The notes below the pieces were generated by a model. That model was not told the DNA's origin. It worked only from the letters and a program-made list of their open reading frames with translations, and did not search any database. 64,000 nucleotides of DNA from Acidobacteriota bacterium (lineage in GTDB: Bacteria; Acidobacteriota; UBA890; WLXD01): positions 2,592,001-2,656,000 of the forward strand of contig CBDBHB010000009.1 of the NCBI GenBank assembly GCA_965205505.1. Direction: 5' to 3'. The position numbers and the translations under genes were made by a program. Below, one piece after another: positions 1-64,000 of the stretch. Position 1 is the first letter of the stretch. Every line of letters begins with the position of its first letter.

Positions 1-636
1 CTGCGGCTGCGCGCCGAGGTTCAGCAGCCGAGCTCGCGACTCAATGTGGTGTTCATGGGGCAGGGCGAGCCTCTCGACAACGCCGCCGCCGTATTCGCAG
101 CCGTCGATGCCATGCAAGACCCCAACGGACTGTCGTTGGGCTGGCGTCGCATAACCGTCTCGACCGTGGGGCTGGTTCCCGCCATTCTCGCGCTCGCCAA
201 GCTGGGGGCGCGGCGCCCACGAATCGCGGTCTCGCTGAACGCGTCGACTGACGACGTGCGTTCTGATCTCATGCCGGTGAATCGCAAGTACCCCATTGCC
301 GCGCTGATCGGCGCGCTGCGGGAAGTGCGCTGGCGCAATCGCGAGAAGCTGACCTGCGAATATGTGCTGCTCAGCGGTGTCAACGACACCGACGCCGACG
401 CCCGACGTCTCGGCGGCCTGCTCGGAAGCCTGCCGGCGAAGGTGAACTTGATTCCGTGGAATCCGATCCCAGGAATGGCCTATCAGCGGCCGTCACCGGA
501 GCGCGTCGAGCAGTTTCGCCGCGTGGCACGGAACAGTGGCCTGGATGTGCTGGTTCGCTACAGTCGCGGGGCCGACATCGGAGCTGCGTGCGGGCAGCTA
601 GCGACCGCCGCCGCGGGCTCTGGGCCGGGGCGCTAG
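1..636 (+). CDS. rlmN: 23S rRNA m2A2503 radical-SAM methyltransferase RlmN (5' truncated by window edge)
   Basis: Frame open from base 1; NVVFMGQGEP, RITVSTVG, SLNA, EYVLL.GVND, KVNLIPWN, RGADIGAACGQL motifs. Confidence 0.93.
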   Translation: MRLRAEVQQPSSRLNVVFMGQGEPLDNAAAVFAAVDAMQDPNGLSLGWRRITVSTVGLVPAILALAKLGARRPRIAVSLNASTDDVRSDLMPVNRKYPIAALIGALREVRWRNREKLTCEYVLLSGVNDTDADARRLGGLLGSLPAKVNLIPWNPIPGMAYQRPSPERVEQFRRVARNSGLDVLVRYSRGADIGAACGQLATAAAGSGPGR

Positions 637-911
637 CAGGCCGTGGTGAAAGTGTGGCGGGCCTGGCGACAGGGTCTTGCGGGGCGCAGGCAAGGAGAGA
701 GGAGGAGGCGATGGTTACCCGATCGTTGACGACGAACGACGTAGCATACGTGCGCAACCCCCTGTCGCCCGAAGGGTTACGGCGATTTGGGGCCATGTGC
801 GGCGTTGGCCTTCCTCGATGATGGTTAAGGCATCGCCAGCGTCAGGCCGCCTTGCATCTGGCCCCAACTCGCCGTAACCAGGCCCGCCACACTTCCACCA
901 CGGCCTGCTAG
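633..911. mobile_element. Non-autonomous CTAG-bounded palindromic element (MITE/REP-like), copy A
   Basis: 34-bp terminal inverted repeat CTAGCAGGCCGTGGTG(A/G)AAGTGTGGCGGGCCTGG with 1 mismatch; two internal hairpin modules; related sequence at 19636-19896. Confidence 0.8.
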
Positions 912-1423
912 AGATCTTCGCCCGCCAGGCGATTCTCGAGGTCGGCCTGCATCGCGTCAACATTCGCGGCCTGCTGACGGCGATCGGCGTCCACCTTGTC
1001 GGCCATATCCGCGTCCCGTAGCGCCAGTATTCGGGCTGCCAGATGCGCCGCATTGACCGCCCCCGACTTGCCGATACCGACGGTCGCTACGGGAACCCCG
1101 CCCGGCATCTGAACCGTCGCCAGCAGCGCGTCGAGGCCGCCGAGTGCCGAGGCCACCAGCGGTACGCCGATCACTGGCAGGCGGGTGTGCGCGGCGATCG
1201 CGCCGGCAAGGTGGGCGGCGCCGCCGGCCCCCGCGATGATCACTTCGAGCCCCCGCTCGGCTCCGTCTGCAGCGTACTTGGCCACTGACCGCGGGCTGCG
1301 ATGTGCCGACATCACGCGAACCTCGTACGGGATACCGAGCTTCTGAAGAATCCGTACCCCGGATACCATCACGTCGAAATCCGAAATGCTCCCCATCACT
1401 ACGGCAACGCGTGCAACGCTCAT
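908..1423 (-). CDS. purE: N5-CAIR mutase PurE
   Basis: VMGS.SD, SAHRSP, IIAGAGGAAHL, PVIGVP, QMPGGVPVATV motifs. Confidence 0.97.
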   Translation of the reverse strand: MSVARVAVVMGSISDFDVMVSGVRILQKLGIPYEVRVMSAHRSPRSVAKYAADGAERGLEVIIAGAGGAAHLAGAIAAHTRLPVIGVPLVASALGGLDALLATVQMPGGVPVATVGIGKSGAVNAAHLAARILALRDADMADKVDADRRQQAANVDAMQADLENRLAGEDL

Positions 1424-2700
1424 CCACAGGCCCCAGTTCTCCGACCGATGTCGCGTCGGTAGTGCATTCCCTCGAACTCGATCGTGTCGATCGCGTCATA
1501 GGCCGCATCGAGAGCGGCGGACAACGATTCACCCAGGGCGGAGACGCCCAACACTCTCCCGCCAGTAGTAACCAATTCCCCTGAATCCTCTGCGGTGCCG
1601 GCGTGGAACACCATCAGGTCGTCGCGTGCCGTCAACGCCTCGAGCCCGACAATCGGGTCGCCCTTCCGGTAAGGCCCCGGGTAGCCCTGCGCCGCCAAGA
1701 TCACACAGGCAGCGTGCTGCCGAGACCAACGCAACGGCCTATTCGGCAAGCTGCCAGCGGCAACGCCGGCGAATAGCTCGCCGACGTCCTCATGCAGCAG
1801 TGGCAGCACTGCCTGCGCCTCCGGATCGCCGAAGCGGCAGTTGTACTCCAGGACAAGAGGCCCCTCGTCGGTGAACATGAGACCGCCGTACAGCACACCC
1901 GCAAACGGGCGATCCTCCGCGGCCATGCCGTCGATCGTGACCTGCAAAATCCCTCGCGTCAGCTCGTCCGCGGTGGCGGCGGATATCACCGACTCAGCCG
2001 GCGCATAGGCGCCCATCCCGCCGGTGTTGGGCCCGCGGTCGCCGTCGAGCGCTTGCTTGTGGTCTTGCGACGGCAGCAGCGGTACGACGTGCCGTCCATC
2101 GGACAGTGCCATCAACGTGACCTCGGTGCCCTCGAGAAACTGCTCGATCACCACGACGTTGCCGGCGTCGCCAAAGGTACCGTCGCTCATTGCGCTGATC
2201 GCCGCGGCAGCCGAGTCGGCATCGTGACAGATCAGCACGCCCTTCCCGGCGGCGAGGCCGTCGGCCTTCACGACGAGTGGAAAACCCCATGGCGGCTGGC
2301 GGGCGAAGTCGAGCGCCGGTGCCGATTCGCTGAAGATCTCGAAGTCGGCGGTCGGGATGCCGTGCCGTCGCATGAACGCCTTCGCGAACGCCTTGCTGCC
2401 CTCGAGGATCGCGGCCGGCTTGCGGGGCCCGAAACACGGGATGCCGACCTGCTCGAGAATTTCGGCGATTCCGTCAGCCAGAGGGACCTCAGGGCCGACA
2501 ACCACGAGGTCGACGGAGTGCTCCTGGGCGGCGTGCGCCAGCGCCCCCAGGTCGCCGGCGTTGATCGGCCAGCAAGTCGCGTGGCGCGCGATGCCAGCGT
2601 TTCCGGGCGCACAGTACACGGTATCGACGCTGTCGCTCCGTTGCAGCGCCCACACCAGCGCGTGCTCACGCCCGCCGCCTCCGACTACCAGGACGTCCAT
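1420..2700 (-). CDS. purD: Phosphoribosylamine-glycine ligase PurD
   Basis: GGGGREHAL, APGNAG, LEGSKAFAK, KADGLAAGKGV, GPNTGGMGAY, EYNCRFGDPE. Confidence 0.98.
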   Translation of the reverse strand: MDVLVVGGGGREHALVWALQRSDSVDTVYCAPGNAGIARHATCWPINAGDLGALAHAAQEHSVDLVVVGPEVPLADGIAEILEQVGIPCFGPRKPAAILEGSKAFAKAFMRRHGIPTADFEIFSESAPALDFARQPPWGFPLVVKADGLAAGKGVLICHDADSAAAAISAMSDGTFGDAGNVVVIEQFLEGTEVTLMALSDGRHVVPLLPSQDHKQALDGDRGPNTGGMGAYAPAESVISAATADELTRGILQVTIDGMAAEDRPFAGVLYGGLMFTDEGPLVLEYNCRFGDPEAQAVLPLLHEDVGELFAGVAAGSLPNRPLRWSRQHAACVILAAQGYPGPYRKGDPIVGLEALTARDDLMVFHAGTAEDSGELVTTGGRVLGVSALGESLSAALDAAYDAIDTIEFEGMHYRRDIGRRTGACG

Positions 2701-3021
2701 TTGTGGCTCTCAGCGTCAGGTGAACAATGCAGAACGAGGGCGCGCAGAACACCACCCGTCATGATCCAGGCCGGTGGTCCGGATTCGGCTGGAGGGTGTT
2801 ATCACACGCTTCGCGAGTGGGCAACAAGCGATCCATGAGGCTGCGGGCGGCCCGATCGGTTGGCCGACAGGACTGGCGCGAAGGCGTTTGACGGCCTCAC
2901 TCGAAGTCGGTAGGCTTGCTCTTTCTGGCCGCTCTACGGCACGCCGTTCGTGCGCAGGCAAGAAGAAACAGGAGCCGGTGCATCGCTCCCGCGCTCAGCT
3001 CCGCAACCAGGAAACCGAACC

Positions 3022-3225
3022 ATGGCTTTCGTCCGCGTCGAGGATGGCGAGTCGATCGAACACGCCCTGCGGCGGTTCCGTCGCTTCGTGCAGCGAGAGA
3101 ACATTCTCCGCGACGCCAAGCGCCACTCGCACTTCGTCAAGCCGGGCGAGCGCCGGCGTGCGAAGCAGGCAGCGGCGCGACGTCGGTGGCGGCGCCGTCA
3201 GCGCCGCATGCGCGCCGATCCATAG
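3022..3225 (+). CDS. rpsU: 30S ribosomal protein S21
   Basis: VRVEDGESIEHALRRFRR...FVKPGERRR; start reassigned to ATG 3022. Confidence 0.9.
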   Translation: MAFVRVEDGESIEHALRRFRRFVQRENILRDAKRHSHFVKPGERRRAKQAAARRRWRRRQRRMRADP

Positions 3226-3238
3226 GCGGCGCTCAGCG

Positions 3239-4504
3239 TCAGTCCGGCGCTGACTTCCCCGGAGCGGGCGGCCCCGTTGCCCGTGCCTGCCACGCCCAGA
3301 TCACCAGCGCCGGCAGATACTCCACCAGACGCGGCCACCAGGGCTCGACCCAAAGACTGCTATCGCCGGTGTTGGCGACCAGAATCCAGTAGGCCGTGGG
3401 GGCCAGGGTGCATAGTGCTATCCAGCCGATGTCGACTGCCGCCGCGGCAAACGGCAACGCCCAAAGCAGGTACCAAGGGTGGATCGTCGGCATCAGCAAG
3501 GTGAACGCGAGAAGCAACCAGTAGCCGGCGCGCACCGGGTCGTCGCGGCGCCGCCAGAGCCACAGCAGAAGCCCGAGCCCGAGACCAGCGCCGATAGCCT
3601 TTGCCGCGGCCAGCGAGCCGCTCGCGGCGTGCAGTACGAAGAACGCACCGTCGTTGAATCGCCAGCGCCCGGCATAGTCGAGCCAAGGCTGGAGCATGAC
3701 GGCCCCGGCATCGAGGAAGGGAGCGTAGCCAAGAAGCAGGGCGCCGGCGAACAGCGGCAAGTGCCAACGTCTCCGATTGCGGAGAATCAGCGGGACGAAT
3801 ACCAGGGGCCACGCCTTGAGGAGCACGCCACAGGCCAGTAGCAGCGTGCTCAGCACGGCACGCCCCCGAGCGTGAGCCAGTAGCGCTGCCAGGACAGCCG
3901 CGATGGCCCAGCCGTCGAAGTGCCCACTGGCGGCGAACTCCATCGCCGGCAGCGGGTGTAGCGCGTAGATTGCCAGCTGCCATCGAGGGCGCCTCCAGGC
4001 GCGCAAGCAGCCGAGGAGCAGGACGATGGCGAGCAGATCGCCTAACGCCGCCACCGCCTGAAACGTCTTGATGCTGTTACCCAGGCCATAGGTAACTCCG
4101 AAGAGTACCTGCGCCAAGGGAGGATAGATCGTGCGAATACGGGGATAATTGATTCGTGACCACTGTTCATCGCGAAGAGTCTCGAGTGCGGCGGCGGCGG
4201 GGGGCTCTGCATACGGGTTCCTGCCTGCTGCTTGTACCCTTCCATCCCAGCGGTAGCGATAGATGTCATCCGACAGGGTCGGTGGCATGCTGAGCAACAG
4301 CAGGCGTAGGGCGAGGGCTGTGAAAAGGACCGTACCGGTTACGACCTGGCGCCTGGACGGGCTCCAAGCGGGCCATACTCGAGCCAGCGACCAGCACATG
4401 AGGGCGTGGCAGATGCCGGCCAACAGCATCAGCGATACGGCGGCGCGGGCGTTCGCACGCAGGTCGCCGAGGCCCCAGAGGCCGAGCATGCACGCCGCCA
4501 GCAT
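3239..4504 (-). CDS. GT-C fold integral membrane glycosyltransferase (GT87/mannosyltransferase-like); start uncertain
   Basis: LSDDIYRYRWDG, TIYPP, SGHFD, PTIHPWY motifs with many TM segments. Confidence 0.8.
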   Translation of the reverse strand: MLAACMLGLWGLGDLRANARAAVSLMLLAGICHALMCWSLARVWPAWSPSRRQVVTGTVLFTALALRLLLLSMPPTLSDDIYRYRWDGRVQAAGRNPYAEPPAAAALETLRDEQWSRINYPRIRTIYPPLAQVLFGVTYGLGNSIKTFQAVAALGDLLAIVLLLGCLRAWRRPRWQLAIYALHPLPAMEFAASGHFDGWAIAAVLAALLAHARGRAVLSTLLLACGVLLKAWPLVFVPLILRNRRRWHLPLFAGALLLGYAPFLDAGAVMLQPWLDYAGRWRFNDGAFFVLHAASGSLAAAKAIGAGLGLGLLLWLWRRRDDPVRAGYWLLLAFTLLMPTIHPWYLLWALPFAAAAVDIGWIALCTLAPTAYWILVANTGDSSLWVEPWWPRLVEYLPALVIWAWQARATGPPAPGKSAPD

Positions 4505-4543
4505 CGCCGAGCTGGCCGTCAAGGCGACCAGGAACGTGCGGGC

Positions 4544-6019
4544 ATGAGTGGTTCCGGGCTGCTGGTGGCCGGCTACCTCAGCGTGTTGCTGTTGTTGTCG
4601 ATCTTCGGGTTGCACAGGCTCTACCTGGTATCGCTATATCTGCGCACTCGGCGCGCGGCACCGAGCGACCCGCCGCCGCCGAAGGTTTGGCCGATGGTCA
4701 CCGTGCAGCTGCCGGTGTTTAACGAAATGTATGTTGTCGAACGTCTCATCGATGCGGTAGCCCGCCTCGAATATCCTGCCGATCGACTCGAGATCCAGGT
4801 GCTCGACGATTCCACCGACGCCACGTCGGAACGCATACGGCAGAGGGTCGCGTCGCTGCGACGCGAAGGGTTCGACATAAAGCACCTCCGACGCACCAAC
4901 CGAAACGGATTCAAGGCCGGCGCGCTGAAGGCCGGCATGCTCAGCGCGCGCGGCGAGCTCCTCTGTATTTTCGATGCCGACTTCGTGCCCACGCCAGAGT
5001 TTCTGCGCCGCACCGTACCGCATTTCACGGATCCGACGGTGGGCATGGTGCAGGTTCGCTGGAGCCATCTGAACCGCGACCGCTCAGCGCTTACGCGGAT
5101 TCAGGCGATGTTCCTCGACGCGCACTTCGCGATCGAGCACGCCGCCCGGAGTCGGGCCGGCAGGTTCTTCAACTTCAACGGCACGGCCGGCGTGTGGCGG
5201 CGTGCGGCGATCGAAAACGCTGGCGGATGGGAGCACGACACGCTGACGGAGGATCTAGATCTCTCATACCGCGCGCAGCTGGCGGGATGGCGGTTCGTTT
5301 ATCTGAACGAGCTGCGGGCGCCGGCGGAGCTGCCGGTCTCGATAGGGGCCTTCAAGAGCCAGCAACGTCGCTGGACAAAAGGCGCCGTGCAAACGGCGCG
5401 CAAGCTGCTGCCCACCATTTGGAGGGCCCCGCTGCCCTGGCGCACAAAACTAGAGGCGAGCTTCCACCTCGGTGGCAATTTCGCCTACGTGCTGATGGTG
5501 ATGCTATCGCTGCTGGTGTTTCCGACCATGCTGGTGCGCGCCCCCTACGGAACCTCCGATCTGCTGCTTCTGGAGTTGCCGATCTTGCTCTTCGGCACCG
5601 GCTCCGTCGCCGTGTTCTTCGTGGTGGCTCAGCATCAGCTCGGACGATCGGTGGGCGTCGCCGCACGGAGGCTCCCGGCGCTGATGGCCCTCGGGGTGGG
5701 GTTGGCCCTGAACAACACCGTTGCGGTTGCGGCTGGCATGAGCCGTGCTCCAGGTGAGTTTGTGCGCACGCCGAAGCTCGCCGCGACGGCGAGCGGAGCA
5801 TCGACCTATCGCAGCACGCTCGGTGTCCTACCGATCATCGAAGCGGCAATGGCGCTGTATTTTGCCGCCGCGACGAGCATTGCCGTAGTGCTTCAGATGT
5901 GGGTTTGCCTGCCCGTTCTGCTGTTGTTCCTCGGCGGCTACGGCTGGGTAGCGTGGATGTCTGTGGCCGAGCTGGCGGCGCAGTCGATGCTCCCGGCCGT
6001 GGCGCATGGCTCTCGATAG
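4544..6019 (+). CDS. Cellulose-synthase-like GT2 glycosyltransferase
   Basis: VQLPVFNE, QVLDDSTD, GFKAGAL, FDADF, TEDLD, QQRRW (D,D,D,QxxRW). Confidence 0.92.
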   Translation: MSGSGLLVAGYLSVLLLLSIFGLHRLYLVSLYLRTRRAAPSDPPPPKVWPMVTVQLPVFNEMYVVERLIDAVARLEYPADRLEIQVLDDSTDATSERIRQRVASLRREGFDIKHLRRTNRNGFKAGALKAGMLSARGELLCIFDADFVPTPEFLRRTVPHFTDPTVGMVQVRWSHLNRDRSALTRIQAMFLDAHFAIEHAARSRAGRFFNFNGTAGVWRRAAIENAGGWEHDTLTEDLDLSYRAQLAGWRFVYLNELRAPAELPVSIGAFKSQQRRWTKGAVQTARKLLPTIWRAPLPWRTKLEASFHLGGNFAYVLMVMLSLLVFPTMLVRAPYGTSDLLLLELPILLFGTGSVAVFFVVAQHQLGRSVGVAARRLPALMALGVGLALNNTVAVAAGMSRAPGEFVRTPKLAATASGASTYRSTLGVLPIIEAAMALYFAAATSIAVVLQMWVCLPVLLLFLGGYGWVAWMSVAELAAQSMLPAVAHGSR

Positions 6020-7475
6020 TCCGCGACTGCGCTTCGCGCCGAGCCCTACCGGAAGGCTGCATCTAGGCAACGCGCGCACCGCGCTGATCAACTGGCTGGT
6101 GGCGCGCGCCGCGAACGGAACGCTGGTGCTGCGTATCGAGGATACCGATGCCGCACGTAACGTCGCCGGAGCCGAGCAGCACACGTACGAGATTCTTCGC
6201 TGGCTTGGAATCGACTGGGACGAGGGACCCGACGTCGGTGGCGACTGCGGCCCCTACAGGCAATCGCAGCGCGGCGAGCTTTACCGCGATGCGGTGGCGC
6301 GGCTGCTCGAGGCCGAGCAAGCCTACTACTGCTTCGAAGGCCCCGGCGAGCTGCGTCGCGCGCAGGAGGAGGCACGCCAGAGAGGCCGGCCGTTCCGACA
6401 CGCGTGCCGTGAGCTGACGCGGCCGGAATCGCTCCGCCGCGTCGAAGCCGGAGAGCCGGCGGCGGTGCGGTTTCGCACCCCGGATCGGGCGGTGCGGTTC
6501 GAGGACGGCCTGCGTGGCGCCACCGGCGTGCAGGCCGGCGAGGTCGACGACTTCGTCGTGGCCCGCCGCGACGGAACCCCGACGTATCAGCTGGCGGTCG
6601 TGGTCGACGATCACGGCATGTCCATCGATCACGTGCTGCGTGGACAAGACCACCTGTCCAACACGCCCAAGCAAATACTCCTCTACGAGGCCTTGGGTTG
6701 GTCCCCACCGTGTTTCACTCACCTGCCGTTGGTTCTGGGCGCGGATCGGGCGCGACTGTCCAAACGCCACGGCGACGTCACCGTCGAGCAGATGCGCGAC
6801 GACGGGATCTTGCCCGAGGCGCTCGCTAACTACCTAACGTTGCTTGGCTGGGCACCGCCCGATGGCCGAGAGGTGTGGCGGCTGGAGGAGTTGGTGGCAT
6901 CCTTCCAGGTCGCCGGCCTGTCGTCGGCCAACGTCGGACTCGACTTGAGCAAGCTCGAGTGGTTGAACCAGCAACATCTGCTCGCGCTCCCGCTAGACGA
7001 CGTTCTGGAGCGCGCCAGCGGGGCGCTTGCGGGGGCCGGCATCGAGCTGCCGACAGCCGGTCCGGCGCGGCAATGGTGGCGGGAGCTCGTGGACCTGTTG
7101 CGTCCGTCGCTACGTCGAATCGACGAGTTGCCAGACCGGTTCGAGAAGCTGAAGGGTGCGCCACCGAGCGCCATCCAGACGGAGCTCGATCCCGAAGACC
7201 ACGCCATGCTGTCGGCGTTCGGCCGCGCCAGTTGCGACGGCGAGCTGACCACCATCGACGACTTCAAGGCTGCGGCTCGTCGCATCGGCGAGGCGACCGG
7301 CCGGCGTGGCCGAGCATTGTTTCAGCCGCTCCGCAACGCCCTGACAGGGGAAGATCATGGCCCGGAACTGGCGAGGTTGGTGCCGTTGATCGAGAACGCC
7401 CGAAGACGTGGCGTCAACCCCGACATCCACACCGTCGCCGAGCGCATCGCGTCGCTGGTTGCGGCGCGTGGCTGA
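6006..7475 (+). CDS. gltX: Glutamate-tRNA ligase
   Basis: RFAPSPTGRLHLGN (HIGH), LRIEDTD, RLSKRHG (KMSKS), C-terminal anticodon-binding domain present. Confidence 0.9.
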   Translation: MALDSPRLRFAPSPTGRLHLGNARTALINWLVARAANGTLVLRIEDTDAARNVAGAEQHTYEILRWLGIDWDEGPDVGGDCGPYRQSQRGELYRDAVARLLEAEQAYYCFEGPGELRRAQEEARQRGRPFRHACRELTRPESLRRVEAGEPAAVRFRTPDRAVRFEDGLRGATGVQAGEVDDFVVARRDGTPTYQLAVVVDDHGMSIDHVLRGQDHLSNTPKQILLYEALGWSPPCFTHLPLVLGADRARLSKRHGDVTVEQMRDDGILPEALANYLTLLGWAPPDGREVWRLEELVASFQVAGLSSANVGLDLSKLEWLNQQHLLALPLDDVLERASGALAGAGIELPTAGPARQWWRELVDLLRPSLRRIDELPDRFEKLKGAPPSAIQTELDPEDHAMLSAFGRASCDGELTTIDDFKAAARRIGEATGRRGRALFQPLRNALTGEDHGPELARLVPLIENARRRGVNPDIHTVAERIASLVAARG

Positions 7476-8193
7476 GTGGCTGATCGGCCGGCACGCTGTC
7501 GTCGAGGCGCTCGCCGGATCGGCGCGTCGCGTGCATGAGGTCTGGACGCTTGCCGGCCGCCGCTCGGCGGCCATCGACGAGGTCCGCAACCGCGCCCAGG
7601 TGGCCGGTGTCGCGGTACGGGGAATCGAAGCTCGCGAGCTCGGTGGCGTGGCCCCTGGCGCGACCATAGCGGCGCGCTGCTCGGCCTTCCGGTATCGCGA
7701 CGAGGCCGACTTGCCAGCCGCCGCCCCGTCTGTCCCGTCGCTGGTCGTCGTGCTGGACGGCATACAGGATCCGCAGAACCTTGGCGCCATCGTTCGAACC
7801 GCCGAGGCGGCGGGTACCGTAGCACTTTGCATCCCGACTCGACGTGCCGCCCAGGTGACGCCGGCGGTCGTGCGCGCCTCGGCCGGGGCCACCGAGCACC
7901 TGCCGGTCCATCGGGTGACCAATATCGCGCAGGCTCTCGAGCACCTCAAGAGCCTCGGCTACTGGGTCGTCGGACTGGCCGCCTCTGGCGCTACACAGTG
8001 GGATCAGATCGACTATCAGAGGGCGGTGGCGCTGGTGGTGGGTGCCGAGGGTAGGGGACTGCGGCGCCTCGTAGCCGATCGTTGCGACCACTTGGTGACC
8101 CTGCCGATGCGTGGGCGTGTCCAATCGCTGAACGCTAGCGCGGCATTCGCCACTGTGGCATTCGAGGTGGTTCGCCAACAACAGGCCGGCTGA
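7468..8193 (+). CDS. rlmB: 23S rRNA Gm2251 2'-O-methyltransferase RlmB (TrmH family)
   Basis: LDGIQDPQNLGAIVRTA, VGAEGRGLR, LPMRGRVQSLNAS. Confidence 0.9.
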   Translation: MAEWLIGRHAVVEALAGSARRVHEVWTLAGRRSAAIDEVRNRAQVAGVAVRGIEARELGGVAPGATIAARCSAFRYRDEADLPAAAPSVPSLVVVLDGIQDPQNLGAIVRTAEAAGTVALCIPTRRAAQVTPAVVRASAGATEHLPVHRVTNIAQALEHLKSLGYWVVGLAASGATQWDQIDYQRAVALVVGAEGRGLRRLVADRCDHLVTLPMRGRVQSLNASAAFATVAFEVVRQQQAG

Positions 8194-8227
8194 TGCTCCA
8201 GATTGCGCCGAACCGGGGTCGGCAGGC

Positions 8228-8256
8228 TTGCCGGGTCTAGGAGCAGAACCTATAGT
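8228..8256 (+). promoter_or_regulatory. Putative sigma70 promoter of the tRNA-Thr operon
   Basis: TTGCCG-17 bp-TATAGT about 80 bp upstream of the tRNA. Confidence 0.6.
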
Positions 8257-8335
8257 TCGCCTGCAAAGCAGCCCTCTGCCGCGCGCTTCCTTGGGCGCGG
8301 CCACACCGATCCAACTTGCCCAGGGTTGCCAGCGG

Positions 8336-8408
8336 GCTGGCGTAGCTCAGTTGGGAGAGCAGCTGATTTGTAATCAGCAGGTCGGAGGTTCGAGTCCTCT
8401 CGCCAGCT
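8336..8408 (+). tRNA. tRNA-Thr(UGU), integration target
   Basis: Acceptor GCTGGCG/CGCCAGC, anticodon arm CTGAT-TTGTAAT-CAG, T loop GGTTCGAGTCC. Confidence 0.97.
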
Positions 8409-8409
8409 C
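8364..8409 (+). repeat. att direct repeat (left, inside intact tRNA-Thr)
   Basis: TGATTTGTAATCAGCAGGTCGGAGGTTCGAGTCCTCTCGCCAGCTC. Confidence 0.93.
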
Positions 8410-8477
8410 CTCGAAAGTCCCATGAGATCAATGGGTTATGGGATTATTCGGTATCCGCCTATCTCAAGAAAGATCAT

Positions 8478-8501
8478 TCGGGGTCGTCCTGGGGGTCGGT
8501 A
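8478..8501 (+). promoter_or_regulatory. Putative integrase arm-type binding sites (left end)
   Basis: TCGGGGTC-N-GGGGTCGGTA tandem, repeated near the other end at 16084-16106. Confidence 0.6.
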
Positions 8502-9187
8502 TCGGTCCGACTTGTGCTTCTCGACGCTCGAGCCGCTTCCCGCTGCCGCAGCTCCTGTCTCCGCCGCTCGTTCGCGACCCATGGCCGCGGTGGCAGAGAC
8601 GCACCCGCTCCTGGCCAACGACGTAGTCGACCAGGCGCATCGGAGCCTGGATTGTGGCGCCTGGTGAGGCGAATGAGACTTTGGTGGTTGCAGCTGCTCG
8701 AGTGCGCATGCGACACCCAGGCGCCGGAGCGTTGAGACCCCCTGCGGCGCCCGGTTCTAGCCTCTACAAGGCCCGTAGACGCGCATGGGTGCGGTGCAGG
8801 TAAGTAGCTGTCGAAAGCTCGACGCGCATGGGAGGCGCGCAACCGCGTACACGTAGAGTCACCGGCCCCCTCCAACGGCCCTACGTCGTCGCCTGTGCGT
8901 GCTGTGCATGGATCTCGAGGCGCTGACCTTGCCCATTTGCCCCATTTGCGCGCTCGAGGCTCGGCGGCCGTTAGAAACGATCTGTGGGCCTCGTAGGGGG
9001 CCGGCCTCCGAGATCACGCCGCGTAGCAGCCCGCTAGCAGCGTCTCGACACGAGATGACCCCGACCAGCAGCGCCTCGCCCGCGATGCGCCGGTTTGCTA
9101 TGCCGCTCGGTCACTCCCGCACGGTCTGGGGCTCGAATGTGGCATCATTTCCAGACTATCGAAGTAGATCACCTGCCGAGGTCCGGC

Positions 9188-9865
9188 GTGCTCGACGCTG
9201 AAAGTGTTTTCTGGTTCGCCAGTACCATCGCCCAGTGTGTGGTGGCGTTGTTAGCGTTCGCTGCGTTCGTGGCAGTGTGGCGGCTCGATTCCATCACAGA
9301 TTCTCGCAAGGGTACGGCTGAACGCTTGAAAGAAGACATACGGACCGCGCTGAGCCGCTACGCGACCACGGCACAGACGGTCTTGGCCTTCTTTGAGGCA
9401 CAGGGGAGAACCTTCCCGGAAGCCATCATCTGCGGTGATCTCGGGGGGATATGGCAGCAATCACATCGCAATTGGGCCACGCTACACGAAATCGGTCAGG
9501 TGCTTACAGCGCATCGTGACAAGCTATGCTGTTCCAGTCCCAGCGCCGCGATGGACGAGGCGTGGCTCGCCACGAACGGCATCACACGGTCACTTCTCGA
9601 CGATATCGAGAAGTACACGAAGCAGATTGCTCCGACAGTCAAATTGATCGGATCTTTGCGCCGTTGGCTCCGACTAGTTACCTGTTGCAGCTTGAGCACG
9701 ATAGCGCTGAGCCTGATCGTGATCGCTGGAACGAAGCTCCTCGTAGAACACCATCCGGCGCTCTACTTCGCGTTTCTTGTGCTAGCGACGGCAACAGCCG
9801 CAACGCTGCTGTCAGCGAGCCAGCTCGGTCGAGCCATCTTCCAACAGCCAGAAGCGTGGGAGTGA
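9188..9865 (+). CDS. Hypothetical membrane protein (1 N-terminal and 2 C-terminal TM helices), element cargo
   Basis: GAGGT RBS before GTG 9188; hydrophobic segments flanking a soluble helical region. Confidence 0.7.
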   Translation: MLDAESVFWFASTIAQCVVALLAFAAFVAVWRLDSITDSRKGTAERLKEDIRTALSRYATTAQTVLAFFEAQGRTFPEAIICGDLGGIWQQSHRNWATLHEIGQVLTAHRDKLCCSSPSAAMDEAWLATNGITRSLLDDIEKYTKQIAPTVKLIGSLRRWLRLVTCCSLSTIALSLIVIAGTKLLVEHHPALYFAFLVLATATAATLLSASQLGRAIFQQPEAWE

Positions 9866-10008
9866 CGCGCGGCGCCGTGCGCGTAGGAGGCGAGTCCAAA
9901 ACGCGGTGCACTATTCGCCCGAACGGCAGCAAGTAGCGCCGCGCAACGAACCATCCTCCTAGCGTGGTAGGGTCAGCGTCGCAACTCTCTCCACCAGGAG
10001 GCACCCTG

Positions 10009-10533
10009 ATGGGACGCCTAATTCTCTTCGCGGCCACTCTGTTTCTGTTGGCCGCGCCTGCCAGCGCCCAGCAACAAGACGATCGTATCCTGAAAGGGGT
10101 TGTGGACTGGAGCTCCCGAGTCGAGCATCGAGACGACGGACTGAGCATTCTGACTTACGACCTATCAGAATCATCGAGGAATCCACGTGCTAAGGAAGTA
10201 TTTACCTACATCGTCTTTACGTCGATAGACCCTCCTGGTCTAAGCCCAATCGTTACCTTAAATCTAACTCCTCCTGAATTCTCTCGGAACTACTACACTC
10301 TGGCGGTGGTGAACTTCGGAAACCGAACTGCTACCGGAAAAGTCACCCTGAAACTCACCGGTCCTACCAGATGGACTCGAACATTCCGAAACGCGACGGT
10401 GCCGGGTCCTGGCTACGCGGTGTTCTATTTCCAGGGACAACCGCTGAATCGAATAGGGAACTACCTTCTCAAGGGATCGTTCACGCGTGCAGGGTCGATG
10501 AAGTCTCGCTTCTGCGCTGGATGCCTCCGCTAG
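10009..10533 (+). CDS. Hypothetical secreted beta-rich protein, element cargo
   Basis: AGGAGG RBS; signal peptide MGRLILFAATLFLLAAPASA; visibly more AT-rich than flanks. Confidence 0.75.
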   Translation: MGRLILFAATLFLLAAPASAQQQDDRILKGVVDWSSRVEHRDDGLSILTYDLSESSRNPRAKEVFTYIVFTSIDPPGLSPIVTLNLTPPEFSRNYYTLAVVNFGNRTATGKVTLKLTGPTRWTRTFRNATVPGPGYAVFYFQGQPLNRIGNYLLKGSFTRAGSMKSRFCAGCLR

Positions 10534-10915
10534 AGCCCGGCGCTGACAATGACCGGGGCTTGCGGGCGGGAGCCCCTTTCCCCGAGTCAAACTGAGACAC
10601 TACCCAAGTTCGCGCCGTTTCCGTCGCTTGGCGCCCCGGGCTACGGCTGTCATCAACGGCCAGGCGTGTCCCCGCTGCGGATTCCGGGCGCTCTCGCCAG
10701 GTCCTCGAGGGCCTTCCGAGCCTCCGACAGCGTAATCACGGCCTCACGCAGATGAGCGTCGACTAGGCCGTCGGTGAACCACTCACTGTCGCCCGCGTGC
10801 GAAGCAGGCGGCCACAGGTCTTGCTGACGACAACGCCGAAGTGTCGCTGTTTCAATGCGTCGATAAGGCGGCAAGCTGTGCGGGTCGTTCAACGATTCAG
10901 GCATCCCACCTCTGT

Positions 10916-11115
10916 GGACAGCACTTCGGCTTGCTCCAGCACTGCGCAGGGTGTCGTTACCGAGCACATGGACGGCGCTGTCATTGGTCTCCAGCGCATC
11001 GTAGAAGGCCAGCTCATCCTTGGATAGCCTCAGATCTTCACCGCGGGCACTTGCCTCACGCATCTCCGGGGGTCAACTGGATCAGCTCCGTGATCACCTG
11101 TGCGGTCTCAATGGC
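10916..11115 (-). pseudogene. Type I restriction subunit HsdR C-terminal (DUF3387-like) remnant, frameshifted and internally deleted
   Basis: AIETAQVITELIQL / [40 protein letters not shown] / VLEQAEVLS read across frames. Confidence 0.8.
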
Positions 11116-11116
11116 T

Positions 11117-11194
11117 CCGCCCGACAAACAGGAAAGGGCGGCGCAGGCCGTGCTCCAGCAAGCGGTGGTGCTGTCCGTCGGCTGGGCGGCGTGA
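11117..11194 (+). pseudogene. Second HsdR extreme C-terminal remnant in opposite orientation
   Basis: PPDKQERAAQAVLQQAVVLSVGWAA* resembles the YPPDKQEKATQTVLEQAE.LS..W ending of this HsdR family. Confidence 0.75.
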
Positions 11195-11274
11195 CACCAG
11201 ATCTGGGGCCGCAGTTGGCGATACGACGCACTGGCCTGCGTCTACGAGGCACGTGCCCCCCGTGCCCCGGTCCT

Positions 11275-12240
11275 TCAGCGTCTCGCCCCGGTCCGCGGCA
11301 GCGCGGCGGAGATCGCCACGAGCTTCGTCCGCACCGCGGCCGCATGCCCGCTCCACTCCGCTATCACTTCGTCCTTCGCCACGAGCTCACCGCCCCACAC
11401 CTTGAGCGTCTGCTCCGCAAGGTGTCGCTGCGCCCGCTCCTTTAGCGCCCTCTCCCCCACCGCGTCCAGGAACTCGGCAGGCTGCGCAGTCTCGTCGCGC
11501 TCCGATACCCACGCCTCGACGTCTTCGAGCCGGTAGCCATGTGGCCGACCGACCGACCCACGACGCGCCACCGGCATCCCGGCGTCTACCATCTTGGAAA
11601 TCCCTTTCACGCTCCGGCCCAACGCCGCCGACAGCTCCGCACGGCCTAGCAGCTTCTCGACTCCCAGGATCTCGTCGGTGTGCGCGCGACCCAGGAACGA
11701 GCCGCCCTCGAAAGCTTCGCCCGGCTTTTGGAGTTTCCACAACTCTTCCACAGCCGCGAGGTATTCCCCGGGAAGGTCACCACCGGCAAAGAGCGTGAAG
11801 TTCTCGAGGTGCTTGTTCGCGTTCAGGTTCGCCGACGTCGTGTAGAGCACGTCCAGCTTCCCGCCCAGCACGAGGACGAATTTCGCGTGCGAGTTCCACA
11901 CCCGGAGCGCCTGGTCGCCGAATAGGTGGCGCGCGCGGCCACAGTATCGCGGCTGCCTCGATTCGAAGGAACGGTCAACGAGTAGACGGAGAGGCTTGAT
12001 CCGCCCGTCCTGTAGCAGCCGCTCCGCCCGCTCAATGTCGGCGTTCGCCGCCGTCCAGGTCGACACCGTGACGTCGCTCGGGCCGCACCGCTCGAGCAGC
12101 TCTTCTATAGCGTCGATCAGCGACCAAGTCCCATCGGAGAGGCCATGGATCGAGCAACCGTCCGCGAGCCCTTCGAACGCCTCCGAGGGTCCTTTGCTGT
12201 TGCGACCGACCCACGCCGAGCGCTCCTGACCTTCAGGCAC
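11275..12240 (-). CDS. Fusion of PLD/Nuc-like domain and lambda Nu1-like terminase small subunit domain
   Basis: N-part: HAK...TSANLN...LEN; C-part: RAELSAALGRSVKGISKMVDAGMPV..RG..G....Y....V.AW then ERALKERAQ...GELV. Confidence 0.75.
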   Translation of the reverse strand: MPEGQERSAWVGRNSKGPSEAFEGLADGCSIHGLSDGTWSLIDAIEELLERCGPSDVTVSTWTAANADIERAERLLQDGRIKPLRLLVDRSFESRQPRYCGRARHLFGDQALRVWNSHAKFVLVLGGKLDVLYTTSANLNANKHLENFTLFAGGDLPGEYLAAVEELWKLQKPGEAFEGGSFLGRAHTDEILGVEKLLGRAELSAALGRSVKGISKMVDAGMPVARRGSVGRPHGYRLEDVEAWVSERDETAQPAEFLDAVGERALKERAQRHLAEQTLKVWGGELVAKDEVIAEWSGHAAAVRTKLVAISAALPRTGARR

Positions 12241-12254
12241 CCCAACCCCCCCCT

Positions 12255-12330
12255 AGGGCCGCACAAAAAATTAACGAGATTCTGCGCCGTCCACTCCCGT
12301 TAGCGATGACCTCGGCGAAGAACCTATAGG
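12255..12330 (-). promoter_or_regulatory. Putative cos-like packaging site
   Basis: Minus strand AGGTTCT-16 nt-TAACG-GGAGTGGACGGC followed by a T tract, directly upstream of the Nu1-like gene; resembles lambda cosQ-cosN layout. Confidence 0.45.
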
Positions 12331-12381
12331 CACCCCCACCCCCTGCCGGTGGCCGCGCTCGAAGCGATCGCCGCCGCTTGA

Positions 12382-13476
12382 TCACGATGTCACCGGCCGA
12401 CGGTGCTCGTAGCCGTCGTGGCGAGTCTCGGCGTAGGGATCTTCCAGGTCCGCGAACTCCTGCAAGAACCGCTGGCCGGATTCGTCCAGGTCGGCGAGCG
12501 GTACAAGGTCGCCAACGGTCTTGACGTCCTCGCCGCCGAGTTGGTCTTTCCAGTGGTCAGGCTTCGGCCTCGGCTTCGGTGGCTCGATCACCGTTGAACG
12601 TTGCTCATCGGTGGACGTCGTTGCCGGCGTTGCCGGTGGTCGTGCTGGCTCGCTCGCTTGCTCCGCTCTCATCTCTGCATGTGCCTCGGCGAGCGCTTGG
12701 TCGAGGTCGACAGGCTTGCCCCTTACCCCGCCGCTTTTTGCGGCTGTCGGTGGTGGTGAGTCACCCGGATGTGGCGGTTCCTCTCCGATGGGCCCGCCGC
12801 TCGATTTCCACGGATCGGCGCCCAAATCGCCGCCGGCCTCCTTGTCTCTCTCAGGCGCCCCGACGGACGGCGGCGGCGGAGCCTCCAGCGCAGCCGCAGC
12901 CGCGGCCGGTTTCCTCTGTTCAATGAAGGGGGGGGCGCTGTAGGCGCCCCCCTTCTCAGTTACTTGGACAGTTAGGGGGCCTGTGAGTCCGGGTTGAATG
13001 GACTGTGAGTCCGGGTTGGAGCACTTTTTGGACTGTGTGGCCGGGTTGGACTTGGGGCCAGTCCCTCCACCGCGTAGCAGCCAATACGTATTCGAGCGGC
13101 GCCCGTGGCTGCGGCCGGTGAGTAGCTTCCCCTTCCGTTCTAGCTCGCGAATCCCGCGCCGGATTGTCCGCGCCGAAACTCGCGCTTTGGCTGCCATTAA
13201 CTCGACGGACGGAAACGATTTGCCGGTGCCTTGGCTCGCGTGGCGCAGCAGCATAAATTCCACAAACTTCGCGCGCCATGAGGTCTCGTCGTCGTCGCAG
13301 ATTTCCGCCAAGGCTGTCAGCGCCATAAATCCCCTCTTCGGCTCTGGCGTTTCCGGTGGCTTCGATGCCATCGCCATCGGGTCACCGAGCACCACGGCGG
13401 CGGTGCCGCCTGCCCTTTCAAGAACGTCGCGCGGAGCGGCACGCTCCACTGGCGCCAGCGTCGCGGACCTAGACAT
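12382..13476 (-). CDS. HTH-domain replication initiator-like protein
   Basis: SFPSVELMAAKARVSARTIRRGIRELERKG...SNTYWL winged HTH typical of phage initiators; internal DNA direct repeats; start overlaps upstream AlpA stop. Confidence 0.7.
   Translation of the reverse strand: MSRSATLAPVERAAPRDVLERAGGTAAVVLGDPMAMASKPPETPEPKRGFMALTALAEICDDDETSWRAKFVEFMLLRHASQGTGKSFPSVELMAAKARVSARTIRRGIRELERKGKLLTGRSHGRRSNTYWLLRGGGTGPKSNPATQSKKCSNPDSQSIQPGLTGPLTVQVTEKGGAYSAPPFIEQRKPAAAAAALEAPPPPSVGAPERDKEAGGDLGADPWKSSGGPIGEEPPHPGDSPPPTAAKSGGVRGKPVDLDQALAEAHAEMRAEQASEPARPPATPATTSTDEQRSTVIEPPKPRPKPDHWKDQLGGEDVKTVGDLVPLADLDESGQRFLQEFADLEDPYAETRHDGYEHRRPVTS
12981..13050. repeat. Three 16-bp direct repeats (putative iterons/origin)
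   Basis: CTGTGAGTCCGGGTTG at 12981 and 13003, CTGTGTGGCCGGGTTG at 13033. Confidence 0.75.
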
Positions 13477-13732
13477 GACGCTCCGCCCAGGCTTTCGGAT
13501 TCGCCCACCACTCAAGTACTTCGGCGGCGTCGTAGAGTTTGCGCCCGCCAACTTCTCGGGGCTCCGGAAACTTCCCATTGCGGCGCAGGCGCCATCTGGT
13601 CTTACGACTCAGGAGTCCCAGGCGATCGAGATCCCGCTCGCTCCACGCGAGTTGTCCAAGCAACTCGTCGGCGTTGCTCGCCTGCTCAGGCTGCTGGCGC
13701 GGCTTACTTACCACGGATCGCTGACGTTTCAC
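13469..13732 (-). CDS. AlpA-like HTH regulator
   Basis: LSRKTRWRLRRNGKFPEPREVGGRKLYDAAEVLEW. Confidence 0.75.
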   Translation of the reverse strand: MKRQRSVVSKPRQQPEQASNADELLGQLAWSERDLDRLGLLSRKTRWRLRRNGKFPEPREVGGRKLYDAAEVLEWWANPKAWAERHV

Positions 13733-13736
13733 CGCC

Positions 13737-13946
13737 CTACTCCCGGATTCCGCCGGTGACGCTACTGCGTCGGCTATCTATCAGGCGCTCGAGATCCGAT
13801 CGTCTGATGAGGCGGACACCGGACGGCGTCCGAGTCGCGCGAAGCTTTCCGCAGTTGGTCCACAGCCGGACTGTCGCCGGAGTTACGCCCGCGAGCCGAG
13901 CGGCTTCCGCTGGAAGTAGGACGGGGTCGTTCGATGCTTCTTTCAT
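13737..13946 (-). CDS. MerR-like/excisionase HTH protein
   Basis: LLPAEAARLAGVTPATVRLWTNCGKLRATRTPSGVRLIRRSDL. Confidence 0.85.
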   Translation of the reverse strand: MKEASNDPVLLPAEAARLAGVTPATVRLWTNCGKLRATRTPSGVRLIRRSDLERLIDSRRSSVTGGIRE

Positions 13947-14054
13947 TTAGCTAGGCATTCTGCCAGCCTGGCTTGTGTGGTGCAACATATAACATATAGA
14001 ATTACGTTTAAACGATTGGCGCGGAAATCGAGCCCTTTGTCTGTGAGGAGAGAG

Positions 14055-14777
14055 ATGCCGAAGCGAACTCCATCAATCAGCCCCGAGATCAGGGCCGGCC
14101 TTGCCCGGCACAAGGCAGAGAAAGCGAATCCGGCGTATCAGGAGTGGCTCTCGAAGCTGAAGGCAGCATCGAAGCGAATCGGCGACACTGCTGCCGCTCG
14201 GCTCACGTGGCTGTGCGCGTTCGCGCGAGAGAATCTGGAAACGGCCGATCGGGTCGAGCTCGGAGAGTGCTTAGTCGCCTTCGGCCACGGCGGGTTCCCA
14301 GCGTTCCTCGTCGGCGGCGTCGATTTGCCACCCCCACTCGCCGACGAAGATCTCGATCGGCTCCATAAGGAGGTCCGCGGGCTGTTGAGGAAGCTTGTCG
14401 GTGAGCCGGCGGGCCAGGCGGTCGAGGTGCCCTTTGTCGAAGGAGCACGACCGCATCTCGTTCGCGCGACGAATGTCGGTGACCAGCCGGCCATCTTCGG
14501 GCTGACCTGGAGCCAACAAACCGTCTATAGCGCCGTCTTCACGGAACTCCTCGAAATCGTGAACCGCCACGGAGACCGCTTGCGCGCGTGCGACGAATGC
14601 GGGGGTCCGTTCGTAAGGATCCGGCGCCAACAATACTGCTCGCGGGCGTGCTCACAGCGCCGCCGGTCCGCTAGGTGGTACGAGCGGCATGGGGAGGAAG
14701 CCCGCCAACGAAGGAAGGACGACTACCAAAGGAAGGTCGCTCCGGCCAGGGTCAGGCGCCGCAAGAGGGGAGGCTAA
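14055..14777 (+). CDS. CGNR-type zinc-finger protein (putative DNA-binding regulator)
   Basis: GAGGAG RBS before ATG 14055; C-terminal RLRACDECG.PF......YCSRAC..R..R.R and basic tail. Confidence 0.75.
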   Translation: MPKRTPSISPEIRAGLARHKAEKANPAYQEWLSKLKAASKRIGDTAAARLTWLCAFARENLETADRVELGECLVAFGHGGFPAFLVGGVDLPPPLADEDLDRLHKEVRGLLRKLVGEPAGQAVEVPFVEGARPHLVRATNVGDQPAIFGLTWSQQTVYSAVFTELLEIVNRHGDRLRACDECGGPFVRIRRQQYCSRACSQRRRSARWYERHGEEARQRRKDDYQRKVAPARVRRRKRGG

Positions 14778-14786
14778 GTGAGACAG

Positions 14787-16076
14787 CTACGCAAGCGCGG
14801 TCTCCCGCCCGAGCGCCACCACCTTGCCTGCGGTCGCCGGGTCGAGCGCAGCGACGTGCTGACCCCATAATTGGAGCGCCTCGCGCTTTTCGCCGAGCAA
14901 ATCATATGCGGTGTAATGCACCGCTGTCGTGCCCACCGGCGCATGCCCGGCGATCGCCGAGACGACGCTGCCAGGGGTCTTGCAGATGCGCTTGAGGCCG
15001 TCGAGGACCGTGCCTCGCAGATCTCGAATCCACCATTCTTCACCGAGGTCAGCAGCGTCGCGAACGCGCTGGTAGGCGTCCCGGTAGTTCGTGAAGGCCA
15101 AGCCGTCGCGAGTCGGCGACGGGAACATGAAGCCGCTGCGATCCTCGAAGGCGTGCAGCTCGGATAGGACTGCGCGCGGTTGCGACGAAAGCGGTATCAG
15201 GTGATGCTCCGGCGCGTGACGCGAGCGTCGCAGCTTCGTTCGGGCCTTGGGAATACCCCACACCCCGTCGCCATCAGTATCGACTTCATGCCACGCGCCC
15301 TCGAAGACCTCCATGGGGCGAAGGCCGGTGAGTGCCAGTAACCGAAAGCCGAGCCCGGCAAGGCCACCTTCTCTCCGGAAAAGGGGCAGGAGAGTCCGGA
15401 GCTCCTCGTCGGCCAAGATCCGCTTTCGCGGCTTCTCGAGGGCCGGATCCTGGAGGCGAGCCGCCGGATTCCCCGTGAGGCCAGGCTCGTCGCGGTCGAG
15501 GCCCCACGTGTAGATACGGGACAGCAGCGCCGCGGTTCGATTCCGGGCGGTATAGGCACCGCGGTCCTCGTACTCGTCGAGCAGCTCGACGATGTCACGC
15601 TTCCGGATCTCGCCCGCCGGCCGATCACCCCACCGGCCGATCAGGACCTTCTCGACGAGGTTTTCTTCTGCCCGAGCCGACTTTGCGACCTTCCTTACCT
15701 TCGCGTACCGAGCGATGTACTCACGCGCGAGTTGCTTGAACGTGACGGCCTCTCGCGCCTCCCGTCGCTCGGCGGCCGGATCGAGCCCGATGCGGACATC
15801 CTGCAGGACCTTCTTGGCGCGCTTACGCGCCTCGGCCAGCGATATTCGCTCCGGGTCCGTCGCGCCCGGTCCTTTCCTCGGTGAGTCCTCAGTGAGTCCC
15901 AGCGTTACCCGCGGGCGCTTCCCGCCCTTCCAGTAGGAAACGGTGAAGGTCTTCCGCCCGGAAGGGCTCACGCGAAGGATCAATCCGGGCACCTCGATGT
16001 CGTGATAATCTGTGCGCCCTGCCTTCGGCACCGATAAGCTTTTGATCCCTTGCGCGGTCAACTTCGTCTTCGGCAT
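14787..16076 (-). CDS. Tyrosine recombinase/integrase with N-terminal arm-binding domain
   Basis: DIEVPGLILRVSPSGRKTF...SLAEAR arm domain; TGLRPMEV, RTK, RDLR, AGH, HY catalytic region; adjacent to att repeat. Confidence 0.95.
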   Translation of the reverse strand: MPKTKLTAQGIKSLSVPKAGRTDYHDIEVPGLILRVSPSGRKTFTVSYWKGGKRPRVTLGLTEDSPRKGPGATDPERISLAEARKRAKKVLQDVRIGLDPAAERREAREAVTFKQLAREYIARYAKVRKVAKSARAEENLVEKVLIGRWGDRPAGEIRKRDIVELLDEYEDRGAYTARNRTAALLSRIYTWGLDRDEPGLTGNPAARLQDPALEKPRKRILADEELRTLLPLFRREGGLAGLGFRLLALTGLRPMEVFEGAWHEVDTDGDGVWGIPKARTKLRRSRHAPEHHLIPLSSQPRAVLSELHAFEDRSGFMFPSPTRDGLAFTNYRDAYQRVRDAADLGEEWWIRDLRGTVLDGLKRICKTPGSVVSAIAGHAPVGTTAVHYTAYDLLGEKREALQLWGQHVAALDPATAGKVVALGRETALA

Positions 16077-16083
16077 ATGCTTC

Positions 16084-16140
16084 TCGGGGTCAGTTCGGGG
16101 TCGGTAGTCAGCCGCCACTTGCTGACACAATCCGACCCCA
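16084..16140. promoter_or_regulatory. Putative integrase arm-type binding sites (right end)
   Basis: TCGGGGTCAGTTCGGGGTCGGTA at 16084-16106 and inverted CCGACCCC at 16132-16139. Confidence 0.55.
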
Positions 16141-16147
16141 GTATACT
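16119..16147 (+). promoter_or_regulatory. Outward-facing putative sigma70 promoter inside the element end
   Basis: TTGCTG-17 bp-TATACT pointing at att repeat and tRNA-Tyr. Confidence 0.55.
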
Positions 16148-16223
16148 CGCTAATACGCCTTAGCTATAGGGTATTAGCCATTTCATGCAGGGTCACGGAG
16201 TGGCGTTCGGGGGCAATATTTGA

Positions 16224-16269
16224 TGATTTGTAATCAGCAGGTCGGAGGTTCGAATCCGCCCGCCAGCTC
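16224..16269 (+). repeat. att direct repeat (right; displaced tRNA-Thr 3' half)
   Basis: 43/46 identical to 8364-8409. Confidence 0.93.
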
Positions 16270-16283
16270 TGGTTGTACCTAGA

Positions 16284-16366
16284 GGAGAGTTGCCCGAGCG
16301 GCCAAAGGGAGCAGACTGTAAATCTGCCGGCTAATGCCTACGGAGGTTCGAATCCTCCACTCTCCA
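16284..16366 (+). tRNA. tRNA-Tyr(GUA)
   Basis: GGAGAGT/ACTCTCC acceptor, GCAGA-CTGTAAA-TCTGC arm, long variable arm. Confidence 0.97.
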
Positions 16367-16585
16367 CCTTCGTCTCTTGGCGCCTGAGTCACCAGCCGGC
16401 CGCCATCCGGCACCACCGCGACGACCTGTTGGTGGCCGGCGCCAGCGTCGGCACCAGGCCCGGCGTCCGCCTGTTCGACTACACTGGCAGCCGGCTTCTC
16501 GACCTCGAGGTCCTCTCCGCCGGCGTCCAGTAACTTCTGGCCGTACGGGTGCGGTTGCTCGAGCGCTGGCCTCCGCGCCCCCGAC

Positions 16586-16614
16586 TTGGCGCCTGTGTTG
16601 AGGGGTGATAGCAT
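16586..16614 (+). promoter_or_regulatory. Putative promoter for tRNA-Gly/tRNA-Thr/tuf
   Basis: TTGGCG-17 bp-TAGCAT. Confidence 0.45.
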
Positions 16615-16658
16615 ACCCGTTCTCGCACAGGAGAACTCTGTGCACACCACGGTACGAG

Positions 16659-16732
16659 GCGGGAATAGCTCAATCTGGTAGAGCGCCAGCCTTCCAAGCT
16701 GGGGGTTGCGGGTTCGAGTCCCGTTTCCCGCT
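16659..16732 (+). tRNA. tRNA-Gly(UCC)
   Basis: GCGGGAA/TTCCCGC acceptor, CCAGC-CTTCCAA-GCTGG arm. Confidence 0.97.
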
Positions 16733-16813
16733 CTGTGCGCGGCGTCGGGGCGAATCGGCTGGCCATCCACACGGGACACACCGACGCGATAGCCACGTTT
16801 TGCTTTCGGGAGG

Positions 16814-16888
16814 GCCCACGTGGCTCAGTGGTAGAGCGCTTCCTTGGTAAGGAAGAGGTCACCGGTTCAATCCCGGTCGTGGGCTCCA
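16814..16888 (+). tRNA. tRNA-Thr(GGU)
   Basis: GCCCACG/CGTGGGC acceptor, TTCC-TTGGTAA-GGAA arm, encoded CCA. Confidence 0.97.
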
Positions 16889-16953
16889 CCAGTTTGATCG
16901 AAACACATGCGGCAACCGAACAGCGTGCCTGAACTACGTCAGAGGAGAATCTG

Positions 16954-18147
16954 ATGGCGAAGGAGAAATTCGAACGGACGAAGCCGCATGTAAACGTGGG
17001 GACGATTGGGCACGTGGACCACGGCAAGACGACGTTGACGCAGGCGATCACGCTGATTTTGTCGAAGTTGGGACGAGCGGACTACACGCCGTTCGATGAG
17101 ATCGACAAGGCGCCCGAGGAGAGAGAGCGAGGGATCACGATCGCGATAGCGCACGTTGAGTACGAGTCGGAGACAAGGCATTACGCGCACGTGGACTGCC
17201 CAGGGCACGCGGATTACATCAAGAACATGATCACGGGTGCGGCGCAGATGGACGGAGCGATCTTGGTGGTGTCGGCGGCAGATGGGCCGATGCCGCAGAC
17301 GCGGGAGCACATATTGCTGGCAAGGCAGGTGGGAGTGCCGGCGATGGTGGTGTTTCTGAACAAGGTCGACATGGTGGACGACGAGGAGCTGCTGGAGCTG
17401 GTGGAGCTGGAGGTACGGGAGCTGCTGTCGACGTATGAGTTTCCAGGGGACGATCTTCCGGTGGTAAAGGGATCGGCGCTGCAGGCGGCGGAGTCGGGAG
17501 ATCCGGAGTCGGAGGCCGGCAAGCAGATTCTCGAGTTGGTGGAAGCGCTTGACAGCTATATACCGGAGCCGAAGCGAGCGCTGGACCAGGCTTTCATGAT
17601 GGCGATCGAGGACGTGTTCACGATCTCTGGACGAGGCACGGTGGTAACGGGCCGAATCGACCGGGGAGTGGTGAAGACGGGAGAAGAGGTGGAGATCGTC
17701 GGGATTCGCGAGACGCAGAAGAAGGTGGTGACGGGAGTAGAGATGTTCCGGAAGATTCTCGATGAGGGTCAAGCCGGAGACAACGTGGGCGTGTTGTTGA
17801 GGGGAACGGACCGAGATGATGTGGAGCGGGGGCAGGTGCTGGCGAAGCCAGGAACGATCAAGCCGCACACGAGGTTTTCGGCCGAGGTGTATGTGTTGAC
17901 CAAGGATGAGGGAGGTCGACATACGCCGTTCTTCAAGGGATACCGGCCGCAGTTTTATTTCAGGACGACGGATGTGACCGGCTCGGTAGAGTTGCCCGAA
18001 GGCGTGGAGATGGTGATGCCCGGGGACAACGTGACGATCGCCGGAGATTTGATCACACCGATCGCGATGGAGAAGGGTCTGCGGTTTGCTATCCGCGAGG
18101 GCGGACGAACGGTGGGCGCTGGCACGATCACTGATATCCACGAGTAG
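16954..18147 (+). CDS. tuf: Elongation factor Tu (copy 1)
   Basis: [31 protein letters not shown]. Confidence 0.99.
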
Positions 18148-18154
18148 ATACGAG

Positions 18155-18228
18155 AGGGCAGTAGCTCTAATTGGCAGAGCACCGGACTCCAAATCCGGGG
18201 GTTGTGGGTTCGAATCCCTCCTGCCCTG
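18155..18228 (+). tRNA. tRNA-Trp(CCA)
   Basis: AGGGCAG/CTGCCCT acceptor, CCGGA-CTCCAAA-TCCGG arm. Confidence 0.96.
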
Positions 18229-18264
18229 CCTCTTGAACGCGACGAGGCGGTAGAAGTAGCGGGC

Positions 18265-18459
18265 ATGTGGAATCGCTGGAAGACGTTCGTTCGTGAGGTC
18301 AGGGACGAGGTGAAGAAGGTCACCTGGCCAAAGCGCAACGAGGTTTATGGCACCACCACGGTGGTGATCATGACTTGCATCATTTTCGGTGTGTATTTGT
18401 GGTTCGTCGATGTCGTCATGAGTCGCATCATCACGTGGCTCTACGCGGCGTTCGGTTAG
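18265..18459 (+). CDS. secE: Preprotein translocase SecE
   Basis: EVKKVTWPKRNE plus one TM; position before nusG. Confidence 0.93.
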   Translation: MWNRWKTFVREVRDEVKKVTWPKRNEVYGTTTVVIMTCIIFGVYLWFVDVVMSRIITWLYAAFG

Positions 18460-18481
18460 CACGGCTGAGATCGAGACCAAC

Positions 18482-19168
18482 GTGACCAAACAGGCCGATA
18501 AGAACCTCGAGGCAGCGGCCCGGGCCCTGGGCCTAGAGCCTGATATCTCTGTCGCCGAGGAACCCGCGCCGTCCGCCGAAGAAGCGCCCGTCGAGGCACT
18601 ACCCGACGGCGGATCCAGCGTTCAGCCGGACCCGGAAGACGGCACGAGCTGGTACGTCGTTCATACCTATTCAGGCTACGAGCGCAAGGTACAGCAGAGC
18701 TTGGAGGAGCGCGTACGTACGCTCGGCCTGGGCGAGGAGATTCGCGAGATCCTGATCCCGACCGAAGACGTCGTGGAGATGAAATCGGGCAAGAAGGTGG
18801 TCACTTCCAAGAAGTTCTTTCCCGGCTACTTGCTGGTGCGTATGAAAATGGCGGAGGAGCTCTGGCATTTGGTCAAGAACACGCCGCGCGTCACCGGGTT
18901 CGTCGGCGAGGGACGCAACGCCATCGCGCTCACCCAGTTGGAGGTCGACAAGATACTCAATCGCATGGAGGAGTCGGTCGAGGCGCCGAAGCCCAAGTTC
19001 CAGTTCGCCAAGGGCGAGACGGTGCGGATCGTCGACGGGCCGTTCACCAATTTCTCGGGCAAGGTTGACGAGGTCGACAACCGCCGCAGCACCCTCAAGG
19101 TGATGGTATCGATCTTCGGCCGCGCCACGCCCGTTGAGCTTGACTTCTTTCAGGTCGAGAAGGCCTGA
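18482..19168 (+). CDS. nusG: Transcription factor NusG (acidic N-terminal extension)
   Basis: WYVVHTYSGYE, FFPGY, VTGFVG, GPF, IFGRATPVEL. Confidence 0.97.
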   Translation: MTKQADKNLEAAARALGLEPDISVAEEPAPSAEEAPVEALPDGGSSVQPDPEDGTSWYVVHTYSGYERKVQQSLEERVRTLGLGEEIREILIPTEDVVEMKSGKKVVTSKKFFPGYLLVRMKMAEELWHLVKNTPRVTGFVGEGRNAIALTQLEVDKILNRMEESVEAPKPKFQFAKGETVRIVDGPFTNFSGKVDEVDNRRSTLKVMVSIFGRATPVELDFFQVEKA

Positions 19169-19195
19169 GCATGTATTCGCAGCGAGTGACGACAC

Positions 19196-19660
19196 ATGGC
19201 TAAGAAGATCAAGGCCGTAATCGGGCTCGTAAAGCTGCAGATCCCTGCCGGTAAGGCGACGCCGGCGCCGCCTGTCGGCCCGGCGCTCGGCCAGCACGGC
19301 GTCAACATCATGGACTTCTGCAACGCGTTCAACTCCGCTACCAAAGATCAGCCGGGGATGATCATTCCGGTTGTGCTCACCGTCTACAACGATCGCACGT
19401 ACTCGTTCATCACCAAGACGCCGCCGGCCGCAGTCTTGCTGAAGAAGGCCGCCAACATCGCGTCCGGATCGGGGGAGCCGAACAAGGACATCGTGGCGAC
19501 CGTGACACGCGAGCAGGTAGAGGAGATCGCGAAACTCAAGATGCCCGACCTCAATGCGTTCGATGTCGACGCCGCGGTGAAGATCATCGCCGGAACGGCG
19601 CGCTCGATGGGCATTGAAATAGCTGGTCTCGAGGCCGAGCAGGCCGTGGTGAAAGTGTGA
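19196..19660 (+). CDS. rplK: 50S ribosomal protein L11
   Basis: [29 protein letters not shown]. Confidence 0.99.
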
Positions 19661-19896
19661 TGGGCGTAACCCTTCGGGCAAGTGGGAGTTACGGGCGAAT
19701 GGCGTCGTCGTTCCTCCTCGACGATGGCTCCAGCATCGCCTCGTCGTCGATCCTTGCCCGCGCCCGTAAGTCCCACTTGCCAGACCCACCACACTTTCAC
19801 CACGGCCTGCTAGGGCATCGCCTGTGTCAGGCCGCCTTGCATCTGGCCCCAACTCGCCGTAACCAGACCCACCACTCTTTCCCCACGGCCTGCTAG
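19636..19896. mobile_element. CTAG-family palindromic element, copy B (one-module unit 19636-19813 plus extra right half 19814-19896)
   Basis: Same terminal repeat as copy A; two right ends CACGGCCTGCTAG at 19801-19813 and 19884-19896. Confidence 0.8.
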
Positions 19897-19909
19897 AGAG
19901 CGAGATCGA

Positions 19910-20605
19910 ATGCCCAAGCACGGTAAGCGCTACGCGCAGGCGAAGGTGGCAATGGAAGCACGCGACCACAGCATCAACGAGGCCGTTGCAGCACTGAGGT
20001 CGGCGGCGTACGCGAAGTTCGACGAAACGCTCGAAGTAGCGGTTAATCTCGATGTTGATCCTCGGCACGCAGACCAGATGGTGCGCTCGAGCGTGGTGCT
20101 GCCGCACGGCACGGGCAAGACCAAGCGCATCTTGGTGTTCGCGCAAGGTGAAAAGGTCAAGGAAGCTGAGGAGGCCGGTGCTGACCACGTCGGCGGCAAG
20201 GACCTGGTCGACAAGATTACCGGTGGTTGGCTGGAGTTCGACGCGGTGATTTCTACCCCCGACATGATGCGCGAGGTCGGCAAGCTGGGCCGTGTGCTGG
20301 GGCCGCGCGGGCTGATGCCGAATCCGAAAACGGGCACGGTGACTTTCGATGTGGGCAAGGCCGTCGACGAGATAAAGGGCGGCAAGCTCGACTTTCGAGT
20401 CGACAAGAACGGTGTTGTCCATGCCCCGTTGGGGCGCCTTTCCTTCGACGAGCAGCAGTTGGTGGACAACATCCGAGCGATGTTCGAGGCGGTTATGCGT
20501 GCCAAGCCGGCAGCTGCCAAAGGTAAGTACGTCAAGAGCGTGTACCTGACAACGACGATGGGCCCGAGTGTGGCTGTCGACGTCGACGAAGTGAAGCTGC
20601 AGTAG
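19910..20605 (+). CDS. rplA: 50S ribosomal protein L1
   Basis: [23 protein letters not shown]. Confidence 0.99.
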
Positions 20606-20613
20606 GTGATCTG

Positions 20614-21138
20614 ATGAACCGATCCCAGAAACAGGAAGAGATTGAGTGCTTGGGCGCGACGATCGGCCAGCTGGCGCACGCTTTCCTGGTCGACTTCACC
20701 GGGCTCAGTGTGGCGCACTCAACGGATCTGCGTACTCAGCTTCGTGAGAATGACGGCGTCATGCGGATCGTCAAGAATCGCCTCGCAAAACGCGCCTTCG
20801 CGGATACGGCACTGGGCCAGGCTGAGTCGGCTTTCGTTGGGCAGACAGCGATCGTCTATCCGAACGGTGAGGACGCGGTTGCGATCGCCAAAGTCCTGCG
20901 TGACTTCAACAAGGAGCACGACATCGGCGGTGTCAAGATCGGCCTTGTCGATGGTCAGCTGATCACCCCCGAAGAGTTTCAGAGTTTCGCGGACCTGCCA
21001 TCTCGCAATGAGCTCGTCGCGAAGGTTGTGTACCTGATGCAGTATCCGATCACGGGTCTGGCAACCGCCTTGAACAGCATCCTGCGCAACTTTGTCGTGG
21101 TGTTGGATGCGGTCCGACAACAACAAGAGAACGAATAA
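20614..21138 (+). CDS. rplJ: 50S ribosomal protein L10
   Basis: [20 protein letters not shown]; synteny. Confidence 0.95.
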
Positions 21139-21182
21139 GCCGGCCGCCCGCCGGGCGTAGCCGAGTAAGCCGGAGGAATACC

Positions 21183-21566
21183 GTGGCCAAGCAGCTTTCA
21201 AGCGAACAATTCATCGAACAGATTGAGAACATGTCGGTCCTTGACCTGGCCAATCTGGTCAAGGAACTCGAGGAGAAGTTCGGCGTCAGCGCGCAGGCGA
21301 TGGCCGTACCCGCTATGGCTGCGGGCGGTGGCGCTGCCGAGGCCGAGGAAGAGCAGGACTCTTTCGATGTCACGCTGATCACGTTCGGCGACAAGAAGAT
21401 CAATGTGATCAAAACCGTCCGCCAGGTCACGAGCCTGGGCCTGAAGGAGGCCAAGGAGCTTGTCGACAACCTGCCGCGGGCGGTCAAGGAAGGCGTTAGC
21501 AAGGAAGAGGCTGAAGAGCTGAAGTCCAAGTTCGAGGAAGCCGGCGCCCAGGTCGAGCTCAAGTAA
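21183..21566 (+). CDS. rplL: 50S ribosomal protein L7/L12
   Basis: [19 protein letters not shown]. Confidence 0.98.
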
Positions 21567-21723
21567 GGCTTGCAGAGCAGAGATGTCGTGGCGCTCTGCG
21601 GGAGTTGCGGGGCACGCGCAAATTCCGTTCCTCACGCACCGTTCCGGTGCGCGAGGTCGGATTCTGTTTCTGTGTTCATTGAAGTACTGACGGGGGCACA
21701 GTTCCCCGAGGGAGTCCCGGTTC

Positions 21724-25839
<4,116 letters not shown>

Positions 25840-25894
25840 TGGCCCGGGCGTACACAGTTGTCAGAGTTTTCCCGTCGAACAAGGTGGTGGGATC

Positions 25895-30094
<4,200 letters not shown>

Positions 30095-30120
30095 CGGCGT
30101 TTTCTGAGCCGCCGGTCGGA

Positions 30121-30148
30121 TTGACTGACGCAAGGCGACTGCTATACT
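30121..30148 (+). promoter_or_regulatory. Putative str operon promoter
   Basis: TTGACT-16 bp-TATACT with TGn extension. Confidence 0.65.
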
Positions 30149-30322
30149 GAGCGCCTGCCTAGGGGCACAGGGGGGTCGTGCGGGCTGACCACGCGGCCCT
30201 CAATCGACATCATTTGTTTTTCCGCCTAGGGTTGCTCCGGCCCCTGGCCCCCACCTGACTCGTGGTTGGGAGGGAGCTTTGCCTGCGGCGGACGAACCCG
30301 GAAACGGTTGTAGAGGTATTTC

Positions 30323-30697
30323 TTGCCTACCGTCAACCAACTGGTGAGGAAGGGGCGTAAGCGGGTTACCGCCAAGACGTCGAGTCCGGCCCTGCAGAGG
30401 TGTCCGCAGCGTCGCGGTGTGTGTACCCGTGTGTATACGACGACCCCGAAGAAGCCCAATTCGGCGTTGCGCAAAGTAGCGCGTGTGCGTTTGACGAACG
30501 GAATGGAAGTTACCTCATATATCCCCGGCATCGGGCATAACTTGCAGGAGCACTCCATCGTTCTGATTCGCGGCGGCCGCGTTAAGGATCTTCCTGGAGT
30601 CAGGTATCACGTCATTCGTGGCACGCTCGACGCCTCGGGCGTCGACGGCCGTAGGCAGGGTCGGTCGAAGTACGGAGCCAAGCGGCCCAAGTCCTGA
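30323..30697 (+). CDS. rpsL: 30S ribosomal protein S12
   Basis: [22 protein letters not shown]; TTG start. Confidence 0.99.
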
Positions 30698-30816
30698 CGC
30701 CTGCTCGCCTTTGTCGGCGTGTTCCGCCGGCCCTTCCCTCCTCTTTCCGGCAAAACTAGGGGAATTGTGTACAGCCACCGGCCGGGCTTCGTGCCCTGTG
30801 GTGGCGGAGAAAAACC

Positions 30817-31293
30817 ATGCCGAGAAAAGACGTCAAGGTCAGGCAGCACGCTGTCGCACCGGATGCGATCTACGACAGTCGTCAGCTCTCTAAGTTCATC
30901 AACCACCTGATGCTCGCCGGTAAGAAGAGCCTGGCTCAGCGGTTGGTGTACGACGCTCTCGAACGTGTCAAGGAGAAGTCCGAGGATGACGACGCGTTGG
31001 GGGTCTTCAAGCGCGCCATAGACAACGTACGTCCGGTGCTCGAGGTGAAGTCGCGGCGCGTCGGTGGTTCGACTTATCAGGTTCCGATCGAGGTTTACCC
31101 ACGTCGTCGTACGTCGTTGGCGATGCGGTGGCTAATTGCCGCGGCACGTTCACGCGGCGAGCGGACAATGTCCGAGCGTCTGTGTAACGAGTTGCTCGAC
31201 GCCTCGAGCGGTCGCGGCTCAGCCGTGAAGAAGAGAGAAGACACCCATCGGATGGCAGAGGCCAACAAGGCCTTTGCGCACTACCGCTGGTAA
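30817..31293 (+). CDS. rpsG: 30S ribosomal protein S7
   Basis: [27 protein letters not shown]. Confidence 0.99.
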
Positions 31294-31314
31294 AGACTCG
31301 CAGGAGTAACGACT

Positions 31315-33411
31315 GTGCCTCGCAAGGTGGCGCTCGCGTCAATACGCAACATCGGCATCATGGCGCATATCGATGCCGGTAAGACGACGACGACCGAGCG
31401 CGTTCTTTACTACACCGGGATCACCCACAAGCTCGGCGAGGTCCATGAAGGGACCGCCGAGATGGACTGGATGGTTCAGGAGCAGGAACGCGGCATCACC
31501 ATTACGTCAGCCGCCACCACATGCATGTGGAGGGACCATCGCATCAACATCATCGATACGCCGGGCCACGTCGATTTCACCGCCGAAGTCGAACGCTCGC
31601 TACGCATTCTCGATGGAGCCGTTGCGGTGTTTGATGCGGTGGCCGGCGTGGAGCCACAGAGCGAGACTGTATGGCGTCAGGCGAACAAGTATCGCGTGCC
31701 GCGCATCGCCTTTGTCAACAAGATGGATCGCGTCGGAGCCAACTACGAGCGCTGCTTGCAGATGATGGCGGATCGCTTGCACACGAAGCCGGTACCGGTG
31801 GTGATTCCGTGGGGCGCCGAGGACAACTTCATCGGCGTGATCGACGTCGTGCGCCGCAGCGCCCTGCGCTACAACAGTGATGATCTGGGTACCGAGCCGG
31901 TGGCGGAAGAGATCCCAGCAGAATATCTTGCCGATGTCGAAGCTGCACGAGAGAAGGTGCTGGATGCGGCGAGCGAGATCGACGACGCCATACTCGAGAA
32001 GTACCTCGCCGGCGAGGAGGTCTCAGCCGATGAGATCGTAGCCGCTTTGCGTCAGGGCACCGTAATGCTGCAGCTGACCCCTGTGCTCGCCGGATCTGCA
32101 TTCAAGAACAAGGGTGTCCAGCCGCTTCTGGACGCGGTGATCGACTATCTGCCGTCGCCCGTAGACGTGCCGCCGATCGAAGGTACCGACCCGGATGACG
32201 ATCAACACACCATTCAGCGCAAGGCTGACGACGACGAGCCATTCTCGGCGCTGGTGTTCAAGATCATGACCGACCCGTTCGTCGGTCAACTCGCCTTCTT
32301 CCGCGTGTACTCGGGGCAGGTTGAATCGGGTGAGCGTGTGCTGAACACGACCAGCGGTAAGAAGGAGCGCATCGGACGCTTGCTGAAGATGCACGCCAAC
32401 AAACGCGAGGAGATCAAGAAAGTGCGGGCCGGCGATATCGCCGCCGCAGTCGGTCCAAAGACCGTTTCGACCGGCCATACGATCTGCGACCCGGACCATC
32501 CGGTGCTGCTCGAGACGATGGAGTTCATGAAGCCGGTGATCGCGATGGCCATCGAGCCGAAGACGCGCGCCGATCAGGAGAAGCTCGCCGACGCGCTTTC
32601 CAAGCTGCAGCGAGAGGACCCTACCTTCAAGGTGCATCGCGACGATGAGACCGGACAGACGATCATCGCCGGAATGGGGGAGCTACACCTCGACGTGCTG
32701 GTCGATCGGATGTTCCGCGAGTTCGGTGTGCAGGCGAATGTGGGGGTGCCTCAGGTTGCCTACCGGGAAGCGATCACCAGGGCTGCCAAGGGCGAGGGGC
32801 GTTTCGTCAGGCAGACGGGTGGTCGCGGCCAGTTTGGCCACGCGAAGATCGAGATCGAGCCGCTGCCGCCAGAAGAGGGTCAGAAGTTCGAGTTCATCAA
32901 CCGCGTTGTTGGCGGCAAGGTCCCACGCGAATACATCCCGTCCGTCGAGCGTGGTATTCGCGAAGCCATGGACAACGGCCCGCTCGCTGGCTACGAGGTG
33001 GAAGGCGTTCGCGCCGCTTTGGTGGACGGCTCGTTCCACCAGGTCGATTCCTCAGAGATCGCCTTCAAGATCGCCGGTAGCATGGCGTTCAAGGACGCGA
33101 TGAAGAGCGCGGCGCCGGTGTTGATGGAGCCGATCATGGATCTGGAGATCGTCGTGCCCGAGGGGTACATGGGCGACGTGATTGCCGATATGAACAGCCG
33201 CCGCGGCCGCATCGAGAACCTCGACACGCGCGACGGATTGAAGATTATCAACGGCCGCGTGCCGCTGGCGGCGATGTTCGGCTACGCCACTGACCTGCGG
33301 TCGGTGACACAGGGGCGCGCCAACTTCACCATGCACTTCAAGTGCTACGAGCGAGTTCCGAAAACCATTACCGATGAGATCGTCCTGCGGGTGCGGGGCA
33401 AAGCGGTCTGA
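31315..33411 (+). CDS. fusA: Elongation factor G
   Basis: [31 protein letters not shown]. Confidence 0.99.
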
Positions 33412-33451
33412 CCTGATGGATCGCTGAGAGAACCCTGGAGAGAAAGAAGCG

Positions 33452-34645
33452 ATGGCGAAGGAGAAATTCGAACGGACGAAGCCGCATGTAAACGTGGGGA
33501 CGATTGGGCACGTGGACCACGGCAAGACGACGTTGACGCAGGCGATCACGCTGATTTTGTCGAAGTTGGGACGAGCGGACTACACGCCGTTCGATGAGAT
33601 CGACAAGGCGCCCGAGGAGAGAGAGCGAGGGATCACGATCGCGATAGCGCACGTTGAGTACGAGTCGGAGACAAGGCATTACGCGCACGTGGACTGCCCA
33701 GGGCACGCGGATTACATCAAGAACATGATCACGGGTGCGGCGCAGATGGACGGAGCGATCTTGGTGGTGTCGGCGGCAGATGGGCCGATGCCGCAGACGC
33801 GGGAGCACATATTGCTGGCAAGGCAGGTGGGAGTGCCGGCGATGGTGGTGTTTCTGAACAAGGTCGACATGGTGGACGACGAGGAGCTGCTGGAGCTGGT
33901 GGAGCTGGAGGTACGGGAGCTGCTGTCGACGTATGAGTTTCCAGGGGACGATCTTCCGGTGGTAAAGGGATCGGCGCTGCAGGCGGCGGAGTCGGGAGAT
34001 CCGGAGTCGGAGGCCGGCAAGCAGATTCTCGAGTTGGTGGAAGCGCTTGACAGCTATATACCGGAGCCGAAGCGAGCGCTGGACCAGGCTTTCATGATGG
34101 CGATCGAGGACGTGTTCACGATCTCTGGACGAGGCACGGTGGTAACGGGCCGAATCGACCGGGGAGTGGTGAAGACGGGAGAAGAGGTGGAGATCGTCGG
34201 GATTCGCGAGACGCAGAAGAAGGTGGTGACGGGAGTAGAGATGTTCCGGAAGATTCTCGATGAGGGTCAAGCCGGAGACAACGTGGGCGTGTTGTTGAGG
34301 GGAACGGACCGAGATGATGTGGAGCGGGGGCAGGTGCTGGCGAAGCCAGGAACGATCAAGCCGCACACGAGGTTTTCGGCCGAGGTGTATGTGTTGACCA
34401 AGGATGAGGGAGGTCGACATACGCCGTTCTTCAAGGGATACCGGCCGCAGTTTTATTTCAGGACGACGGATGTGACCGGCTCGGTAGAGTTGCCCGAAGG
34501 CGTGGAGATGGTGATGCCCGGGGACAACGTGACGATCGCCGGAGATTTGATCACACCGATCGCGATGGAGAAGGGTCTGCGGTTTGCTATCCGCGAGGGC
34601 GGACGAACGGTGGGCGCTGGCACGATCACTGATATCCACGAGTAG
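33452..34645 (+). CDS. tuf: Elongation factor Tu (copy 2)
   Basis: Protein identical to 16954-18147. Confidence 0.99.
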
Positions 34646-34690
34646 GGCGCCGAGTATCGGGGTTCTCACAAATGCTGAAGGTGTAGCGGG

Positions 34691-35011
34691 ATGGACCAGA
34701 AAATTCGAATCCGGCTCAAGGCCTACGACTATCGCGTGCTCGACCAGTCGGCGCACGAGATCGTCGACACGGCCGAGCGTACGGGGGCTGAGGTAGCCGG
34801 TCCTATCCCGCTGCCTACCGAGCGCGCTGTCTACACGGTGCTGCGCTCTCCCCATGTCAACAAGAAGTCGCGGGAACAGTTCGAGATCCGCACCCACAAG
34901 CGACTCGTAGACATCCTGACAGCCACTCCGCAAACGGTGGACGCGCTGATGAAGCTCGATCTTCCGGCGGGTGTGGATGTAGAGATCAAGGCCTTCGGGC
35001 CTGAACACTGA
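34691..35011 (+). CDS. rpsJ: 30S ribosomal protein S10
   Basis: [22 protein letters not shown]. Confidence 0.99.
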
Positions 35012-35022
35012 CGGCGGCAGAG

Positions 35023-35655
35023 ATGAAGGGTCTGATCGGACAGAAGGTCGGAATGACGCGGATCTTCGATGACGCTGGCAACCACGTGCCGGTAACCGTG
35101 CTGCGTGCCGGCCCGTGCGTCGTGTTGCAGGTGCGCAATGAGGAGCGTGATGGCTATCGCGCCGCGCAGTTGGGCTACATCGAGGAGGGTCTGCGGCCCG
35201 AAAAGCTCAACAAACCGACCCGAGGACATCTCGCGAAGGTCGGAGCGCCACCGGTGCGCATGATCCGTGAGTTCCCGCTGTCTGTCGAGGCCGAGACGAA
35301 GGAGGGCGATCGACTCACGGTGGAGCTCTTCAGCGACGTCGAGAAGGTGGATGTAACAGCAACGAGCAAGGGGCGCGGCTTTGCCGGTGTGATGAAGCGC
35401 TACGGCTTCAAGGGCGGCAAGGCAACACATGGTTCGATGTTCCATCGGGCGCCCGGCGCTATCGGCCAGGCGGCGTGGCCATCGCGAGTGTTCAAAGGCA
35501 AGAAGATGCCCGGGCAGATGGGCGGTCGGCGTGTTACCCAGCAGGGGCTGCGGGTGGTAAAGGTGGATCCGGAGCGCCACCTGCTAATGGTCAGGGGAGC
35601 GGTGCCCGGGGCGCCGCGCGGATACGTGCTCATACGCCAAGCGGTTCGAGGTTGA
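35023..35655 (+). CDS. rplC: 50S ribosomal protein L3
   Basis: [29 protein letters not shown]. Confidence 0.98.
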
Positions 35656-35657
35656 CG

Positions 35658-36281
35658 ATGCCAACGTTGGACGTGCGGGATCGCAGCAACAAGGTTGTCG
35701 GCTCGATCGAGGTTGGCGCCAGCGTCTTCGAGCGACCGGTCAAGCGGTGCCTGTTGCACGAAGCCGTGGTGAATTACCAGGCGGCGCAGCGGCGTGGCAC
35801 GCATGCCACCAAGACGCGCGGCGAGGTTCGAGGGTCGAAGCGCAAGCCGTGGCGACAGAAGGGCAGCGGGCGTGCCCGCGCCGGTGATCGGCGCAGCCCG
35901 ATTTGGCGCAAGGGTGGTACGGCGTTCGGTCCGCAAGTACGCGACCACTCGACGATATTGCCGCGTCGCAAGATGCGCATCGCGCTGCAGATGGCGCTGT
36001 CGTCGAAGTGTGCCGACGGTCAGATCGTAGTCCTGGACGAGATGACGCTCGACGCCCCCAAGACGAAGTTGATGGCGACGTTGCTTGCCGGGTTGGAGCT
36101 CAGCGGCAAGACGCTGATTTACGATCCGGAGGGTAGCGAGGAGTTCGCACGCGCGGCTCGGAACCTGCCCAACGCAAAGGTTGTTGGCGGGTTCGGGCTC
36201 AGCGTCTATGACTTGCTGCTGCACGACACGCTGCTCACCACCAAGGCTGGGATCAGCCAGATCGACGAGGCCCTGCGATGA
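35658..36281 (+). CDS. rplD: 50S ribosomal protein L4
   Basis: GTHATKTRGEV, KPWRQKGSGRAR. Confidence 0.98.
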   Translation: MPTLDVRDRSNKVVGSIEVGASVFERPVKRCLLHEAVVNYQAAQRRGTHATKTRGEVRGSKRKPWRQKGSGRARAGDRRSPIWRKGGTAFGPQVRDHSTILPRRKMRIALQMALSSKCADGQIVVLDEMTLDAPKTKLMATLLAGLELSGKTLIYDPEGSEEFARAARNLPNAKVVGGFGLSVYDLLLHDTLLTTKAGISQIDEALR

Positions 36282-36568
36282 ACGTGCACGACGTCATTCG
36301 CCGGCCGGTGATCACGGAGAAGGCGACGGTCTTGAAGGACAGCCAGCACACTCTTTGCTTCGAGGTGGCGAGGCGCGCTACGTCCGTCGACGTCCAGCGT
36401 GCGGTGGAGAAGGTTTTCAAGGTCAAGGTAGAGCGCGTGCGGATCATGAACGTGCGCGGTAAGCCAAAGCGTCTCGGTCGCTATGCCGGCTACAAGCCGG
36501 CGTGGAAGAAGGCCTACGTGCGGTTGGCAGCCGATCAGAGCATGATCGAGTACTTCGAGGGAGTCTGA
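36278..36568 (+). CDS. rplW: 50S ribosomal protein L23
   Basis: PVITEKA, WKKAYV. Confidence 0.98.
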
Positions 36569-36569
36569 G

Positions 36570-37409
36570 ATGGGTATGCGACAGCTGAAGCCTACGTCCC
36601 CGGGCACGCGCTTCCGCAAGGGCTCCGATTTTGCCGATATCACTCAGTCCAAGCCGCTCCGCGCGCTGACCAAAGGGAAGCGCGCTACGTCGGGCCGCAA
36701 CCACAAGGGTCGGATGACGATCCGCCATCGTGGTGGAGCGCACAAGCGCAGGTATCGCACTATCGACTTCAAGCGCGGCAAGACGGGCGTGCCGGCCAAG
36801 GTTGCGACGATCGAGTACGATCCGAATCGCACCGCGCGCATTGCCCTGCTGCACTATCTCGACGGTGAAAAATGCTACATTGTGGCGCAGGTGGGAGTGG
36901 GCGTTGGCGACATGCTGATGTCGGGACCCCAGGCCGATATCCGACCGGGAAACGCATTGCCGTTGCGTGCAATACCGCTCGGCACGATCATCTCCTGCAT
37001 CGAAATGAAGCCGGGCAAAGGCGCACAGATTGCGCGCAGCGCGGGCGCGCAGGCGACCTTGGCGGCGAAGGAGGGGCGGTATGCTCACATCCGGTTGCCG
37101 TCGGCCGAGGTTCGGCTGATCCATCTCGACTGCATGGCAGTCATCGGCCAGGTCGGCAACGTCGAGAACAACAACGAGTCTTACGGCAAGGCCGGTCGTC
37201 GCCGGTGGCTTGGTCGCCGGCCGCATACGCGAGGTGTTGCGATGAACCCGGTCGACCACCCGATGGGTGGTGGTGAGGGCAAGGCGTCGGGTGGTCGGCA
37301 TCCGTGCACGCCGTGGGGCAAGCCGACCAAAGGCGCCAAGACCCGCCACAACAAGCGCACCGATCGCTCCATTGTCAGGCGTCGAGATCAAGGCCGCAGG
37401 AGGAAGTAG
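36570..37409 (+). CDS. rplB: 50S ribosomal protein L2
   Basis: [24 protein letters not shown]. Confidence 0.99.
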
Positions 37410-37411
37410 GG

Positions 37412-37699
37412 ATGGCACGGTCGCTCAAGAAAGGGCCTTACGTCGAGGCTTCGCTGCGGAGCAAGATCGACGTCATGAACAGCGCCGGTGACCGCAATGT
37501 GGTCAAGACGTGGTCGCGTCGTTCGACCATCGTGCCGGAGATGGTCGGACACACCTTGGCGGTGCACAACGGCAAACGGTTCATTCCAGTCTACATCACC
37601 GAGAACATGGTGGGCCACAAGCTCGGCGAGTTCGCCCCGACCCGGACTTTCCGCTCCCATGCTGGCGGGCGGTCGGATCGCAAAGCTGGGTTCAGATAA
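37412..37699 (+). CDS. rpsS: 30S ribosomal protein S19
   Basis: [25 protein letters not shown]. Confidence 0.99.
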
Positions 37700-37702
37700 G
37701 GC

Positions 37703-38056
37703 ATGAGTGAGAACGTGAGCAAAGCGCGTGGACGATACCTTCGCGGGTCGCCGCAGAAATTTCGGCTCGTGGTTGACTTGATCCGAGGTCGAGCCGTGCC
37801 CGAAGCTCTCGGCATCCTGGAGCTTTCCACCAAGCGAGCTTCGTTGGTGATCGAGAAGGTCTTGCGCTCAGCGGTCGCTAACGCCGAGAACCTCAAGCCG
37901 GATGTCGACGTAGACGAGCTCTACGTCGCGGCGATCATGGTCGATCCCGGCCCGACGCTACCGACACGCATCCGGCCTCAGCCCATGGGTCGGGCGTTCC
38001 CGATCATCAAGAGAACCAGCCACGTGACCGTGAAGTTGGCAGAGAGGGAGGCCTGA
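37703..38056 (+). CDS. rplV: 50S ribosomal protein L22
   Basis: [27 protein letters not shown]. Confidence 0.98.
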
Positions 38057-38057
38057 A

Positions 38058-38717
38058 TTGGGTCAGAAAGTTCATCCATACGGCTTCCGCCTCGGATACA
38101 CGAAGGAGTGGCGCTCGCGCTGGTTCTCTATCAAGGATTACGCCGAACTGCTGCACGAGGACATCGCCCTACGCGACATGATCAAGACGCGCCTGCATCA
38201 CGCGGGGATCTCCAAGGTGGACATCGAGCGCGCCGCGAACAAGCTCAAGATCGATGTGCATACGGCGCGCCCGGGTATCGTAATCGGTCGCAAGGGCGCC
38301 GAGGTGGACCGCCTGAAGCGGAGCGTGGAAGAGCTGACTGGCCGCGAGGTGTTCATTAACATCCAGGAGGTTCATCGCCCCGAGCTCGATGCTCAGCTGG
38401 TTGCGGAGAGCGTTGCGATGCAATTGGAGCGTCGCGTCGCGTTCCGCCGCGCGATGCGCAAGGCGGTCGAGAACGCCCAGCGCTTCGGCGCCGAGGGTAT
38501 CAGGGTGCGCTGCGGCGGACGCCTTGGTGGTCTCGAGATCTCGCGCGCCGAGTGGTACCTACACGGCAAGCTGCCGTTACACACGCTGCGCGCCGATATC
38601 GACTATGGCTTTGCCGAGGCGCGCACGACCTATGGGCGCATCGGCGTGAAAGTGTGGATTTATCAGGGCGAGATACTCAGCCCCGACATGGCTCGCCGTA
38701 CCAGGGCGTCGTCGTAA
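38058..38717 (+). CDS. rpsC: 30S ribosomal protein S3
   Basis: [31 protein letters not shown]. Confidence 0.99.
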
Positions 38718-38729
38718 GGAGCGTCTCAG

Positions 38730-39155
38730 ATGCTGATGCCCAAGAAAATCAAGTACCGCAAGCAGCACCGTGGACGTCGTCGGGGCAAGGCCCTGCGCGG
38801 TGCCACGGTCTCCTTCGGCGAGTACGGCTTGCAAGCGTTGGAGCCGGCTTGGATTACCGCTCGTCAGATCGAGGCGGCACGCGTTGCCATGACTAGGCAC
38901 GTCAAGCGCGGCGGCAAGATCTGGATCCGGATGTTTCCCGACAAGCCAGTGACCAAGAAGCCGGCGGAAGTTCGGATGGGTAAGGGCAAGGGCAACCCTG
39001 AGTTCTGGGTCGCGGTCGTGCGGCCGGGGCGCATCATGTACGAGATCGAAGGTGTGAGTGAAGCCATTGCACGGGCGGCAATGCGACGGGCTGCGGCCAA
39101 GCTGCCCATTCGCACGCGAGTAGTGAAACGCTTTGTGGAGGAGCTGCGATGGTAG
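38730..39155 (+). CDS. rplP: 50S ribosomal protein L16
   Basis: RQIEAAR, RMGKGKG. Confidence 0.99.
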
Positions 39156-39376
39156 CCGATGAGCTCCGCGACATGACCAACAGCGAGATCAACGACCGGA
39201 TTCGAGACCGGCGTGAGCAGCTATTAAAGCTCCGGTTCCAAAAGACCACCGGCCAAGTTGAAAGCGCCGCCAAGTTGTCCAGTGTTCGTCGAGAGGTCGC
39301 ACGCGCGCTGACGATTCTGCGGGAGCGGGAGCTGGCGCCTGTGGTTACTGGCGAGACGGCTCCGGCCGCTACGTGA
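39149..39376 (+). CDS. rpmC: 50S ribosomal protein L29
   Basis: ELRDM, LRFQ..TGQ, VRREVAR..T. Confidence 0.95.
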
Positions 39377-39395
39377 GGTCTTGGAGGACTTTGCA

Positions 39396-39701
39396 ATGAA
39401 CACAGCGAGCAGCGAAGAAACTCGCCCGCGCGGTAACAAGCGCGAAGAAGTCGGCGTCGTTACCAGCGACAAGATGGACAAGACCGTGGTGGTTACCGTC
39501 GAGCGCGTCTGGTCGCATCCGATGTATCGCAAGGTCGTGCGCACGCGCAGCAAGTTCATGGCGCACGATGGAGACAACAGCTGCCAGATAGGCGATCGTG
39601 TTCGAGTAACCGAATGCCGGCCGATGTCGGCGCGCAAGCGCTGGCGTGTGGCCGAGATTATCCAGCGTGCTCCCGGCGGCGTCGGCGGCACGGGCGAGTG
39701 A
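39396..39701 (+). CDS. rpsQ: 30S ribosomal protein S17
   Basis: [25 protein letters not shown]. Confidence 0.98.
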
Positions 39702-39717
39702 CGGCGAGGCAAGCAGC

Positions 39718-40089
39718 ATGATTCAAATGGAGACTGTGCTCGACGTTGCTGACAACTCCGGCGCACGCAAGATCGCTTGCATCCGGCGTCTGGGCGGATC
39801 GAGCGTCGGGCAGATTGCTGGCTTGGGCGACGTCATCTCGGCGGCGGTAAAGGAGGCGGTGCCTCACGGTACGATCAAGAAGGGCGAGGTCGTGCGTGCC
39901 GTGATCGTGCGCACACGCAAGGAGACCGGTCGCAAGGACGGCTCGTACATCCGCTTCGACAACAACGCTGCGGTACTCATCGACGCGCAGAACGAGCCGA
40001 TCGGAACCCGCGTGTTCGGTCCGGTCGGGCGCGAGCTTCGCGAGCGTCGGTTCATGAAGATCGTTTCGCTTGCCCCCGAGGTGCTGTGA
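39718..40089 (+). CDS. rplN: 50S ribosomal protein L14
   Basis: VADNSGA, IRFDNNA, SLAPEVL. Confidence 0.99.
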
Positions 40090-40415
40090 TGTCCGGACCA
40101 CGGGTGAAGCGCCAAGATACGGTCTACGTGAACGCGGGGCGCGACAAGGGCAAGACGGGCCGGGTGCTCGCGGTGCACCCCGAGAAGCAGCGGGTGCTCG
40201 TTGAGGGGATTAACATGGTGACCCGTGCGGTTCGGCCGAACCCGCAGAAGAACATCAAGGGTGGTCTCGTCCGTAGCGAGCAGACTCTCCACATTTCCAA
40301 CGTCGCCGTGATTGACCCAGAGACCAACTTGCCGACGCGGGTTGGCTATCAGTTCCTCGAGGACGGCTCGAAAGTACGGGTCAGTCGTCAAGGCGCCATC
40401 ATCGACAAGAGTTGA
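40089..40415 (+). CDS. rplX: 50S ribosomal protein L24
   Basis: [20 protein letters not shown]. Confidence 0.97.
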
Positions 40416-40428
40416 CGAGGACGAGACG

Positions 40429-40986
40429 ATGATCGCGCGCATGAAGAAGCTCTACGATGAAGAGATCCTTTCCAAGCTCGTCGAGAACGGCGCCTATCAG
40501 AACTCGATGGCGGCACCGCGACTTGTCAAGATCAGCGTCAACATGGGCGTTGGCGGCGCTTCACAAGACATCAAGGAGCTCGATAGGGCGGTAGACGAGC
40601 TAGGCTTGATCACCGGCCAGAAGCCGGTTGTACGCCGTGCTCGCAAGTCCATTGCCGCATTCAAGTTGCGCGAGGGGATGCCGGTAGGTTGCTCGGTGAC
40701 TTTGCGCGGCAAGAAAATGTGGGAGTTCCTGGATCGGCTGATTACCATCACGTTGCCTCGTGTGAGGGATTTCCGCGGTGTTCCGCGGCGATCGTTCGAC
40801 GGTCGCGGGAACTACACTCTAGGGCTCACCGACCAGCTCATCTTTCCCGAGGTCGACTACACCAAGGTGGACAAAGTTCGGGGCATGAACGTGACGATTT
40901 GTACATCCGCGGCCACGGACGAAGGCGCCCGCACCTTGCTCGAGGCGCTGGGCATGCCGTTCCGCCGCGACGAATTAGGACGCTAA
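40429..40986 (+). CDS. rplE: 50S ribosomal protein L5
   Basis: [22 protein letters not shown]. Confidence 0.99.
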
Positions 40987-40991
40987 CAAAC

Positions 40992-41177
40992 GTGGCCACA
41001 GCAGCTTGGATCGCCAAGTCGAAGCGCAAGCCCAAGTTCTCGACTCGCAGGAACAGTCGTTGCCGTCTCTGCGGACGCTCGCGAGCGTACATGCGGAAGT
41101 TCCAGCTTTGCCGCATCTGCTTTCGACAGCGGGCGCTGAACGGGGAGCTTCCAGGCGTCAAGAAGGCGAGCTGGTAG
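40992..41177 (+). CDS. rpsN: 30S ribosomal protein S14 (short Zn-binding type)
   Basis: CRLCGR...LCRICFR...[11 protein letters not shown]. Confidence 0.96.
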
Positions 41178-41193
41178 GCCGGAGACCCGAACC

Positions 41194-41589
41194 ATGATGA
41201 CAGACCCAGTCGCGGACATGCTCACCAGGATTCGCAACGCCATCCGTGCGCGGCACGAACACGTACGAATTCCGGCGTCAAACACCAAGCGCGAGATTGC
41301 CCGAATCCTGCGCGAAGAAGGGTACGTCAAATCGGTCGAGCCCATCGAGGATGGTCCCCAGGGCGGGATCGACATCGAGCTCAAGTACGTCGACGGCGAA
41401 GAGGCGGCGATTACCGGCATACAGCGCGTTAGCAAGCCGGGCTGTCGCATCTATTGCGGCAAAGGCGACCTGCCGCGCATTTTGAACGGGTTGGGAGTTG
41501 CCATCATTTCGACCTCGCGCGGTGTTCTCACCGACCGTCAGTGCCGTGAACACGGCGTTGGCGGCGAAGTGCTCTGCGAGGTGTGGTAG
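41194..41589 (+). CDS. rpsH: 30S ribosomal protein S8
   Basis: [24 protein letters not shown]. Confidence 0.99.
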
Positions 41590-41591
41590 CC

Positions 41592-42140
41592 ATGTCACGC
41601 GTTGGATACATGCCGATTCCGGTGCCGGAAGGCGTCAAGGTCGACATAGGGAGCGACCGGCTCGTGGTGACCGGATCAAAAGGTGAGCTGACTTCGCCGG
41701 TGCCCGCCGGGATCAGCTTCGAGATCGAGGGTGCCGCGTTGGTCGCGAAACGTGCCGACGATGCCAAGCAGACGCGGGCCTTTCACGGCTTGGCGCGCGC
41801 GCTGGCGTCTAATGCCGTGGTCGGCGTGAGCGAGGGCTTCAAGCGAGAGCTGGAGATTCAAGGCATCGGTTACCGGGCGTCGATGCAGGGAAGCACCTTG
41901 AGCATGCAGCTCGGGTTCTCCCACACGGTGGAGTTTCCGGTGCCGAAGGACATCCAGATTTCCACGCCGGAGCAGACGAAGATCGTCGTCGAGGGCATCG
42001 ACAAGCAACGGGTCGGCGAGATTGCCGCGCAAATCCGCCGCCACCGTCCGCCCGACGCCTACAAGGGCAAGGGCATTCGCTACCGCGATGAGTTGGTTCG
42101 CACGAAGGTCGGCAAGGCCGGCGTGACGGCTGCTTTGTAG
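41592..42140 (+). CDS. rplF: 50S ribosomal protein L6
   Basis: [21 protein letters not shown]. Confidence 0.98.
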
Positions 42141-42152
42141 AGGTTTCGACCC

Positions 42153-42530
42153 ATGCAGGTTAATCGCAGGAAGAAAAAGGAAGTCCGGCGAGCGGCGGTG
42201 CGGCTCCGTGTGCGACGCAAGGTGCGCGGCAGTGAACAGCGCCCACGGCTGGCCGTGTTCCGATCGAATCGGCACCTGCATCTACAGATCATTAACGACA
42301 ATGCCGGGCACACATTGGCGTCGGTATCGACGCTCGAGAAGGTGTTTCGTGAGCGCGGCTTCGATGCCGGGGCGAATCGCGAGGCCGCCGCTGCAGCAGG
42401 CACGTTGCTTGCGGAGCGCGCTCTCGGCGCTGGTATCAAGCAGATCGTCTTTGACCGTGGCGGCTACGACTATCACGGGCGCGTACGAGCGCTTGCCGAC
42501 GCCGCGCGTGAGGGCGGCCTGGAATTCTGA
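42153..42530 (+). CDS. rplR: 50S ribosomal protein L18
   Basis: [20 protein letters not shown]. Confidence 0.98.
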
Positions 42531-42543
42531 GGAGAGGCCGCGA

Positions 42544-43071
42544 ATGAAGAAGAGAGTCAACTACATAGACCAGTCTCAAATCGAGCATCAACTGCAGGAC
42601 ACCGTGGTGGCGATCAATCGCGTCACCAAGGTGGTCAAGGGCGGTAAGAACCTCGGGTTCAACGCCTTAGTCGTGGTTGGTGATCGCCATGGTCATGTTG
42701 GGTATGGACTCGGCAAGGCCCGCGAGGTGCAGTTGGCGATCCGCAAGGGCGTGCAAGAAGCGCAGAAGGCGCTCGTGAAGGTGCCGCTAAGTGGTACGAC
42801 AGTGCCGCATGGTATCGAGGGCCGGTATGGCGCCGGGCACGTACTGCTCAAGCCTGCCGGGCCCGGGACAGGAGTGATCGCTGGCGGTGCGGTGCGCGCG
42901 GCGCTCGAGTTAGCCGGTGTGGGTGACATCCTCACCAAGTGCATCGGGTCGCGTAACCCGCACAACATGCTCAAGGCCACCTTCGACGCGTTCGCCAAGC
43001 TCAAGGACCCGGCAGAGGTAGCACGCATCCGTGGTGTGCCGCTCGAGCACTTGCAGCCTTCGACAAAGTAG
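42544..43071 (+). CDS. rpsE: 30S ribosomal protein S5
   Basis: [17 protein letters not shown]. Confidence 0.98.
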
Positions 43072-43088
43072 AGACGAGGATCCGGAGT

Positions 43089-43277
43089 ATGGCGAAGAAG
43101 CTGATCATCGAGCAGACGCGTAGCAAGATCGGACGGCCGAAGCCGCAGCACGAGGCACTCAAGGGACTTGGCCTGCGGCGCATTGGCCATCGTGTTGAGC
43201 GCGACGACTCACCGCGCGTACGTGGGCAGATCAACGTGATCTCGCATTTGGTGAAGGTGGAGGAAGCCGGGTCGTAG
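43089..43277 (+). CDS. rpmD: 50S ribosomal protein L30
   Basis: [19 protein letters not shown]. Confidence 0.96.
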
Positions 43278-43312
43278 GCCACCAGGCTTGGCGATCCGAC
43301 AGGAGGTTGGGC

Positions 43313-43756
43313 GTGAAGATCCACGAGGTAGGGCCGAAGCAGGGTAGTCGACGGGCGCGCAAGCGAATCGGTCGTGGCCGCTCCTCGGGCCACGGCAAGA
43401 CCAGCTGCCGCGGTGAGAACGGTGCCAAATCGCGCTCGGGCTATAGCCGCAAAGTCGGCTTCGAGGGCGGGCAGATGCCGCTCGTTCGCCGTATTCCCAA
43501 GCGCGGATTCAAGAACCCTTTTCGTACGCGTTGGGCGGAGGTGAACCTCGACCAGTTGACACGCTTCGACGCCGGTAGCACGGTCGACCCCGAGTTGCTC
43601 GCCTCGATCGGCCTGATCAAGGGCCGCTACGAGAAAGTCGTGGTGATGGGGCGCGGTGAGCTTGGCGTGGCGCTCAACATCAAGGTGCACCGCTTCACGA
43701 GCTCGGCAGCCACCAAGATCACCGAGGCCGGCGGCACCGCGGAGGTGCTCGGATGA
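43313..43756 (+). CDS. rplO: 50S ribosomal protein L15
   Basis: GFEGGQMPL.RR.PKRGF. Confidence 0.98.
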   Translation: MKIHEVGPKQGSRRARKRIGRGRSSGHGKTSCRGENGAKSRSGYSRKVGFEGGQMPLVRRIPKRGFKNPFRTRWAEVNLDQLTRFDAGSTVDPELLASIGLIKGRYEKVVVMGRGELGVALNIKVHRFTSSAATKITEAGGTAEVLG

Positions 43757-45138
43757 TCGAGAGCTTCCGGAACATCCTGGCGATTCCGGAGCTCCGGCAG
43801 CGGGTTTTCTATACGTTCGGCCTGCTTGCCGTTTTCCGGGTTGGCGCCAACATCCCGACGCCTGGAGTCAACTCGGCTGCCGTTTTGGAGTTTTTCCAGT
43901 CTCTGCAGGGGAGCTTTTTCGGCTTCGTCGATCTGTTCTCGGGCGGTGCCTTGAGCAACATGACGATCTTTGCGCTCGGGATCATGCCGTACATCTCGTC
44001 GTCGATCATCCTGCAGCTGTTGACGGTCGTATGGCCCTACCTGGAGCGATTGCAGAAAGAGGGCGACCTCGGACGCAAGAAGATCACCCAGTACACACGC
44101 TACGGCACGATTCTCCTTTCGATTGTCCAATCGATGTCGATCGCCTTCGTGCTCGAGAGCACCACGAGCCCGTCGGGTGCGGCCTTCGTTGACACGCCAG
44201 GGTTGAGCTTCCGTATGATGACGGTGCTTACGCTCACCACCGGGACCGCGTTTCTGATGTGGCTTGGCGAGCAGATCACCGAGCGCGGCATCGGCAACGG
44301 CATCTCACTGATAATCTTCGCGGGAATCGCCGTCAGCCTCCCGACCGCGCTGATCACCACCTACCAGCAGCTCGAGGCCGGATCGCTCAACCTGCTGACG
44401 TTGGCGCTGCTCGGCGCGCTGATGGTCGCGGTTACCGCGTTCGTGGTGTTGATGGAGAGCGGCCAGCGCCGCATACCGGTGCAATACGCCAAGCGTGTGG
44501 TAGGCAGAAAGCTCTACGGTGGGCAGAGTACACACCTGCCGATTCGCGTGAACACGGCTGGCGTTATCCCGGTGATCTTCGCCTCTTCGATCATCATGTT
44601 CCCGCAGACGATCACGTCGTTCATCACCCATCCGTGGGCACAGGCGGTGAGCGATGCTTTGGCGTGGGGAATGCCGCTCTACAACCTGATCTACGTGAGC
44701 GGGATCATCTTCTTCTGCTACTTCTACACGGCGATTATCTTCAATCCGGAGGACGTCGCCGACAACATGCGAAAGTATGGCGGCTTCGTTCCCGGTATCC
44801 GGCCTGGCAAGCGAACGGCTCAGTACATCGACGATATTCTGACGCGGCTGACGTTGATCGGTGCCGTCTACCTGGCCGCGGTTGCGATGTTGCCTCAGTT
44901 CCTGATCTCGGGGTTCAAGGTAGCTCCGATCCCGTTGATCGGCCCGTATCTTGACTCGATGATGCCGTTGTGGGTTACGGAGGGGCTCGGGGTTACGTTC
45001 TTCTTCGGTGGAACCTCGTTGTTGATTCTCGTCGGCGTGTCGATGGACACCGTGCGCCAGGTAGAAAGCCAGCTCGTCATGCGGCACTACGAGGGCTTCA
45101 TCAAAGGCGGACGGATCAAGGCACGGCGGTTCATCTAA
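43753..45138 (+). CDS. secY: Preprotein translocase SecY
   Basis: LGIMPYI, GIGNGISL, PGIRPG, GGTSLLI. Confidence 0.99.
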   Translation: MIESFRNILAIPELRQRVFYTFGLLAVFRVGANIPTPGVNSAAVLEFFQSLQGSFFGFVDLFSGGALSNMTIFALGIMPYISSSIILQLLTVVWPYLERLQKEGDLGRKKITQYTRYGTILLSIVQSMSIAFVLESTTSPSGAAFVDTPGLSFRMMTVLTLTTGTAFLMWLGEQITERGIGNGISLIIFAGIAVSLPTALITTYQQLEAGSLNLLTLALLGALMVAVTAFVVLMESGQRRIPVQYAKRVVGRKLYGGQSTHLPIRVNTAGVIPVIFASSIIMFPQTITSFITHPWAQAVSDALAWGMPLYNLIYVSGIIFFCYFYTAIIFNPEDVADNMRKYGGFVPGIRPGKRTAQYIDDILTRLTLIGAVYLAAVAMLPQFLISGFKVAPIPLIGPYLDSMMPLWVTEGLGVTFFFGGTSLLILVGVSMDTVRQVESQLVMRHYEGFIKGGRIKARRFI

Positions 45139-45797
45139 TGCTGGTGGTCTTTCTCGGACCGCCGGGTGCCGGTAAGGGCACGCAGGCGGCGCGCCTGGCG
45201 GCCAAGTACGGCATCCCACAGATATCCACCGGGGACATGCTCCGCGAGGCTGTGGCCGCAGGGGATGAGCTTGGGGGCAAGATGAAGGCGATCATGGACT
45301 CCGGCGGGCTCGTCGACGACGACACCATGTGCGAAGTCGTGCAGGAGCGATTAAAGAAGCCGGATACCGCCGCCGGTGCCATCCTGGACGGATTCCCGCG
45401 TACTACGGTTCAGGCGGCCGCCCTGGACGAGCTGCTGGGCCAAACATCCCACGAGAGCGTTGACTTGGTGCTCTACCTTGACGTGCCCGAAGACGTTCTC
45501 GTTGAGCGGCTGTCGCGCCGCCGTGCATGCCCGGAGTGCGGTGCCAACTATCACATGACGTTCAACCCGCCGGCACAGGATTCGCGTTGCGATCGTTGTC
45601 GCACCGAGCTCGTCCAACGCGATGACGATCGCGAGCAGGTCGTACGCGAGCGGCTGGCTGTCTACCGCGAGAAGACGCAACCGCTAGTGGATCGCTACCG
45701 GGCGAAGGGGCAACTTGTTCGAATCGACGGCGATGCCGGAATTGATGAGGTGTTCGAGCGCAGCGACGCGGCGCTCAGTGAGCTGGTGAGCGCGTGA
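45138..45797 (+). CDS. adk: Adenylate kinase (Zn-lid type)
   Basis: GPPGAGKGTQ, LDGFPRT, CxxC...CxxC lid. Confidence 0.98.
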   Translation: MLVVFLGPPGAGKGTQAARLAAKYGIPQISTGDMLREAVAAGDELGGKMKAIMDSGGLVDDDTMCEVVQERLKKPDTAAGAILDGFPRTTVQAAALDELLGQTSHESVDLVLYLDVPEDVLVERLSRRRACPECGANYHMTFNPPAQDSRCDRCRTELVQRDDDREQVVRERLAVYREKTQPLVDRYRAKGQLVRIDGDAGIDEVFERSDAALSELVSA

Positions 45798-46576
45798 TTG
45801 AGTACAAGTCTTCGGCCGAGCTCGAGCGCATGCACGCCGCGAACCAGATCGTCGCTACGGTTCGCGACGAGCTGGCATCGCGCGTGGCTCCCGGGGTGAC
45901 CACGGCTCAGCTGGACGATTACGCCGAGGCTCGCGTGCGCGAGCTCGGTGGCGAGCCTGCGTTCAAGGGCTACCGGGGTTTCCCGGCCACCGTGTGCGCG
46001 TCGCTCAACGAGGAGATCGTCCACGGTATTCCGTCGCCGAAACGACGGCTCGCGCCTGGGGACATCCTCGGTCTCGATCTTGGTGTTTGTCTCGACGGCT
46101 TCTACGGCGATTCGGCGATCACGGTGCCCGTGCCGCCTCTCGAGCCCGAGGTGCACCGTCTGCTCCTGGTGACCGCCGAGGCGTTGGACTGCGCCATCGA
46201 TCAGTGTGTGGTTGGCAACCGAGTGGGCGATATCTCGCACGCCGTGCAACAGCACGTCGAATCGGCCGGTTTCTCGGTGGTGCGGGAGTTCGTCGGGCAC
46301 GGGATCGGAACGTCGCTGCACGAGGATCCGCAGATCCCCAACTTCGGACCACCCGGCGTTGGCGTTCGGCTGCGGCCGGGGATGGTCTTGGCGATCGAGC
46401 CCATGGTCAATCTCGGTGCTGCCGCGATGGAGGTTCTCGACGATGGCTGGACAGCAGTAACCGTGGATCGTCGGCCTTCGGCACACTTTGAACACAGCGT
46501 GGCAATCACTGACGAGGGCCCTTGGGTTCTCAGCGCATCGGGTGCCCGGAAAGTGGCCCGAGTCGCGAGCTGCTGA
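45794..46576 (+). CDS. map: Methionine aminopeptidase type I
   Basis: HGIP, GHGIG..LHEDP, AIEPM, SAHFEH. Confidence 0.98.
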   Translation: MIEYKSSAELERMHAANQIVATVRDELASRVAPGVTTAQLDDYAEARVRELGGEPAFKGYRGFPATVCASLNEEIVHGIPSPKRRLAPGDILGLDLGVCLDGFYGDSAITVPVPPLEPEVHRLLLVTAEALDCAIDQCVVGNRVGDISHAVQQHVESAGFSVVREFVGHGIGTSLHEDPQIPNFGPPGVGVRLRPGMVLAIEPMVNLGAAAMEVLDDGWTAVTVDRRPSAHFEHSVAITDEGPWVLSASGARKVARVASC

Positions 46577-46583
46577 GTAAAGT

Positions 46584-46805
46584 ATGACGCAGAAAGAACA
46601 AGCCGTGCAGGTTCGTGCCAAGGTCGTCGAGACGTTGCCGAACGCCATGTTCAGGATCGAGCTCGAGAACGGGCACAAGGTGCTGGCGCATATCTCCGGA
46701 AAGATGCGGAAGTACTTCATCCGCATCCTCCCGGGTGACGAAGTGCTGGTTGAGCTGTCGCCCTACGACCTGTCGCGTGGACGAATTGTGTACCGCTACA
46801 AATAG
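46584..46805 (+). CDS. infA: Translation initiation factor IF-1
   Basis: [19 protein letters not shown]. Confidence 0.99.
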
Positions 46806-46906
46806 GGAGTATCGACCCGCGCTCAGGCGCGTGGGGGTGGATGCCGGCAAGTCGCAATCCTGCTACAATCGGCTCTCCGCTGAGATAAAGTTGGTGGGAG
46901 TTTGCC

Positions 46907-47020
46907 GTGAAGGTGAGAGCGTCGGTTCGTCGCATGTGTGACAAGTGCAAGGTTGTGCGCCGCAGGGGCACGGTCTACGTCATCTGCGAGAACCCGAAGC
47001 ACAAGCAGCGGCAGGGTTAG
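46907..47020 (+). CDS. rpmJ: 50S ribosomal protein L36 (not in the ORF track)
   Basis: GTG start; [37 protein letters not shown]. Confidence 0.97.
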
Positions 47021-47110
47021 CGCCAACGGCCGAAACAGAGCAGCCGGAGTCGGTGTCGAAGTTGGCACTCGCTCTCGAGCTCGGCGGACGTTAGTAAGAG
47101 GAGTTTTCCG

Positions 47111-47491
47111 ATGGCCCGTATTGCGGGTGTGGATTTGCGTCTGGACAAGCGCGTTGAGATCGCGTTGACCGGTATCTTTGGTATCGGTCGGGCGCGTGCG
47201 CAGGCGATTCTTGCGACCGCGAAGATCGAGGTCGAGCGCCGCGTGAAGGATCTGACCGAGCAAGAGGTCAGCCGCATTCGGCAAGTGATCGATCGCCAGG
47301 GACGAGTCGAGGGCGATCTGCGTAAAGAGCTCCAGATGAACATCAAGCGGTTGATCGAGATTGGCTCGTACCGAGGCATGCGGCACAGGCGCAACCTGCC
47401 GGTTCGCGGGCAGCGCACAAAGACGAACGCGCGAACCCGGAAGGGGCCACGCGGGATGGCCATCAAGAAGAGACAGAAGGCCAAACTCTAG
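47111..47491 (+). CDS. rpsM: 30S ribosomal protein S13
   Basis: [24 protein letters not shown]. Confidence 0.99.
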
Positions 47492-47557
47492 CCCCTGGTC
47501 GAGTACCGAACGAGCCGGCGAAGCAGCCACTCCAGGGAGTAAACACAGGTTTAAGCT

Positions 47558-47944
47558 ATGGCGCATCGAAAGGCAGGCAAGAAGAAGGTCAAGAAGAACA
47601 TCGCCGCGGGCATAGCCCACATCCAGGCGACGTTCAACAACACGATCATCACGATCGCCGATACGGAAGGGAATACGATCTCGTGTTCCAGCTCCGGGTC
47701 GAAGGGGTTCAAGGGCTCGCGCAAGGGCACCCCGTTCGCCGCTCAGATCGCTGCTACCGACGCTGCCACGAAGGCCAAAGAGCACGGTGTTCAACGCGTC
47801 GAGATCCGTATCAAGGGGCCCGGAGCCGGGCGTGAATCAGCGATACGAGGTTTGCAGTCTGCCGGTATCAACGTCACGGCGATCCGCGATGTGACGCCGA
47901 TTCCACACAACGGATGCCGGCCACCGAAGAAACGCAGAGTCTGA
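47558..47944 (+). CDS. rpsK: 30S ribosomal protein S11
   Basis: [23 protein letters not shown]. Confidence 0.99.
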
Positions 47945-47969
47945 GAGTGGTCTTCAGGAGGTAACAATA

Positions 47970-48599
47970 GTGGCGCGTTATACGGGCCCGGTTTGCAAGC
48001 TGTGCCGAAGGGAAGCGATGAAGCTCTTCCTCAAGGGCACGCGCTGCATGTCGGACAAGTGCGCGATCGAACGGCGCAATTACCCGCCCGGCCAGCATGG
48101 GCGACGGCGGCGTCGTCGTCCATCGGACTATTCGGCGCAGTTGCGCGAGAAGCAGAAGGTGAAGCGCATCTATGGCGTGCTGGAACGCCAATTCCGCCGC
48201 TACTTTCACGACGCGGCGCGCGAGCGTGGAATCACCGGAGAAACCTTGTTGACGTCGCTCGAACGGCGCCTCGACAACGTCGTCTACCGCATGGGATTCG
48301 GATTGTCGCGGTCACACGCCCGCCAGGTGGTCAGGCACGGGCATATCGCGGTCAACGGGTCACGCGTCGACATACCTTCGTACCGGGCACAGCAGGGCGA
48401 TACGGTCGCGGTACGCGACCGAAGCAACAGCAACACCGAGATCAAGATGGCCGTCGAGAACGCCAAGGTAGGGAGCCCGGTCGGGTGGGTCGAGATAGAC
48501 CACGACAAGCTCACCGGTACCGTGGCGCGATTGCCGATGCGTGAAGACGTCGACATGGAAATCCAAGAACAGCTGATCGTCGAGCTCTACTCGAAGTAG
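47970..48599 (+). CDS. rpsD: 30S ribosomal protein S4
   Basis: [25 protein letters not shown]. Confidence 0.99.
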
Positions 48600-48647
48600 A
48601 GCATTCGACGCGCTGCAGAAACCGCTGTCTTTCAGGAGGTCCGGGAT

Positions 48648-49631
48648 ATGCTCTGGACTGGGTTCCAACGACCCAAGCGACTCGAGGTCGATCTCGATTC
48701 GCTAACGGATGGATACGGGCAGTTCATCGCCCAGCCGTTCGAACGCGGCTTTGCCATCACCGTCGGGCACGCGATGCGTCGAGTGCTGCTCTCCTCGGTC
48801 GAGGGTGCGGCAATCACGGCGCTCAAAGTGGAGGGTGTGCTGCACGAGTTCAGCTCGCTCCCCGGCGTGATCGAAGATACTACCGATTTGATCCTCAACC
48901 TCAAGAGCATTCCGTTCCGTCTGAACGTCGATAAGCCGAAGACCCTGGTCCTGCGCAAGGACGCCGAGGGCTCGGTGACGGCCTCGGATATCGAGCAAGA
49001 TCCCGATTTCACGTGCATTGACCCGGATGCGCACATCTGCACCCTGTCCAAGGGGGGCGCGATCGAATTGCAGATGCGTTTGGCGCGTGGTCGCGGCTAC
49101 GTTCCCGCCGATCGGAATCTGGAAGACGACATGGGTATCGGCTGGATCCCCATCGACTCGGTGCATTCGCCGGTCAAGCGCGTGAACTACAAGGTGGAGC
49201 GTGCACGGCTCGGCCGCTCAACCGATTACGAGCGTCTTGTGCTCGAGATGTGGACGAACGGCACGGTTACACCCGACCGTGCGATAGCGCTGGCCGCGAA
49301 GCTGATGCGCGATCATTTGGCGATCTTCGTCGACATCGAGGAAGAGCCGCAGCACGAGCAGCACGAGCCCGACGAGGATCTCACCGCGTTCTACTCGCAT
49401 CTGAATCGCTCTGTCGACGAGCTCGAGCTTTCGGTGCGCTCGTACAATTGCCTGAAGAATGCGAGCATTCGCACCATCCGCAATCTCGTTCAGCGTAGTG
49501 AACAAGAGATGCTGAAGACGAAGAACTTCGGCAAGAAGTCGCTGCAGGAGATCAAAGAGGTGCTGGCGGAGATGGGGCTAACGCTCGATATGGATCTATC
49601 GGACCTGCCGCCGCCGCCGGACGCCGTCTGA
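48648..49631 (+). CDS. rpoA: RNA polymerase alpha subunit
   Basis: [25 protein letters not shown]. Confidence 0.99.
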
Positions 49632-49646
49632 GAGACGAGAGAACTG

Positions 49647-50246
49647 ATGCGTCACCGCCGAACTACCGCGACGCTGGGCCGAGCGCCCGCGCACCGCAAG
49701 GCCATGTTGCGAAACATGGTCACGGACCTGTTGCGGCACGAGAAGATCCGCACCACCGAGGCCAAGGCGAAGGTACTCAGGCCGCTCGCCGAGCGCATGA
49801 TCACGCTCGGCAAGCGCGAGTCGCTACATGCAAGGCGTTATGCGGCGCGGATCATCCGCGACAAAACGGTCCTCAGCAAGCTCTTTGATGATCTGGCCCC
49901 ACGCTACGCGGAGCGACTCGGAGGCTACACACGTATCATCAAGCTCTCCTCGCGCCCCGGCGATCGCGCCGACATGGCGGTGATCGAGCTAGTCGAAGCG
50001 GAGCTGCCGCAACGCAAGCGCAAGCCCAAGAAGAAGGCCGGGCCACGTACGGCGTCTCAGGACACCGTAGCCGCGGAGGCGATCCCCGACACCGACGACG
50101 CTGCGTCGAGCAGCGATCTCGCCGAGGCCGACGCAGACGCTAACGTTGCAGAGGGCGGCGTTGCAGACGACGTCGCTCCGCAAGAGCAGACCAGTGATCC
50201 GTCGGATGCAGGGGACTCGTCTGACGAAGACGAGAGCGAACGATAG
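49647..50246 (+). CDS. rplQ: 50S ribosomal protein L17 with acidic C-terminal tail
   Basis: [17 protein letters not shown]. Confidence 0.97.
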
Positions 50247-50270
50247 ACTCTTGGTTGCTTCAGCCAGTGA

Positions 50271-50343
50271 GGGCCGTTAGCTCAGTTGGGAGAGCGCCGG
50301 CCTCGCATGCCGGAGGTCGGGGGTTCGAGCCCCCCACGGTCCA
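50271..50343 (+). tRNA. tRNA-Ala(CGC)
   Basis: GGGCCGT/ACGGTCC acceptor with G3:U70, CCGGC-CTCGCAT-GCCGG arm. Confidence 0.95.
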
Positions 50344-50349
50344 CTCGAG

Positions 50350-50374
50350 AGCGCCCGTCGCCGACGGGCGCTTT
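50350..50374 (+). terminator. GC-rich hairpin after tRNA-Ala, probable terminator
   Basis: AGCGCCCGTC-GCC-GACGGGCGCT followed by a short T run. Confidence 0.55.
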
Positions 50375-50481
50375 CTAGTAGAGTTCTTCAGCAACCTGCT
50401 AGTGGCCTGGCCGTGGGGCCCGGCCAACAGGCCCTCACTCCGTTCGCGCCAGCAAGAGGCCCGCCGTAGGAGACCACGCCG

Positions 50482-50760
50482 CTAGTGTTCCTGATCATAA
50501 GTACGGTGACGTTTGTGGCGCGCGCGACCGGGGCGAATTGTAGGAGCGGCGACGAGGGCGATGCTGGGTGTATCGTCGAGGCGCCGCGACGCCCAAGGTG
50601 GCCGGTCCCGCGGCCACCCGGAGGGCAGGAGCGATATGCGGGCGAACTCGGCGTCAGGGCTCGTCGAGGATGGCTAAGGCATCGCCTTCCTCACCCTTCC
50701 TTGATCTCGCCCGCATCTCGCTCCTGCAAACGTCACCCACCGTACTTATGATCAGGAGCA

Positions 50761-50764
<4 letters not shown>
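50482..50764. mobile_element. CTAG-family palindromic element, copy C (different terminal repeat)
   Basis: 27-bp terminal inverted repeat CTAGTG(T/C)TCCTGATCATAAGTACGGTG; two inverted core modules as in copy A. Confidence 0.8.
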
Positions 50765-52677
<1,913 letters not shown>

Positions 52678-52726
52678 GCACGCTCACGAGGCCGCTACTG
52701 CTTCGTTGCTGAAAGGCGCCTCGGCG

Positions 52727-53467
52727 TCAGCGGAGACTCTGCGCCTGCGCTAGCAGGTCGGCTGCGTCGTCGTCGTCGGCATCCTGCAACGCCGCCACCA
52801 CGGCGTCGATCTGCGCAGCGGACGCATCGTTCTGGATGCGCCCGAGGGTAGCTACCGCGTAGGCTCGCATCTCGGGGGTGAGACCGGCGTTGGTGGCCAC
52901 GGCCGCGATAACCGCACAGGCTTCGTCGTTGGCGATGTCGCTCAGCGTATCCATGGATGTGCGTGCGACCAGCTCATCACTCGATGCGGCGCTAACCGCT
53001 ATCGCCCCAACCGCCAAGTCGGCCCCGGTCTCCAGCCGGCTCAACTGCGATAGTGCTGCTATCTGCGCGTCGCGCGTGCCCTCGCCAAGAGCCTGCGCGA
53101 ACACCCCGGACGCCGTTGCGTCGTCGAATTGCCGTATGGCCGCCACGGCTGCGTCACGCACACCGCGCGAGGCAGACATCGCTGCCGCCAAGGCCGGTAG
53201 CGCGGCGGTGTCGCCGATATTGCCGATTATCTGCGCTGCCCATTGCTTGACCTGGTTGCTGTCGTCGTTCTCCAGCGCATCGATCCAGATAGGCAGCGCC
53301 TCCGCCGACTCGAGGATCTCCAGGTTCTCGTTGTAGGTTTGCTGGGCCAGCGGGTCACCGAGGCGAACCTGCTCTATGAGCTGCTGTGACGCGTTCTCGA
53401 CCGGCGTACCGCACGCTGCCGTTACGAGCAGCGCGAGCACCAGGGGGGATCGTCGAATCATCGTCAT
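52727..53467 (-). CDS. HEAT-repeat putative lipoprotein
   Basis: AAGGAG RBS; lipobox-like VTAAC; repeated A...LG.I helical units. Confidence 0.7.
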   Translation of the reverse strand: MTMIRRSPLVLALLVTAACGTPVENASQQLIEQVRLGDPLAQQTYNENLEILESAEALPIWIDALENDDSNQVKQWAAQIIGNIGDTAALPALAAAMSASRGVRDAAVAAIRQFDDATASGVFAQALGEGTRDAQIAALSQLSRLETGADLAVGAIAVSAASSDELVARTSMDTLSDIANDEACAVIAAVATNAGLTPEMRAYAVATLGRIQNDASAAQIDAVVAALQDADDDDAADLLAQAQSLR

Positions 53468-53529
53468 GAGTCTCCTTTCGAGGCCGGTACCTGGCAGAAA
53501 CGGGTCTCGGGCGGTTTTCAAGGGCTGTT

Positions 53530-54015
53530 TCAATACCGCTCCTCGAGCCTTTGTATGGCGTAGCTCACGAGGTTGTCCACCGAGCGTCCGGACACGCGCC
53601 AACCCTCGGGGGTGTGCCGCAAATGCACCGTGTGCGCACGGGTTCGACTGTCAGAGTCGGTCATCGTTACCTCCACCGATGCACGCTCGCCGTCGATGGT
53701 CGCCGGCTTCGCGTCGTAGATGAGGTTCTCCTCGCGCGGAGTTTCCTGGAACAGGCCCCAGAGGATCGTCTCCACTGAGCTCCGCAGAAACGTGGTCGAG
53801 TTCCCGTCCCTGAGCACAAGAGTCACATCGTCCTCGATACGGCCGACGATCTCGTCCAGATCGAGCCTCGCGAGCGCGTCGTCCGAGTCCGCGTGCCGCG
53901 TGGCCCGCATGTACTCGATCGCGACAATCTCGGGGTCGGTTGACGTGCACGCAAACGTCAGTAGGCCAGCCGCTATGACTACCGCCCGATGGATGAATCG
54001 TCCGCGATTGGACAT
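53530..54015 (-). CDS. Putative lipoprotein (NTF2-like fold suspected)
   Basis: Lipobox-like LTFAC; DGERASVEV...LRHTPEGWRV pattern. Confidence 0.6.
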   Translation of the reverse strand: MSNRGRFIHRAVVIAAGLLTFACTSTDPEIVAIEYMRATRHADSDDALARLDLDEIVGRIEDDVTLVLRDGNSTTFLRSSVETILWGLFQETPREENLIYDAKPATIDGERASVEVTMTDSDSRTRAHTVHLRHTPEGWRVSGRSVDNLVSYAIQRLEERY

Positions 54016-54089
54016 CAAACGGGTCGTAGGAGAATGGAAGCCAAAGGGCCGACGCACAGAGCCGAAAGTATGGCCGGGTGTGTCTGTTG

Positions 54090-55658
54090 TCAAGGTACGG
54101 TCGGGCGCGAGAAGATCACCCGGCCGCCCACGAGAACAATCAGCGCCTGTGTACCCGGAAGCTTCGTGTCTTCGTCGAAGGGGTCTGCCGACCAAACCAC
54201 GAGGTCGGCCTTGGCATCGATCGTGAGGCCACGCGACCCGAGCAGTTGATCCGCCAACGCAACCCGGAGGGAGTCGCGAACCGACAGTCGCTGGGGAGCG
54301 TTCCAGCCGTCGAGCGGGTAGCCCTGTAGGTCCTGTCGCCGGTTCATGATCCAGAGCGCTCCCATCGGGTCGAGGGGGAATGCCGGGGCGCGCGTCGCAA
54401 AGGCTACGAGCTTTCCGGCGCGGGCGAGATCACGATAGGAGTGGGCTTCCGAGGCGCGTTGTGCCCCGATGCGATCCGCCAGCCAGTACAGGTCGTGGGC
54501 CATGCGATGCGGCACGATGGCGACGTGCCGGGCGTTGACATCGGCACCCGGCGGCAGGATGTCGGCGCCCACCACGAGGCCCTCGGCGGCGGCAGCGCAG
54601 TCGCCAACCGCGATGATGGCCGCATCGCCCCGCAGATGGGTGTCGAGAGGTAGTTGCAATGCGGCGGCACGATCGCACGCCGCCTCGAGTGCGGAAGCCG
54701 GAGCCGGAGGCGCTGCGGTTGACGCATCTGCGTAGGGCGCGGACACGGCCGCCAAGCGCAGCGCCAGCGGACCATCCACGTCGAGTCCAATCGAGGTGAT
54801 CTGAAGGTTGTTGTCGGCCTCCGGCCGGTCGGGAGGGCGAGCTGTGGGTTGCAGGCGGGCACGAACATGGATCTGCAGGTCACCGGTCTGCGCAAGCTGT
54901 ACCAGTAGCTCGACGGCCTGGTTATCGAGCGGTGCGGACGATACCGAAGTGAAGCCGGCGGCCGCCGAGGCCTGCAAGCCGCCGATGATCCAGCCGCGTC
55001 GCTGGTCGGACGTGACGGTGGGCAACATGGCCTCCGCACGTTGCAGCGCTGCACCGGCCAACAGGCCCGTAAGGTTGCCGTCGACGTCTCTCAGCACCTG
55101 GTCGGTGGTGCCGGTCGTCGCCAGGGCGGTTCCGTTGAGCCAAGCTACTCGACCGATGCGACGGTAGAGGAGTACCGGGCGCGTATCGGTGATGCCGTCG
55201 AGCAAGTGACGGTCCGGCACTTGCCCGCTAGGCCACATCGTCTCATCCCATCCCCACCCGACAATCCAACCGGATCCCTCGACGGAGGCGGCGCGCAATC
55301 GTGCTTGCACCTCGCGCGGGGTAGCCGTTCGGGTGAGATCGAGCATGTCGGCGCGTCGTCCGACGGCCTCGAGATCGACCCACGCGTCGTGGAATCCGGG
55401 AAGTACCGGCGCACCGCCAAGGTCCATCTCTTGGGTGAAGTCCGTCGCCAGAGCCCGAACCTGCTCGTCGGTACCCAGGGCGACGATGCGATCGTCGGCG
55501 ATCGCCAACGCGGATACCGGTTCCGTTGACTCCGCCGAGGCATAGATATGCCCGGCGGTCAGGATCAGGTCTGGGCCGGTCTTTTCGGGTGCGCTGCAAG
55601 CGCAAATGAACAAGGCGACGAGCCCGAGCGCGCCGTCCAGCAGGCGTATTCGTAGCAT
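54090..55658 (-). CDS. YtcJ-like amidohydrolase-3 family protein with degenerate metal site, putative lipoprotein
   Basis: ALAI.DDRIVALG, DLGG..VLPGF.D, WIVGWGWDE, ADLVV; lipobox-like ICAC. Confidence 0.8.
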   Translation of the reverse strand: MLRIRLLDGALGLVALFICACSAPEKTGPDLILTAGHIYASAESTEPVSALAIADDRIVALGTDEQVRALATDFTQEMDLGGAPVLPGFHDAWVDLEAVGRRADMLDLTRTATPREVQARLRAASVEGSGWIVGWGWDETMWPSGQVPDRHLLDGITDTRPVLLYRRIGRVAWLNGTALATTGTTDQVLRDVDGNLTGLLAGAALQRAEAMLPTVTSDQRRGWIIGGLQASAAAGFTSVSSAPLDNQAVELLVQLAQTGDLQIHVRARLQPTARPPDRPEADNNLQITSIGLDVDGPLALRLAAVSAPYADASTAAPPAPASALEAACDRAAALQLPLDTHLRGDAAIIAVGDCAAAAEGLVVGADILPPGADVNARHVAIVPHRMAHDLYWLADRIGAQRASEAHSYRDLARAGKLVAFATRAPAFPLDPMGALWIMNRRQDLQGYPLDGWNAPQRLSVRDSLRVALADQLLGSRGLTIDAKADLVVWSADPFDEDTKLPGTQALIVLVGGRVIFSRPTVP

Positions 55659-55803
55659 CTGCTCCCTCCGCAGGGCACCGTATTCTAGCCGGTGGCTCTC
55701 GTGGGCTGCGCGGGCGCCAGTCCACGGGGCCAGTCCGCGCGGCGTGTTGCGGGCTCCGCGCGGAGTTTGACAGCCGCTTGGCGACGCCTCTAGCCTGGCA
55801 CAC

Positions 55804-57960
55804 ATGGTCTCGAGTAGCTTGGGTTTGGCTCCCTGCAGGCGGGTGTGGCGACGCATCGTCGTTGTTGGGGTGAGCATCTGCATGCTGCCCAGCTCGGTCG
55901 CGAGCGCGCAACAGTCGGATGCGGAGCCGGTCGTTGAATGGCCTGATGCGGCGGTCAATACGTTGCGGACGTTCTTCGAGCGTGTCGATATCGAGGAGGT
56001 AATGGTCGGGCTCCAAGCGCCTCGCCGGGCGCCCGCGGGCGATGACATGGTGGCGCTGAGTGCCAGCCTCGCACGCGGTATCGAAGGGCCGTTTCGCTTC
56101 GTTCAACGCCAGGTGCGATACGAGCCCTACGCCGGTAGCGTTCGCGGCGCTCGCGGCGCCTTGCTGGCCTCCAGCGGTAACTCGCTCGATCAGACGCTGC
56201 TGCTTGCCGGCCTGTATCGTGCCCGTGGCATCGCAGTGAGGCTTATGCGCGGCCGCCTTGCGTGGCGCGACGCGGTGGCGCTTGTAGGCGAGCCTACGGC
56301 CACACACGCCGGCCGAGGCGACCCCTGGCTCCGGTGGGTCGAGATGGCTGCCGACCACTGGTGGTTGGAAGTACGTCGGGACGATCAATGGACTGCCATG
56401 GATGCGTCGTTCGCCGGCACCGCCATCGGCCAGGCGATCGGGCGGCGAGGCGAGCCCGTCGACGAGTCACTGGCAGTTCTGAGTGCGATCGCGTCGCTCC
56501 GCCTTCAGCTCGACGAAGCTACGCTCGCGGAGCTGGAGTTGCCGTTCGGCGAGTTGATCGGCTCGAGCGTGCGCGTAGATCGCGTCGTAGAAAATGGCGC
56601 CGGCTCGGAGGAGCTCGTCGTGGCCGAGGATACGGAGGCTTCGCCGGAAGACGCTTCGCCTGCTGAGCCGCTCGACGAAGAAGCCGAAGCAGAAGCGCGA
56701 CTTGCCGCGACCCTCGCCGACGTACTGGTTCCTGCCCCCGTCGGAGCCGTCGCCCTGACGCTCGCAGCCGCGGGCCGAACGGTCACTACCCCGTTGATCG
56801 AGCGTGCCGAACTTGCACGGGTCGAGCTCGAGATCGACGTTGACGTGCCAATGGGCTCGGACATTCATGCCCGCATCCCGTACGGCGCCGACCCGTCTGC
56901 CCGCCTGGCGGTGGTCTTCGCCTCTGGCGCGATGCCGCGCGCCTACCTCCGGGATCGAACGGTGCCTCTCTTCGACGCGTTGAGTGAGCTTTCGGCTGCC
57001 GAGCTCGCCGCTTTCGAAGCGTGGATGGCGCGACCGCGGAACCGTTCGAACTCACCGCTCGTGGGACCGGTGCTGGAGCGCGAGCCAGCCGGGCCGAAGG
57101 TCGAGGCCGGAGATCCGGAGCACCCGGCGACGGCGTTGCACATCGCCGCTCTACGGTCCTGGCAGGTGCTCGAAAAGGATGGCCTGGATGCCATCGCTGG
57201 TGCCCTGCTGGTGGCTGGTGAGAACCTGCGGCCAGCCTCCCGGGGGGTGTATCGGGGTTCCGCCCGCATGGCAGCCGTGCACTGGACGCCGCCCACTGCG
57301 GAGAGCGAGGGTCGGCTGACGGTTTGGACGAGCGATCCACTGCGCCTCGGCGGGCTGGAGCGCAATCAGCGATCGGCGACTGCCGGGGCGTACGGGCTGC
57401 TGCGCTCCGCACTCACTGGCCAGGTGCTGAACCGTGTTGCAGACCGCCCGCCGGTGACTGCCTTTGACGTGACGTTGCGCGCGGTCGGCACCGGCGGCCG
57501 GTTGCAGTGGTGGCTCGCCGACGATGATTCGCCAGACCAATGGCCGGCGGTGGCCCAAACGGCGGCGCTGGCTGACCTCGCAAACGGGCGGCTGCTCGTG
57601 GGTTTGGCGCGACCGGTCGAGCGTGGCGGCGAGACTCTGCACGGCTGGTGGGGAGTGCTCGACGAATCAGGCCAAACGCTAGGCCGAGTGCTGACCCCGT
57701 CGGGCGTCGCGCAGGCCTTCGTGCGCTTCGCCACACCACGCGACAACATGTCGTTGGACTCGGTGCTGGCGACGCTTCACGATCTTCATGTCGCGCTCCG
57801 GTGGCTCATCGGAGCGGCACGCGACGACGGCCAGGCGCTGGCGAGCCTTCTGCCTGGCGCCTGTGCTGCGACGCCGCTGATATCAGATCTACTGCGTGCC
57901 GGGGCGCCGCCCAGAACTGTGGCTCCCGCCTTCGAGGCCTTCTGCGCCCCGCAGCCCTGA
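55804..57960 (+). CDS. Secreted protein with N-terminal transglutaminase-like domain
   Basis: YEPYAGSVRGA.G.L....GNSLD..LLL...HWWLEV...W..MD. Confidence 0.65.
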   Translation: MVSSSLGLAPCRRVWRRIVVVGVSICMLPSSVASAQQSDAEPVVEWPDAAVNTLRTFFERVDIEEVMVGLQAPRRAPAGDDMVALSASLARGIEGPFRFVQRQVRYEPYAGSVRGARGALLASSGNSLDQTLLLAGLYRARGIAVRLMRGRLAWRDAVALVGEPTATHAGRGDPWLRWVEMAADHWWLEVRRDDQWTAMDASFAGTAIGQAIGRRGEPVDESLAVLSAIASLRLQLDEATLAELELPFGELIGSSVRVDRVVENGAGSEELVVAEDTEASPEDASPAEPLDEEAEAEARLAATLADVLVPAPVGAVALTLAAAGRTVTTPLIERAELARVELEIDVDVPMGSDIHARIPYGADPSARLAVVFASGAMPRAYLRDRTVPLFDALSELSAAELAAFEAWMARPRNRSNSPLVGPVLEREPAGPKVEAGDPEHPATALHIAALRSWQVLEKDGLDAIAGALLVAGENLRPASRGVYRGSARMAAVHWTPPTAESEGRLTVWTSDPLRLGGLERNQRSATAGAYGLLRSALTGQVLNRVADRPPVTAFDVTLRAVGTGGRLQWWLADDDSPDQWPAVAQTAALADLANGRLLVGLARPVERGGETLHGWWGVLDESGQTLGRVLTPSGVAQAFVRFATPRDNMSLDSVLATLHDLHVALRWLIGAARDDGQALASLLPGACAATPLISDLLRAGAPPRTVAPAFEAFCAPQP

Positions 57961-57975
57961 GTAGAGCCGGCGTTG

Positions 57976-59322
57976 TCAGTCTGGGCGTCCCAGCGTCTCG
58001 CAGATCTCGACGGTGCAGCCGATGCCGCGGCGTAGGGCCGCTACGGTTATGTGCTCGTTCGGAGCGTGGTGATTCATCCCCGGTTGTCCGTAGGGGACCA
58101 GCAGACTGGGCATCCCGAGCACACGTGTGAAGATGAAATCGGGCGTCGTGCCGCCCAGCCGGGGCCTCAGGAGCGGCGGCTGACCACAGGCGCGTGCCAC
58201 GGCGGAGATAATCGGCTCGGCGAACGGCGTATCCGGCGACGTGGCCGATGGCGGCACCGAGGCGAGCTTCGTCAGCTGGACGGACGGAAATTCTCGATGC
58301 AGGTGCGCTTCGAAAGATGCGAAGATCCGTTCCGGATCCTGGTCGGCGACCAACCGAAGATCGAGCTTGCAGGTGGCCCGCGAGGGCACGATCGTCTTGG
58401 AGCCGGGGCCACCGTAGCCACTAGTTAGCCCGGAGATGTTGAAGGTGGGCGAGAACATCAGGGCCTGTGCCGGGTCCTCCTCGGCCAACTGTGGCAGCCG
58501 ACGGACGTCGAGCTCGCGCCGCAAGGCTTCGCGATCGAAGGGAAGTCTGCGGAGTAGCTCCTGCTCGCGCGCCGATGGTGGGCGGACATCGTCGTAGAAA
58601 CCCGCGACACGCACCCGGCCGTCAGGGTCGCGCATCGAGCTCAGGGCGGCGACCAGATCCCAAGCGGGCGTCGGGGCAATGCCGCCCCGATTGCCCGAGT
58701 GCACGTCGCGATCGGCACCGCGCACCTCGAGCTCGAGATAGAGGAGGCCGCGCACGCCGAAGATGACCACCGGAGTCCCATCGTCGTGGAAAGGGGCATC
58801 GGATGTCAGGGCGAGATCGGCAGCTAGCTCGTGTCGATGCCGCTCTACTACCTGCGCAATATGGGGGCTGCCCGTTTCCTCCTCGCCCTCGATTAGAAAC
58901 TTGATCCCGATACCGAGTCGGTCGAGCCTCCGGAGTAGCGCCACACCCATGATGTGCGCCAGCAGTTGCCCTTTGTTGTCGGCCGCGCCGCGGCCGTATA
59001 CCGCACCGTCGCGCAAGACTCCCTCGAACGGATCGGTGCGCCACTCGTCGACGGGATCCGGCGGCTGCACGTCGTAGTGACCGTAGATAAGCACTGTCGG
59101 CTTGCCCGCCGGTGCCGGATGGTGTCCGAAGACCACCGGTGCGCCTGAGGACTCCCAAACGGTTGTTTGCAGCCCACACTCCTGCAACAGGGTGGCGAAT
59201 GCCGCCGCGCCCTCCGCTAGATATTCGCCGCGCGCCGACACGCTCCGCACGGCAATGAGCCGTTGTAGCTGCTCGATGGCGGCGGAGGTGGCCTGGTCGA
59301 GGTGTGCTTCCAGCGGGGCCAA
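57976..59322 (-). CDS. M20/M25/M40 family metallopeptidase
   Basis: YGHYDVQP, GRGAADNKG, EGEEE.GS, HSG, HAPNE. Confidence 0.93.
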   Translation of the reverse strand: MAPLEAHLDQATSAAIEQLQRLIAVRSVSARGEYLAEGAAAFATLLQECGLQTTVWESSGAPVVFGHHPAPAGKPTVLIYGHYDVQPPDPVDEWRTDPFEGVLRDGAVYGRGAADNKGQLLAHIMGVALLRRLDRLGIGIKFLIEGEEETGSPHIAQVVERHRHELAADLALTSDAPFHDDGTPVVIFGVRGLLYLELEVRGADRDVHSGNRGGIAPTPAWDLVAALSSMRDPDGRVRVAGFYDDVRPPSAREQELLRRLPFDREALRRELDVRRLPQLAEEDPAQALMFSPTFNISGLTSGYGGPGSKTIVPSRATCKLDLRLVADQDPERIFASFEAHLHREFPSVQLTKLASVPPSATSPDTPFAEPIISAVARACGQPPLLRPRLGGTTPDFIFTRVLGMPSLLVPYGQPGMNHHAPNEHITVAALRRGIGCTVEICETLGRPD

Positions 59323-59613
59323 GGTCGACTCTCCGATAGTTGTTGGCGGCCGTGGTGTCGAGGCGCCCGGCCGGAACCGCCATCCGCGGGATCGCCACGC
59401 GGCCCGCGGTTACGCTTGTCCAGCGCGGTCGGGGCGGCTTCGGCGAACACCGATCAGACGACGCCGAGGCGGCGGTGTCCTTTGCCGGCACGTTCTCCGG
59501 CCGTCTACAATCGTAACCGAGTATTCGCGGGGCCGGGAGGGCAGACAGCTGCCGTCGTTGTCCCGTAGCCGCGGCCACCAGGGTGTTTGCCTGGTCCGCT
59601 TGGAGCACATCGA

Positions 59614-61059
59614 ATGGTCGTATCTAACCGATTTCGCGCCCTCCTCGTCGTTGCCCTGCTGATCGTAGTGATCGGCGCCACCGGTCCGGTGTTTGCACAG
59701 AAGGACCAGTTCCCCAAGACCATGGAGGCGGCACGGCGCTTCTATGAGGAGGAGCGGCCACTCAAAGACTGGGCTGGGGGCCCGGTTGAATACCTCTTGC
59801 TGGACTACGAGCGCGACACCTGGAAGGAGCAGAAGACCGACGAGCTCCGCCGTCAGTTCATCGAGTGGTTCTGGGGCCGGCGCGACCTTGATACTCGCGA
59901 CCAGGGGCACGTGTTCCAAGAGGAGTTCTACCGACGGGTAGGCTTCGTGAACGAGCGGTTTCACGGGTTCCCACGTGGGTGGAGGTCCGATCGTGGCCGA
60001 GTTTGGGTCATCCTCGGCCGACCCACCGGAGGTATGCGCCGGAGGGACTTGCGGGGTTTCGGCCGATGCTCGTATCCGGAGGGGGAGTGGTGGACCTACC
60101 GCACCAACAACATGGCCTTTCGGTCGCAGATGGGCGAGTTCCACGTGGTCTTCGTCGAGACGCGTATCGGCCAGTTCGAGCTCTGCGATCCAGGCATGCT
60201 CGGCGTCGGCGGTATGCCGACCGACCTGCGGACTGCGTTCTTGTTCACCAACGAGGGCGCTCTGGTAGATACCGTGACTGAGTTCCGGCCCGGTGCGGGA
60301 ATGGCCAGCACGACGGTAGCGATTCGCGAGACCGTGGCGCGCACCGAGCCACTCACCGTGCTGGCCGAGACTTGGGGCATCAACGGGGTGGCGGGCGCGC
60401 TCGTGATCCCAATCGAGATTCCTCTGCGGGACCTCCTGTTTGAGCCCGTCGGTGATGGTCTGCGGGCGACGCTCCGGATCGACGCATCGCTGGTCAGTCT
60501 GGGCGATACCGATGAGTTGAGTGGAACGCAAGAATGGATCATCGATTTGCCAGCGGCAGATGTGGCGCGTATCAGGGTCGCGTCGCTGCGCACGGCGTTG
60601 CTATTGCGGGCGGCGGCAGGCGGATACACGCTAGACGTACGCGTGCTCGATCCGCTCTCGGGGACGGCGTTTACGTGGGACGGAGAGGTAGAGATCTCCG
60701 ACAGCGGTAGCGCCGTCAGCCCGCTAATCATCGGTCGGTCGTTGACTCGGTTGCGCGAGGGCGAGGTCGGAATCATCTCCGGCGTCGAGCCGCGGTTGAG
60801 TGCCGGCGACAGCTTTTCCGCCCTCACCTGGCTGCGAGGCAAGGTCCCTGATGCGGAAGCCGTGCGCATGACGCTAGTCGATTCGGCCGGCGCCGAGCTC
60901 GAGCTCCAAGATGTCAACGCCGCCTGGGGCGACAACACGGTGGCGGGCCCTCTGATCGTTCAGGCGATGGTGCCAGCGGGGGCCGCTGGCGACTACTTGC
61001 TACGCCTCAGTCTGAATGATGGCGCCGCTCCATTGGAGGCGAAGGTGCGCATCGAGTAA
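59614..61059 (+). CDS. GWxTD-domain secreted protein
   Basis: FIEWFWGRRD...EFYRRV..VNERF...GWRSDRGRVWVILG.P; signal peptide. Confidence 0.85.
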   Translation: MVVSNRFRALLVVALLIVVIGATGPVFAQKDQFPKTMEAARRFYEEERPLKDWAGGPVEYLLLDYERDTWKEQKTDELRRQFIEWFWGRRDLDTRDQGHVFQEEFYRRVGFVNERFHGFPRGWRSDRGRVWVILGRPTGGMRRRDLRGFGRCSYPEGEWWTYRTNNMAFRSQMGEFHVVFVETRIGQFELCDPGMLGVGGMPTDLRTAFLFTNEGALVDTVTEFRPGAGMASTTVAIRETVARTEPLTVLAETWGINGVAGALVIPIEIPLRDLLFEPVGDGLRATLRIDASLVSLGDTDELSGTQEWIIDLPAADVARIRVASLRTALLLRAAAGGYTLDVRVLDPLSGTAFTWDGEVEISDSGSAVSPLIIGRSLTRLREGEVGIISGVEPRLSAGDSFSALTWLRGKVPDAEAVRMTLVDSAGAELELQDVNAAWGDNTVAGPLIVQAMVPAGAAGDYLLRLSLNDGAAPLEAKVRIE

Positions 61060-61176
61060 CCGCTCTCGACGGCGTGCTAACCTAATCGGTTGCCGCCTGG
61101 CGCGAGCCAGGCGCGTGGTACGATCCACACACGCGACCAGTTTACGCCCCACATGACCTGATCCCCGGCGGCCCCG

Positions 61177-61455
61177 ATGCGCATGACTCAGGAGCAGATC
61201 GAAGTGATCGCCTTCCGGGTCGTTCGCGACCTCGGCAAACTCGGGCTGATTCGCGTCGAAAACGCCGCAGAAACGGAAGGCCGGATGAGCGGGATCGTCG
61301 TCGACGACTTGATGGTCGAGGATCGTCTCAACGACGAAGTACGCGACATCATGCGCACCTACAATGACCAGATCAGGCGCGCCGATGTCGAGCTTCACGA
61401 GATGTTCAAGGTGATCAAGGCCAAGCTCGCCAGGGAACGCAACATCATCCTCTGA
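61177..61455 (+). CDS. DUF507 family protein
   Basis: EDRLNDEVR...MF..IK.KLARERNIIL. Confidence 0.8.
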   Translation: MRMTQEQIEVIAFRVVRDLGKLGLIRVENAAETEGRMSGIVVDDLMVEDRLNDEVRDIMRTYNDQIRRADVELHEMFKVIKAKLARERNIIL

Positions 61456-61461
61456 TCGTAT

Positions 61462-61743
61462 ATGCGTCTATCTCGCGCCAAGGTCAACCATCTGTCACGC
61501 CTCCTGGTCGATGCGCTGGGGGAGGACGAGTCCGTGGAGCTGCGCCGCGAGCCGAACACGGTGCGGCTGGCGATCGTCGAGATCTTCCAGGAGGAGCTCC
61601 GGCGCGACGAGTACATCGATCGTAAAGTGCAGCAGAAGATAGCCTCGCAGAAACGCGACATTCCCGAGGGGGGAAGGGAGTGGGAGATTCTCTACCGTCA
61701 GTACTACCGTGAGGAGTTCGACCGGCACCGACCCGTCCGCTGA
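61462..61743 (+). CDS. DUF507 family protein
   Basis: MRLSRAKVNHLS...KIASQKRDIPEGGREWEILY..YY.EE. Confidence 0.85.
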   Translation: MRLSRAKVNHLSRLLVDALGEDESVELRREPNTVRLAIVEIFQEELRRDEYIDRKVQQKIASQKRDIPEGGREWEILYRQYYREEFDRHRPVR

Positions 61744-61780
61744 CGGGACGCTTGCTGCTCGGCCTGCTAGCGCCTGACGT

Positions 61781-64000
61781 ATGCGAGTCACGGCTTTTCT
61801 TCGTCTCGCGTGCGCAGGCCTCGCAGGTGCTGTGTCGTTGGTGGTGTATCTCAACTGGCAGCCGGTAGAGGCACTCGAGCATGCCTCCGGCCGCGTTGAG
61901 ATCCCTGGCATGCCGGATGGCGATCGCAGCGTCGAGTCGCGCACCGAGACGATCAACTTCGTCAAGTTCCGCGGCGATCGCAAGCTCTACGAGATTGCTG
62001 CCGTCGAGTTGCTCGATTTCTCGGACGGCTGGAACATGTGGGCCGGCGTGAACATGCGCATCTTCGGCAAGGACGGGCCCGACAAGGACGTTGTCGTGGT
62101 TGGCGATACGATGCGAACAAGCGGGGACGGCGGTGATTTCGACGAGATCCGCATTATCGGCAACGTGCGCGCCGAGCTGCCGAACGGCGGGTACTTCGAG
62201 ACGCGGCGCCTCAACTACGACGTGGTGAGCGGTGTGGTCAGCAACTGCAACCGCAGCACATTGTTCTATGCGGGTATGGAGTCGCGGGGGGACTGTCTTC
62301 AATTCCAGACTGCCGGCGACGTCACCAGCGGACAGGACGTGGTGGCCGAAGAGCTGCGCATGTGGGGCGATTTGACCGTGCGGCGCGGTGACGGGGAGGG
62401 CGCCATGCCGGCAGGACTGCGCGGTAGCGCTGACGAGATGCGTGTAGAGCCGGGCGGGGATCAGGTGCGTCTGCAGGGAGCCGCCGAGCTGGAGATGAAC
62501 CAGGCCTCGGTTCGCGGAGACGAGATCATCCTCGATGTGGGAGCAGGCGTCAGCGAGCTGCGTGGTGTCGAGGCCACGGGCGAGGCGCGGGTAAGGTTCT
62601 TCCCGGGGGCCGACAATCCCGCGGCTGCCGCGGAGACCGCACTGGAAAGCGACGGCGAGGTCGAGCCTCTTGACGACGAGGCGGCCAGGCTGCCAGGGAT
62701 GGACTCCGAGGTGGCCTCTGACGGTGTTGCCGGCGCCAACAGCGCCGACGTTGCTGGCGTGGCCGCTGTTGGCTCGGCCGACAGCGGCACGAGTCCCCCT
62801 AACGGCGACCAGGAGGACGGCGACACGCGTCTCCTGCGCGGGGATACCATCCGGATCGAATTTTCCATCGGTGAGTTGGCCGCCCTCGAAGCGCTCAGTG
62901 GACGGCTGGGTTCCCGACTCACGTTGCCTGGCTTTGGGCGGCTGGAGGCACGGGAAATCGAGCTCCGGCCCGATGGCGACCAGCAGTCGATCGAGGCGCA
63001 TCGAGGCGTCGCGTGGCGCTCGCGCGGCGACGCCGACGGCTTGCGCGAGCTGGCCGCGTCGGAGCTCACGCTCACGGTTGACGACGCTGGCCTGCAGCGC
63101 CTGGAGGCGGAGGGCAACGTCGTGGCGGATCTGGCCATGTCGAGCACCGAGGATCCGCTCATCTTCACCGGAGAGCGGCTGATCGCCAGTTGGGCCGAAG
63201 GGGCGCTCGACGAGGCAAATTGGCCCGATGGAGTCGAGTTCGAGGCTGACGGTCGCGCCATGTCGTCGGGGGCCGCCTCGTATACCGCGGTTTCCGATGC
63301 CTGGAAATTGGATGGCGACCCCGCCCCGGTCTTGTCGGCGAGCGGTGTAGATCTGTACGCCGACGTGATGACGTGGCGACCTGACGAGGGCATCGAGGCG
63401 ACCGGATCGGTCCGCGCCGACGTGGCCGACGACTATCTCGACGCGGCCAGCGTGCTGTTCGGCGATACCCCGAGCGTAGAGATGACCGCCAGTTCAGCCG
63501 AGCTCGACGTCGAAGGGGTGCTGATCCTGCGCACCAACGTCGAGGTCATCTGGGAATCACAATCACTGGAGACCGCCGAGCTGCGATTGGAGTCCGATCC
63601 GGGGCGGCTGCGCGCCCAGGGAGCGGTCGAGCTGGTAGCGGTAGCGGCGACCGACGAGGATGGGGAGCCCGAGTACGCCACGGTGAGCGCCACCAACCTT
63701 CTCGTCGAGCAAGACGGTATGCAGCTTCGCCTCGGTGGTGCCGCCAGCATGCGCCAGCGCTCTCGTATCATCCAAGCCGACAAGCTCCGGGTGGAGGTCG
63801 ATGAAGAAGGTGGCTGGAGCGAGGTCGTGGCCGAGGATGCTGTGCAATTCCGCGACACCCAGGCGGAGGCAAGTGGCGACGAGCTTACCTACAACATGGA
63901 TAGTGGCGAGCTGCTCCTACTGGGAACAGCTCTCGCGCCCGCCCGCTTCGCTTACCACGGCATCGAGTACAAGAGTCGGGACGCCTTGCGCATCGTCTAC
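61781..64000 (+). CDS. Long LptC/LptA(OstA)-like beta-jellyroll protein (runs off the window; absent from ORF track because no stop)
   Basis: ATG 61781, N-terminal TM, GNV.....G..FET..LNYD, repeated A.G.V and GD.L.Y units; same frame reads sensibly at window end. Confidence 0.7.
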   Translation, partial: MRVTAFLRLACAGLAGAVSLVVYLNWQPVEALEHASGRVEIPGMPDGDRSVESRTETINFVKFRGDRKLYEIAAVELLDFSDGWNMWAGVNMRIFGKDGPDKDVVVVGDTMRTSGDGGDFDEIRIIGNVRAELPNGGYFETRRLNYDVVSGVVSNCNRSTLFYAGMESRGDCLQFQTAGDVTSGQDVVAEELRMWGDLTVRRGDGEGAMPAGLRGSADEMRVEPGGDQVRLQGAAELEMNQASVRGDEIILDVGAGVSELRGVEATGEARVRFFPGADNPAAAAETALESDGEVEPLDDEAARLPGMDSEVASDGVAGANSADVAGVAAVGSADSGTSPPNGDQEDGDTRLLRGDTIRIEFSIGELAALEALSGRLGSRLTLPGFGRLEAREIELRPDGDQQSIEAHRGVAWRSRGDADGLRELAASELTLTVDDAGLQRLEAEGNVVADLAMSSTEDPLIFTGERLIASWAEGALDEANWPDGVEFEADGRAMSSGAASYTAVSDAWKLDGDPAPVLSASGVDLYADVMTWRPDEGIEATGSVRADVADDYLDAASVLFGDTPSVEMTASSAELDVEGVLILRTNVEVIWESQSLETAELRLESDPGRLRAQGAVELVAVAATDEDGEPEYATVSATNLLVEQDGMQLRLGGAASMRQRSRIIQADKLRVEVDEEGGWSEVVAEDAVQFRDTQAEASGDELTYNMDSGELLLLGTALAPARFAYHGIEYKSRDALRIVY

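Follow-up and report, generated by a model that had tools for sequence, protein, structure and literature searches.

ERIC has been known since 1990. Its means of transfer had not been worked out according to the available text of a 2007 account (PMC2759123). MITEEc1, which is ERIC, is placed under IS630 in ISfinder (PMC11602168), and the ends of the ERIC-like MITEPlu5 of Photorhabdus are reported to resemble those of IS630 (PMC6267812). An orientation-dependent effect of ERIC on mRNA stability has been reported (PMC2229807). The Geobacter metallireducens repeats Gmet_R1001-R1024 were described as predicted short RNAs, with no mobile origin given in the available part of the report (PMC2700814). 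MITEs derived from IS630 or from IS5/IS1182, of which RUP is the textbook case (PMC2229807), are non-coding, carry the ends of autonomous elements and occupy TA or CTAG sites. A module shared across phyla is not mentioned in the accessible portions of the reviews and surveys PMC10969869, PMC2759123, PMC2267715 and PMC3110155, and no paper on one module common to these repeats was found in the literature outside subscription journals and ISfinder.

The element described here lies at positions 633-911 of the window, the whole 64,000-nucleotide stretch of Acidobacteriota DNA that was analysed. Its TA ends and long, imperfectly paired hairpin are also found in ERIC/IRU/RU-1, where the basal loop is the same and lies on the same strand, and in both the apical hairpin begins with a G-T pair. 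It differs in length (279 bp versus 127 bp), in having two inverted modules rather than one together with a further 30-bp repeat, and in the distance from TA to loop (57-59 bases in these elements versus 27 in ERIC, a difference of ∼three DNA turns); the ERIC spacer is ∼10-12 bp longer and the apical sequence is different. The element is related to ERIC through a shared module but, because length, apex and architecture differ, it is not an ERIC. Gmet_R1001-R1024 resemble it by eye in their flanking words, apical hairpin and compensatory changes (PMC2700814, Figure S1), but are ∼113 bases long with a single module and a longer spacer. The features listed above for IS630- and IS5/IS1182-derived MITEs are all present, but here one internal module at constant spacing is common to ends from two transposase families. 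Like REP/REPIN sequences with RAYT, the family consists of multicopy intergenic palindromes in inverted pairs that are targeted by an IS110-family element. A REPIN/RAYT identity was nevertheless rejected: no Y1 gene was found in the richest genomes, the CTAG flanks appear to be duplicated and the ends are of DDE type. By kind the element is a MITE with DDE-type ends, and its conserved core links this MITE to ERIC.

The element at 633-911 and its family in the source genome

The element is bounded by CTAG on either side, followed inwards by a 30-bp terminal repeat and a hairpin module; the two modules are inverted relative to each other and separated by a GNA linker. The ends are complementary at 33 of 34 bases, CTAG counted. 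The left CTAG (633-636, + strand) is followed by the left terminal repeat of family T1 (637-666, +), hairpin module A (666-768, folding strand +, 63.1 bits) and the central linker (768-776, +), which has a 3-bp stem and a GAA loop of GNA type. Hairpin module B (776-878, folding strand -) scored 91.6 bits, or 61.2 bits with the long-class model, and is followed by the right T1 terminal repeat (878-907, -) and the right CTAG (908-911, -). The basal loop of module A is formed by 692-696 opposite 738-743, with the core at 707-730 inside; that of module B is formed by 849-853 opposite 801-806, with the core at 814-837 inside. The genes rlmN (ORF 46-636) and purE (ORF 908-1423) are convergent, and the stop codon of each is the TAG of one flanking CTAG, read on the - strand for purE.

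The original prediction placed five cores in the window, at 707-730 (-), 814-837, 19717-19740, 50557-50580 (-) and 50663-50686. All five were recovered at these positions and strands, with 0 matches in 100 shuffles. The third belongs to a shortened T1-ended copy in the gap between rplK and rplA (19640-19813, one module at 19678-19780, -), which is followed by the right-hand fragment of a second T1 copy with CTAG at its end (19814-19896). The TGA stop of rplK (19196-19660) falls within the left repeat of the shortened copy, so that the repeat encodes the final codons of rplK. The last two cores belong to a full T2-ended copy (50482-50764) with modules at 50516-50617 (+) and 50625-50727 (-). A short T4-type end remnant (50376-50402, -) lies after a tRNA terminator.

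No promoter- or terminator-like site was found in the element. A scan of the window with Rfam 15 returned tRNAs only, generic miRNA hairpin models lying far under threshold, and at 20 other loci no Rfam 15 family fell on the element, the sole match being an FMN riboswitch elsewhere. A match to a described repeat or Rfam family had been named beforehand as counter-evidence, and this applies in part: no Rfam family matches, but the module is related to ERIC and, by eye, to the Geobacter repeats.

The source genome (G000) contains 201 exact cores, compared with 0 for the reversed-pattern control. Full copies were searched for with six end motifs, and 108, each 267-275 bp long, were recovered in several end families, chimeras between families among them; in total the repeat occupies ∼346 loci, or 0.96% of the genome. 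CTAG is present on both flanks in 68 of the 108 full copies, and the inner flank bases are kept better than the outer, matching the prediction for a TA duplication. Mean pairwise divergence is 5.3% in T1, 1.7% in T2 and 2.8% in T3, T2 being the youngest end family. At the site orthologous to 633-911, G001 has neither element nor CTAG, whilst remnants are present in G003 and G004 (T1) and in G002 (T3 family); remnants of differing families at one site point to its repeated reuse. A cleanly matching empty allele was not found at the orthologous site, in DNA runs or among paralogues, and the length of the duplication is for this reason inferred. At least one core was found in each of 19 of 25 other genomes of the order (reversed control 0). 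Some single core matches in distant genomes fall in coding sequence and look like chance.

Predicted fold of the hairpin module

A 34-pair structure was defined from 39 arms, in which 91.3% of cells pair; RNAalifold agrees with it. Two-sided changes were observed at 29 of the 34 pairs, in keeping with the original prediction that the enclosing stems differ yet still pair. Covariation was also seen, the score being 0.593 versus 0.181 when shuffled (0/500) and 0.07-0.10 when slid, with the qualification that the 39 arms are related and these controls are accordingly not probabilities.

G-T wobbles outnumber A-C mismatches by 87 to 27, or by 55 to 27 when the one conserved wobble is left out, which marks the purine-rich strand as the strand keeping the fold. 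The core had been written on the opposite strand; the core is real, but by the wobble excess its strand is not the one that keeps the fold. The 'CCTT(G)' bases noted downstream of the core are likewise conserved, but are the reverse complement of the AAGG loop strand, which is itself conserved and faces ACGC. Covariation and wobble bias together support the proposal that a folded structure, with its core held constant, is under selection.

Two purine-rich internal loops are near-invariant. In each, a single G-C pair has opposed G/A or C/A bases on its flanks, which we take to be sheared pairs, and facing bases within the loops covary. Columns 66-114 are G-C in 39/39 arms, columns 65-115 (A/G), 67-113 (G/A) and 77-103 (G/A) are kept in 38/39, and column 68-112 alternates between C/A (26) and A/G (11). 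The linker loop is GNA in 97/108 copies of the source genome and purine-N-A in 40/46 copies elsewhere. C(GNA)G is described as an unusually stable DNA loop (PMC3201870).

Range across phyla, spacing classes and kinship with ERIC

The strict pattern was found at at least 121 loci, and Acidobacteriota, Actinomycetota, Lachnospiraceae with relatives, and Lujinxingia were among the matches listed. The module recurs in Actinomycetota, in Bacillota and, by eye, in Geobacter. Single-module forms are mostly 152-158 bp long with many different terminal stems. Viral contigs gave 0 matches to the strict full pattern and no match in an rplA search; the basal motif alone is unspecific, a flanking stem being present in 2 of 120 viral-contig matches.

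From a scan of metagenomes 123 loci were obtained, of which 12 were too close to a contig end to be scored; 99 of the 111 scorable loci had a flanking stem. With a maximum match length of 85 set by the pattern, the 111 matches were either 59-66 (n = 27) or 79-84 (n = 84) long, with none between. The arms measured 16-17/11 in the short class and mostly 25-28/19-24 in the long class, after 13 of 69 mis-anchored long-class rows had been set aside. The spacer of the long class is ∼21 bases longer in total, corresponding to ∼10.5 bp from loop to apex. The distance from end to loop, counted from the C of CTAG, was 57-60 in 78 of 122 modules. Long-class elements are sometimes asymmetric, with an IS5-type end ∼57 bases before the loop and another ∼27 bases after it (L493, L405, L507).

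When a model of the long class (R2) was built from 43 environmental loci without taxon names, which may include enterobacterial relatives, the 13 ERIC loci of E. coli K-12 (13/13) were its top 13 matches in 40 kb (best E 5e-9). When run over the entire E. coli chromosome, R2 gave four matches, all ERIC-type, and it scored window positions 775-879 at 61 bits. The short-class model (R1) scored ERIC weakly (best E 0.004) and gave 0 matches on the whole E. coli chromosome under strict filters. Of the 13 ERIC loci, 11 copies could be anchored, and with a profile trained without enterobacteria each of the 11 scored above 195 or more of 200 shuffles, the strand being the same in every case. Intermediates between the apex and spacer of the element at 633-911 and those of ERIC occur in the long class.

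A tentative extension, which we regard as possible and not as probable, is that bacterial TA-targeting MITEs of many phyla belong together with ERIC in a single superfamily, united by a folded-DNA module of ancient origin. Purine-rich loops at whole-turn spacing would recruit a host protein, through which so small an element could be excised or copied by the IS630- or IS5-type transposase that happens to supply its ends, and the module would serve as an end-swapping, portable transposition enhancer. The shared module, fixed loops and spacing classes would place separately named repeats of distant phyla in a common lineage. Should mobility across transposase families depend on internal structure, a classification of MITEs by their ends only misses the conserved unit. 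The fixed loops and spacing classes define exact mutations for testing mobility.

Ends, transposases and mobilisation

The first 21 bases of T1, CTAG included, are identical to an end of a 1.5-kb IS1182-like element in G011; the protein of this element had its best score to IS1182, although the score did not reach the cut-off. Agreement with IS5-type ends is up to 28/34 bases for T4, and T3b agrees at 26/34 with an IS630 right end from G007. The first 16 bases of T3c are the same as an end of the source genome's own IS630. Judged from these matches, two unrelated transposase families (IS630 and IS5/IS1182-type) apparently supply ends to one core. The original prediction set the repeat apart from simple MITE copying. 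The carrier proved to be a MITE with insertion-sequence ends; what stands of that claim is the conservation of the module across end families and phyla.

Modules were found by model search in 18 of 61 genomes of the phylum, G046 being included in the tallies as one module-negative row. IS630 was present in 10/18 module-positive versus 9/43 module-negative genomes (p = 0.014, kin not being independent), and Y1 showed no association in the same genomes (10/18 versus 28/43, p = 0.57). PF01797 (Y1/RAYT) had 0 matches in G000, G007, G011 and G012, the four module-richest genomes. No transposase was found among the 137 frames flanking 80 loci; one frame was a recombinase of the phage-integrase family. 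These results speak against the suggested REPIN-like substrate of an HUH transposase, and the envisaged transposase or RAYT gene flanked by the repeats was not among the frames.

The model search counted 66 modules in G007 (all scored) and 54 in G011. An apparent anti-correlation between module number and partner IS number came from the strict pattern and is not upheld by these counts. An autonomous element carrying the module was not seen; where a module adjoins IS630 in G007, the two are distinct elements that have one CTAG in common. G007, a 5.1-Mb genome, has at least 150 DUF772 and 43 IS630 matches, and at six loci in it (L357, L359, L362-L365) IS630 copies adjoin the terminal CTAG of T1-type elements. 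Insertion of IS630 at a terminal CTAG is a possible route for the swapping of ends.

The preferred reading, to which we give roughly even odds, is that the MITE at 633-911 is moved in trans by DDE transposases and that its paired modules fold as single-stranded DNA or a cruciform, aiding copying. DDE transposases supplied in trans would mobilise the element. The fold would form on one strand, so that an inverted pair would provide one working module per strand. A putative host or transposase-side protein would recognise the basal loop, located ∼27 or 57-59 bases from the TA, from a single face of the helix, and the folded modules would raise the chance of the element being copied. Conservation would be enforced when new copies are founded and not at each inserted site.

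A DNA-level role in mobilisation is favoured by the spacing classes, by the lack of an orientation bias and by the way the motif mutates in inserted copies. Among the 33 of 80 single-module loci with a Pfam-confirmed neighbour, two of them convergent, 13 copies were sense and 18 antisense to the neighbouring gene (p = 0.47). In 82 full copies, private mutations were found at 28/5412 motif positions (0.52%), compared with 0.67% in stems and 0.73% in terminal repeats, and these rates are not significantly different. Between families the motif is fixed and the stems vary freely, yet once inserted both mutate alike, as would be expected if selection acted while copies are being made. Counting against selection at founding, the private mutation rate of apical loops (1.41%) exceeds that of the motif (p = 0.002), a difference equally compatible with weak selection on each resident copy. 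Against mobilisation in trans, the partner IS of T1 was not found in G000 (it is present in G011), T2 had no partner in the search, and no DUF772 or DDE_3 match was obtained in G012 despite its 38 modules.

Several features set against a DNA reading lead to the alternative that the module works as RNA. A read-through transcript would fold and set mRNA processing or stability, making stop-codon insertions tolerable or useful; we think this unlikely. The G-T wobbles and the tandem G/A pairs are just as compatible with RNA, an added turn of 10.5-11 bp would suit B-DNA and A-form RNA alike, and the arms of ERIC are longer (28/23). In T1 and T2 the linker, when taken on its reverse strand, has the sequence of a UNCG RNA tetraloop. 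In 44 of the 108 full copies the TAG is the stop codon of an open frame of 150 codons or more, compared with 1430 of 5731 CTAG sites (25%), and one copy sits between rplK and rplA. ERIC is reported to alter mRNA stability in Yersinia (PMC2229807, PMC3184786), and the Geobacter copies were termed predicted short RNAs in the available text (PMC2700814). In the small share of two RNA runs that was kept as contigs, a related module occurred in a single 245-base contig (depth 5), which favours neither reading. Single-module copies however show no orientation bias, the motif is not spared private mutation relative to the stems, the Rfam and promoter/terminator results above were negative, and it is hard to see what an RNA would gain from a constant distance to the TA of insertion.

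In another alternative a non-DDE enzyme would recognise the module, gauge its distance along the stem and cleave at the TA, the IS ends being captured stem sequence only. The geometry is constant with many unrelated terminal stems in three phyla, abundant families occur without a matching transposase in their own genome, and IS630 on the terminal CTAG in G007 offers a route for end capture. We nonetheless rate this reading as distinctly improbable, since every end family that was traced leads back to a DDE element, Y1 was not found in the four richest genomes and the frames beside the 80 loci held no transposase, one of these frames being the phage-integrase-family recombinase. Very little weight is given to the conserved words being ordinary double-stranded binding sites for a nucleoid or repair protein, with pairing secondary. 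Spacing steps of about one helical turn are also expected of duplex sites on one face, and an IHF site is reported in Correia elements (PMC10969869), but the two-sided changes at 29/34 pairs, the one-strand wobble bias and the covarying facing loop bases stand against it. Least probable of all is a palindrome without function that perfects itself by template switching and gene conversion around a core inherited from one old element: end-family chimeras and 14 T1-repeat cells changed on both arms suit it, but template switching would erase mismatched loops, yet the loops are near-invariant from Acidobacteriota to Lachnospiraceae and E. coli while the adjoining stems are replaced.

Later events at inserted copies were also observed. 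At C9:1907520 in G000 the apical loop of a T3-type module contains a T1 element, and many one-ended remnants mark places where full elements have decayed. Collapsed footprints, with 17-45 bases between two CTAG words, occur at many sites in G000 and at L013 and L387. An element of ∼1.4 kb, named as IS110/IS1111-type from a reading of its protein, has 28 complete copies in G000. About 20 of the 28 lie at the terminal CTAG of T3-type ends (e.g. C9:497306 and C9:919465), a clustering which suggests that the repeat is its preferred target.

What the first reader, a model, noticed from the sequence alone, without database searches (positions are those of the whole stretch)
8364..16269. Minimal phage-satellite-like element in tRNA-Thr of a probable Acidobacteriota host
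Seen: att repeats bound 7.9 kb with the order int(-), CGNR Zn-finger(+), Xis-like HTH(-), AlpA(-), HTH initiator with iterons(-), cos-like site, PLD-Nu1(-), cargo. No capsid, portal, large terminase, tail or conjugation genes. Known: PICIs use int-regulator-alpA-primase/rep-packaging modules. Inference: a satellite type that differs from described PICI, P4, cf-PICI and PLE in using a lambda-O-style initiator, a CGNR regulator and a nuclease-TerS fusion. It would depend on a GpA/Nu1-type helper phage.
Basis: partly seen in the sequence, partly recalled or inferred. Interest (0 to 1): 0.82.

Follow-up and report, generated by a model that had tools for sequence, protein, structure and literature searches.

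The report
Decaying PICI-like island with nuclease-fused terminase
This is a real, partly decayed phage-hitchhiking DNA island of a known general design, and its most notable part is a phage-derived nuclease that sits beside, or is fused to, the DNA-packaging enzyme in many unrelated phages and whose job is untested.

Summary
The 7.9-kb island is real: 46-nt att repeats, an empty site in 4 of 5 relatives searched, the stated gene order, and a lambda-type cos shared with a GpA phage of the same order. It fits the published four-core PICI layout (integrase, AlpA/MerR regulator, replicase, TerS), so it is not a new satellite class. It belongs to a genus-restricted family that swaps integrases and replicons around one cos-PLD::TerS cassette.

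This copy is decaying. Its TerS has lost the conserved C-terminal helix (TerL-binding in lambda), and it carries private changes at near-invariant residues. Three sister copies keep broken GpA TerL behind TerS, so the cassette came from a phage terminase operon. No helper prophage was found in the host, and excision was not shown. The regulator is only CGNR-like.

The wider result concerns the PLD (NucT-like) nuclease. It is a large phage family (1,658 clusters) lying within 2.5 kb upstream of TerL in 39 of 50 viral clusters. It is fused to TerS at least twice independently and once to TerL, which makes it a candidate packaging cofactor. It is testable in cultured phages. The scan had not noted this protein before.

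The parts
8336..8410 (+). intact tRNA-Thr(TGT), the integration target, first gene of the Thr-Tyr-Gly-Thr-tuf cluster
   Evidence: ARAGORN; Rfam
8364..8409 (+). left att core, 46 nt
   Evidence: empty site in G002-G005
8757..9173 (.). left-arm segment without a convincing gene, 74% identical to the left arm of the sister island at tRNA-Thr(CGT)
   Evidence: no Rfam match there
9188..9865 (+). cargo: 225-aa protein with hydrophobic stretches, unknown family
   Evidence: no Pfam, PHROG or PADLOC hit; Atlas gives unnamed clusters at 0.93 with low recognition
10009..10533 (+). cargo: 174-aa protein with a signal-peptide-like start and three host paralogs (42-60%)
10653..11063 (-). remnant of a type I restriction subunit (only 40 aa match), shared at 98-100% with sister E2
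   Evidence: PF11867 E 3e-10
11275..12240 (-). PLD(NucT-like) nuclease fused to Nu1-type small terminase, 321 aa. The PLD domain spans about 11686-12219 and the TerS part 11314-11670. It is truncated after residue 309 and has private changes R144H, R262G, R282W, A283G.
12283..12326 (-). lambda-type cos (cosQ-like motif, spacer, cosN-like 11-mer at 12297-12287), ending 43 nt before the PLD::TerS start
12382..13371 (-). HTH_36 (lambda-O-like) replication initiator, 329 aa, open frame; no helicase or loader gene beside it
12977..13050 (-). three 22-nt iteron-like repeats inside rep (putative ori); sister E3 has three too
13469..13732 (-). AlpA/Xis-like HTH protein
   Evidence: 52% to the AlpA-like gene of element L162
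13737..13946 (-). MerR/Xis-like HTH protein
   Evidence: PF12728, PF00376; phrog_66
13947..14054 (.). AT-rich divergent intergenic region, the putative switch (inferred)
   Evidence: sequence; no sigma-70 consensus found
14055..14777 (+). 240-aa putative regulator with a C-terminal four-cysteine, CGNR-like zinc finger
   Evidence: single-sequence model uninformative, pLDDT 43
14787..16076 (-). tyrosine integrase with arm-binding domain, 429 aa, open frame; R, R, H and Y catalytic motifs present, RDLR in place of the usual HxLR (usual form recalled)
16224..16269 (+). right att core (3' part of tRNA-Thr), followed by tRNA-Tyr at 16284

Best explanation
A PICI-like integrative island of one Acidobacteriota genus, in a degenerating state. 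Its lineage took the start of a lambdoid phage's terminase operon (cos, PLD::TerS, GpA TerL), kept cos and PLD::TerS, and lost TerL. Proposed cycle of an intact member: (1) Int and Xis excise it from tRNA-Thr. Integration is shown by att repeats and empty sites; excision is inferred. (2) An incoming GpA/Nu1 phage induces the AlpA/Xis-rep operon (inferred by analogy with Gram-negative PICIs). (3) Rep fires at the iterons to make concatemers (inferred). (4) The island's TerS binds next to its own cos and recruits the helper's TerL and proheads (cos and TerS shown by sequence; recruitment inferred). The fused PLD is a single-HxK nuclease that probably works as a dimer and would be brought to cos by TerS to help process DNA ends or remove competing DNA (fold and gene linkage shown; activity inferred). 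In this copy TerS lacks the helix that binds TerL in lambda, so it probably no longer directs packaging. If the island still moves, it does so passively through its cos, using TerS and TerL supplied in trans.
For: Empty site in 4 of 5 relatives. Compact int-regulator-xis-replicase-cos-TerS order in five copies in two genomes (E1, E2, E3, L024, L025) with integrases mostly 23-31% identical and three unrelated replicons. No lambda-type portal in the 5 genus genomes, and 1 of 26 in the order, the full phage G011:C2. cos and Nu1-type TerS (41%) shared with that phage. PLD::TerS under purifying selection across copies: dN/dS 0.04-0.08 for PLD at dS 0.5-1.2; 0.10-0.26 for most TerS-part pairs, with one saturated and one near-identical pair uninformative. 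Anti-phage cargo behind TerS in sisters (PifA, QatA/C, PD-T4-3, PDC-S11). An independent sample holds a 9,732-nt contig with the same int-AlpA arm and left arm but a different middle of about 6.3 kb (run X5, record 19). Decay of this copy: truncation after residue 309 against L024, L025, E3, P0002 and P0007; R144H where 79 of 80 homologs have R, and R262G where 15 of 15 have R. Lambda TerS missing its last 30 residues binds TerL poorly (PMC9026076 passage).
Against: No excised circle, replication or packaging was seen: no attP joint among the 15 joints listed (62 more not shown) in four runs kept only as contigs. The host has no intact helper: only broken GpA pieces, no portal, no lambda-type capsid, and one HK97-type capsid fragment. 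TerL remnants behind TerS in E3, L024 and L025, and many different truncations of the fusion among homologs (P0003-P0006, P0008, P0010, P0013), fit decay of a once self-packaging element equally well. The low dN/dS may have been earned in that parent, not in a helper-dependent island. No copy examined has every module intact.
Confidence: 0.55

Rival explanations
1. All copies are deletion remnants of a self-packaging parent (a compact prophage or a capsid-forming satellite with GpA terminase) that broke at various points behind cos. They are immobile and are kept as landing pads for cargo.
For: TerL start retained behind TerS in E3, L024 and L025; E3 keeps about 290 more codons of GpA, deleted and frameshifted. 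G012 has TerS plus the first 194 residues of GpA. Several break points inside the fusion. P0007, a 70% identical full fusion, lies on a 36,356-nt contig of unknown content. The fusion occurs in a phage (L205).
Against: No portal of two families in the host and no lambda-type portal in the genus, where random deletion might leave some. The int-to-cos arm is only about 4-5 kb in E1, E2, E3, L024 and L025, with small-element replicons and a TubC_N gene in L024. The G011 phage has a different early-gene order. Both att sites and the integrase frame are intact here.
Confidence: 0.27
2. The shortened TerS is a working, Rpp-like redirector. It keeps the DNA-binding and coiled-coil parts, pairs with helper TerS, blocks phage packaging and steers the helper TerL to the island's cos.
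For: Rpp proteins have a TerS-like DNA-binding domain, are 30-40 residues shorter at the C-terminus, and sit in a cos-rpp layout (PMC6739421 sections 12, 13, 16; PMC9026076 passages). The same truncation is carried by two elements, E1 and E2.
Against: E1 and E2 are about 85% identical in the gene but 98-100% identical in the DNA behind the break. One recent break copied by recombination explains this, with no evidence of selection on the short form. Their tails differ (12 and 79 unrelated residues). E1 has private changes at conserved residues. PDB hits are lambda TerS chains, not RppC.
Confidence: 0.1
3. The island is a satellite, but the PLD domain has nothing to do with packaging. It is a passenger in the gene hot spot upstream of terminase (host-DNA degradation, interference with other phages, or a non-nuclease PLD chemistry), and the fusions are accidents of adjacency.
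For: PLD does not replace HNH: HNH lies upstream in 5 of 7 HK97-type loci with enough sequence. Most phages lack the gene: 56 of 50,697 records match, and the G011 phage TerS has no PLD. In Arthrobacter phage Andrew it lies about 3.6 kb from the genome end, among small genes. 11 of 50 viral clusters have no TerL just downstream.
Against: Linkage to four or more terminase types (39 of 50; 12 of 19 long contigs against 1.4 expected). In-frame fusions to Nu1-type TerS in the E family and in L205, P0062, P0139 and P0173, and to TerL in P0228. H118, K120, S136, N138, N140 and E146 are unchanged in all 80 aligned homologs.
Confidence: 0.35

Closest known systems
PICI, four-core 'Type B' variants without a capsid gene (de Sousa et al. 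2023, PMC10085698)
   Same: Integrase, AlpA/MerR-type regulator, replicase, TerS in that order, cargo after terS, no tail, holin or portal; 7.9 kb against a median of 9.5 kb; several copies per genome.
   Different: Acidobacteriota host. TerS is lambda Nu1-type and fused to a PLD nuclease. The replicase here is an O-like initiator with no primase. Sisters retain broken TerL. No helper or mobility shown.
Gram-negative cos PICIs with Rpp (EcCICFT073; PMC6092414, PMC6739421, PMC9026076)
   Same: Lambda-type cosQ-cosN followed directly by a gene with a Nu1-like wHTH; dependence on a GpA/Nu1 helper; AlpA upstream of the replicase; C-terminally shorter than TerS in this copy.
   Different: The gene is a true TerS homolog, full length in sisters, not an Rpp with its own dimerisation domain. 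It has an N-terminal PLD. The truncation looks recent.
Lambdoid temperate phage contig G011:C2 (40.7 kb, same order)
   Same: Same cos motif and spacing to the TerS start, Nu1-type TerS at 41% identity, GpA homologous to the sisters' remnants.
   Different: Complete head, tail and lysis genes; no PLD on TerS; different early-gene order; different host family.
phrog_16945 'NucT-like nuclease' (gene 1 of Gordonia phage Francois; directly before terS in Microcystis phage Mea-Yong924-1)
   Same: Same PLD family, HxK and SxNxN motifs, position just upstream of terminase.
   Different: Stand-alone gene in those phages, fused to TerS here. No functional study was found in the searches run.
HNH packaging endonucleases (for example Skunavirus HrdP, PMC12967558)
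   Same: A small nuclease gene next to terminase genes; functional analogy only.
   Different: Unrelated fold. PLD co-occurs with HNH and does not replace it. PLD is found with cos-type and other terminases.

Membership tests
PICI | integrase and site-specific insertion with att repeats | tested here: met
PICI | regulation module (alpA, merR or stl homolog) | tested here: met
   MerR PF00376 above cut-off; AlpA below cut-off but phrog_66 1e-6
PICI | primase-replicase module | tested here: inconclusive
   An initiator with iterons is present but no primase. Sisters carry DUF3631 or DnaB-N/AAA_25 genes at this position. The SatelliteFinder profile list is in supplements that were not read.
PICI | small terminase | tested here: met
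   phrog_57 2e-14; truncated in this copy
PICI | capsid morphogenesis gene (absent in many accepted four-core PICIs) | tested here: not met
   none in the island; optional according to PMC10085698 section 17
PICI | no tail, holin, portal or head-tail genes | tested here: met
PICI | helper-induced excision, replication and packaging | not testable with these tools
   no attP joint among those listed in contig-only runs
Rpp-type cos PICI | lambda-type cosQ-cosN next to a TerS-like DNA-binding gene | tested here: met
Rpp-type cos PICI | Rpp homolog with its own C-terminal dimerisation domain | tested here: not met
   PDB sequence hits are TerS chains only; the C-terminal part aligns with Nu1-type TerS
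cf-PICI | own TerL, portal, capsid and head-tail genes | tested here: not met
   absent here; only broken TerL in sisters
P4-like satellites | Psu-Delta-Sid operon | tested here: not met
   no such family hit among the island's ORFs; feature named in a PMC10085698 passage
PICMI | minimal island next to fis, with no packaging or capsid-remodelling genes | tested here: not met
   inserted in a tRNA and carries cos and TerS; definition from the abstract of PMC10803314
PLE | Vibrio cholerae satellite of phage ICP1 with its own core gene set | not tested
   host phylum differs; PLE marker genes were not searched
Defective prophage | residual phage late genes in phage order | tested here: inconclusive
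   TerL remnants in 3 sisters, but no portal, capsid or tail remnants beside any copy checked
PLD-superfamily nuclease (Nuc/NucT/Zucchini) | PLD fold with HxK and downstream SxN motifs | tested here: met
   model pLDDT 91; Foldseek hits NgoAVII, SauUSI, Zucchini, Nuc, NucT; motif conservation
PLD-superfamily nuclease (Nuc/NucT/Zucchini) | nuclease activity | not testable with these tools
   needs an assay; this copy has R144H
zf-CGNR regulators | match to PF11706 | tested here: not met
   only an Atlas lead

The most novel reading that the evidence does not exclude
phrog_16945 PLD nucleases are an unrecognised, widespread accessory subunit of phage DNA-packaging machines, a second class beside HNH, that acts at the terminase. 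A family of Acidobacteriota satellites has captured it fused to a Nu1-type TerS, so that its own cos is recognised and processed with a built-in nuclease on a borrowed GpA motor. The shortened copies would be snapshots of the TerS-to-Rpp path proposed for E. coli PICIs.
Probability: 0.3. Interest if true: 0.8.

Novelty: new variant of a known kind. Interest (0 to 1): 0.56.

Why it matters
The island extends PICI-like, lambda-cos parasites to Acidobacteriota. It also shows how such an element can arise: a small int-xis-replicase chassis captures the front of a phage terminase operon and then sheds TerL. The family preserves successive stages (TerS plus long TerL remnant, TerS plus TerL stub, shortened TerS). 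The larger lead is the nuclease. A family of at least 1,658 sequence clusters is tied to terminase by position and by repeated fusion, yet is annotated only as 'NucT-like' or 'endonuclease'. It occurs in cultured phages, so its role in packaging is a one-gene knockout away.

Tried and rejected
1. 'PLD replaces the HNH cofactor': rejected. HNH is present upstream of PLD in 5 of 7 HK97-type loci with at least 700 nt upstream; 8 of 15 loci had too little sequence.
2. 'The fusion is satellite-specific': rejected by phage L205.
3. 'CGNR regulator' as a family label: rejected. Its fold prediction was unusable.
4. Resident helper prophage: none found with PF05876, PF05136, PF03864, PF05065, PF04860, phrog_15 or phrog_21. 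The genome is 96% complete.
5. attP junction: not among the listed joints. The 8408-to-16284 joints carry foreign spacers and come from other organisms' tRNA operons. All four runs were contigs, and no RNA holder was listed.
6. A loose cos pattern on viral contigs was mostly chance: 66 matches, 51 with enough downstream sequence, 5 with TerL downstream. It missed E1 because the spacer range was too short, and two of its genus hits (L118, L120) lie in housekeeping regions. The later pattern was drawn from the elements themselves, so its 3 genome hits are partly by construction; the informative part is no other hit and 0 in two controls.
7. Complex prediction of PLD dimer with the small Terminase_4-like neighbour: no verdict.
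8. P0061 and P0067 tails as Terminase_4-like fusions: not supported (for P0061; for both).
9. Context of P0007: not found in viral contigs.
10. Search of longer proteins for PLD fusions gave 1 hit; weak evidence.
11. No PLD match in plasmids. No Rfam family beyond tRNAs above threshold. No PADLOC hit for this island's two cargo genes.
12. Literature searches with no result. The library lacks most subscription papers, so this is not proof of absence.
Full report
OBSERVATION. The island (E1) lies between 46-nt direct repeats, 8364-8409 and 16224-16269, 93% identical. The left repeat is inside an intact tRNA-Thr(TGT); the right one is followed by tRNA-Tyr. In G002, G003, G004 (same genus) and G005 (same family) the two flanks join across a single copy of the repeat, so the site is empty in 4 of 5 relatives searched; G001 gave no match to the locus. 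Genes from the right end: tyrosine integrase, a convergent 240-aa zinc-finger protein, then on the minus strand a MerR/Xis-like HTH, an AlpA-like HTH, an HTH_36 initiator with three 22-nt repeats, a 321-aa fusion of phrog_16945 and phrog_57, an HsdR-like remnant, and two plus-strand cargo genes of unknown family. The zinc-finger protein is CGNR-like by motif only. Same-genus records are titled Acidobacteriota.

THE COS. The motif at 12326-12283(-) recurs before the same gene in sister elements, directly before TerS-GpA in the 40.7-kb phage contig G011:C2, and before TerS in G012. It lines up with lambda cosQ-spacer-cosN taken from NC_001416. A pattern drawn from these sites hits the host genome three times, at E1, E2 and E3, and never in reversed or complemented controls; the three hits are partly by construction. 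A looser pattern on viral contigs was mostly chance, with 5 of 51 usable matches upstream of TerL.

A FAMILY. The host holds two more copies of the cassette: E2 (C9 about 1.603-1.610 Mb) and E3 (right end of a 32.5-kb island at tRNA-Thr(CGT)), plus a TerS fragment on C7. G004 holds three: L024, L025 and the IS-broken L026. phrog_16945 was found in 2 of 301 Acidobacteriota genomes searched, these two. Integrases of the five mapped copies are mostly 23-31% identical. Replicons differ: HTH_36 in E1 and E3, DUF3631 in E2, DnaB-N/AAA_25 in L024 and L025. E1 is a mosaic: rep and cos resemble E3, while the 3' end and downstream DNA match E2 at 98-100%. A contig from another study has the same int-AlpA arm (29 differences over 2.9 kb) and part of the left arm around a different middle (X5 record 19). 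Sisters carry PifA, QatA/C, PD-T4-3 and PDC-S11 homologs behind TerS.

FIT TO KNOWN MODELS. De Sousa et al. define PICIs by integrase, alpA/merR/stl regulator, primase-replicase, capsid morphogenesis and TerS, accept four of five, and forbid tail, holin and portal (PMC10085698; passages and section 17 read; supplements with the profile lists not read). E1 meets this layout, with the replicase match uncertain. Lambda-type cos PICIs are known in E. coli (PMC6092414, passages), and their rpp gene sits behind cos (PMC6739421, sections 12, 13 and 16 read; PMC9026076, passages). PICMI (PMC10803314, abstract only), cf-PICI and P4 do not fit. So the island is a variant of a known kind.

ORIGIN AND DECAY. 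Full-length fusions (E3, L024, L025, P0002, P0007) end in a helix that aligns with the end of lambda Nu1. E1 and E2 leave the alignment after residue 309. Lambda TerS lacking its last 30 residues binds TerL poorly. E1 also has R144H (79 of 80 homologs R), R262G (15 of 15 R), R282W and A283G. Behind full-length TerS, L024 and L025 keep about 33 codons of GpA, and E3 keeps the start plus residues 194-486, deleted and frameshifted. The cassette therefore came from a phage terminase operon. Across copies the fused gene shows dN/dS 0.04-0.08 in PLD at dS 0.5-1.2, so it was functional for a long time. Whether that was in a helper-dependent island or in a self-packaging parent is the main open point. 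Against a plain prophage remnant: no lambda-type portal in the five genus genomes, 1 of 26 in the order, and a compact 4-5 kb int-to-cos arm in the five mapped copies. For it: the TerL stubs and the many break points. The host has no intact helper, and no attP joint was listed.

THE NUCLEASE. The N-terminal domain folds with pLDDT 91 and matches PLD-family structures, among them NgoAVII, SauUSI, Zucchini, Nuc and NucT. Six motif residues are unchanged in all 80 aligned homologs. The family has 1,658 clusters at E<=1e-10. In viral contigs 368 stretches matched and the best 80 were returned. They form 54 clusters, 4 dropped for less than 2.5 kb downstream. Of 50, 39 have TerL within 2.5 kb downstream on the same strand: 28 by Pfam (12 GpA, 13 PF03354, 3 PF04466), 8 by tblastn and 3 by PHROG. 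Of the other 11, five lie elsewhere in a terminase region, four have only a Terminase_4-like small gene behind them, and two show nothing. Short viral contigs are biased toward hallmark genes, so I recounted on contigs of at least 20 kb: 12 of 19, against 1.4 expected. Among isolates it is gene 1 with terS as gene 5 in Gordonia phage Francois, and directly before terS in Microcystis phage Mea-Yong924-1. In Arthrobacter phage Andrew it lies about 3.6 kb from the genome end. In-frame fusions to Nu1-type TerS occur in the E family, phage L205 (followed by GpA), P0062, P0139 and P0173; one fusion to TerL occurs in P0228; three fusions to an HTH domain occur in P0063, P0146 and P0169 (24 long proteins of the top 150 scanned). 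A TerS tree puts the E family with P0007, P0071 and P0108 (99/99) apart from L205, so there were at least two fusion events; long branches make other placements unsure. PLD does not replace HNH (5 of 7). HNH genes beside terminase are known to be needed for virion production (PMC12967558, passages). I found no paper on this PLD family in that role (searches; search 60 on Acidobacteriota satellites was also empty), within a library that lacks most subscription journals.

MECHANISM. Shown: site-specific insertion, module content, cos homology, PLD fold, linkage and fusion to terminase, and degeneration of this copy. Inferred: helper-induced excision and replication, TerS-mediated capture of a GpA motor, and PLD acting at cos. 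I put 0.55 on a decaying PICI-like cos satellite, 0.27 on immobile remnants of a self-packaging parent, and 0.10 on a working Rpp-like protein. Separately, I put about 0.35 on PLD being a passenger unrelated to packaging.

VERDICT. New variant of a known kind; interest 0.56. The island alone would rate about 0.4. The terminase-linked PLD family raises the score because it is large, apparently unstudied and directly testable. Earlier scan notes showed other integrase islands in this genome, but nothing on this protein.

Noticed in passing
window 8336-18230: The island splits the tRNA-Thr/Tyr/Gly/Thr-tuf cluster right after its first gene, so the downstream tRNAs and tuf need read-through across 7.9 kb or a promoter near attR; no consensus promoter was found.
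   Followed up: partly
L162:12650-18864 (G004:C6): Island with an integrase 55% identical to this one and a similar AlpA-like gene, but a DnaB-type replicase and a different large terminase (phrog_2) with no portal or capsid seen behind it: the same chassis with another packaging cassette.
   Followed up: partly
L038:4933-15266: Metagenome island with int, xis, stand-alone PLD, HK97-type capsid, Terminase_4-like gene and prohead protease: a second satellite-like element carrying this nuclease.
   Followed up: partly
L029, L159, L160 (G011:C2, 40,680 nt): Apparently whole temperate lambdoid phage of the same order, with fused protease-capsid and a tRNA-Met; the only candidate helper type found.
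   Followed up: partly
L196, L193, L022, L182, L190 and others; L027:10686-10955: A 80-110-aa Terminase_4-like gene often follows PLD directly, in addition to the usual TerS, and stays with it away from the head genes. A copy without PLD precedes a Nu1-type TerS in G004.
   Followed up: partly
G000 C9:2956545-2989123 and 3029760: Tandem att copies at tRNA-Thr(CGT) bound two stacked, IS-riddled islands. The second holds a ClpP-like piece and an HK97-type capsid fragment at C9:3007511-3009221.
   Followed up: partly
G000 C9:1255626-1261625, C2:13994-17762, C7:15300-20700 (L004), C9:2058054-2058736, C5:74179-75653: Further decayed int/primase islands and terminase fragments; the genome is full of small satellite-like relics.
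   Followed up: no
P0134, P0135, P0153, P0162, P0265, P0228: Proteins with two PLD stretches in one chain, which would fit a dimeric active site built in a single polypeptide.
   Followed up: no
L001:12102-13760: Behind sister E2 lie a small ORF, an HTH_3 antitoxin-like gene and a 199-aa ORF, resembling a toxin-antitoxin-chaperone arrangement (resemblance recalled; only the HTH was matched).
   Followed up: no
window 10009-10533: The small secreted-type cargo protein has three paralogs elsewhere on C9, two of them in near-identical repeats at 294 kb and 341 kb.
   Followed up: no
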